Shown here piece by piece: positions 1 through 64,000 of a DNA stretch of 64,000 nucleotides. The stretch lies in assembly GCA_051294905.1 (NCBI GenBank), contig CM119382.1:3286001-3350000 (forward strand), read 5' to 3'. Made by a program: the position numbers and the translations under genes. A model generated the notes under the pieces. The model had not been told where the DNA came from. It ran no database searches and was given only the letters and a program-made list of their open reading frames with translations. How positions within the stretch are numbered: position 1 is the stretch's first letter; each line of letters starts with the position of its first letter. The stretch comes from Botryllus schlosseri (taxonomy: Eukaryota).

Positions 1-208
1 CAAAAACTAATGTAGCCAGCATATTAGTTGGATAAATTTCGACAATCTTGGCGGATGTATACATTTTTAATGATGTTTCTTTAAACATTTTTACGATCTC
101 TTTCAAAATGAGCATTCCTGACTGATGAAAGTTCATGGAACCGCAAAGTATTCACGGGCTGAACATATGAAATAAATTTGATCATTCTTGTTTTTGTGTC
201 TGTTTTTG

Positions 209-342
209 TAATCATCATCATTGGTTTATTAGCAATTTTATCAGTTCAATACACCACAAAAATGCGATACAATGAAAAGACAGGAAGATGTCGAAGCGAC
301 AAGGAGTAGTCTATGGAATCTGACACCCACCTTGGCCTAGGC
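209..342 (-). mobile_element. Retroposon (LINE/SINE) 3'-tail fragment; further copies at ~41905-42025 and ~49973-50090 (+)
   Basis: Shared CG.TTCGA.A.CTTCCT.TCTTTTCATT...TTGTGG...TGATAAA core; two copies end in AATAAA, one with an (ATG)n tail. Confidence 0.55.
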
Positions 343-2493
343 GATGTAAAGAGGAGGCATGCACACTGAATGAAAGTAAAGAAGATAGTATAGAAAAAAG
401 AATGCGACAAGAAATAGGGCGGCATGTCATGGGAAGCGAGATCGATAGGTTAGTCGTGGTCCGGTAATCTCCGGTAACGTTTGCTTTGTTTTCGTAACTT
501 TTGCCTGCAACTACCAAGGAAATGTAAAACATCATCAAACTCATACGTAACGAAGGTACTTTCGTTTTACTTGACGGCAAAAGTCCTCTTTAGGATTCTG
601 AAAATATGGTAGAAAACCCGGTATTGGTCCCCATTCCCCCTACCTTCCGTGAATTTGACCGTAATATAATTGCCTTGGAATACAGTCACAACCCTACTGT
701 TTCTACAGCTGAAAACGATACTTCATTTTAATCGCAAAAGTAAATAAAATTAGTACAGGTTGGTGTTAGAGCAGAACACTTAGCCTACTCGGTAGTCTCG
801 ATTATTCGATCAGTACGAAACCACGACATCAACCGACTATTAAGCCACGCCACGAAATACCAACATATCCCAGTAATTGGATGAAAAGAATATGATGACC
901 CGGTTATGATCATTTAACCCCAATGCCAAAACACACAAACGACACCAACCGGAAAAGGGCTGTAGAGATCAATTTCCCACATTATAGTAAACAACTCTAT
1001 GACAACAGGCGTTCAACAACGCATCATGACGACAGAGCCATGGAATGTCACGGCTGAACGCGCCAATTAATCCTCTTAGACACCTCGAAACGTGTTGGGG
1101 ATTATTTCGAACCATATTTAACCGTTTTGTGAATACCAAAAGTCACTCGTCTGGTGATTCAGACGCTATACAGACACTCTCCGTTGTGATTCAGTCCGGC
1201 GCAATCGCAGGGGGAGCGTGGGACAATAACGCACTTAACGGGTGTCAAGTGTGAGCGATTGAGGGGAGAATTTGACATTTGCGACATAAATTACCCGATT
1301 GTGTTCGTTGTTCAAGGCTTGTCATGGGCCCTATTCAATTTCAAAGTATAGAATATATTCCATTTATCTGAGAGCTGGTCGGTGGCGAATTATTTCTATT
1401 ATTCCGAACGAGGAATCAAACTAGGTCTGCTTATGTGACGTGTGTACGTACTCACGTGGTTTCCTTTAGACTACACCCACTCCTGCTTAAACAGCAAACT
1501 TTTTACAATTTGTTTTTTGTAAAGTAGAAGATGGTTTGGGGATAAACTTGCATCCCTTTTGTACGTAGAAATCGTTAAAACAACCGCGTGAAATTGCCAA
1601 GGTTGTAACCAAGTCACAAGTCAATTTGACTATAGTTGTGACTCGCGTCATTTTCAATTCGCCACCGAGTTAAGTCCGACTCCAAGTCAGTGAGCAACGG
1701 GTCGATAGGAGTCATAGTGTTCACTGTTCATTAGGGATTTAAAGTGACGTTCAACTCGATTCTGTGATACTCTCTTAGCCATATCGAACGCCTTGGATTC
1801 AATAATATAGGCCTATACTGATTCTTCTCATTCTAAACCGTTTTTTAAAACAGATTTAAAAAAAGTTTCTGGGCCTATTTTTCAAATGTCGCTCCTAATA
1901 TTCGTAGGGTTGCCCGATTTTGATATTCGGAAAAGACGACACTTTTAACAAATCACAAAACTGATAATATTCGACGAGAAAAAAAGGTAATTCGTTGTGC
2001 CTAGTGTACAATCGCCTGGCTGTCAAAGCTATATAAATGAAGACATTTGAGCGTCATCGGAGGACATTTTCGATTTCCTGAAAATGGAGGCCAAATCCTC
2101 GTACGGTACAAATCGAGTCAATACACAAATAGACTCGAGTCATTTTCCATTTTTAATAAAATGACTCGAGTCAACGAAAAATTGCGACTCATTACAATCC
2201 TGGAAATTGACATTACTGTAACTGGTGAATATATTCAATGATTTTACCTACTTGTATCGTCATTAGTTATTCGGTAAGATACATCTTCTTTCTTCATACT
2301 TGGAAAGAAACCACCTCTGTTTAACTGCTAAAAGTATAGTCTTCTTGTACAACTATACTTTTCCAAACTATACTCAATTGAGCGTACTTTCATACCCTAG
2401 ATTTTCTATATTGAAAAAGCTTTCGCTACTTCTACCCCTAATGAAATAAAAGTTCCCGACGGTAGTTTCACTTCTAATCAAGTATAGCAACGC

Positions 2494-2942
2494 TAGGCTT
2501 ACCATATTTTGGAAATCAAAAAAGAGGACACTTTTTCAGAAATTTGCAACTGGCAAATCCGGAGTCAAATTCTCAAAAACCGGTTAATTTTTCCCACTTC
2601 GTGATCGGTTGACTAAAAAAAAAAGGTCATCACTTCCGCTCAGAGCTCAAAATAACGTTTTTTACTCCACTTTGCCGGGTGGATGACTAAAAAAAAAAAA
2701 AAAAAGGTCATCTTTCCGCTCAGAGCTAAAATCACCGTTTTTCACTCCAAAATACCCGCCGGACCTTCACTTCAGTACTAATATGCGGCATATCACTCGC
2801 AATTTGCTCTAAATCTGCCTAAATTTTCAAAAAAGAGGACAAAATCTCAAAAAAGAGGACAAAAGGGCGTCCTCCGAGGACACTTTCAAAAAAGTCAAAA
2901 AAGAGGACAAATCCTCTTAAAAGAGGACGTATGGTAAGCCTA
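2494..2942. mobile_element. Non-autonomous hAT-type MITE (AAAAGAGGACA-rich family)
   Basis: Perfect 13-bp TIR TAGGCTTACCATA / TATGGTAAGCCTA; perfect 8-bp TSD AGCAACGC (2486-2493, 2943-2950). Confidence 0.9.
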
Positions 2943-4383
2943 AGCAACGCTAACTACTTCGGACCCCGCTGATTTCTGCATACTTTGCTGTACGCAACCT
3001 ACACTGACAACGGATCTGGAAGCTGAACCGTCTGACCCGATCAACACTCCTTCGAAAGAAATGACATTGTATTCAAGGAAATGGCGATAAATAGTAGTTG
3101 GAAAAGTGCAATGAAGTAGTATATGCTAAAATCTTACGACATACCAGTCTGTATCGATAAAATAATCGGAATCATAACGTCTAAAAGAATCATAGATTTT
3201 CAAGGGTGGTCTATGACATGGATGCTTCAGTATGACTTCTATATTAGTTTCATTACCATAGCCCGGTTGCTATAGTTAGAGTTGCAATGACTGGGAAGTA
3301 TTTAAAACTTAACAACAGCAGTCTGCGGACAAACAGAAAACATGAGTTGACATATACATGAAGAGCTTCTTGGAGGTACAGAACTTCAATATACAATTGG
3401 ATAGGATATTCATATTGAAATAAGCCCGAACAATTTCAAAATTCATGTGATACGATTGTTGATATACAATGTACTTACCAAATTTTTACTAGTTGCTGGC
3501 GATTACCCATGAATATATGGGGTTGTTTCAATATGGATATACCATCCAATTACATATACATGAGCATGCGACATACAGCATGCGACCATTGAGCATGAGC
3601 ATGTGTGTTAAAGCTAAGGTTAGGGTGTCATGTGGTCAAAGTATAGTCATCGCTGGTACTTGAGTAAGTAACGTCTTGACATTCTACTCAAGTACACGTA
3701 GAAGCGGCGATTTTCGAGTACGTTAAAAAGTAGGTGTACTAAACAAAAAGTTTTAGCAGAAATAGTCTAAAATCATATCCACCCGAGTAAGTAGCGATAC
3801 GGGTCGGGCTGGGGTTCGGGCATGGATCAATTTTGGGGTTAGTAAGAGTTGGACAAGTATAAGATTTTCAGCTTTTTCCAAATAAGTCTAGAATTAGAAT
3901 TATAGCAACAGGTTTCTTCAAATTATATTAAAATTATAATTACCGATTTCGTAAAAATTTAGAATTCGAATTAAGTTCGGAATTGCAAAGATGGAAACCA
4001 AGAATGTATTTGTTTTCGTATCAAACCAGAGACCGTTCTCATAAGCATGATCATGACAAAAGTCTGTACACCAAGCTCGCCTCGATTTGCACTATACAGA
4101 TCTACTGTACCATTTTAAGAGAAATCGGAAATTATAATTAGAATGAAAATTACAACATAGAAACATTTCACAAATGTGATTAGAATTTGATTACCGGCAT
4201 TTCGCTTTAATTAAGAATTATGTATTTGTCCAAGTTAAGATCGGGGATAGGCTTGGTTTTGGGGTTATAAAGTCACACGCTCAAGTGTCGCATGCTCAAA
4301 TGTCGGACAACGAACAACACACACGCGAAACGGGATGAAACAGAAAATAATCACAATGCATAGAAATCAGCAACGCTTTTGGG

Positions 4384-5507
4384 TCACAACCCGGTGACGG
4401 ATCTCTGCATGTTATGAAATCGCGGACATTGCGGCCGTGGTGAAAATTCGTGAGGGGTGTAAAAATCGTACGAATTGCTTCTGCGTATGCTCCTAGACCG
4501 CGGATGGGGCGCGGGAACGTTGGTCGGGGGCGTAGGGGGCATGTAAGGAGGGTGTCCTAAAGTGTCGTGGCGCGAATTAGCACACCCATCAGATTCCGTG
4601 ATCATTTCGACTTCCAAATCGTTTTCATCTATTTTACAATTGTGACGTATAAATTGACGCTTTACGTCATCGCAACGCGGCTTTCTGCATATAGGCTCTT
4701 CGTAGTGTGAGCTATTTGCGCCTGAAAGCTGTTTACTGGCAGACGAGCAACCGCTGCTGACACTACAATCTGTCACGATAGGGTCATCAGAATCGCTGCT
4801 TAGCGATTTTCTTTTGGGGTTACCCCTATTTGGGGTAAACACAGGCTTGGGTTGGAATCTGGGACGATTCGGGGACTGTTTTGGGGGTGACATTCGGTAA
4901 CTAGCCGACGAAGAAATACGCTGTTTTGGAGCGCTGTCCAGGGATAGTCTGTGAGGGTGGTCGGACCTGATTGTACCAGGACGCGGTGGTTGGCCTGATC
5001 TAGTCGAATCAAAGTTAAGGACATTGTCCATAGATCGTCTTGATAAAGAAGGGTGGCGCTGTAAACCTATGCCTGAATCTCGTTTTGTGTTGAAATTTTC
5101 GTCTAAACTTCTCCGAAAAGAGCGTGAATTTTGCCCCCTGGCCCAACTAGCCCGGGTCGGGTTGTTGTTGATGACGTCGTCAGTGTTGCGAGTAAAACTA
5201 CGTGTGTCACTTTTCGGAGTGCCGGGAAACTCTCCTTGTATGACCCTCCCGAATTGGTCTCTTTGCGGTACTTTGCCTGTCCCGAAATCACCCAACGCCC
5301 TGGCCTGCCCTGGAAAGATTAAGTAATCGTCCGGGTGGTAGTGGTGTTGGAGGTGGTCGTATTTTTCGGTTTCTCTGGTCCTGCTGATTATTACGTTGCT
5401 TCTGGCGTTGTGGTTTGGCGGGGGTAGGAAGACCTCGTCTTCGTGAAGATAATTTCTGTCGACTGGGTAAGGAGGCCGGTTGAGGGGCACGAGGCTGGTG
5501 GTAGGTT
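4384..5507 (-). CDS. ADGRL: Gene 1 terminal exon: long S/R/P-rich cytoplasmic tail ending RSVTGL*
   Basis: Longest ORF in the window (368 aa); tttcag acceptor at 5508-5509; G+AA junction with exon 7837 is in frame; class I PDZ-type C-terminus. Confidence 0.9.
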
Positions 5508-8500
5508 CTGAAACGTGAATAAGAATATTTTAAAATCATCGATTTTTTGCGGTTTTTGAACAAAAAAAATCAGCCAATAAAAGGCTAATATGCGTGAAGA
5601 TAAACTGCAATTTGAACGCAAAAGTGATCAGTAAACGCTTGGGAGTCGGAGAATTTCAACTTTTTGGAACAACCTTTTGCTTACTTGCGGTACTAACTCG
5701 AGAGTTCATGTTTCCAGACTAATTCCACTTCTACTTGAAACGTCTTTAGCCCGCAAGGCTTACTTTTTGCGCTTCGTATTTTTAAAAGTTAAAACCCTTT
5801 TAAGGACAAGTTTCTCAAAGTATTCAGGTTTTGACTTCTTGTACTATGTATTCAATCGATTGTGTGTTTGAAGGGCTAGGCTACCCCTCAAAATAGAATC
5901 TCAGTGATACACCCATACCTTACAAACTAACGACGGAATCTTTTTGAAATTTGGACACAAGGTGCTTTCAAACGTTGTTGAAAATTTGGAGAAAAATGGC
6001 AGACGGTTTTTTTACTTTCGTTGGATTTTATGATTTTTCAAAGTAATTTTATGCTAACTTTTTTCTGGCAGAACTCTTCAGTTAAATTTTGTGTTGGTGC
6101 TCTTTGTAGATTATAAGTACCCCCAAGTTCTGGATGAAAGGCTTTTATTGTCCCAACAAGTGTTATTTTGAGGAAATATATAATTCTTTTTACAAAATTC
6201 CAAAATTGGCAAATTTTTGACTTGGATGAACCTAAAGGAGAGACCCCTTACTTATAAAACATAAACCATTTCATTTGGCGAATAGTCCCAACATACTCCA
6301 ACCTCCAACCTTCACGTTAATTGGACGATTTTTTCTGCCTCTAAAATGATTCATAACTTTCAAGGTACGAAAAAATAGAATTTTGATATTTTAGACCATT
6401 TGTAGTCATTTTGCGTTAGCTGCGGGGATGCGCTTTGCAATTTCGGAAACAGAAACCTCAGATTAACTGCATAAAGTATGCGACACCTAGAGTAAATCTA
6501 AATTTTGAAGCTACTCCCTTGAGGACTTTTCAGGCCGTATATATGTTCTAGTTTAGACACGACTTGGAAGTTGCTATACTTCTACTAAGATATTCATGGA
6601 GACATTTCTACTCCCACTCTGCTAACATACACGCGTCAAGAGAAATTGCAACTTAAACAAAAATCCATCACATGTGAACCTGTTAAATACGAAAATAATC
6701 AGCAACGCAAAAAGGCCATGCACATGATCGCATTTCAGGAGCTATAAACAAACTCAGCGTGGACAGAAAGTGCTTCACCACTCTCAATATCGTGCAGTGT
6801 ATAATCATGAATGCTTCTTAACGCAAACCAACGGGCGTGACATGACTCTTACACGTACAGGAGCTCTTTTTGGAAGTCAAAGTTTCGGAGCGCTGGACAT
6901 TGCGAGACAGCGTGGTTACCGGGCTGCGTTCGTAGTAAACGGCCCGCGTCAGCGTGGACGTGGGGCTGACCTCGTAGTATATGTGGCGAGACATGGTAGA
7001 CGGGGGACTCCATTCGTATCCTTGCAAGAAACCGTGATTTATGTGACTGGCCAAGTTTTGAGCAAACGACACAATTAGACACGATTGAGGGCGTGGGTTT
7101 ACAATCGCAAAACTAACCCAAATTTCAAACCAAACCCAGATATTAGCCCGTACCCATACCACCACCCTAATCTAACTCCTTCCTTTAACCCACATGCTCA
7201 TTGCTCAATTGCAGCATGTCCAAGTGTCGCATGATCTTATCTCGCATGCCCATATGTCGAGACTGGAATTAGAATTATAGCCGCGCATTTATTTCAAATC
7301 TGTTTAGAGTTTGAATTATTGAATTCGCGAAAACGTGGAAATTGAATTAAGTTCATTTCGTATGAAATCAGAATTCAATCTCGTAAGCACGAGAGTGGCA
7401 ATTGTCTGTGCAGCAAACTTGACTCGTTTCGCACTATACAGTTCTTCTCCTGTAGCATTTTCAGGGAAACCAAAAATTATATTAGAATTAGAGCAAAGAA
7501 CCTTTTAATGAATTAGATTCGATTTATTATCTAATTGTACAAGTCTGCTTGACAGCAACCTTCAAGTACTGTACCACCAATCAGTTAATTTTATCAGATA
7601 GCACACCGGGTGTATATTTATCGTCATAGCCTACTGCCTGACACCGGGAAGGTACATAGCTAATCTGGATGTGAGAAACCGGTAATGGCTTTGTATCGCA
7701 CCCTAAACGTGATAACGCCAGACATCAAGCCTGTAGTAATGAAGACAAGTGTATCTGTCATTCAATCATTTCGCCGCTGATGTTAAGGCTATAGTTTCGC
7801 TGCTTAGAAAGAAAAAATCGTGAAGCAGAAGTTTACCTCCGTTGCGTTCTGCATTGGCGAATTCATCGGAATTCCTCGGCGCTACAGTCTCGCTCCACAT
7901 ACGCCGCAGCTGACTTTGCTGAAACATAACATGATATTCTATAGACAACGGTATGTTTGACAACAATTAAACCTTGTTTCAGTCGAATATATGTCCGTAT
8001 AGACAAGCATAGCCATCGCATTACCACGTGAATAGTTTTCAGCAACTTTCTTGTAAGTGTGCGAGCATTTATAATTTTTCTAGTTTGCCAAAAGCCATAA
8101 AAGTTTGGGAGCCATCGGTACAGTGCGAAACGAACCAAGCTCGGTGTAAAGACATTTGCCATTCTCGTGCTGATGAGAATGATACGAAATTGGTATGACA
8201 TGAACTTGATGTCATTCGATTGCGATTTCCAAGTTTTTGCGAATTCAGCAATTCTAATTCTAATCGAATTTATAAAAGTCGAAAAATTTCAACTTTTCCA
8301 ACTTTGCTTTCTCTACGATTCATACCTGAAGCGATGCGTTGGTGGTGATGCCGGATCCGACCGGATATCGTCCCGGAGTGAATTTCTTCGAAAAGGAGGA
8401 GCTGTTGGACAGGTACGAGCCGTGGCCCAGGCTTTCGCAGCACGGCAAACGGCTAAAAAATCGCCGGTATTCCTTGCGGACCTGCGTGGGATGATGGTGG

Positions 8501-11500
8501 ATTTATTGTTTTCTGAAATCTATACAAGCGGTATACAATCTATACAGCGTTACGTCAACCGCGCTTCCTGACTCCTGAATAATGCATAAAGTGAGTATTG
8601 CGGAGACACACGGCCAGCCATAAACCATCAAAATGGGTTCAATCGTGGCCAAACATACCATAGAGCAGGGATACTCAACTGTCTTTGATCAAAGGTTCAT
8701 ATCATGGATGTAATGACTCGAGTCGTGATTTTTCGGTGACTCCACTTGACTATTTAGGAAAATGACTATACTTGAGTCAATTCGTGTATTGACACGACTT
8801 ACACTCGAATCATTGCGCATGACCCGACCAGGTCATGTGACTCGAATCTCGGACACCCGACACAGGCACAAGGTTGTGAGTCCCAACTACCAAGTCCATC
8901 TTGTTGTTTTAGATTCACCGCGAGTCAAGTCGAGTCATTTTCAATTCATCCCCGAGTCATGACCGAGTTCAAGTCGAGGTTCTAAGGGTTGAATCCGAGT
9001 CATAGTGTTGGGACTCGAGTGCGAGTCCAAGTCATTGTGTTCACAATTCAGTTTTTAGAGTTCAATTCATGTTCAACCCACTGTTTTAGAACTCTGCTTG
9101 GGTCATATCGAATGCCTCGCATTCCGAATATACTAATGATCCTCATTCTTAGCAGTTTCTGGTCATAATATTCGTGAGCGAGTACTGATGGGCTATAGAC
9201 GAAAACCCAATAATGTGGAGCTTTATACTCTTCTTCGAAGTTACAATGAAATGCCTGTCTCGGGCATCCGAGTCCGGATCTGTGTACAATTCGAGTCAAT
9301 ACACGAATTTTCAGTATTACATGAGGATGGGAAATGTCTGTTCATGAGCTTGCCGCCCTTTCTCTCCAATTAGACTCATCAGACAACTTGAATTTTCAAG
9401 TCATGTCGAGTCACCCACAAATTGCGACTCGAGTCGGATTCAAGTCGAGTCACTACGGCCCTGGGTATGGCTTGTTCGATGCGCCTACCTTTCTCGGCAA
9501 GATGCAGTGAAAAATGTAGATGAACATCCCTTGGAACGCATTGAAGATGCAGAAGAGATACGCCAGGATGGCTGTGTTTTCGTTGATCCACACGATGCCG
9601 ATCCCCCACGTAATGCCCAGCAGGAAAAGCAATACCGATGCCCCGCGTACGGACGCTCTGCAAGTCGAGATGGTCGGTAACAAACTACATCAAAAAATCA
9701 CGAAGCACTCGAGTAGATTTTGCTTGCTTTAACAGCTTACAAATCGTTTTGTGTGTTTGTAATTCATCTTCTACGTTAAGATATTTTCAGGCAAAACTAT
9801 GGGCCCTCCTTTAGTATGCGTCCCATAACAAACTAATGTTCCCCATTAAACCAATAAATGTTTCCCACGAAAGCCACACCCAAATATATAAACGTCAAAA
9901 TCTGTAGTGTTTCGGGCTGGGGGTTTGAGATATTATGGTTGTGGTGACTGATATTAGGATTGGGGGATGACGGATGAGGGAGGGACGATAGGGTTAGATT
10001 TGGGTTTATGGATATTATCCCTCGCTCCTAACCCTCATTTCGCCAACCCAAACGCCATCCCGCAACCCTAGGGTTACCATATTTTGAGATCCGAAAAAAA
10101 GACACTTTATACAAGTTACAAAGCACATAAAAACGGATTTTGACAGAAAATATTTTCGGGTTGGCTAGAAAAAAGGTCATTTTTCCTATGTTGACCTTTT
10201 TTTAGTAAACCTTGCTCTCACTGCCGTCAAAACCAATATTTCGCGTCATTTATTCCGTATTTTAGATGTTCGTGTACCATAGCCTGCCCCTAGAAACTAT
10301 AAATGAGGATATTTGGGTTTCCTCTGAGGACATTTTCGATTTCTTGCAAAATGAGGACAAATCCTGCTAAAGGAGGAAGTATAATAACCCTACGGAATAT
10401 CCGTCATCACCACAATCCTAGTATTAGTCATTTGGCATCGTTTGCATGTAAATTGATTACAACAATTCGCAAAGTACTCTACCTCGTAAAACACACGCAT
10501 TCACTCACTTGACTGAATTGATTTTACTGACATCAGCAAAAGCGAGGGAGTGGACGTACATCTTGTAAACGGCTATCGACAGAAAAGCCAAGTTTGCGAG
10601 GATGATGGCTAGCACGGGACCCACGAAGCTCCAGATGAATCCGGTATCTATCCGGAGCCAGCATGCGTCTTCGGTGCCGTATCCGGTGGGCTCCGAGGCC
10701 ACTGATATCCCGACGACCAGGGCTGGTATACCTGCGATATTGGATTGATGTCATCAGTATATGGATTGGAAGAGAGTGACAATTTACTGCGTTTAAACAA
10801 CCTTTAGCCGAGTAGCAATGCCGACTACGTGATTACCTCTATCTAATAATAGTATATAAGAGCTAGGTTCATACCCAACACCACTTACCATATCCGCACA
10901 GATAATACCACTTCCATCTCGACTCGGCCTCAAACACTTCCACCAGCATCACGTACAGCATGAAGCCTTCCACCGCCATCCACAGAAACGCGGCCAGAAA
11001 GAAGTAATGCAAAACCCCGGCTATCACGGAACACGCCAGTTCGTTTTGTGTCTGTCCGATGCCGAACAAAAACAAGGTCTCGGCGACCAGCAGACAGACG
11101 CACAGGTGCTTGTGGACTGAGGTGCGGTCGCTGTGGAGGTTTCTGGAAACGGGGATGCGTGTTTACGTTGTTTAGTTGCAAACATGGGCGTGGGAATTTC
11201 TGTATTCTAGCTGCACAAGTTTATACTGTACCATGTACGCTTGGGCTGTTCAAGGTTTTACTGGCTACATCATAAAATTTTTGGCTTGCCTAAAAAAAAC
11301 TCTTCATACCAATTTTTTCGCTCAACTCCAACTTATATGATGAAAACGTTGTGGATTTATTTAATAAAAATAAATATAAAATATTATCAAATTTTACTGG
11401 CTCCTCCATAAAATTGTTAAGGTTTTCTGAAAAAACGATGCACAACGAATTCGGCTCAATTCCAACCAGTAGAAGCGAAGTTATTGGAGTACTAAATTTG

Positions 11501-14500
11501 GTATTTGAAAAAAAGTATTAACGGTGACAAATTCTTCAATCATTTATCATAGATCTATCTATCGTAAATACTATGATTTCAAATCCTAAATTTTAAACGT
11601 CAATAACTCCGCTTGTAAGGGATGGAATTGAGCCAAATTGGGTCAAATCCGTACCTGAAATACGCGAAAGTCGCTATGCACAGAACCAAGCACACGATCG
11701 AGATCGAGATCCCGACTTTTGTGATGATGTCCAAGGCCCTGTCGTGATATTTCGAGACTTCAACTCCGGCGTGATTGACCAGCACTGCGAAGCTAGTCAG
11801 GTGGTCGCATTCGCAGATGGTGTGAGTCGTGTTGCCAGATTTGAAAGAACATCCCTGATCGCTCCAATTCCCTTTGCCACCACTGAAACGAATCGTGAAG
11901 ATTAGCAGTGACTTCTATGTGGCTGTGCAAAATCTGATTGCGTAAAAGCGGCGTGAAGTCGCGGATTTTTGCTATGACATTTTTACAAAGTCGATATCGT
12001 ACGATAACTTTTTAATTGAATAGTGATTTCATACTTAAACGTACCAGATTATTTCATTTCAATATGAATGTGCTATACGATTGTATTTTGAAGTTCTGTA
12101 CCTCCAAGAAGCTCTTCAGATAACTTTTTAGAGAGACATGAGATGATTTTCCCTAACCATAAGTTCCATTGTAAAACTTCCATAGCTACAAACTATCGTA
12201 GTTTTGTATCGTTGCGTTACATTCAGTATAAAGGAAACATACCCGGCTTGAAATTCCCAGTAAACGCACCGACGAGGAGACAGTGAAGGCTGAAATTAAA
12301 GCAAATAGTTATACAAATGACATATAGTATGAGCAATATCTTGTGGTGATTTGAAATGATGCGATTAATGTGAAACTGAACTGAATCGAAGTGCCATAAT
12401 TTATAATATTACCATCGTATGCAGATTGACTAGCGCTGTACCGCGTACCTCTCTGTGCTGCAAAGTAATCAAGGCCGGCGTTCGCAACGCGGCGTGGTAG
12501 CCGTGTTGCTGAAAAGTGGCCGAAATGACGCGCGAGTCGATTTCCCAATCGCTGTCGACGGAAGCGTCCAGAAAGCTGCTGAGGTTGTTGTAAAGCGTGA
12601 ACACCGCGATTGCAGGCCCTGGAAAAGAATCGACGCGGTGAGTGAGCATTAAGGTTCGAGTACTTCTCGTAACCAAGTCACGTAAGACTTATGAGTTCAG
12701 CTATGCACCTCTTACGCGATTACAAAATAAATTGAATAATACATTCAGATGGTATTACGGTGTATTGAAGTTTTTTACCTCCAAGAAGCTCTTTGATTGA
12801 AAATATGCAGATGGCAATGCCACTCAATCAACAATAATTGCAAATTTGCCAATACTCATTATGAGTAAAATCATGCAGTGAATACATTCAGTCGGCGGAT
12901 GCGGACCTGCTAGCGAAACAGTAAGCTTATTTCGCCATGCCACAAAGAGCTAGTGACGCGGCCTAATAGGCTATTAACGCATCCACTTAGCAACATGGGT
13001 TAACAATGTAATTCACAGCTTTCAATTTAGAAATACAATTACACATCGCAGAACATAATCCAAACTTTTTTCTCGGCCCGCAAACGTATTTTTGCTTCAC
13101 ATTTACCCCTACTCTAGCATAATACACACACCCGTGGTACCTACCCGTTAAACTTTGCGACATGACATCGCCCGTGGACAAGTCGATGCTGTCGCCGCCG
13201 CACGGTCCCCGCGACTCCGCGCACGTTTTCTCGCCCGGAAATGACGTCACTTCCGCTAAATCGGTCACGTTGATGACTCTTTCGCGCACCGCGATTTCCA
13301 CGAGCACTTCCTCCGACGACATAACGACCGCGTCTGAAACGGATATGAACATTTGGACTTATTTATATTATTTTGTTAATATATATTTTTTTTATATTCG
13401 GTGATGCTATCGTCGATATACAATATGTTCCTTTCAATTCTCTACTAGTTGCTGACGATTACCCCATCCTATATTTAGATTGTAACAACAAGGATTTCGG
13501 AACTCACCGGATCCGGGTTCTCTCATATCCGGCGGAGTTTGCGCGATGGTGTCGGCGTACACGAAGCTCGCCTTCTCGGTCGCGTTCATCAGAGACACGG
13601 CGACCGCTGTCTGTGTGTCTGTCGCGAGTCGGGACATGGCGTCGCTGGTCAGGATGTTCGCCGAGATATACGTGATGGACTACGAAAATGAGATTGTGAC
13701 GTCAGTAAAGAGAAATGAATGCAACGTGCTTGAGACTATTATAGGATTGATTACATTTACGGAATGTGTCGACACATTACTGGCCTATTTCTCATACAAT
13801 GCGATTTCGAAAAAAGTAAGTATTCTAGGCCTAGTTTTGCATAACAAACTGAAAACTGTCAAGTAGAAGTGGAAGTAATCTCGTAAAATTCCACTCAATT
13901 ATAACTTGGGTCGCAATTGAAACAAAAATCAATATAAAACAAACATGTTTTTTATTGTTCTTTTTTGTTTTTTTCAAACGATGACGTCACGAATCCTTAA
14001 TTATGACGTCGCGCAGTGGATTGACATTTACGATTGAGAATATAGGCCACGTATGGCTCCTGTGACGAAAAATGCTCCCGACCACTGTCATAACGAACCA
14101 AGAATATCTTTAACCAGGACTACATCGCTATGCAGCATTTTTACATCCATATTTAGGTGCTATAAATGTGAAACCAACCACTTTACATCATATATGTCGA
14201 CCATATCGGGTGCAAAGCGTCTGCAGGCACAATGATGGCATAATTATACAACGTATAGAAAAAACTTTGAAGGCAGTTTTTTAAAACACTGTTTAAAATA
14301 TGTTTTAAATACAACCCTATTCATTATAGCAACGTAGATGAATATGCTTCTCGCAAGCATCACTGCGCAGATTTATCTTCACAATTCCGTGTGTGTCTAT
14401 TACGCGATTTGACTTTTAAACGTGATATCTCTAATAAAACCTGATCGACTGCTATTCGCAATTTGTCTGCCCGCATCGTCTACGTACCAATTTCCTATCC

Positions 14501-17500
14501 CGAAAACGTCATAGACAAGGTGATTGCGATTTCTCTAAATTACCACCTTCCGCCGCCCTAATTTCCACGACTGACCGAATCAAAGTCGAATTCAGGAAAT
14601 TTCCTTCGCAAATAAACACCAATTAACCAATCATCCGTTCGTATAGTCCTACGCACACGAAGTCGCACATTTCAGGCGGAAATTACAGGGTCTGTGGACT
14701 TGTACGCCCGCTGGGTCACGTGGAAACTCAAAGAGTGGTCGAATAGTCCGTGATTTAGTTAACACCTTAAGCGCGGTGGCTTATTATAACCTACGTGGGG
14801 CCTACAGTCATTTAGCCATCTATACACTCTCAGCGAAAAGAATGTATATTCACACGGAAAAGGTGGTACAGACAGAACACGCAGAATTTACCTCGCAATT
14901 ATACAGAGGTATAAATCAAACGTAACATTTTAATCAAAATGCTGCTTGAAATACTAGAATAAGCACAAATGGAGTACGAAGTACCGTGTAAGCATGTGGG
15001 ATATATAACAGAGGCGGGCAGCTTATCCAGCGGGCCCGGTATGGGAAAATGAAGTTCCTGGCAGGCCGGGTTCCTGAATCGATACATTAATCGCGTATTT
15101 ATTCACCTACACAAGGAATAAATCGTATTTATCGAACTCAGAAGAATGTTTATGGAAGTCCGCACACCAATATGCTTCAATATGATTCCTGATACGCCGA
15201 CTATTAACACGGCCCACTTTCCTAGTATGCTTTTGTAAAACACCGCTTGTGCGGGTCCAACGGTTGAAGTGGCAGCAGTCAATTTACCTCCACCATAGAT
15301 CTGGCTTCGTCTTGACTAGGCACGGCGGCTTGTTCCAGCAATTCGTCGACGAGGGATGTTATTTCAGGCACGTCCAGATCGGAAACCTCCGCGATTTCTT
15401 CTGCTATCGAGTTCAACGCGGTCGACACCACGATAAGTCCTGTAGATAGTTCACTTCATTGACAAAAATTCAAGATTTGACAACGTGCGATGCCGGGCGA
15501 TGTAACAAGTTAACGTGGTCGGTATGGGCTTGTTTCTGCCACTTTTACCGCCTCCGATAACATAGTAATAAGGTACCGACCTGATTTCACTTTGTGATCA
15601 ATCTGGGCCACCCACGTGTTGCACCTGGTCACGTCAGGCCCGGCCACGTGCCAGTCCGCTTCGCGCATGGACGAATCTCTCTCGCATCTCCACGTGGCGA
15701 ATTCTAAATCGTAAGCGAAACGCAGAGTAAAAAATCACTATCGTATTTGCGTGAATTTTAAAACGGTCTGTAATTGTGATTGCGGACATATATGTAGGCC
15801 GCAAAACAGTGTTTGACAATTCGATAATTCTAGTTTTATTACATGCATTTCACCGTAATTGAACTAATTACACATTTAGAAGCATCTAGTCGGCAAAGTC
15901 TGCTTGCGAGCTTATTAACTCACCCCCGTTTCGAGATGGGCATTCCACCCTGACCTGTTCGCCTACTTCGGTATCTGGCCACGTAATCCCACCGCGTAAC
16001 ACAGAACTGCAATATTCGACAGGCACTTGCATTCCGGGCAGTAGAGGCGGCGTAGGCTCCGTGGTTGTAGACACTGGGACGGTCGAAGTGGGGGACGGTG
16101 GGAGTATTTCTGGTTTGTAGATTGCGGTTGTGGAAGAAACAGTGGCAGGGGTGCGCGTAGTTTTCGAGTCTGAAAATGGTGATTTTGGATTTACAACGCA
16201 ATTGGATGATTTCTTTGTTTTGATTTTGTGAAACGTCTGTCGATTAGGGCTGTTCCAAAATTACTTTTTTTTTCAAATTTAACTGGCTACTTGAGAAGAT
16301 CGTGAGGTTGCCTAAAACAACGCTGCACACCAATTTTGACTTTTCCGAATTAGATTAGAATTAGAAATATAGCTAAACATTTTTTTTAATTAGATTAGAA
16401 TTAGAATTATAACTACAGTTTTCTTTCATATTAGATTAGCATTAAAATGATAGCCACAGTTTTTTTTAAATAAGACTAGAATTGGAGTTATGACTACACA
16501 TATTTTTTCCAAATTAGATTAGAATTAGAATTATATCTACAGTATTTTAGAAATAAGACTAGAATTGGAAATATAACTAGTTTTTCTTTTAAATTAGATA
16601 GGAATTAGAATTATAGCCAACGGTACAGATTTTTTTTTCAAATAAGACTAGAATTGGAATTATAACTACACAGTTTTTATTCAAATCAGATTAGAATTAT
16701 AGCTACAGTTTTTTCAAATAACAAGATAATTGGCATTATAACTACACATTTTCTTTAAATTTGATTAGAATTGGAATTATAGCTACAGTTTTTTTTCAAA
16801 TGAGACTAGAATTGGAATCATAACTACACAGTTTTTTTTTCAAGTTAGATTATAGAGTTTGAATAATAGCTACCGTTTTTTCTCCTAATTAAATTAGAAT
16901 TAGAATTGCTAAATTCACGAAACTTTAGAAATTGAATATGTTTAGTTCGTATCAAAAATCGGGGTCGACTAAACTTAAGCACGAGAATGCAGGGATATGT
17001 AAAACTAGATATCCCTGATAAGAATGACAACTGTATGTACATCAAGCTTTGCTCGTTCAGCACTATACACTATACAGCTCTCCTGTAGCATTTTCAGGGA
17101 AAGCAGAAATTAGATTATAATTTAAATAAGAACATATAAATATTTCACTAATTCGATTAGGATTAGAATTAGAGCAAAGAAACATTCAACAAATCAGATT
17201 AGAATTTGATTATACAGGCATTTCGCTTTAATTAGACAACCAGAGTCATCTAGTTACCAAAGTCTGCTGGAAATAGGAATTTACCTTCGGAAGGATCCTT
17301 CCCGTCAAAATTCAGTTTGTACTGTATCGCTTTCCCCCCTACTGCGTCCCAAGAATACAACAACTGTTCCCGCGGGTTGTACGAGATAGTGAGAGGCTTG
17401 TGGCGTAGGAAATGGTTTCGCGCTTGGTCGAAAGGCAGACTCAAGCTTTTGGACTTGTGTTTCCTGGCGTTCGTGTTGAAGGAATAATCCACCACGCCTG

Positions 17501-20500
17501 AATTTACGCCGACAGCGTAAAGGACCCCGCATATCATGAACGTGTGAGAAGACTGCGCTCTGCGATGTGCTGTCACCCAGGTTTTCTAAACGATATGAAA
17601 TAAGTATTCAGAGGTGGTCAATAGGGTTGTTCAAATATAACTTCAGCTATCAGCTAAAATTGTTAGGTTGCTGTGTATCGTTTTATTATATCGTCGATGG
17701 GTGGCATACCTTTGTCTATCTCCATCGATTTTACGAGAATACGGTGGCCTTTTTACAACCAAACTCCATCAAATTAAAACTTACAGTAACTGTGAGATGG
17801 TCCTTGTCCACTTTCTTGATAGCCAGCGCCCCGTTGCCGCGCGTGTACGCTACCCACAATCCTTGCTCGTCTACCGACAGGGTCATATTTTGCAGCCGTC
17901 TCACACCACCTGTGCGGTCCGTGATTTCAAATTCCTTGGCTACCGTCTTCGACATCAAATTGTAACGGACTAACACGCGGCTGTTTTCCTGTGGAACAAA
18001 AAACGACGGGGTGTTACATAATCGTGCGAATTAGTGTATATGTAGTAGTAGTAGGGTTGTTTTTTCACCTGTTTGATAAAATTGTTAGGTTGACTAAGAA
18101 ACGTTCCACGCCAAATTTGACTCCATTCCAAGGAGTACAAGTGAAGCTATTGCAGTTGGAAAATTTTGAATTCATCATAATATTTTTCTTTAATTAGCTG
18201 TCTTCCCATGAAATTGTTACGCTGTATAAAAAGCCCACGCAGTTATAATACTTGTCTGTTCTCTACCCAAAACATCAATGGATATTAGATGATAGAATAT
18301 CTCTGCAATCTACAAACGAAAAGCATATAATATGGTGCGATTTAACAAGGCTTATATGTATAACTGTGCATTCCGAAACGGTCAGCCTAACGTCGCCATA
18401 ATTCTCCAGTCAACTGAATTTGCTGCATTTTGGATAATGGGGTGTAGAAGTTTTTTTTGTCATCGTAAATGTCCTTTGTCGCTACACATAGACGGACTAT
18501 TTTCTAGTCCATTAGCGTGGTCGGGCTGTTTATGTTTTGGTTGACAGACATCCGACACTATCCGACGAATTCTTTGATTCGTGAACCCTACAAGCAAAAA
18601 GCTTTCTTGATGATTGCCGTTGCGCGGATATACTCCCTCAAATGACCTTACTCTTTTGAATTATAAGTCCAGCAACGTGAAAAGCGGGTTACTACAGTCG
18701 GAAAGCGGTCACTGCAAAGCTTATTTTATACCAACGTACGCGTAACTCCATGTATCAAGTAACGGTCTCGGGTTAAGTTACAGCAACGCTCTATATACCG
18801 TATCGACTTGCATGCGCTATATGTCAGCTGGGTGGGTTTGTGTACAGTGCGGCCTAATCCGTAGGCGATAGGTTACATTTCGAGTGCTATTAGGAAGGAT
18901 TTTCGGAGTCGGATAACACCGCAATCGACGGATCGACACCGCTAGTCTGTAGACGGTCGTATTTGGACTTGTTGAACCCGGCATACTTTAAGCGGGCTTA
19001 GCAGAGTCGGGTTGCGGTATAAGTAGCGGTTTTGCGGAAGGCAAGTATTTTTACTTCCATATTTTCGGGTTTGCGTAGCTGCGATTGAAAGGGGATTAAA
19101 AATATCGATTCCGAAAGTCTGGAGGTCAGTTTTGTTGATGTTTCAGCAGATATAGTAGGAATGTGATACAGGGACTTCGCGCCCTTGATGATAAGATACA
19201 GTGGGCTACCACGAAAAGGCACTGAGAATATTACAAAAGCATGAAGGCATTCCCCATAAAGAAAACAGTAATTTGGATGTAGGCTATATCTAAGTATTCG
19301 AAACTGAATCGTGCAATAATAATAAAATATCCCGCTCCCTGGCATCCCCAAGATTTATCCACGAAAATTATACTTTCGATAGTATTTCACACTCTGGAAG
19401 GCTGTAAACCTCGATTGGCCGTATCGCAGCATACGAAGAGTGTAGTAGCCTACAAAGCTACACAAGCTAGTGGCAATGACAGCATTGCCACAAAGTACGT
19501 GGTCAAAAAATACCAAATTTTCTTTAGCGTGATGCAGAATATATAAATATGCATTATATTCTTCGCGGTGTCATACAAGGTACATATTTGAAATTTCCAC
19601 TATCGTACTATTATGAAGTCATAACGAGTAGTGCTTGAATGCTTTAATCAAGATCGAAGCCTAATAGCCGATCCAGAATCGTATTATTTGCCTAACTCCA
19701 AATATTTGGTCCCTGCGGTTCTTCATGTTACAGTTAACGGTGCTCAATATACAACTGTCCAAATCTTGATGTGATGAAAGATTGGCGTTTGGGAGTGAGC
19801 AATTGTAGTTTCGTTGTCAAAGCCCGTAGCTATTATGGTACTTCGATAAGACAGTCCACCAATCGATAAATTCCGCGTACAAGTTCTTGTAAACATACCT
19901 TGAAATAGTAAAGATTCCTGTCGTACACCACGAACTGTAACCCAGCCACGTTGTTCGGCAGCGCGTAGCTTGTCAGGCGGTTTCCAAGTTTGAAGTCCTC
20001 CCAAGAGGAGTATTCGAACACTGCGTTCCCGCTTGACGCGTAAAAAACATGGTGTTCGTTGAATAGCGGGTCTTTGGTCCATGTTGCGGGCTTACGATGG
20101 CCAGCTATCTTTGCAGACATTTCCTGGCCGATTCCGGTTAAGATTCCGGGGCAGTTGAATACTGAAATTAAAGTAGTAAGGCTTTAACTACAAATTTAGG
20201 ATTTCAAATCATGGTAGTTACCGTGGGTAGATTTGCAATAACGAATTGAAGAATTTTCACCGTAAATACTATTTTTTCAAATCCAAAATTTTGTACTCCA
20301 ATAACTTCGCTTCTACTGGTTTGAATTAAGCCAAATTTGCTGCACAACGTTTTTTCTAGACAGCATAACAATTTCGTAGGGTAGCCAGTCAAATTTCAAA
20401 TTTTTTATTATTTTGAAAATTTATTGAATAAATCGAAAACCTTTTCTTGTGTAGCAATGCTTTTATAGGTTAGAATCGAGCCAGAACTTGTGTGCAGCGT

Positions 20501-23500
20501 TTTTTAGGCAACCTAACAATTTTATCCGTAAGTGAAATCTGTACGATATCTATAGGCTGATTTACGCATCACGCAGCACTTGTAAATCAATACGCAAATG
20601 GACTCGTCCACGCGTCCCTTCCGCTGCGATTTTACGCGCACGAGTTGATTTGGAATTCGCGCGGCGATAACGGACTGTTCAAGCTGTCACGGTCATGCAG
20701 CAGAAGGTTTAGTGCTGTCTGCACCCGGCGGAAGTCATATCGACAGTCGCTGGTCAGCGGACTTGCGGTAATGCTGCGTGAAATCAATGCGCTCAGATTT
20801 CACGACCTCAGAGGGCTTAGTCGTAAAGGTATTTATTTCAAGCTATTCGTTGACGGTTGTCCAATAGTCGTGATGGTAACAGACTATTATGACTACAGCG
20901 GCGGACATATAACTATAGTCAGGCACTATTTTTCCTAACTTAACACTGCGCAACGTGAAGTGTTTCAACTATAACTTTTCTATATTATTAACTGAATATA
21001 TCCACGATAATAGGTAGGCGGCCCAAGCATCTCTTTTCGACTAGTTGTAAAAAAACGTGAGAAATCGTAAAACTGATACGCAGGCGTAGGTATCGCACAA
21101 TATTGGAATCACTGACATCATTACATAAACTAATAGCAACGTTCGCACATCATGTCAAGTGTTTTGCACAGGGCGGCAAATTCCTCATTAGTGTAATTTC
21201 CCGAAAAACACCGCATTTTATACTATGATTACACAGTATGCATACCAATCAATCTAAAACGTTTCAATTAATTAGATGTACGGTCGCTACCGTGTGCACG
21301 AAAGGAAATCTTACTTGAACTCTCGTGAAATAACACGTCCCGGAACCAAAGTCGGTCAACAAGATAATTTTTATCTTTCTAAAATTACATTAGAACTAGA
21401 ATTACTCGGAATTCGCAAAGGCGCGGAAATTGAATTAAATTCAGAATTGTGAAGAACTACAGCAACAATCAAATTCAGATCATACCAAACCAGAGTTCAT
21501 TCTAATAAGAATCATAACGGCAAATATCTGCACCAGTCTTGAACAACTAAATAATTCCAGTTGTATTATTTGACTAATTAGAGCGAAATGCCGATAATCG
21601 AATTTGTGAAATATTTCTTAGCTGCAATTGTAATTCTAATATCATTTATGAAATGTTTCTACAGGAGAGCTGTAAAGTGCAGAGCGAGCCAAGCTAGCTG
21701 TACAGACATTTGCTATTCTCACGGTCAAAAGAATGATATTGACGAAACTTCATTCAATGTCCTAGTTTTCGGGAATTCAGTAATTCGAATCTATTTTTTT
21801 AATTATGATGTAATTTGAAAAAAAATGGGTAAATGCAAGTTGCTGTGATCATAGAAGCTGTAATTCTAATTCTAATCTAATTTCGATCCAAGTCTGCGCA
21901 CCGTTTCGCACTATTCAGTTCTATTGTACTATTTAAAAAAAATAGATTACAATTAAATTTAGAGCATAAAAACATCTCATAATTTAGATTACAGTTGAAT
22001 AACAATCAGAACCAAATTATCTACTAGTTCCCCCAGTTTTGTTTGGTTATTTTCTTGACCTAATCTCTAGTGGCGGGTCGCTTTTACGCTTAGCAATGCG
22101 ATGCTCATGAATCATCGGATAAATGCAGAATGCAGATGTTCTTCCAAATAATGATGCCGGTTGGCACAATCGATTTAAGAAACGTACAGGGAGATCTGTG
22201 TAAACCTGGATATAGGGTTGTTGGGCACACTGAATCATTGCACACACCTAAGAATATAACACTTACTGTATCTCACGCAGTTGAACTTGGTTTCCAGGTA
22301 TTTCATAGTTCCCGGGCATGGATCGGGAAATATATCGGACGACACTAGGAATGAGCATTCCGTTTCATTATCGCACCTGAAATTACAACAAAATTGTTCG
22401 TTTACATTGGATTTTGTAATTTATTAACTGTAAGGTCCTTCACCTAATATGTGTTACACGACGACAGAACGTAACTCAGAAGTATGTCGCAGTTATAAAT
22501 TATACGTGTGTACGTGCATAGTCTGCATACTTAGCATACCTTCCTGCGTCCCTAGGCGCCGGCATGTAAATTGTGTGTTTGATCTATAACGTGGTGTAAG
22601 TCTGAGATAGGTTCTGGTTTGGGGCATCACGGGTGTATATTCACAGTTCACGCCCGTATATCACGGGTGGCGCATGGATGTTAATACACACACAGTCTTT
22701 TCGAGGGAACTTATTTCCTGGTTGTACTGTGCCTGTAATTCTCCGTCATTTTCAAAGCAAGTTATACCACACCACAGACCGCAATCATATAATCCAGCCC
22801 GATGCTAAAACAAGGCTTAAAATATTGTCAAGATTTTATACCTTTCAGAAACAATGTCGTAAGCGCCCGCCAAGGCGCAGTTAGTGTTCTCAACCAGGTC
22901 AGACGAAGCGCTACATATGTCTTGAGATCGCCGGCCGTATTCAGCAGATACGATCTAAAATTTACGTTCGATAAATCTCGTCATTAAACTTGAACTGATG
23001 ATTGTATAATGTATATGCAGACCTGGATTACGTCTTGTCCGGGACATCTCATGTGTATCGGATACTTTTCGCATTCCGTCTCAGACCGTACCGGGAAACC
23101 GTTCATGGAATTCGGTTCCTCGTCTGGCCAACCCCACCCTGCCGCTGAAATTAAATTAAAAATTAATTTCGTCAATACCGTCGCCGTTTTCAAAGGCTTA
23201 AAAATCGCGGTCAACATTCCGTGTACGCACAGCCAAAGAATCGATGGTTCGTGTCGAAATTTACGATATAAAGCGTAGCACAATATCGCACGGAGTCTCT
23301 CCATACGTAACTTGATGGGTAAGTTATAATTTACGATAATTCGATCATAAATTATAGGCGTGCTGGCTGAATAATTCATGTCTTAACGTACGCAATTCAC
23401 AATACTCTGACGTGGCGAGTATTTTCATTATTATAACACAGGACGGTTGTGTCATCGCGATTACATAGTCGCATGTAATCTAGGGTAGCTTTGGCTGAAT

Positions 23501-23689
23501 TTAAAAGTCGTGGGAACACGGGATTACAGAACATGATCAAATTAAAAGGTATCTATCAGCTCTCATTGTCTGAATATACCTCGAGACACGGGGTAATAAA
23601 AGACCAGGGTTGTTACGGCGTTTGCCCGGAACTTTATGGGCAATTTTACTAATCTTGGCAAACAATAGAGCTAATATTCTGATAGGCAT
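4384..23689 (-). CDS. ADGRL: Latrophilin (ADGRL/LPHN-family) adhesion GPCR, gene 1; spliced CDS of 21 exons (first exon tentative), ~1495 aa
   Basis: All introns are GT-AG with compatible phases; exon lengths sum to 4488 nt (divisible by 3). Domain order RBL-OLF-STP linker-HRM-GAIN/GPS-7TM-tail matches vertebrate latrophilins. The symbol is family level only. Confidence 0.93.
6853..7020 (-). CDS. Gene 1 putative alternative (cassette or alternative terminal) tail exon, 168 nt
   Basis: ttgcaag acceptor and T|GTAAGA donor; GC-rich island; phase-1 entry gives three 14-aa repeats xYExSPxxT(L/M)(S/T)R. Confidence 0.65.
7837..7918 (-). CDS. ADGRL: Gene 1 exon: tail ([27 protein letters not shown])
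   Basis: tttcag / G|GTAAAC sites; RRMWxxTV matches the latrophilin SRIRRMWNDTV motif. Confidence 0.92.
8326..8481 (-). CDS. ADGRL: Gene 1 exon: helix 8 / proximal tail (VRKEYRRFF...TPGRY...SLQ)
   Basis: acgcag / CAG|GTATGA sites; VRKEY and TPGRY are recognisable latrophilin tail motifs. Not in the ORF track on this strand. Confidence 0.93.
8703..9463. mobile_element. GACTCGAGTC-rich MITE family
   Basis: Imperfect inverted ends CATGGATGTAATGACTCGAGTC / GAGTCACTACGGCCCTG with many internal GACTCGAGTC palindromes. Related segments at ~1605-1720, 2110-2200, 57775-57975, 63780-63925. Confidence 0.7.
9489..9657 (-). CDS. ADGRL: Gene 1 exon: TM6-TM7 ([16 protein letters not shown]...[21 protein letters not shown])
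   Basis: 169 nt; ttgcag / AAG|GTAGGC sites; LLGxTW and NxFQG..I.IFHC motifs. Confidence 0.97.
10509..10731 (-). CDS. ADGRL: Gene 1 exon: TM4-ECL2-TM5 (IPALVV...YGTEDACWL...FIWSFVGPV)
   Basis: 223 nt; tcgcag / AA|GTGAGT sites; YGT...CWL and FIWSFxGPV latrophilin motifs. Confidence 0.97.
10889..11142 (-). CDS. ADGRL: Gene 1 exon: TM2-TM3-ICL2 ([14 protein letters not shown]...[16 protein letters not shown]...YYLCGY)
   Basis: 254 nt; ttccag / G|GTAAGT sites; aGPCR TM2/TM3 motifs. Confidence 0.97.
11655..11882 (-). CDS. ADGRL: Gene 1 exon: GPS cleavage site and TM1 (WSDQGC...CECDHL|TSFAVLV...[26 protein letters not shown])
   Basis: W...GC...C.C.HLT.FAVL is the canonical GPS autoproteolysis/Stachel motif; tttcag / AG|GTACGG sites. 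Confidence 0.97.
12243..12289 (-). CDS. ADGRL: Gene 1 small exon: GPS start ([16 protein letters not shown])
   Basis: tttcag / GG|GTATGT sites; supplies the CVYW of the GPS motif. Not in the ORF track (47 nt). Confidence 0.9.
12449..12618 (-). CDS. ADGRL: Gene 1 exon: GAIN B ([16 protein letters not shown]...[10 protein letters not shown]...ALITLQHRE)
   Basis: ttccag / GAG|GTACGC sites; F.LY.NL..FL, S.VISA and TL.H GAIN motifs. Confidence 0.93.
13145..13333 (-). CDS. ADGRL: Gene 1 exon: GAIN B start ([15 protein letters not shown]...SFP...DSIDLS)
   Basis: tttcag / G|GTAGGT sites; FP...DSI.L pattern of GAIN subdomain B. Confidence 0.88.
13508..13679 (-). CDS. ADGRL: Gene 1 exon: GAIN A ([10 protein letters not shown]...[16 protein letters not shown]...)
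   Basis: tcgtag / G|GTGAGT sites; GC-rich open frame; 57 codons + 1 nt. Confidence 0.88.
13880..14310 (+). repeat. Dispersed ~420-bp repeat (ATGACGTCAC core), second copy at ~47570-47990
   Basis: Shared AAAAATCAAT(A/T)TAAAACAAACATGTTTTTTATTG...ATGACGTCAC..TAATTATGACGTC block and matching 3' block. Confidence 0.75.
15288..15439 (-). CDS. ADGRL: Gene 1 exon: GAIN subdomain A helices ([17 protein letters not shown]...ARSMVE)
   Basis: ctacag / GAG|GTAAAT sites; open helical frame with phase fit on both sides. Confidence 0.85.
15581..15703 (-). CDS. ADGRL: Gene 1 exon: HRM end (FATWRC...[15 protein letters not shown])
   Basis: atttag / G|GTCGGT sites; A.W.C...W...PD...C..W motif. Confidence 0.9.
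15924..16169 (-). CDS. ADGRL: Gene 1 exon: Ser/Thr/Pro-rich linker plus start of HRM ([15 protein letters not shown]...ECPSRNG)
   Basis: tttcag / G|GTGAGT sites; mucin-like linker followed by C...I.WP.T.....C.P hormone-receptor motif. Confidence 0.92.
16344..16900 (+). repeat. Expanded ~40-45-bp minisatellite inside an AATTAG MITE
   Basis: About a dozen imperfect units GA(T/C)TAGAATT(A/G)GAATTATA(G/A)CTACAGTTTTTT..AAAT. Confidence 0.85.
17285..17585 (-). CDS. ADGRL: Gene 1 exon: olfactomedin part 3 ([23 protein letters not shown]...[14 protein letters not shown]...PSE)
   Basis: gtttag / G|GTAAAT sites; [11 protein letters not shown] and YNPRxxxLYxW OLF motifs. Confidence 0.94.
17785..17988 (-). 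CDS. ADGRL: Gene 1 exon: olfactomedin part 2 ([11 protein letters not shown]...[12 protein letters not shown]...DHLTVT)
   Basis: ccacag / ACT|GTAAGT sites; 68 codons; VDExGLWVxY OLF motif. Confidence 0.94.
19899..20161 (-). CDS. ADGRL: Gene 1 exon: olfactomedin part 1 ([11 protein letters not shown]...WTKDP...[11 protein letters not shown])
   Basis: tttcag / AAG|GTATGT sites; FxCPG, WxKDP and VVYDxxLYY motifs of latrophilin OLF. Confidence 0.93.
22267..22376 (-). CDS. ADGRL: Gene 1 exon: RBL end ([36 protein letters not shown])
   Basis: tttcag / A|GTAAGT sites; [12 protein letters not shown] is the hallmark of SUEL/RBL domains. Confidence 0.96.
22842..22954 (-). CDS. ADGRL: Gene 1 exon: RBL middle ([38 protein letters not shown])
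   Basis: ttttag / AG|GTATAA sites; AxYGR...IC...NxxC lectin motif; phase 0 in, phase 2 out. Confidence 0.92.
23023..23144 (-). CDS. ADGRL: Gene 1 exon: start of RBL/Gal-lectin domain (AGWGWPDEE...[19 protein letters not shown])
   Basis: tttcag acceptor, CAG|GTCTGC donor; CExYPIxxRCPGxDVI is the latrophilin lectin N-terminal motif. Confidence 0.9.
23650..23689 (-). CDS. Gene 1 candidate first coding exon (signal peptide [13 protein letters not shown])
   Basis: Acceptor tttag at 23700-23701, then 10 nt of UTR and ATG at 23689. The phase-1 donor A|GTAAAA joins exon 23144 to give [18 protein letters not shown], a hydrophobic signal-like stretch. The donor is weak. Confidence 0.4.
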
Positions 23690-26600
23690 GCCGCGGTGAC
23701 TAAAACTAAATGGAAAACTAGTAGAGACGTTTATAGTATCTTCATTTATAGAAGCGTAAATCAACAGCTTTGTTTGTAACGAGCTACATATTGGCTTCAT
23801 AATGTGTCTTTTCGGCGATATATGAATTTCCTGCCCTGGAGAAGACTCGAACTAATTAGAGAGAAATTCCGGTGATCTAATTTCAATATAATTTGCGAAA
23901 CGTTTCTTTGCTCAAATTCCAATTCTCATCTAATTTGTGAAATGTTTCTATGCTCTAATTTTAATTCGAATCTAATTTCTGGTTTCCGTGAAAATGCTAC
24001 ACGAGAATTGTAGAGTACGAAACCAGCCAAGCTTGCCGGACAAACATATATTTGCAGACTCTATGATTTGATATGAACTAAATTTCATTCAATGCCGAAG
24101 TTTTCGTGAATTTAGTAATTCGAATTCGAATTTGATTGGGAAAAAACTATGTAGCTATTATTAAAATTCAGAATAAACTGTGTAGCTATAATTCTAATCT
24201 AATTTTTTTTTAAAACTGTGTATAGTTATAATTCCAATTCTAGTCTAATTTGGAAGTAAAGTGTGTAGCTATAATTCTAATTCAAATCTAATTTGGAAAT
24301 GATGAAAATTGTATAGTTGCTTCAAGTCTTTGCTTTAGTTAGATGATGTTGACAATGCGTGTCAGCGGGAGGCGATGCCATCACGACCATCGTTAAGTTA
24401 GGGTTTAGAAATTAGTGATCTATTGTTATGGGTGATAATTTATTCACGCTAGCTATCTAGAGTCAAGTCATGTCCTTCGTAATAAAAGTTCAATGTGTCA
24501 CTTCATATCGAATTCAGTCCAAAACTAAGTAGCATACGAATGAGAATTGGCCAGTATGAATGTTTGGAAACAGACAATCTTACCTTGCGCTTTCAAGTGT
24601 GAGATGCTGCATAATACATAAAAAAGACATTTCCCGTACGTCCGGAGCATTATCTCTTTTCGATCTTGCCTTTACGATTGACGCTTCACTGCAGCATTAA
24701 TATTGATGTCTCGGGAACATCGATACAAATCTTAACGCGAATTCAAAATATGCTATAGGATGATCTGTAAAATTCGTGTCACACTTCATTAGATACACCT
24801 CTCAGGAACATATGTCAGGTCTCATTGCCTCCTATCGCGATCAGTTAACTGCCGTGCATCCTCCAAAGACCACACTGAATATATCGACTGTTAGATCACT
24901 TAAACCGCAAACAATAGTACTACCATTTATTAACTAAACATATACGCTCGTTTACCCAATAAAACACATAATGCCTGTGAAATTATACTACATATCGGAG
25001 CACTGCTTCATATTTGCAACAATACTGCCAAACATCTAAGGCGATAACGACTTCCGCACGTTTGAATGAGCAAATGAAGTCACTGTTAGTCTAATGGTAA
25101 TACCTAACTACCGAGCTGCGCCGCAAACACATCCCAAATTTCACGGGTCTAAACTGTGACATTGAAAGATAATGAACTATCAAAGGCAGGATCAATAACA
25201 TCCCATTACCGCAAGCCTTCAGGTTCTCAACTAGCCGTCCCACGAGCCTCGTCGCTCACAGAAAATTGCCAATCGTGTGCTACTATTTCCAGAAATTACG
25301 CACACAGTAATTAGACAGCCCTAGTGCGAAAAAATTGGATATTTAATTTTGAAGCAGCAAGATTTCCCTTTCACTTGAATAGTATTTTCATAGTAATAGT
25401 ATATTCAAAACAATACGAATATACTATTCACTTGCATATTGAAGTTCTGTACCTCCACGAAGCTCATCAATTTCCTTCAATAATTCGAGTTCAACACAGA
25501 CAGTATAGAATATGTGTGCTAAAATCGAGATGCTACATAACCGATATAGTATGTTTACAATACATACGTAATCTTGCAAGCCCAGGTTTGGTATGATAGA
25601 CATTTATATAAAGAGAAAATCTAAAATTCGCGTCTTTTAAAAAGTTGGTTTTTGTAAGAAAGCTCATAGCACTTTGATACAATTCTTTGTAACCTCATTC
25701 GATGCAACTTCATTGAATTGATATGGAATACTTGCGCCGCATTGTATTTAAGCAAAACGGTTTCTCTTATTGGATAACGATTTTTCTTACAGCCCTGTTG
25801 TCAATGCAGAATCGTCATATGTGCAGTTCACCGTTTCGCTAGGCTCAAATTAACCGCTAATCCCGGTTAATCCTAAATCTATAAGATAGAATCGACTTTT
25901 CTCAATTGATACACGTTCTTGATTTATCAAACCTTTCTTATCTTATTTGGTACGATTGGTCCCCCGAATACCGTGGCAGTACGCGCAACGTCTGAAGGAC
26001 CTTTTCTCATTTACGCTTGTTAGTGACCGAGGAATAATAGTCGGGGTTGTGGCGTCTTGCAGTCGAACATTGACTGGAATTTCACGGATTTTTTACTAGG
26101 AATGATCGATTAGTGTCGCTCTGCCGTGATCTCCCGATACACCTTAATATCAGTGACAAATCAGTGAAAATACTATTATAAAAGACGCGTTATCTGACTT
26201 CACGGTGTCAACTGACATCCGCATGGTCCGTCCAGTATGTTTACACGTGTTGGGAAGTAACGGCTGTCGGCAAAATATCATATTTCAGAATGGTACAAAC
26301 TATACTGGCTTTTCAAAATGCGCAACTAGAACTAGAACTACTCGCTTCCTAAAAATCTCAACTAGAACTAGAACCAACTACCTTTATCAATCTGCGACTA
26401 CTTAACAACAACTCAAACTTACATGATTCAATTTTGAATCAATCAAATTACATTTGCGGTTTGCATAGGAGGGGTGTCGACTTCCGACCATCAAAACCCA
26501 CCCCCTGGCTATACGCCCTATTCGTAGTGATGACGCCGAGCCAGATATTGCTGCAAGGACATCACACAACAGAACACCGGTATCACGATTCACGCCATAA

Positions 26601-28929
26601 TTCACGCCAGAAGTTAGTTGACCGTCAACTAGCTATGTATTTTGTACGAACTGTCATATATACCATCTATATACCACAGACAAGAGGCATCGCATACGAT
26701 ATGTTTCGATACAGCCAAGTTTTTGCAATAGAGATTTGTCTAACTTCAAATGATGCACATTACACAAGCTTAGTTTTCTCGTACTACATAATGCATGTGC
26801 CAACGCGCACTTTACAAGCTCAACGAAACGTTACCTCGTTAACCTATCAATTCACTGCATCCGATTTGACATTCCTAATGCGAAATCCGTATTGGTTGGC
26901 AAATGTAAACGAACTCTAGCACAACGCAACCGCTACAAATAGATGCAAATCTAAGCTATTGTACTATAAGCTGGAAAGAAATATGTTACAGATACTGTCA
27001 TTCAGTCACAGCGACAGTATATATACCCATGAAGTTTGTCATTGGACAGAACAACGTTCGTACTAGTCCAAGTCGATACAGTTGAACATTAAGTTTTTGA
27101 TATATTTCGAGTTTGAGCCTGAAACTAATACATACAATAACATTCCCGATAGGCTGATGGTATAACACACAGATATAAATATAAGTTAATGACGATACGC
27201 CACAAGGCTACATACACTAACGACTAAATATAATGCAGATAACAACATGTTAAGCACACAAAAACTTAACCACGTACGTAATCACAGAAAAAGAAACAAG
27301 TGTCCTGTCTATTTTCGGTTCTACAAATCTCCAAATACACTGTCATTACGTCCGCCACATGACAATATTTCATCAACACGCGGCCTTCTCCATAAGAACA
27401 GTCAGGTATGAAATTGCCGCTGGATGTTAATTTGAAAATGGTTCGCCAATCGCCCGCCTACTGAGACGATATGAAATCTGCTTCACTTACCAAGTAATCA
27501 TAAAGCTAACAACATTAACCTCACGGCTACCGCGGCGGAATCTTGTGAAACGACTTGCACGCGTGGCGACATTCGATTTATGTTGGTTCAGCAGGTTAAT
27601 GCGGAATTTATACGAAGTAATGTCGCAGAAAACGAAGAATAAACTGACAATATCGCGGTAAGGGAGCTGAATTTTCAAGCAATTCAATCTCTGGACCATG
27701 TAATCAATTGTAAGACCTTATCAAACAGCGTGTTTCATCTGGTGATTCAAGTGTGCAGATAAAAATGGCGTGGAATAGGCGTGGCCTGTTCGTTAGTGCT
27801 GAAGGATCAATGAGCATTGAGCATTTAAAATGTGCGAGATAGTACTCGTGAATATAGTAAATTTAGCAGCAAACAATATAAACAATATAAATTTGGCGAC
27901 ATGAATATATTGTTTGCTGCTATATTGAATTTCTGTACTTTCAAAGGTCTAATTTAATGGATGGGCGCGTATACAGGTGGCACGTTGAAACCAGACGTTG
28001 ACAACTAAAATTATCAATTTTAATAAAATTTCATGAATTTGATGCAAGTTACTTTTCATTAAGCTAGAATATTTAATTCTAATTTTCTTAAATTATATCG
28101 AAATACCGGTAATTTGATTGTAATCTAATTCGTGAAACGTTGATTCCCTCTAGTTCTAGTTCTAATTTAATTCGGAAAAGCTGTCTGGTTGTCTCTGTCA
28201 ACAGGACCACTACTTGTAATAGCTAATCACTTTTCAAAATTCAGAACTGACCAACTAAAACACAACCAACTATATCCAATTCGGAGGTATAACAGTAATG
28301 TTATTTTATCGCAATCGGATAGGCTTTCCGCATCGACATCAGAACCAGTTTGAAATGGGAGGGGTTTCTACCTCCGAAATCCACCCGATGGCTATGCCAC
28401 TGATAGTAGCTAGAGATGACTCTAAGCCAGCAATGCAATGGGGTAGTGTTTTTATTTGTTCGGAAACTACGTTTTTAAATGCGCAACTAGAATCAGAACT
28501 ATACCGATAGTCTGTTAGAGTGTTATACATTCAGCTGTATTCGTAGTTTCAACAGGTCCGAACACTACCAATCATAGCGTGATATCTACACGCGGTACAT
28601 AGCTGCGTACACGCACCTCGTTTGTGTTTTGGCAATTGGCGACAGACAGATATTAGCAACGTCTGCAACGGGCCTTATTGCGATTGAAACACCATCGGTC
28701 TTTCCGCGCGGAATAATCACGCACGGGAGCGTGGGAATGTCATAAGAATTACGGGAATTAATCTTCAAGTCGGAATTATTTACAGCCAATGGCGCGCTGC
28801 GTAAGTGCGTAAGCTCTCCATCGGTAACACGCGGTACCACGTTATACAACCTCGCAAATAATATACCACTCTACGGTAAACTCATAGCCGCCGACCAGGG
28901 CTATGTCTGTAACCTAGATGTATTTAATG

Positions 28930-29121
28930 TGGGGTTACCATATTTTGGAATCGGAAAAGGAGGACACCTTTTCACTCGAATCTACTCACTATCTTAGCTC
29001 TAAAAGCTGTAAAGGATGACGAATTGCGAAAAAGAAGCACAGTTAGGCGTCCTCGGAGGACATTTTTAAAAACCTCAAAAAGGAGAACAAATCCTCGTAC
29101 AGAAGGACGTAGGTAACCCTA
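28930..29121. mobile_element. Short copy of the same hAT MITE family
   Basis: Ends TGGGGTTACC / GGTAACCCTA; 8-bp TSD ATTTAATG on both sides. Other copies at ~10069-10392 and ~1903-2100. Confidence 0.85.
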
Positions 29122-31312
29122 ATTTAATGTATTGGGCCGAGAATTGCACAAGATGTGAACTTATCAAAACCCAGGTTGACGGAACTAAAGGCTATAGTCG
29201 GACACATGTTTCGAGAGGAAATATCCCATTAGCTTATCCTGCCGACGCGGTAACTATCAGCCAGGGGCGGGCAACATACAGCGCGCGTCGGGAATTGTGA
29301 GCGGACCGCAGACAGTTTCCGGTCTCATAATAACGTGGCCCGCGGCCAGGGTCTACTTACGTTTCCGACCATGAACATTAACAAGACGAAAGTTGCGTTC
29401 CTATCTAACTACCGTTCACGTGCAGCCTTTACTATGGGTTTCTACGTCCGACATTTAGCTATAATTCAAAGAACTTGTTGGTAACTTTGATCGACCACAC
29501 AATCACACATGTATCCTTGACCTCAACAGCTATTGAAGTACATTACCGTACGTTAATAAATTCATTGAACACTGGTCTCTATGCTTTAAACTTGAAGTTT
29601 ACATTACGTACGATTTATTCCTTATACAGCTGGAGTGGATAAACACGCGATTAATGTATCGATTCAGGAATCCGCCGCCGCCAACTAGAATTTCCCCATA
29701 TCCGACCCTCCGAATGGATAACTTGTCCGTCCCAGCTCTTAGCTGTATGATCTGATATTTCTGAGCTACAATGCATCAAAGAGAATAGCCCCGCCTAATA
29801 CACTGCAGCCTCTTTTTGACCCGAAGATCTGTTTTATTGAACTGTTAATACTGCTAACGTGTCGCATCTACCTTTCCCACCGCTGAACTTGTTGAATTAG
29901 CGACAACTAAGTTTTGTCAACAAGCTAGTAATAACCTTACGTGAAGGCACAATGGCGAATCTAACTAATTGCTCAATAACTTAACGAGCGGAAGTCATTC
30001 CAAAGCGAAGCTATATTCTATCAATTGCTTTTGGTGACATCACAATTTCTGCATAGCATTCTGACCTAACGTCTGAGGTCAGCACCTTGGCGAGATTATG
30101 AAAAATGTTACGAAAGGACACCGAGGTCGAATCGCTGTATAATCGTAACAATGTAACGAAGTTCAAAGCAATGTCGATAATGCAGTACCGGCAGTTAGAT
30201 ATATGTATTGTGCGGTAATCCATTATCATCGATACAGTGTGTTTATAACATTGGTCAAATCGAACTTGAATCGTCACCGATACACCAGACCAGGACAAAT
30301 AGAAAAAAAAAATGCTATTCCAGATTCGATTAGAATTAGAATTATCTAGTTGTGAAACTATGAATCCGGACCTTGTCTGCCTCAGTATTTGCTTAGTTCT
30401 TTGTAACAAAGCCAAATCCATGGCCGTTGAGTTACAGCTGCGAGTTAGCGTTTCCAAACATGAACTTTATAAAGAATATATTTCGCATCTGCATGACCAG
30501 CGAAAACCTTCGCCACTGCCTTCGACTTGATCTCACTGGCAAGATGTAAATAATGGAAATTCTCTCACTAGCGGCGACTAACAGATCATTGAATACAATT
30601 CGCTTATTGCTTTTGCTAATACCGGATTTTGTATATAGTTATGTTGTTGTACATTTGCATGCCTGAAGATTACTTCGTGAAAGTTATACCTACCTAAGCA
30701 ACTGGACCTTTGCTAAAGATAATTTAGTGCGACAGTATTGGTCTGGCCGCATCGAAAAAGCTCTTTCCATTTCATAAGCCCACGCGGTGTAACAACACCG
30801 TTCCAATATTTCAAAGCTTCGAGTGCCCTCCGAAATTCAACTAGCAAATTCCGCCAACCCGCAACCAGTTTATTTACCCGCGCGAGTGGTTACAAAGCGC
30901 GGCACTTGTGCTCGAAAATTGTTACAAGACAGCTTCGCTCAAATCAACAAATATTCCGTCACGTTCATTCAGAAGGCAAGTCCTACAATCCAAGGAGTCG
31001 AATTACTCACATATATCGCATAATTAATGACTATTTTAGGACAAGCGATGAGGCAATAGGTATTTGGGTTAAAACAGCAGAAGATTACTGGAACAGGAAT
31101 GACTTCACCGCTAATCATGCGAAAAATATATTGCTATATTCATTGCCCGTGGTTAAAGTATAGTTATTTGAAGAGCTTCTTGGAGGCACAGAACCTCAAT
31201 ATACAATTAGATTGAAATGAACCCGAATATTTTCAGCTGACACTCGTCAAAGGTAATCGTCAGGAACTATATATATCAACCTATATCTATTGTTCTTTCC
31301 AATTCTCTACTA

Positions 31313-33384
31313 CACTGTAAAAAATCTGGTAGATTTACTGGGAAATCTCTGTAAATTTTACCACGAATTACCGGTCGCAGCCAATTACTGTGCGTAGCTT
31401 GTCATTTTACATTTTGATATGTAATATTACCTTAATATAGCTGTAAAGTAAGTTACCAGATTTTCTTCGCAAAATTACTGACAGTTACTCGTTACTGCAG
31501 TTTACCGGGCTATTGGCAAAATTGATTAGCTTCAAAATCGCTGCAGCCAATGTATACGTAGAACTGAATGTTACTGATATATCATTCTAGAGGTGATTTG
31601 ACCTGATTGAACCTCGTTTGCGAGACTGGGGTCTGTCACACCGAAATTGTTGGCCCTAGTATCAATTTAAGCTTAGTAGGGTACAAGAAATAACTGACAA
31701 TCGTGGCTAATGTGGTACACCGTAGCCATATTATATTATAAGGCAATGGCTGTACGTACGGCCAGTCTCGCTGGTTACATTCGTTGTCACGGATAAGGCT
31801 GATAAGTTAGAAAATTAGTTCAGGATGTATAGTATAATATTGCTCGGGGAAACTAGAAATATCAGCACCGCATGCTCAGCTGACCATTTGTTAATGGCGG
31901 ACAAGGCGACTGTAATAGGTTTCATTAGGTGACTGCTTTTTCTGAGATTCGTAGTAAACAACCAACGCACAACTGTGACATCACAAGCAGCGTCTGGTTG
32001 GGTAAGTACAACACGTGTGAACAGTGAACAACACGTGGAATATATATCAATTTATGCGAAATTAGATGAAAAAAGGGACTATATATGCAATGATAAATGT
32101 TTCTGTATGGAAAAAACGACCCAGATCAAACATTGTAACGTGACCAGTAAATATTATTGGTGTCATGTATCAGCGGATGAATACCATTTATTTCGAAATC
32201 GTTCGAGGGTCGTCTGGCCAGTGGCCATTAGTGAGATTTGAGCAAAGGGTGCATGGAGCGAAGCTTGTTGTGCTTGAAGAAAGTGGACACGATCGTTGAA
32301 GATTCCTAGGAATGCTGAATGGAATACGCATCTTAAAAGGTAATACAGTACTACATAGTATTTGTTACCGTGAATATCTGACTCTGCACACCAGCCCTCG
32401 ATGACTTGGATTTCATGATTGATATATTTCATTCGCCGCATTCTCTGTTCTATTTTGGGATATTTGTCGACTTATATAGTGACCACATACTCGGCTGCGG
32501 AGGAGTTGTAACTGTTGGCTTGGTAATGTCATATTCGGGCCATAGCATAGATATGTTTTCATCCACTGCTGGAATTGTTTGCCACATATGCCACCTTAAA
32601 TTAGGAACCTTTTGCTTCAATACAGAGATAAAGTCATGAATCTCTGCTATATGCCATGTAAAAGGCGGAGCCGTCATCACACAATGTGCCAGTACCGGTA
32701 CTTCAAAACATGTTATATTTTTGTTAGCCTATTTGTCTTAGTCTTTATAATGTCATGTCCACTGTCCAGGTTAGGAACTTCGCTTTATATAGCGACTTAC
32801 GCATGAATTCTTTTTAGTGGAACTGCAAGATACTACTTACACAGAAGGAATGAGAACGAGAAAAAGAAACAATTGGAAGTTTGGCCGGTGGTGGAATTAA
32901 TTCACGTTTTCTTGAGACCACTCGTGTTACTGCATGTCTCATAAAGAAGAATTAGACCTCCAGCAGCAATATTTTTCCATCGATAACCACTTCATCGTGA
33001 TATCATGAATGAATATAGAGTTTGTTCCAATGTCGTTTTGGGGATGTGAAGAAAATGTTGCGATATTTTTGCATCGGGTTGCTTTGCGATAGGTATGGAT
33101 GTACGTGAATTTACAAGCTGGTATGTAATCCTGATTTACAGGGACAGCATGTAGGTAGGTAGGCGGTAAAATGACAGTCTCGATCGCAAATGTACAGGAG
33201 AACATGTAGATTAGATATACCGGAGGTGACTGTAACATTGCAGTCTGGCGTGTAAAGTGAGATTACCGGACGAGTGTAACTTCAATTTACATTGACTAAC
33301 GGTAATGTTAGATTACCACGAAATGTCTGGCTACCGTGCTTCCAAACATTTCGCGGTAAATCGAGGTTTTTATTTTTTACAGTG
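31313..33384. mobile_element. 2.07-kb CACTG (CMC-EnSpm-like) non-autonomous element
   Basis: TIR CACTGTAAAAAA / TTTTTTACAGTG, TA duplication; splits a MITE whose intact form (TCTCTACTAGTTGCTGACG) is seen at ~13440. Confidence 0.75.
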
Positions 33385-36300
33385 TAGTTGCTGACGATTC
33401 CCCCTGACAGCCGAAATATTCGGTCTTGATTCAATATGAATATATTATTCCAATTTTCTTATAGCCAGAAATATGATATTTAACGGGCGCATGGAAAATC
33501 AAAGTCGTAGTCTTGATTGGCAGCGAATCACCCGCCGATTCGTTTAATTAAATTCGGTAAAAAATCAGACATAAACTTGTCGCGTGACTAGAATATTCCT
33601 AACCCTATCTCCCAATTTATAGCAGAGGCTAAAACTAATATAAACTCCGCTTTAAATTGGAACAACTCACGAGCTTCGTTCACCACTGAACCGTAGACGC
33701 GCAACATAAGCTTTGATCCACCATGCGTGTAATTGAAGCCTGTATGGAATCGGTGTCCTGCGCTCACACTATCTTTTATTTTTTATTATTTTTTAATAAA
33801 TTACTTTACCTTGAAGAATCATTGCTGCTCACATGTTATATCAGGCAAAACGTACCGCGATTCCAGTAAGGAATTAAAGCGTGCCGCATTATGCGGATGT
33901 GAGGCATGATATTGTTTTGTGCCGATCTTTGAAACCATTACCTCATCGTACAACCACTGATATTACTTCTCAAGGATGGCGGCCAATAATCATAATCAAT
34001 CTTGTGGTCGTAGTGTTCATAACGCGAGTTGATAGTTTCTATGCATTCTTTGAGTAGCATGAGGTAGATAGGAGCAGGCGCAAGGAGCCGGAGCTCTATG
34101 TGAAATTGAGGTGGAGCCGGAGCTGGAGCTGGAGCAAGGTTTGAAAAATACCTCCGGACCCGATGAATTTCATAAGATGCTATATTAGTTTTACTGGTTG
34201 TGGCTTTTCAAAAGTGACTAGTTCTAGACCTAGACACGCTTCAGACGACGTATAGGCCAACTATTCTCATGATTGCATAATGTGGCCATCTTACTTGAAG
34301 AGATCACCGCCATTCGCTGAAATATTTCAAACTGTTAGTATTTAGGAATTACCTTCCTTATGTCTGCGCTGAGCGATCGTGTTGCGACAAGCTGTTCAAC
34401 GTGTCTGAATTCATAATAATGTAAACGGACCAGAATATCCCGGCGGCTACTTCTTAGTCAAAACCAAATGAGCATGTGCTCATTAGCAACGCTAATCTCC
34501 AGAACGACATCTGCTTAAAGCACGTAAATTAAGAAATAAGAAACTGTTATCTGGCGAGCGGACATTCATTACGACTACAACCTCCACGCCGAAAACGATC
34601 TGTGTTATTATACCACGTTTAATTGGGATGTTTGAAATGGTAACGTACTGGATACAAGCCGAAGTATCTGTCGAGCTACGCAAACTGTGTCTGACTTCGC
34701 AATCCAAACAAAATATTCAACTCTACGATTTTACACAAAGGGTGAAGTAAATACTCGGACGAGTAAGTATTTGTCTGCTATACACGACGGATATCATTTT
34801 CAACTCTATAAATTTCAGTAACATCACATTACTGAGCAGGTTGGACAACTAGATAATTCCAGCTGTCTATTCAGAAACTAGTTAGGGCGTAATGCCGGTA
34901 ATCTGAATATAATCTAATTTGAGAAAAAAAATTCGCCATAATTCCGTTACTGAGGCAATCATTGATATCTGTACGGAAATTATCTCAGGAACACACGCGG
35001 AGACAGAAAGACAGATGTCATACATACCACGGTAATGTCCATTAGCTTGTCAAACTCCCAAACATCGAAAATCGCAGGGTGGTGCCACGTTTGCATTTCT
35101 ACTAATAGAAAGGTTCATACGCTGCTACCTCAAGTTCATATAACATTGCAGCTACCATAGTCAGCGTTGATAACAATGGTGTGGGTAATCAAGATTCGGC
35201 GATGAATATGTTCCACTGGAATTGAGGATATAATATATAACGTCATCAATGGTTGGTTAGGAGTATGGCTCACTACGAAAAGCAAATCTCTGGAAAGCAC
35301 ATGGAGATCCATGGCCGTGGTCGCAACATCGGTTTATCTGTACGGCTGTAGGACGAATTTTTCGAGTACCATACCGTAGCGTGGTACAAATCTACGCACG
35401 TTAGTGGGAATGACATGTCTAGCAAGACCTGATCAGTCCGCAACATTTTCACAAAGCGCAATGAAACACACTCGAAAAAATATCATTATCTTTAACGTGA
35501 TATATCTGGCATTATATTCTTTGCGGTCGCATAAAAGGTACATATTTGAACTTTCCGCGTCTTTTATAGTGTGATGACGTCATAATCAGTGATACATGAA
35601 TACTAGGCAGGAAGGCTAATACCAAATTCAGCATTGAATCACTCTGCTACACGATTTTGCCCAGACCGAGTTATCTGTGAAGGTGCGATGCTAGCTTCAG
35701 GTTAGAGAATAAGGGCTATCTTTTGCATTATTTATACACAAATATCCTCGCATCACATATCCGCAATGGTTCATTCAAAATACGCTGATCTGTCCTTTAA
35801 AACACTCGTATACACGACAGCTTTCACACTCCGGTTTCTAGAATTGAAACAGCCCTGTAATAACATCTGAAATTTCCCTATACAACTACCACCAGTACGA
35901 TACGAAACCATCCGTGGCACTCTTGCAAGGATAGCATGAGGTATGATTATGAAGCATGATAGTATGTCGAAATGCATCGTCAGTGATCCGAGAATTGTTA
36001 CAAAACAGTACAACATAACTGAAATTGAGGCCGTCGTGATTATGATGAATAGGATTGAGAGATAGGCATTTCGGTAGATCTGACCTAAATACGTTGCTTA
36101 GGTATTGCAACACACGTCTTAACCGGACAGTACCGACGGATGTTCGAGTATCAGGTTTGAACACGTCTCGAGTCAGCAATATAACTAAACCGTACCTAGC
36201 ATACTTGGACTTGGTAACATAATTCTAATAGAATTAGAGAGACGTCCCAGTCTATGCTTAAAGTACCAAATGAAATCCGCTTATTCTGAGAGTAATCTGC

Positions 36301-36890
36301 CGAAGACAAAAGCACGTTTTTGTATCGAAATCGTGCATTCCTAAGTTCGGAATAAGCAACCGATTATCCATGCGGTATCGCACACATCGTGATCGCACAA
36401 GATATCGAATTCCGCGTACCGGTACTTCAAATACCTCTAATGCTGCAGCGCAGAACTCCAACCGGAAAACGTTGACACAATAAACATTAATCACGACAAT
36501 AATCAAATTAGCTTATTGAAACAATTGGCGAATGTAACATCCGAATGAAGAATACCTTGAGATCACCTTAGGACCCATCGATCACGAATTGTCAAGTCTG
36601 GATTAGCTTGGTCTTGGCGTCTACTGCTGGGCTAGTCGCCGCTCGCTAATGACATTTTGCGGTGCTGATGACGGTTTCCTTGCATGATTCCGACAGCAAT
36701 TGTTGGTGTTTTGTAGGCGAAAGTTGCTTTTCGTTGAAATACGTGATTAGAAGGTCCGTATTTGTTGTGAAGGCTGACCAAGCATGCCTACGAAGTTACA
36801 AACCATTTCGATCACAAAAATGTTTGTCACGAAGGAAACTTTGGGCCCACGTTTCAGAAACAGCTAACCATCGTTACATAATATTGGGTA

Positions 36891-37107
36891 GAGATTCTTG
36901 GTGGTACAGAACTTCAATATACAATTGTATAATATATTCATATTGAAATAAACCCGAATCTTTTCGGCTGACACTCGTCAGCAGCTAGTAGGGAAATGGA
37001 TACAATATACAATGATCTTTCCAATTCTATTATAGGCGCTGACGATTACCCTGACGAAAATATTCGAGTTTATTCTAATATAAATATATTATTCAATTAT
37101 AATATTA
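36891..37107. mobile_element. Palindromic MITE family (GAAGAGCTTCTTGGAGGTACAGAACTTC ends), representative copy
   Basis: Long inverted arms around a short spacer. Related pieces at ~3360-3510, 12040-12120, 12770, 13400-13470, 25420-25470, 31170-31310/33385-33450, 40720-40820, 47460-47530, 50730-50825, 55650-55860. Confidence 0.8.
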
Positions 37108-40100
37108 TGCGTGGGATGTGAGTCGGTAATTTTTCAAATAGTAATTTCCTCATTCCACACGCAGGCAAACGATTTATTCAACTTCGCGGGCGGATCGCGG
37201 GCGGATTACATCTCGAAAATAAAGTTGCGAAGGCGTGGTCAATGTATTGTCATCGTTAGTACTCAATTAGAAGTAAAACTTGCATTATGAAGTTCAAATA
37301 AAGCAAAAGTAGAAGTAGTGATTTTCAAGTACGTAAAAAATAAATATTCTAGGCCCAGTTTATAGCCTAAAAACTGACAACTGTTAGGGGGCACGTTTGT
37401 GCAGAAATATGTAATTATTATTTTGATACTCCAACCAATTAATAAATGATAATTACATATTTGGAATCAGCATGAAATTTCCGTTATACTACGATCAATA
37501 CACAATAAATACAAAAAAAATGTCCGCGCAGAATGCCCCTTAGGAGTTTCTAGTTTAGGCCAAACTAGGCGAAAAGCCTAGAATACTTACTATTTCACTT
37601 GGAAATCACTGTTGCTATATACTTGTATTTAGTAGAAATTGATGATTCCAAATATGTAATTTTTATTTTGATATTCCAACTACTTCTCACTTAGATCTAC
37701 GCTCTTTTGTGGGGGCCATTTTAAGTAAAAGTACATGAAACCTAAACCTCCCTCAGACTTCTTCCGTGGTATAAATTGAGTACAACATTATATTCCAAAT
37801 TATGCATGCACGTAGCCACGTTGGAAGGGTATGCGGTATGCGATATAATTCTGAGTTTGAGCTGTTTATGTGCAACACGTTGTTCGGCCCTCAGGGCGTG
37901 AATACACACCCCTTTTCGCTAACAAGGATTGACGAACCCTATATTTGAGCACTCCGAAAAAAACAGAAGTACTTCCTTACTGGCCAAGTGTGACTGTAAG
38001 AGTGTGTGTCTATTATATAAGTCGTGGCAACACTAGGGCTGATCCATGAGTGTGGTGCTGCACATTTCCTGTACTGTAAAAGGTCCCCGCTACCGACTTC
38101 AGCTTATGCATCATTATGGCAGGTGTATGTATGTATAATTGCATATATCTACTTTCGAAACCGACTTCATTTACGATACGATCTGGTTTTTGTTTAGGTT
38201 CCAATGCGCGCAGGCAATACAACATTTTCCTAATTACCGCGAACGTTGTTTCCTCAAACGGCCGGGTGCATAAATAAATACCCAGTGTGCGCGGGTCATG
38301 ATCAGAAAATCCCCACATTTGTATGCAAAATTCGTGATTATCAAGAATGTAAGGTCATTAATCATCGACCCAACGAACATAAGTGAACGACGCATCATAA
38401 ATATCCGACAATATTTGGCGGATAAAGGCACGGGAATTTCGGAGAAAATGCAAGTCCAGGAACTCAAGATATTTCATTAGCGCTCTAGACTTGATGCTCT
38501 CAATTGCTCATCAACACTCGATCTGAGAGCGGTTAACTGCATGGGGAAAGGAAAGCATATTGTCGAAAACTGAATTATAGATGCGTCTTCCACCTAATAA
38601 AAATAACTGCGCGGTAATAGATCACTCCTGCGTTCAATTACATCAACTAATTGGAAAGGAAATGCATTTCAAACAACGTACCAAACAGCTGTCGCCCCGC
38701 GCACCGTTCCACACGATAATCATTCTCGATCAAGCCACTGACACGAGTTTTGTTTTCTTTACAAATCCCTCTACGTATCGAAAACACAATAAAGTTAAGC
38801 CCTCTATTTATTCTAGAACCTGGACGCTGAAATGTCTAATCAATTGACACAGTCGTAAATTTGATCAATTGCGTCAAAAACACAGTCGCAAAGCTCAAAG
38901 CAACGACCCAATTGCAAAGGATTACGCACAGATTGAAGTTGTTAGCTGGGAAACCATCAATATCCGAAGAAGCTTAGTAGCGGCTTTGTTATAAACGAGT
39001 AACAAATCGAGGCATGACCTGAGTAGCCGCGAAGGTGATTTGTGAGCACGTAATGCTAATACTCTAGCCAACGAAGAATAATGTTTGTTTGCGTAAATAA
39101 CCTTGAAAATGTATCGGATATGTGCAGCTTTCAAAAAACACAACCACTGCCGAAAAAACATACACGTTCACCTTCAGTCGTTATAGCAACTTGCGTCGCA
39201 ATGATCAAAAACGAGAAGTTTATTGTCCTTGTCATTATGTGAGATTGTGGATTACGTTTACATTACCAAGGGTCTGCTTCAGACTGGTAGGCGCACTGTC
39301 TGAGAAAGAGTTGTAGGACTAGAAAATGTTCGGATTTTCCAAATTAGATTAAAATTAGAATAATTGAATTCGCAAACACTTGGAAAGCGGGTTAAATTTT
39401 GAATTATAAAGCAACACGACAAAATCATAAAATACCACTTCCCGCCCCCGGGACCAAAGCTGAACAACTGGAAAATAAGAATACAACTACAATTATAGCT
39501 ACGCAGTTTTTGTCGAAAATAGATTAGAATTAGAATTACTGAATTCACAAACAATTGGAAATCGAATTAAATTTCGAACTAGTAAGAGATACAACGAAAA
39601 TTAAGGTCAGTTCATATAAAATTATAATAATTCATTCTCACAAGCATGAGAGCGACGATTGTCTGTACACTTGGCTTGTTTCGCACTGTACAGTTTTCCT
39701 GTAGCATTTTCATGGGACCAGAAATTAGATTATAATCAAAATTAGAGCATAAAAACATTTCACAAATAAGAATTAGGAATTATCTAGTTGCCCAAGTCTG
39801 GTTTATGAAGAAGAACTTGCAGTTAGGTACCACGCGCCGACTCTTCCTCAATCTTTATAGTATATATACCCTCACGTTGCAGAACTGATCAATAAAATCT
39901 CAACTATACCGCGATCGATATATATTGAAACAATATCTCGGATTACGCAGTTGGTTTGCAGTTGTAATAGTGTCTGGCATGACGAAAATCTTAATCCGTA
40001 ACATGATCCCATCCCATGCACAGCGGCTTGAAAAGTCACCCGGCACGCTTGCTAGAATTTCATACCGACATTGCCGAACGGGTCAGAAGATTTATCACGA

Positions 40101-43060
40101 TTATGAACGTAATCGCGGCATTAATCCTACGAGACAAAACATGGCGTCTCGCCGGATACAAGCTCTACGTTTGCGGTCGCAAATCCTGGAACTGTCGAGC
40201 TTGTAAAGGCCGCTAACAATGGTGAGGTTTTAGCGGTGTGATCACAGTGTTTTGTTACATGGTATTTTATCGACAACAATAACAACAGGTTCTATTAAAC
40301 TTTGATAAAGCACACAATTTCGAGCGACAGTGCATATTAGCAATTGCGACCCGAAACTGACTCCATGTAAATGTAATTTAAACGACCGTAATATCGACAA
40401 TGTGTCTACGACACACATATAATGCGAAATACACGCTTCGAATTACGAATTAATGCAGTTTTCGTTATTTTTCGATCTTATCTGTTTCGACAATCGCATG
40501 CCACCGCATCGCATTGAGTTGATCGCTCGATTAAAAATCGACAATATGTCGCATGCAGAGATTTAAGCACACGATACCCGGTTATTGAAAACTATTGAAT
40601 TTATCGTAGCGCACTCAACCTTGGTCCAGAGTCAATTTAGCTACCATGTCGATGTTTCATTAGTGCTACTCGGTCTACGTGCTGGCAAGATTGTAGATAT
40701 ACAAAACTTTTTTTTTATTCTTTACTAGTTGCAGACGATTGCCCCGAAAACCAGCCAAAAATAATTGAGGTTATTTCGACACGAATATATTATGCAATTG
40801 TATATTGAATTTCTGTACATCTGTCTTAAGTAAGCCCGTTTCCGTGAAAATGCATTCAGCAATGCACACCCAGAGGCATCTGCTAGTTATAATGTTTCAC
40901 TCCAATATGAAACAAGGTCATCAATGACCTTATAAATCATGACGCACGGTATTAGGTAATAAGTCTTCATCATAAACTTTATTACGATTTTTACTATTGC
41001 TAACAAACGCTATACATCAACGGGGCATCACATATAGTCTGACAAGACAACTTGCGTATTTCTAAGCAGCTTCTTAGGTAATCTTAATAGCAGACCGCGT
41101 GCGCAATTCATATTTTATGATGTTAATAACTAACCCCTGTCTAAAATTAACCTGTGCTGATTGGCAATGTCATAAATACATGCTATTCTGTGAATGTCTC
41201 GTTCAGGGATAGCTGGAGAGGTCTCGGTAATTGGTTGATCATACGTTGCCCACCATACGACACAAGACAGTTGTCGCCAACAGCCGCTTTGCGGATGCGA
41301 AAACGAATGTATCTCTGTTATTCCCTAATTTCTACAATCGCCCTGACCCAAATCGGATCCGAAACGAGAGAAATAGGTTTGAAAAAACACAGGAACTAAC
41401 TCCTTATCGTCACCTAATGGAAATGCTAGTTTAAGTTGTTGGGCTAAGCGCATAACCTCCAAAGAGCTTTATCACAGTGATCGGATAGCTACGCATACGC
41501 AATATCAATACTTTAGTCACCAACATAAGAATCACAAGTCCTTAATCAGGCCTTTCATGACCTAAACCGCGACCCTTACACAATCGCAGCGTCATATATA
41601 GCTGTAAATCGTTGATAAAGCGGCTCTTTTTTAAACAAGCTGTCAGATTCCTGTATACTACATTGGTTGATAGTTGATACCCTGCCTCAAACTTTTTAAT
41701 TGTACACAAGTTTTATCTTAGTACATCTGTAGCAATATTAACATAGTTGATAAGCCGCTATCTAGCCTGATCAAATAGAATCGTGTTCCTAAACTGCTTC
41801 ATACGATTTCGAAAGCGAACATAATTTTCATGCCACTTCATTTTAATCGTTCGTCCTTTTTATTTTTTTGTATCAATTTTCATCGAGTGTGCATGTCTCT
41901 TATTTACCATGTTTTATGCCAAGGTTGGGGTCCCACGAAAAGACCGATCCGTTTCGTTTCGACACCTTCCTATCTTTTCATTCTATCACAATCTTGTGGT
42001 GTTTTCAATTGATAAACGTTCTCTGTATACGAACGGTTGGGTCTTGCACATAATTATCGGTCCGTGATGGTAAAGAGTCGAAGCATGGTGAAACCTAATG
42101 GAAAATAAAGACCGCTTCTATATGGACGGTTTCTGAGACTAACGGAACATATCCATTCCATTGCTAATGATAGGCCAACGTGATCCAAGTATTTGACAGG
42201 GGAGAATGGCTTTGATACGGTGCAAAACTCCGATTTAGATAAATACATTCGATTAAAAACGTTTCGACGATTAGCCGCATCAATGAAAATATTATACTCA
42301 TGTAATGATGGCTGATGATTGTTTAGGAAATGCAGCACAATTTTTTTCTACACGACTTTCGATATCAAGTGAAGCAACCACTGTAAACGCTGTTCTGGGC
42401 AACAGACTTTCTGAGAAGCGTTTGACACGAATAAATTGCTGAAGGATTACAATTTATCAAATCGACTTAGAAATGAAAGCGGTTTTCGTATCCAAAACAA
42501 ATACCCCTACTCGTCCGTGATGGCGACTCATATTTAATGAACGTGCTAATATCTAAATTATCCGCTACCGTACCACAGTATTATTTCACGCAAGCTTCCA
42601 CGGGTATCTTTCTATGATCGAGTTTACACTCATGTATCACATCCCTCTAATAATATTCTTTGTCTTGAGATAACTGCTCGTAATTTACGTTTCCAAATTC
42701 TAATAAGGTATTTTCCTAGCCGAACTCAAATCGACGTGCTTGAAAGAGCTTGACTTTCGATGACAGTCTACTATATCCGGGTGAGATAACATTTCAATTC
42801 GTCAGCACGGGCGGAAGAAAAAGGGCAATCATCAGATAATAACTTCTACATGTTAAGTCGCAAAATATGCCTACTTTCCAATGAATATTAAAACAGGCAG
42901 TGTCATACAAAAGACACGAAAGTGGGCCGTGCTATACAAGTCTGACATATCATGATCGTTTCTACCGATATATAATTGGCCCGCTACCAATCTGGGCTTT
43001 TTAGATCCTACATGCACAGTGCACACTGTACTGTACAGCTACGTTACTTGCATATACAGT

Positions 43061-43133
43061 CGACCATATTCGGTTTCGAACCATCGCAAATACAAGTCTT
43101 ACAGCGCTGGTCTTAACCGATACGCCACTATAG
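43061..43133 (-). pseudogene. Degenerate tRNA-derived Pol III unit (SINE head or tRNA pseudogene)
   Basis: Minus strand TAGTGGCGTATCGGTTAAG (A-box-like) and GGTTCGAAACC (B box) at tRNA-like spacing; no clean cloverleaf. Confidence 0.5.
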
Positions 43134-44699
43134 TGTTCTGATGTAATGATGATTTTCTTCTTTCTTATACGATAAAATCAAGACACAGATTAAGGCGTCG
43201 GGTGTACTGGTTATTATCACATAAACGCCCTTCCTGGTAGAATATACAAATCAGCGAAAACTACCCCGCCGTACCGAGATAGCGGGCAACAACATATGCA
43301 AAATAAGCAGTTGTGGTTATTGCGTACTGACATTTATATCCGTGATAGGGTTACATCATCGTATTTATTGCCTACCAAAAAGTGCAAAGAATGCCAAGCA
43401 TGATATGCTCCTGTTTTACTCAGTTAGAAGTTCGCCACTTGCAGAAACTAAGTCTAACGCTTGATTTTAATTAGCACATTTTAACTCAGTTTCGAATCCC
43501 ATAAAATCACGGTACAAATCTTGCTTACGGACACGAGTAAGCTCATAACGCTTAGAAGCATTGAAGCGGGGACAGGATAATTTTGACCTATAAGGATCAA
43601 ATTTTGTCACTTAGAAACGCAAACATATTAATTAAAACGAGCTCCACCAAACTGGAAGGTCAGTATGCGTTTCCAGCAGTAGGTTTCACACGAGGTACTG
43701 TAACTTAGCATATTTACCGCCAGGAAATTCGAAGCACTATACATTCGAACGTAAACAAAAATCCCATTTCGTCAAGAATCGCAAAGCACGAATCCTCCAA
43801 TTTTCAGAGCTAGTGACAGCTCTCAAACCCTATTAACCTCCGATTCATATTATTCAGGAGCTGAAAATTAACTGTAAGAAAGTGACCAATTTTTTTAAGT
43901 AGATACAAGTCGCACAACCCCCTAACAATCAGTTTATAATGATGATGCATACCCCCTTACGAGCAACAATGGTATGTCATGCTCTATTACATCAATTAAT
44001 CCACTTTAACACAGAACGGTGGAAAAGTGGCTTAAAAACAAGCCCTTATCAAACAAAGTTGGATCAAAAGTAAGCCCTTACGACAACTACTTCACTCATT
44101 AAACAAACACAGGCCGATGATTCAATATCTCGTCTCGAAAGTCACCCGCCTCTTGAAAATAAGTTACTTATTATAACATATCATCCTGTGACATCACACG
44201 AACGGGTAACGGCGAAATGATCTGTCGAGACGCGGTTTCCTACGAGGGGTACAGTCATTGGGTGCAGAGCGTTGTAGAAAGACGCTTGCATATTTCTATA
44301 TCAGTATTGATTTTGAACCTTCAATGACGCGATCAATGCTATACAAACGTACTTAGTAATCTGGTATCTACGCATACAGCGTGAACCGGAGCGTGCCTTC
44401 ATTCGGCCATTACTCTTCCGTGAAAATATCAACGCACGTAGTCAAAAATGTTCCTTGACCTTTTCCAAGCGAAGAGGTACAATCTTCTAAAATATATTCA
44501 GTTACGATGATACGGAGATTAGTTCACGCGGTTCTTATGACAGTTTCACACAGAAAAATTATGCAAACTCGTCACAAAAACACTTTCCACTAATCAACTC
44601 CCGAAGTGTGAAACGTGAGTAGTCTAGAAACAGTATTAATTGACTACTCCGAAAAAGAAAAAGTACATCTTTTCTGATCACCAAATCATCTGATGATCA

Positions 44700-45375
44700 A
44701 ATGGGTAAGTATGGTATGGTATGGAGATTTCCAAGTATGGTAGGGAATTTTTTTTCCATACTTCCATACTTCCATACTTTGACAGTTTTGCCAGAACCAT
44801 GACAACGATCCAACTTTCGATATTACAAATCAATTGCATAAAATCGTTCACTGACATTTCTGTCTATGTTGATATCTCAAATTACGACTCAGAATCACAT
44901 ACCTCCGTCGACATCTATTTGAAGAGAACAAAAGTTAGCCGACTGACATATTAAGGAAAATAGTATTGATGATAATTATTCCAATCTGAATATCATAAAA
45001 ACAAATGATATTAGACCGCTGTTGCGTTACTGCTTACATTTCACTTATCGTAACTTCCACTCAGTAACGAATACAACGAGGAGTTTTAAAATGTTAGAGG
45101 CTGTGGATGTAGCAGCTACATGGATATTTATATCAATTTGTTGATCTTGGAAGACAGTTGCAACGCTTTGCTCGTATGATCATCACGCAATATATAATAT
45201 TTGACATAAGCATCATTGTAAGGTTGGGCGACTGCAAAAGCATGGAAGAAGTATCAGATATGGTATGGAAGAATGCGGCTATGGTGTGGAAAATTGTTAG
45301 TATGGTATGGGACGATTGATGCAGGTATGGAGTAGGGAAATTTCCCATTCCATAGCATACCATGCCATGCCCAGA
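44700..45375. repeat. Two short GGTATGG/CCATAC palindromic repeats (~44700-44790, ~45240-45375)
   Basis: Each has GGTAT(GG) runs, then a GGGAA.TTT centre, then CCATAC runs. Confidence 0.55.
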
Positions 45376-48300
45376 TGACCTCTGGTCACTATCGCTAAAC
45401 GAAAGCCATTCCAAATCGCAAGACTTGTGAAAATAATTTTGCTCGTACCATCATGTTTTGTGCACGCTCGATAGCTATTCCACATTACTTTGAAAAGGTG
45501 ATGATGGTAATGATACGTGCGTTTTATTGGGAATAACCATAAAAGAAGCTGGATCACCAAATTGATCAAAAGCATTATTCTGAATCACTCTGTCCACACA
45601 TCCGAGACCGCAGATTCTTATCATGGTCATTCGCGGACGTTACTCATTCAAACGTGACTTTCAACGGATTGGGATCGTTCCATTGTGCCCCGGTATCTTC
45701 CTCTTCAAACAACTGTCTTCGATCGGCGTTAAACAGTAAGATTTATCGCGAACCCGGCACGTAGGTATTCAATATTCATATCTTTGTTCCAAAATGCTCG
45801 GCTTGTTTTTATTGTATTGTACTATATTCGCATCGCGCGCGCGAATGATGTTATCAGGCATCTATTCCCTCATGAAGTCGGGGGTAATGCGACAGAATAT
45901 GGACTGATAAAGGTTAGCGAAAACCGTTTAGGATTCGTCACAAACCATGATCTATCTATCCACTTACGCATACCTAGATTACAAAAATGAGGTCATTAAT
46001 CAACGCGCCCGTTTTGCACGATAGGAATTCAATTGGGTATTGAAGTTGCATAAGAATGAAGCGAAAAATCACTTGTTCATTATGTTTATGCGTAAAGACA
46101 GACATTTCATTGAAAATACAGTTCTGTTACGTCTAATATATGATTTGTAGCTGCGCTATACTGCAGTAATTGGAACTGCTCGCGTCAAACTCACTAGAGT
46201 TATACCTTCAGGTTAGTTGTATCGTAAAATACTGTGTTTCGATACCTAGTGATTCAATAACTACTATATATACTATACTTTCAATTCTACTTTACAGGTT
46301 TCGTTTAAGACAAAACTAGGCCAAGAATACTTCCTTTTTTCTTACGCCTCTTCTACTTATACTGGAGCAGGCAACTGACGGTATTTCTACTACTTGGGCA
46401 CCAACATTAACTACTCCACCACCATCAATAAAGCTCCGACGCCTATAATCACGATTTCTGATCGAGTTTTCAAATATCGCAATATTAATTCGCGAATGTC
46501 ACCTTATGAAAATTCTGTGTGCGTCTAATTCGGTCTTTGAACGGAAATTTGAGAGGATTACGCGGAGCATTCTCGGCCGCCACAAAATGCAAACAACCTT
46601 ACCGAGAATCCATGACTCTGCCCGCGTTAACGTTGCATTACATTGCCCGCAGAAGCCAGATGCCAGAATCGGAGAGTTGGACAACCATAATAAATCATTT
46701 GAAACTTGAAATAATGCTACAGGGATTCTTTCTAAATTAGATTTCAATTAGAATTATCGAATTCACAAAAACTTGGAAATTGAATTAAATTCCGAATCAG
46801 GAATGAAGACATGAAAAACCAAGTTCAGTTAATGTCAATCAGAGCTTATTCTTATAAGCACGAGAATGGCCAACATTTGTAAACCAAGCTTGGCTCGTTT
46901 CACACTATACAGTTCTGCAGCATTTTCAGAAAAACCAAAATTCATAACAAAATTAAAATTGAGCATAGACATATTTCACAAGTTAGATTAGAAATAGATT
47001 ATGCTCTAATCAATCTCATCAGACAATTATCTATTAGTCAAAGTTTGGCAGAAGCCTTACTAGCGAGGGGACACATCACAGCCTATACCGAGACCTCTCC
47101 TTTACGTCACCACCTATACCATGGCTACAAAGGTCACAAGGACTACCAGTTAACTGACACGGGCACTGTAAAAACATAACAGGCTTAGCTCCGCTTCCAA
47201 AACGCCAAAATCCTTTCGAAAAACCTCCCGCCGTATCAGAATCCAAACAAACAGAAGAAATTAGCTAATGAGCAGCAACAACTTCCCGCACGAGCCCGAC
47301 AAATATATCAAAACACGACAACAATGCTTTCGAAAATGTAAGCAAGAATTAGGTTCAGATTTCCGGGTTACAAAGTTTACCCGTTTGTTGCCGCATAAAT
47401 ATCGCAAGCTGTGTGTACGTTTGCGAGTCCTTACAAATACCAACGGCTTTGGATTTCTAGAGCTTCTTGGAGGTACCGAACTTCAATATGCAATTGAATA
47501 GTATATTCATATTAAAATGAACCGGAATATACTATCCGTTTGATTTATCCATGGGAAATCTAATATTTGAAACGCCGCGCATTCGCGCATTGGATTATTG
47601 TAATGGATTCGCCAGGGTTGTAATTAGGGTTGCATTTAGAACAAAAATCAATTTAAAACAAACATGTTTTTTTATTGTTTTTTATGTTTTTGATAAAGCC
47701 ATGACGTCACAAATATTCAATTATGACGTCATAGTGGATTGACCTTGGCAATTGAAAAAATAGGGTAAAAATAGCTCCTTTGACGAAATATATGTATTAT
47801 TGCTGTTGAACCGACTATTTTGAGTGTTCCAACCATCCCATATCCATATACGTCGGCTACATCGGGTGGTAATTGTCCGTAGGCTCATACAACATGCTTT
47901 TTGAAGTATTTACACAATTATGGCATAATTTTACAACTTAAAAAAAGCACCATTTTTTAAAAAGACTATTTAAAACATGTTTTAAACAAAGTGTTTTAAT
48001 ACACCGTTTGTTTTAAATGCAACCCTAGTGGTAATAAATGAAATGAATTGGATTTTTGTTGTAATTCTATTAATGTCGAATGTCGAGTTTTTGCGAATTC
48101 AGTATCCAATTCTAGTCTAATTTGAAAAAAGTTGTGCAAATATAATTGTAATTCTAGTCTAATTTGTAAAAGCTGATATTCTCTAGTTGTCTCCGTGATA
48201 AACCGCACGGCGCAGATTCGATCAGTTTCAAACTGGTAAATACGTTACGAAACAAATCAAACTTTCAGACGAATTCCTCTAAGTACCAGCATTCTCTGCA

Positions 48301-49293
48301 TTTTGTTATCAAAACAGTAGAGTGACGCAAACGCAGGTCCCGCCATGACATATTGGTCGACTTTCGAAACGAAGCACTAGAAAATTGCACAAGCAGTCAC
48401 CAATATCGCACAAGTTTCCATCAAGGAATGTGTCAATCTTTTCGATACAGCGGAATTAGATATAGAACATTGCATTGAATGCATGGTTTTCAAGTAAACA
48501 TTACAGTATCCTTCTTAATCGTAGTAGAATTTCCCCAGCCATCTATGACTTAGCATACCGGCATACCAAACATGCTGGAACGTGGCTCACACGACACATA
48601 CGAATTGGTGTTTGCTGCCACCTTCCGTCAAGACTGTTGATCCAATATTTCCGAAACGTATCCAGTATCCACGGAGGCTTTAGGGGGCTGGTCAAAATCG
48701 AGTACCTGAGTGATTCTGTATCGAGTATTAGGATTCGAGTATCACTGATTATTATCACGCCGCAATGATGCAAGTTCAATTATGTACCTTTTATGTGACC
48801 ACAAAGAATACCATACCAGCTCTACATCTCATAAAAGATTACTTGGCATTTTTTCATCCGTACCTAATTCATGGCACTTTGTGGCAATAGTGTGGACTGA
48901 TCATGACTTCACAGATGTTTCATTTCCGGTAATGCGTAAAGCTTTGTAGGCTACTGCATGTTTCGTATGCCATGCGATACGAACAATCGTGGTTTACAGC
49001 TGTGCACAGTGTGAAATCGTAACGAACTATAATCCACGTTGATAAATGAACTCTTAGCGGCCAGGATCGGGTAATCTCAGTAATAGTACAAATAATATTT
49101 CACTGGACTAGACTCAAATCATTAGAATTCATACTTGAATGTATACTCGAACCATATTGCGCAGCTCTATTTTTAAGTAGGCCTACGTCAGTTGTATAAT
49201 CCATCCATTCATAATGAAGTTCACTCGGAATAATTGATTACATTATGATATGACACCAATCATTACTGAATGAAAATATTACATCGACTAGAC

Positions 49294-49964
49294 CAGGGGT
49301 CGCCAACTCAAAACGGATCGTCGCGGGCCGCTAGGCCACGGGCCGCATGAACTCAATATCGAGATAAAATAGGCCACACAGTCTTGCAACCACGTCTTTA
49401 AAACTTCAAATCAGTACAACGCTAACATGGGCCACGGGCAATCGGGCATAGTTATTTTATTAAAGAAATACAAATCCAACAAAATTATCATGATCATCAC
49501 GTTCATTCTATTTTAAAGTATTAACTGCGTACGATACCTGACAACCAATATGGGTGACTAAAGAATCGACATTAGGGTTAGCTAGACGCGGTACTTTCTG
49601 GAAAACTATCTCCGCGTAACGTAGGCCTAAAGCTTGCACTTCTAGAAAAGCACCAAGCCGTTTTCTGCGCGTCTCGGTCTTGGCAGTGTCTGGGCCATTG
49701 CACGTCAAGGAAATATGCCCATGCCCATTCATATCAGCTAATTCCTCCTTCATAGAATGCTATTACCATCGCAAAAGTCGTATCAGATGGCGAGGAATAG
49801 TTATGCTGGGCAAAAATAGCTTATTTGGAACAGCAATTCTAATATTTTTGAACTGAAATCAGTTTCAGTATTTTAAAATGCTTTACTAAGCTTTCTGCCG
49901 AAATCTCAAATCAGATCGCGAGCCGCAAAGTATGACCTCGCGGGCCGTGTGTTGGTGACCTCTA
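49294..49964 (-). mobile_element. Charlie/SPIN-type hAT deletion derivative
   Basis: TIR CAGGGGTCGCCAAC / GTTGGTGACCTCTA, subterminal GCGGGCCGC motifs, TSD-like GACTAGAC / GTTTAGAC; internal PNVDSLV..CQVS resembles a Charlie transposase C-terminus. Confidence 0.75.
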
Positions 49965-51574
49965 GTTTAGACCCGGGAGGGTGTCTGATTTTAAAGACTA
50001 TACTCCAAGTCGTTTCGAAACCTTCCTATCTTTTCATTGCATCGAGATCTTGTGGCATTTTTGAATGATAAATTTGTTAACAATAAACTCAACTTTGAAC
50101 ACATAAATATACACACTGATCCTTCTCTGACAATAACATTGTCGCGCTGGACAAGCTAAAGAGTTATAACTTCACAAAATCGGTTAAAGTCAACCCTACA
50201 ATGGGGAAAATCGCTGTTATAAATATAGTAGCTTGATAATAAGAATTTATTTCAGCGCAGGCACGGTCGGTTACTGTAATCCTCCTAGAAAGTTTGACTC
50301 ACTGTAGTGGTAAGATCGCTATCCCGCTGGGTGGTACAGATTGATACAATCGAATCGGGCAAAATACACACCGATTGTGTTTCTATGTTTGGATAAATTA
50401 TGACAGATATTGATAATATTTGCCTATTTAATACTATTATCTAACCAAAGGGACCGATTTTCTCGGGTCTCAGCTTGTAATCATAACACGAATGATGGTC
50501 TTTTCGAAACCAGATGTTCTAGGTTGGTTTCCAACTCAGGAAAGGCTAACTTATCGGTTGACAGCAATCTCAGTAAAGCGTTTACATTTACAACATAGGC
50601 CTACGTATGGGCAGTAGTGTGATTGGAACAAAACGAAGTACTTACACTTTTTGGAGTATTCAAGCAGATTAGCATGCTTGCACTATTTACACACGTGCTT
50701 ATTTGTATAGACTCACGATTTGAATGTACAACACTTCAATATAAAATCGAATAGCACATTCATATTGGAATAAACCCGACTATTTTCGGTTGATACTCGT
50801 CAGGGGTAATTGTCAGCAACTATTTGGGTATGTTTTTACTACTTCTCCTTCTACTTACAGCAAAACCACTTACTTTTTAATCTTCGAATTTTGTAAATGT
50901 AAAGTAGTCTTGGCATATATTTCACCAACTTTATACTTGAAATTGTGAAAACGACCGGGAGAAATAGTCCCTGTATCACGCTAACGGAATATATTTTCGA
51001 AAATTGCACCAATTTTAAGTGGAATTAGCTCTGGTGTTCTGGGAATCAATACTTCTATGCTTGTGCTTGAGCAAAAATCTAAGACGTTATTTCTGCTTGA
51101 ATCCATAAAGAGCGTCGGGGGGAATCACTCAAAAAAGTTGCCGGGAAAAATTTTGCCAAAATTAGTTTAAAAAATCATTAAATCCAATGAAAGTCAAAAA
51201 ACGTGGACTAATTTCCGCCAAATTTTCACCGAAGTTGAGATCTTTACCCAAGCACCAGAAAGAATGCATCATTAGTTTTAAAGATATGGGCGCATAACTG
51301 GTTTTCTACTTCGAAGGATAGCCTATCCCCTTGAGCATCAACGGTGGCAACTTTGACCACGTCTCCATTGCAAATATAAATGCACTGCAGAATTTAACGT
51401 AAGTCGTTGTGTGAAATTCACTACGATTCAAGATTTTGATTGGAGGCCTGAGTCAACTGATTGACGGCTCCTTCTAAACTAATACCTCTGCAGGGACGTA
51501 TCATATGTTTTCATGCAAATAAACAGATCAGTTTCTGTGTGTAGATTTAAAAATTGGAATTATAGCGTGTATAG

Positions 51575-51998
51575 CAGACTTGGACATCCAGAAAATTTTC
51601 GGCTTTTCTATGAAATTAGATTAGAATTGGAATTATAGGTATACAGTTTTTTTTTTAATAAATAAGACTAGAATTAGAATTATAGCTACATGTTTGTCTA
51701 ACTTAGATTAGAATTAGAAATACTGAATTCGCGAAAACTTGGAAATTGGATAAGTTCAGCTCGTATCAAATCAGAATACATTCCAATAAGCATGATAATG
51801 ACAAATGTCTGTACAACAAGCTTTCATACTGTACTGTACAGTTCTCCTGAAGCATTTCTGGGAAACCCGAAATTTATAGATTCAAATTTAAAATTAGAGC
51901 ATTCAGACATCTCACGAATTAGATTAGAATCAGATTGCCGGCATTTTTATCGAATTAGTTTAATTCGACAATTAGAATCACCTCGTTGTCCAAGTATG
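51575..51998 (+). mobile_element. AATTAG-minisatellite MITE family, full-length representative
   Basis: TIR CAGACTTGGACA / TGTCCAAGT with internal (AG)ATTAGAATT repeats. Other copies at ~3845-4236, 7261-7547, 8030-8300, 16344-17266, 21390-22030, 23845-24300, 39320-39800, 46720-47048, 48030-48190, 62822-63406. Confidence 0.8.
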
Positions 51999-54419
51999 GA
52001 AGCGAGTAATCAAAAAATGTCGTGAGTGGTATACACAAGCCACGAGTGTTGAGAAATATGTTTGAAAAAACGTTACCCCAGCATTTTCATCATTTTTCTA
52101 GTCACAACGATCAGTCAGCAAACAAGCGACTTCCATGTCGATTTTCCCGCCCGGCCTAAAACAGCGACAGTCAACCTAAGCCGTGTTTTGCGGTCATATT
52201 TGACAGGCCGGATGGGATGTTTTGGGATTACGAATCAAAGCAAAAAATATTTGACGATAAACCACATTACATATCCTCCTAAAATACGACCAAATACTTT
52301 CATAAAGGTATACCTCAAAAACGTGTCGATAGGGAATCCTCAAGATCTGTTTTTCATACAAAAGGTGAGTAGACACATTTCCTATCGACTTGACAATAAT
52401 TGATACTAATGTTCAGAGGTGGTCTGAAACAAAATACTTTTATTTCAACTTCTACTTCGAGTAGGATTTGCGTTCTTGCTCTGTTTGCGCAAGTGGTTAA
52501 GTGGTTAATACTTCTACTCGACAATTTTCTATGAAAAAAATAGGCCTAGAATACTTACTTTTAGACCTAATTAAAAGCATCTACTTCTACTTCTACTTAA
52601 CTGCCACCGATAGCTATACTCCGGCCGCCTCTGCTGATGCCAAGGAATTGGAACGCCACATTACCATATACAAATACTATATTTTGCCTAGTACAAAACT
52701 ACGATATTTTTATCGCACCGTACGTTTTCCGTACTTCTTGCTGAGGATTCGGAAGTGTCAATCAGTATGATAACGGAGTTACGTTTATTGCATTAACAAT
52801 ATATTCTACATTGTGTTGCGGATTGCTTTATTCCTTAAATCATGGCGCTGGTTCACCAGAGCGATGAGGTATTAGGCGCCCATCTGCAAGTTTGAATATT
52901 ATTAATTTTATTCCATATTACTGAGATATTTTATGATATTGTACTTTTACGTTATACGACAAAATGTCGTGATGATACGGATTACGACAATTTCGTCGCA
53001 CCGTACCGCGATTGTCTCATAACATATCGCCAGATGCCTGTTGTACTGATATACACTAAGGACGGTTGTTATTCATTTTGTAGCGGCGTTTGGACTATGA
53101 TGTTGTTACAATATCAATATGATGGATCTAATTCTTCTTCCGATGACATTTAGCACACCACATCACATCGCATCAGGAGCTTAAGACTCCTTAACCCTAT
53201 ATAGGTAATATAGGTATTCTTCAACACATGGGGACACAATGGGCAGTCAGTCAGACTGCAGCCCGCAACCAATTGCTATTCCCACCAAGCTACACATATC
53301 TGACCTAAACGCATGAAGATTAAAGCGCGGGTTTGCGTAGCCTACATAGGGATTTAGCAATACCACGCATGACATAGACAAGGTTGTATATAATCTTACG
53401 TTCTGAATTTGATCCACAACTCACCAGTTACATCAAAGTCGAGGCATATTTCTTGTACGCGAAACTAGATATGATCAGTACTGAATCTCGCCAGGAACAT
53501 AGGCCTACAATGTAGGCCCTACATAGCTGCAACTCACTCGATCGCACCCATCGGTCTGGGGATGGTGAATCGGCTGAGAACGCGGTTTGTAATAATCACG
53601 TAATAAGCCCTGATAGTCTTACTATTGAAGTTCGTCCAACATCAGACAAAGATGTCATATTCTTAAAATCGTAAATTAATAAATCGTTCTTAGCGCAGTT
53701 AGCGCTGATTATTGGTCCAATTGTATCTTAACTTTTCCAAGGCGAATGGGCTTGGCTAAAACGGAATATTGTTTTGTGGAACACTGGATAACAACCATTG
53801 GCCTGGATCTAGAACATGTAAACAAGAGGTATGTGCTTGTGTATTGGAAAGCAAAAGAAAATAATATAAAGGACAAACGAGGAAAATGGCTGTCTCGACG
53901 TGTGTCGATCTGTGATATAGTATAATTACATCATTTGGCTGCATAAAATATTTCATTTCGGGGTATCCCATATCACATTCCGCACATATGCCATATCACA
54001 TATCTGTTTATTTCTTCAACAATCTTGTATAAGAAGAGAAAATGTTGACATTCCGGCTCAATAAGCCTTAAATCAAGATGCTTGCACATTTTGCGAATTT
54101 CATTATATATCATATCATCAGCGACATATAGCAATCGCTAACTTCATATATACAGCGACCATTTGTTTCAAGTTGAAATCCGTTGACGTCACGCGACCAC
54201 GTTTTATCTGTGTCCGAAACAAGTTAATCCGATTCTATCCTCCAGACGGTATGGTCGCGAATGCGCGATTGCAATCGCTTGAAAATGATAACGCTAATCT
54301 GTTATCTAGGTCATGTTTGCAGTGGGCAGATACATCGATTTTGAGAAGGATATCTCCGACGGGATTTAGAGCGAGATGCAATCAGGTTTAGCGATGATGC
54401 AAGGACACGCGAAGCTCCG

Positions 54420-54990
54420 ACTGGTACAAACTATATACTGAATTTTCAAAACGCGCAACTCTAGAACTGCTCACTTTTCAAAATATACAACTAGAACTAT
54501 ACTCCCTTTTCAAAACTCGCAACTAGAACTAGAACTAGAACTACCCACTGTTCAAAATCCGCAACTAAAACTACTCACTTTTGCAAATTTCTTCAAATAT
54601 CCGCACTAACAAACCAAAGCACAACTAGCTAGATTCGATTTCGAAACAACTCATTTAAGCTTTATTGTATCGGAATCGAAGCAGCATTCCACATGAGGAT
54701 CAGTACAGGGCGGGGTTTCGACCGCCGAAAACGTGGCTACGCTATCGGTGCCTGCGATAACTTATCGTAAGCCCCTATACGCTACCCATAGCATATGGTG
54801 ATAACTCTGGGATAGCAATGGCCACGCGAACATCACCCAACAGAACACCGAAAAGACGATTTACGCCAAATGACGACACGTGTTTTTTAGTTGTTCAACA
54901 GCTAATTGATTTTTCAAATGCGTAACCAGAAGTATTCATTTTTCAAAAACCCCAACTAGAAGAAAAACTACTAGCAATACCCCGTAGTTA
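54420..54990 (+). repeat. Composite repeat with ACTAGA hexamer runs, second copy at ~26290-26640
   Basis: Both have CAACTAGAACTAGAACTA runs followed by a GGGGT.TCGAC..CGA segment and ACATCAC.CAACAGAACACCG. Confidence 0.65.
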
Positions 54991-56339
54991 ATTGACCGTA
55001 TTCTAACGGTAGTTTGTACAAATTTGACGAAGCCCCATTTATCAAATTAATTTACGCACCCCAAGTTTTAGTTTACTGCAGAACGGATTAATTTAATGAC
55101 CTTCGTAAATTCTTAGCATCCTCGGCATGTCGAAAATATTTGTAGTTGTAACGCAAGCATGGCCTACTAAAAACATCGCCATGAATGTAAGTCATCATAA
55201 ATAAATTTAAGTACTCCATTCCTGCTGTTCACAGCATGAACGCCGGTCCATGGCATCAACATTGCGATGTCAGACCTACCCAGTAATTCGTTCAGTGTAA
55301 CGCCTCTATTGTAGAATCTTGCACACCTGACCAATATAATGTCGATCTCATGCACCAGGCGGCAGTAGAAGAGCACCAAAAATTCCTCATACCAACCAGC
55401 CATGGCCTAAAGCTTCCGAGTCGCGATATCTTAAATGAAATTAGGGTAACGTAATTCATTTATTAAAATGAAACAAGAAGACATTTCATTCGGTGTCCAC
55501 AGTGAAAAATCATAGCCAACCGACGTAATATAGGCACGTAAAAAAGGTAACAAAGAAACAAAAAGGGCGATCGACATGTTCCGTGGAAATAGGACGAATT
55601 AGCGTTTCTAAAGAATAGAAACATATCTGCATAAGATATCCATATCGAACTAACACGCATAATATTTTCGGCTGACACTCGTCAAGACTAATCTTCAGCA
55701 GCATTGGAAAAAACTTAGTAAATAAACAATCGTACCACCAAATGTGACTTCACAGGTGATACGATTGCTAATATACAATGTTATTTCCAATTCTCCACTA
55801 TACAATTGAATAATATATTGAAGTCAGTCGAAAATAGTCGGCTTCATTTCAATATGAATATAGATTTATAACACACCACATGGTCAACTGATGGAATTAA
55901 TTTAGCTTGAAGTCACTAGATAATAATCATTTCATAACGAGTTCATATTATCAGTATTGCCAAAATGGAGTCTCCAGTGATAACGTGATCAAAAGTATCG
56001 TCTTTTGACTGAGCATGAAATGAAGAACGGAGTAGAGTAGGTCATCAAAACGCAATGCATATAGACTATATTCTACGGGTTTCAATATGGCTGACGCAGA
56101 TAGGCAAAAACCAATATCTCATCTCTGAAAATGTAAGATTCTCTAAAATTGTAACACGCGAATTCACCACACTCTAAATCCAAGTCGTGCAGTTACAAAC
56201 CACATTTCAACATAATTTATGTGTTAGCCAATATTGTGCGTATCAATGCTCTATGTGGTATCTAAATCAACGTTTAGAATGACATACCATATTATGCATT
56301 GACAAACAAGATTGGCGTTACCAACCACCTCTCTAGGCT

Positions 56340-63721
<7,382 letters not shown>

Positions 63722-64000
63722 CTGAATCGATATTGCTCAATTTAAAATACAGCCTCCACACTGTAAACGAAAAACTAGGGTTCAAACAAGGTTCAGAGTC
63801 GCAAGTCAATCTCACTTTTGTAGTTTTGACTAGACTCATGTCAAATCTGAGCCCAAGTCAGGCAGCTGAGTGTCGCGTCCGACTCATATTGTCGGGCCTC
63901 AGAGTCCGAGTCCAAGTCATAGTGTTTACTAGGGATGGTGTGAACGTGAGGTTCACGTTCGCGTTCTGTGTGTGAACCTCGGAAATTTAGAGGTTCGCGT

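What the first reader, a model, noticed from the sequence alone, without database searches (positions are those of the whole stretch)
6818..7020. Cassette exon that could switch latrophilin between a PDZ tail and a short tyrosine-repeat tail
A 168-nt exon between the RRMW exon and the terminal exon encodes three exact-period 14-aa repeats: [14 protein letters not shown] / [14 protein letters not shown] / [14 protein letters not shown]. This argues it is real coding sequence. Skipping it gives G+AA=Glu, in frame to the 1.1-kb PDZ-ending exon. Including it with the main acceptor (5507) gives T+AA=TAA exactly at the junction, removing ~370 aa and the PDZ ligand; that stop is at the last junction, so it should escape NMD. 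Reading through its donor ends at TAA 6818-6820. A second acceptor 45 nt into the last exon (cccag|TC at 5462) would restore the frame (T+TC=Phe). C-tail exon switching is known for vertebrate latrophilin-3, but this YExSP repeat module appears unrelated and lineage-specific (inference).
Basis: partly seen in the sequence, partly recalled or inferred. Interest (0 to 1): 0.75.

Follow-up and report, generated by a model that had tools for sequence, protein, structure and literature searches.

The report
Alternative last exon shortens latrophilin tail
In this sea-squirt latrophilin gene the flagged exon is real and is spliced in, but it acts as an alternative last exon with its own stop codon rather than a cassette, giving a short receptor tail without the conserved PDZ-binding end, much like a tail switch already known in vertebrate latrophilins.

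Summary
The sequence facts are confirmed. Minus-strand 7020-6853 is 168 nt, has AG/GT borders and encodes three 14-residue repeats. Skipping it gives Glu and the 373-residue tail ending VTGL. Joining 6853 to 5507 would make TAA.

RNA contigs change the interpretation. The skip junction 7837->5507 is present in three studies. The junction 7837->7020 is present in one (X1, depth 16.4 against 24.1 for the skip form). That contig runs unbroken through the proposed donor 6853, past the stop at 6818-6820, and ends at 6536. No junction from 6853 was listed. So this is an alternative 3'-terminal exon (7020 to about 6509), not a cassette.

The repeat is non-random. Its copies differ mainly at third codon positions, and its GC content matches the coding exons. 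However, a second allele differs at 7 of 202 bases (four changes non-synonymous), five times the density in the constitutive exons. No homologue was found, so present-day constraint on the peptide is doubtful.

The long tail and its TGL end are conserved in three related proteins. Alternative last exons with and without the PDZ motif are known in mouse latrophilins. I file this as a new member of a known kind, of moderate interest.

The parts
8326..8481 (-). Constitutive cytoplasmic-tail exon (52 codons, VRKEYRRFF...NASLQ)
   Evidence: Sequence. Junction 8326<-7918 at GT..AG in X1, X2 and X7.
7837..7918 (-). Constitutive 'RRMW' exon. It ends in phase 1 (a lone G) and is the branch point between the two tails.
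   Evidence: It is joined to 5507 in three studies and to 7020 in X1.
6509..7020 (-). Alternative 3'-terminal exon: acceptor at 7020, coding to the stop at 6820-6818, then about 300 nt of 3' UTR. Transcript contigs end at 6536 (X1) and 6509 (X7).
   Evidence: X1 contig of 511 nt (depth 16.4) covers 6536-7019 plus 26 letters of the exon ending at 7837. X7 contigs cover 6509-6815 and 6832-7062. Depth is about 0 in 5540-6463.
6896..7020 (-). Three 14-residue repeats, [G/Y]-Y-E-x-S-P-x-[S/T]-T-[L/M]-[S/T]-R-x-[I/V]. Units are 7020-6980 (plus the G of 7837), 6979-6938 and 6937-6896.
   Evidence: Fully conserved columns by codon position are 6, 10 and 2 of 14.
6847..6852 (-). No use of it was seen.
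   Evidence: Sequence. The X1 contig passes through it unbroken and no joint from 6853 was listed.
6818..6820 (-). Stop codon of the short-tail isoform. It is TAA in the reference and TGA in the allele seen in X1.
4384..5507 (-). Main last exon: 373 codons of long tail ending R-S-V-T-G-L plus the stop. The last four residues are encoded at 4398-4387.
   Evidence: Junction 5507<-7837 in X1, X2 and X7. Three related proteins are 80, 51 and 46% identical to it (BLASTP), and the T-G-L end is invariant in their alignment.

Best explanation
The stretch is the coding part of an alternative 3'-terminal exon of a latrophilin-type adhesion GPCR on the minus strand.

After the constitutive exon 7918-7837, the pre-mRNA takes one of two routes:
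1. It is spliced to 5507. This gives the long 373-residue tail whose conserved end, V-T-G-L, fits a class I PDZ ligand.
2. It is spliced to 7020 and then ends near 6500 without further splicing. This route adds 67 residues, including three Y-Y-E-x-S-P-x-S/T-T-L-S/T-R-x-V repeats, and stops at 6820-6818 in its own last exon, so it should escape nonsense-mediated decay.

Shown: both junctions, the unbroken read-through of the 6853 donor, and use that differs between samples.

Inferred: the main functional effect is loss of the long tail and its PDZ ligand, by analogy with mouse Lphn3 E31/E32. A further inference is that the Ser/Thr/Tyr-rich repeats act as a phosphorylation-dependent tail element. 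Each unit carries an S-x-x-S/T-x-x-S/T pattern like the PxxPxxP arrestin code.
For: Junctions and coverage:
- Joint 7837->5507, CT..AC on the plus strand, is present in X1 (depth 24.1), X2 (14.5) and X7 (7.05), which come from three studies.
- Joint 7837->7020 is present in X1 at depth 16.4.
- The X1 contig is continuous from 7019 to 6536 with no coverage upstream of 7020, so the acceptor edge is sharp.
- X7 also covers 6509-7062 at depth 5-7.5.
- The intron between 6463 and 5540 is essentially uncovered.

Coding character:
- The exon has 56.5% GC, like the neighbouring coding exons (56-57%) and unlike the introns (35-40%).
- Differences between the repeat units fall on third codon positions (p = 0.006-0.01).
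- The period-14 repeat was reached by none of 100,000 shuffles.
- In the diverged X1 allele the frame is intact and the stop is kept as TGA. All indels lie outside the ORF.

Gene identity and the long tail:
- The gene has SUEL lectin, OLF, GPS and 7tm_2 exons.
- The long tail and its TGL end are conserved in three related proteins.

Vertebrate precedent:
- All Lphn3 transcripts end in either E31 (with the PDZ-binding motif) or E32 (without it) (PMC10830413).
- LPHN2 tail splicing shifts the balance between G protein and arrestin-3 (PMC12236479).
Against: - The 7837->7020 junction was seen in one of three RNA data sets only, and in one contig with 26 letters on its short side.
- In X7 the only contig over the acceptor is unspliced (6832-7062).
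- There is no canonical AAUAAA near 6500-6560 in the reference. The nearest AATAAA is at 6149.
- No raw reads covered the gene (X23), so there is no poly(A) tail, no strand information from reads and no true quantification.
- The second allele differs at 7 of 202 ORF positions. Four changes are non-synonymous (Y>C and T>P at conserved repeat positions, K>R, G>V) and two are synonymous.
- That density is five-fold above constitutive coding sequence (p = 0.002) and not different from the adjacent UTR, which suggests weak present-day constraint on the peptide.
- No homologue was found in three protein searches.
Confidence: 0.7

Rival explanations
1. One reading: a 168-nt cassette exon whose donor at 6853 is spliced to 5507, creating TAA across the last junction, or to 5462, which would restore the frame.
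For: The site after 6853 is a good 5' splice site (GTAAGA). The exon length is a multiple of three, and the junction arithmetic is correct. Contigs drop rare variants, and five weaker joints were not displayed.
Against: No joint from 6853 was listed in three RNA data sets. The X1 contig runs through 6853 without a branch at depth 16.4, and the stretch 6852-6536 is covered at the same depth as the exon.
Confidence: 0.1
2. The same molecules exist but are biologically neutral. On this view a cryptic acceptor and a weak intronic 3'-end site give a by-product transcript. The repeat is an old exonised minisatellite, and the peptide has no selected function.
For: - Allele differences in the ORF look near-neutral: 4 non-synonymous to 2 synonymous, at a density like the UTR.
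- Two of the changes hit conserved repeat positions.
- No homologue was found.
- The exon is absent from X2 and unspliced in X7.
- A 14-nt satellite can mimic a similar 14-residue periodic peptide (P0004).
Against: - The third-codon-position pattern of divergence between repeat units is that of a frame maintained as coding.
- The GC content is exon-like.
- The exon accounts for about 40% of junction depth in X1.
- The frame is intact and the stop retained in a diverged allele.
- Whatever the peptide does, loss of a conserved 373-residue tail must change the receptor.
Confidence: 0.3
3. The covered block 6509-7062 belongs mainly to a separate transcript that starts inside the intron, for example from the repeat at 7234-7541, and is joined to the receptor mRNA only occasionally.
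For: The X7 contig 6832-7062 crosses the acceptor unspliced. There is low depth in 7080-7233 and a highly expressed interspersed repeat just upstream.
Against: In X1 coverage stops exactly at 7020 and continues into exon 7918-7837 at canonical GT..AG. The frame carried in from the receptor is the open, repeat-encoding one.
Confidence: 0.1

Closest known systems
Mouse Lphn3 (Adgrl3) alternative 3'-terminal exons E31 and E32, with equivalent sites in Lphn1 and Lphn2 (PMC10830413)
   Same: After a constitutive exon, each transcript ends in one of two terminal exons. One tail carries the PDZ-binding motif and the other lacks it. Use differs between samples.
   Different: - The sequences are unrelated.
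- Here the tail without the PDZ motif lies upstream of the tail with it, and it is very short (67 residues) with a 3 x 14-residue repeat.
- There are no functional data on G-protein coupling or scaffold binding for this gene.
- Common origin versus convergence was not tested.
LPHN2 C-tail splice variants that set the bias between G protein and arrestin-3 (PMC12236479)
   Same: Tail composition is changed by splicing. The short tail here is rich in Ser/Thr, with S-x-x-S/T-x-x-S/T patterns.
   Different: Arrestin or GRK involvement here is inferred from the pattern alone. No experiment or homology supports it.
Skipped or composite terminal exons with intronic polyadenylation, such as the immunoglobulin mu secreted/membrane choice (from my own knowledge, not checked here)
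   Same: An unused 5' splice site lies inside a terminal exon, and the choice between splicing onward and ending the transcript decides the C-terminus.
   Different: Here the exon has its own acceptor. Onward splicing from it was not seen, and no poly(A) signal or tail was shown.

Membership tests
Latrophilin (ADGRL) type adhesion GPCR | N-terminal rhamnose-binding (SUEL) lectin domain | tested here: met
   PF02140 matches in exons at 22238-22420 (E 9e-8) and 22820-22954 (E 3e-4, 21.4 bits, below Pfam's 31.4-bit cut-off).
Latrophilin (ADGRL) type adhesion GPCR | Olfactomedin domain | tested here: met
   PF02191 in three exons between 17250 and 20120, E 3e-14 to 2e-8.
Latrophilin (ADGRL) type adhesion GPCR | Hormone-receptor (HRM) domain | tested here: inconclusive
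   No Pfam hit at E <= 0.01 in the open stretches tried. The exons were scanned piecewise and not all of them were scanned.
Latrophilin (ADGRL) type adhesion GPCR | GPS motif followed by a secretin-type 7TM domain | tested here: met
   PF01825 (E 2e-13) and PF00002 across exons 11914-9453.
Class I PDZ ligand at the C-terminus (X-S/T-X-hydrophobic-COOH) | Thr at position -2, hydrophobic last residue, free C-terminus | tested here: met
   The long tail ends V-T-G-L followed by the stop. T-G-L is invariant in three related proteins. Binding to a PDZ domain cannot be tested with these tools.
Cassette (internal, skipped) exon | Both the acceptor and the donor are used in mature mRNA | tested here: not met
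   The acceptor at 7020 is used (X1). The donor at 6853 was not seen used, and the contig reads through it. Contig data cannot exclude rare use.
Alternative 3'-terminal exon | Own acceptor joined to an upstream constitutive exon, an in-exon stop codon, and a transcript that ends without further splicing | tested here: met
   Joint 7837->7020. Stop at 6820-6818. Contigs end at 6536 and 6509, with about zero depth down to 5540.
Alternative 3'-terminal exon | Poly(A) signal and poly(A) tail at the end | tested here: inconclusive
   There is no AATAAA or ATTAAA between 6817 and 6276 in the reference; the first AATAAA is at 6149. No raw reads covered the gene.
Arrestin phosphorylation code (PxxPxxP / PxPxxP) | Three phosphorylatable residues with that spacing which are actually phosphorylated | not testable with these tools
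   The pattern S-x-x-S/T-x-x-S/T occurs once in each repeat unit. The spacing is as described in PMC7913897. Phosphorylation is unknown.

The most novel reading that the evidence does not exclude
The 3 x 14-residue Y-Y-E-x-S-P-x-S/T-T-L-S/T-R-x-V module would be a selected, phosphorylation-dependent docking array for arrestin, an SH2 domain or a Pro-directed kinase. It would give an ascidian latrophilin a signalling tail free of the PDZ motif. The latent 5' splice site at 6853 would make the exon a regulated composite exon. Tail switching with and without the PDZ motif would then predate vertebrates, or have arisen twice.
Probability: 0.15. Interest if true: 0.55.

Novelty: new member of a known kind. 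Interest (0 to 1): 0.35.

Why it matters
Vertebrate latrophilins choose between a scaffold-binding tail and a tail without the PDZ motif by picking a last exon, and that choice controls synapse formation. An RNA-supported equivalent in a tunicate would place this logic in the closest invertebrate relatives of vertebrates. Tunicates have small nervous systems in which isoform-specific knock-outs are feasible. It also corrects the gene model: the short isoform ends at 6818-6820, not at a junction stop codon.

Tried and rejected
- Homologues of the 66-residue tail. Word-indexed searches were blank for 36-115 and 63-201 residue proteins. These searches cannot see full-length receptors.
- Exhaustive HMMER search of 1.84 billion representatives. 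It gave four hits, all translated tandem repeats unrelated to receptors. The best-looking hit, P0004, is a 14-nt DNA satellite read in three frames, so I rejected it as a homologue.
- Own-genome search. It found only the exon itself; the next hit, L002, is a low-complexity repeat.
- Pfam on the tail exons: nothing.
- BLASTP of the short tail against the long tail and against the neighbouring paralogue's tail: no similarity.
- Raw-read RNA run X23 did not cover the gene.
- Contigs behind the related long-tail proteins are too short (1.5-1.7 kb) to reach an upstream alternative exon. Two of them could not be fetched.
- Single-sequence AlphaFold gave mean pLDDT 57 with a tentative hairpin over residues 9-31, too weak to use.
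- I could not check whether the isoform is already in a public annotation, because no stop-free query is long enough to reach full-length proteins.

Full report
**Observation**

The gene lies on the minus strand. Its last constitutive exons are 8481-8326 and 7918-7837. The second of these ends with a lone G before GTAAAC.

The flagged exon follows the AG at 7022-7021 and spans 7020-6853 (168 nt). It is followed by GTAAGAG. In the frame carried over from the upstream exon it reads three 14-residue units, (G)[27 protein letters not shown] and [14 protein letters not shown]. Fourteen more residues follow. If the donor is read through, eleven further residues come before TAA at 6820-6818.

The last exon starts at 5507 and encodes 373 residues ending SVTGL.

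The period-14 self-similarity is 17 identities. None of 100,000 shuffles reached that at any offset. There is no detectable DNA-level tandem repeat, and the exon is single-copy in its 495-Mb genome.

**Gene identity**

Pfam finds the following in minus-strand exons between 22954 and 9453:
- SUEL/rhamnose-binding lectin
- olfactomedin
- GPS
- secretin-type 7TM

This is the lectin-olfactomedin-GPS-7TM architecture of chordate latrophilins, which has been reported for tunicates (PMC6422961). I did not verify that. A second, paralogous receptor gene lies at 56340-63721.

**RNA evidence**

Four runs were laid on 4000-8600.

- **Raw reads.** The one raw-read run (X23) did not cover the gene.
- **Contig sets.** Three contig sets from three studies (X1, X2, X7) are RNA-derived, because they carry intron-less junctions at GT..AG.
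- **Constitutive and skip junctions.** All three sets carry 8326<-7918 and 7837->5507, the skip form, at depths 24.1, 14.5 and 7.05.
- **Junction into the flagged exon.** X1 also carries 7837->7020 at depth 16.4.
- **Shape of that contig.** It is 511 nt long and covers 7019 down to 6536 without a break. It passes straight through the proposed donor at 6853 and the stop at 6820-6818. X1 has no coverage just upstream of 7020 and essentially none between 6463 and 5540.
- **X7.** X7 covers 6509-6815 and 6832-7062 at depth 5-7.5. Its contig crosses the acceptor unspliced, and its skip-form contig shows no branch.
- **X2.** X2 lacks the exon altogether.
- **Donor 6853.** No junction from 6853 was listed.

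The exon is therefore used as an alternative 3'-terminal exon of about 510 nt, with about 300 nt of 3' UTR. It is not used as a cassette. In X1 it accounts for roughly 40% of the junction depth.

Limits of this evidence:
- Contigs do not show rare forms, strand or poly(A).
- Five weaker joints were not displayed.
- The reference has no canonical AAUAAA near the contig ends.

**Is it coding?**

For:
- The exon has 56.5% GC, like its coding neighbours (56-57%). The introns and the UTR-like part have 35-40%.
- Among the three repeat units, the fully conserved columns number 6, 10 and 2 of 14 at codon positions 1, 2 and 3 (p = 0.006-0.01). That is the signature of divergence under protein-level constraint in this frame.
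- The diverged allele in X1 and X7 keeps the frame open. It changes the stop only from TAA to TGA, and all its indels lie outside the ORF.

Against:
- That allele differs at 7 of 202 ORF positions.
- Four changes are non-synonymous: Y>C at the conserved Tyr of unit 2, T>P at the conserved Ser/Thr position of unit 3, K>R and G>V. Two are synonymous.
- The constitutive coding exons show 9 differences in 1364 nt. Six of these are listed by position, and five of the six are synonymous.
- The density in the alternative ORF is five-fold higher than in the constitutive exons (p = 0.002). It is not distinguishable from the adjacent UTR.

Present-day constraint on the peptide therefore looks weak. The numbers are small.

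**Relatives**

The short tail has no detectable homologue.
- Two word-indexed searches were blank.
- The exhaustive search returned only translated tandem repeats. One of them is a 14-nt satellite that mimics a 14-residue period.
- None of these searches could see a full-length receptor isoform or a related ascidian genome, so neither 'lineage-specific' nor 'unannotated' is established.

The long tail is clearly conserved.
- Three proteins from public run assemblies are 80, 51 and 46% identical to it by BLASTP, and their T-G-L end is invariant in the alignment.
- One genomic contig keeps the cag|AACC acceptor.
- The two tails are unrelated to each other and to the paralogue's tail.

**Mechanism**

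Shown: a choice after exon 7918-7837 between two last exons.

Inferred: the short isoform loses 373 conserved residues and the class I PDZ ligand. It would therefore lose scaffold anchoring, as in mouse Lphn3. There, every transcript ends in E31 (with the PDZ-binding motif, recruiting SHANK/PSD95 condensates) or in E32 (without it, with different G-protein coupling) (PMC10830413).

The repeats are Tyr/Ser/Thr/Pro-rich. Each unit carries S-x-x-S/T-x-x-S/T, the spacing of the PxxPxxP arrestin code (PMC7913897). LPHN2 tail splicing is reported to tune arrestin-3 against G protein (PMC12236479). This last step is a pattern match only.

A single-sequence structure model was of low confidence.

**Verdict**

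The tail switch is real, but it is made by an alternative last exon with its own stop codon. It is a new member of a known kind, of moderate interest. Function of the repeat peptide is doubtful.

Noticed in passing
window 57259-59223 (minus strand): The neighbouring paralogous receptor has the same 3' layout: a 51-codon exon at 59464-59312, an exon at 59222-59124 that also ends in phase 1 with a lone G, and a last exon starting near 57258. Its equivalent intron holds a GC-rich 95-codon open frame at 58242-58529. That frame is unrelated in sequence to the repeat exon, and its expression was not tested.
   Followed up: partly
window 60080-61600: A tandem array of units of roughly 150-160 nt that look tRNA-derived (SINE-like) fills an intron of the paralogue. 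The plus-strand ORFs at 60323-60646 and 61071-61319 are translations of it.
   Followed up: no
window 4154-4307, 7388-7541, 8158-8311: Interspersed repeat copies lie in the 3' UTR and in introns. They show very high depth in all RNA runs (up to about 1,300 in X7) and chimeric joints between copies. They include a direct pair 4002-4106 / 7344-7448 and an inverted pair 7375-7439 / 8118-8182.
   Followed up: partly
window 8700-9450 and 57760-57990: Both paralogues carry, in their introns, an element full of GACTCGAGTC-type short motifs. It is followed by a shared stretch (...CATTTCATTGTAACTTCGAAGAA...), so it is probably a mobile element.
   Followed up: no
L006 1328-1568 (protein P0004): A metagenome ORF with a 14-residue period, S-Y-G-x-S-P-T-G-T-L-x-R-x-L, resembles the exon's repeat (49% identity over 39 residues). 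It is the three-frame translation of a 14-nt DNA satellite. This is a warning that such periodic peptides can arise from simple DNA.
   Followed up: yes
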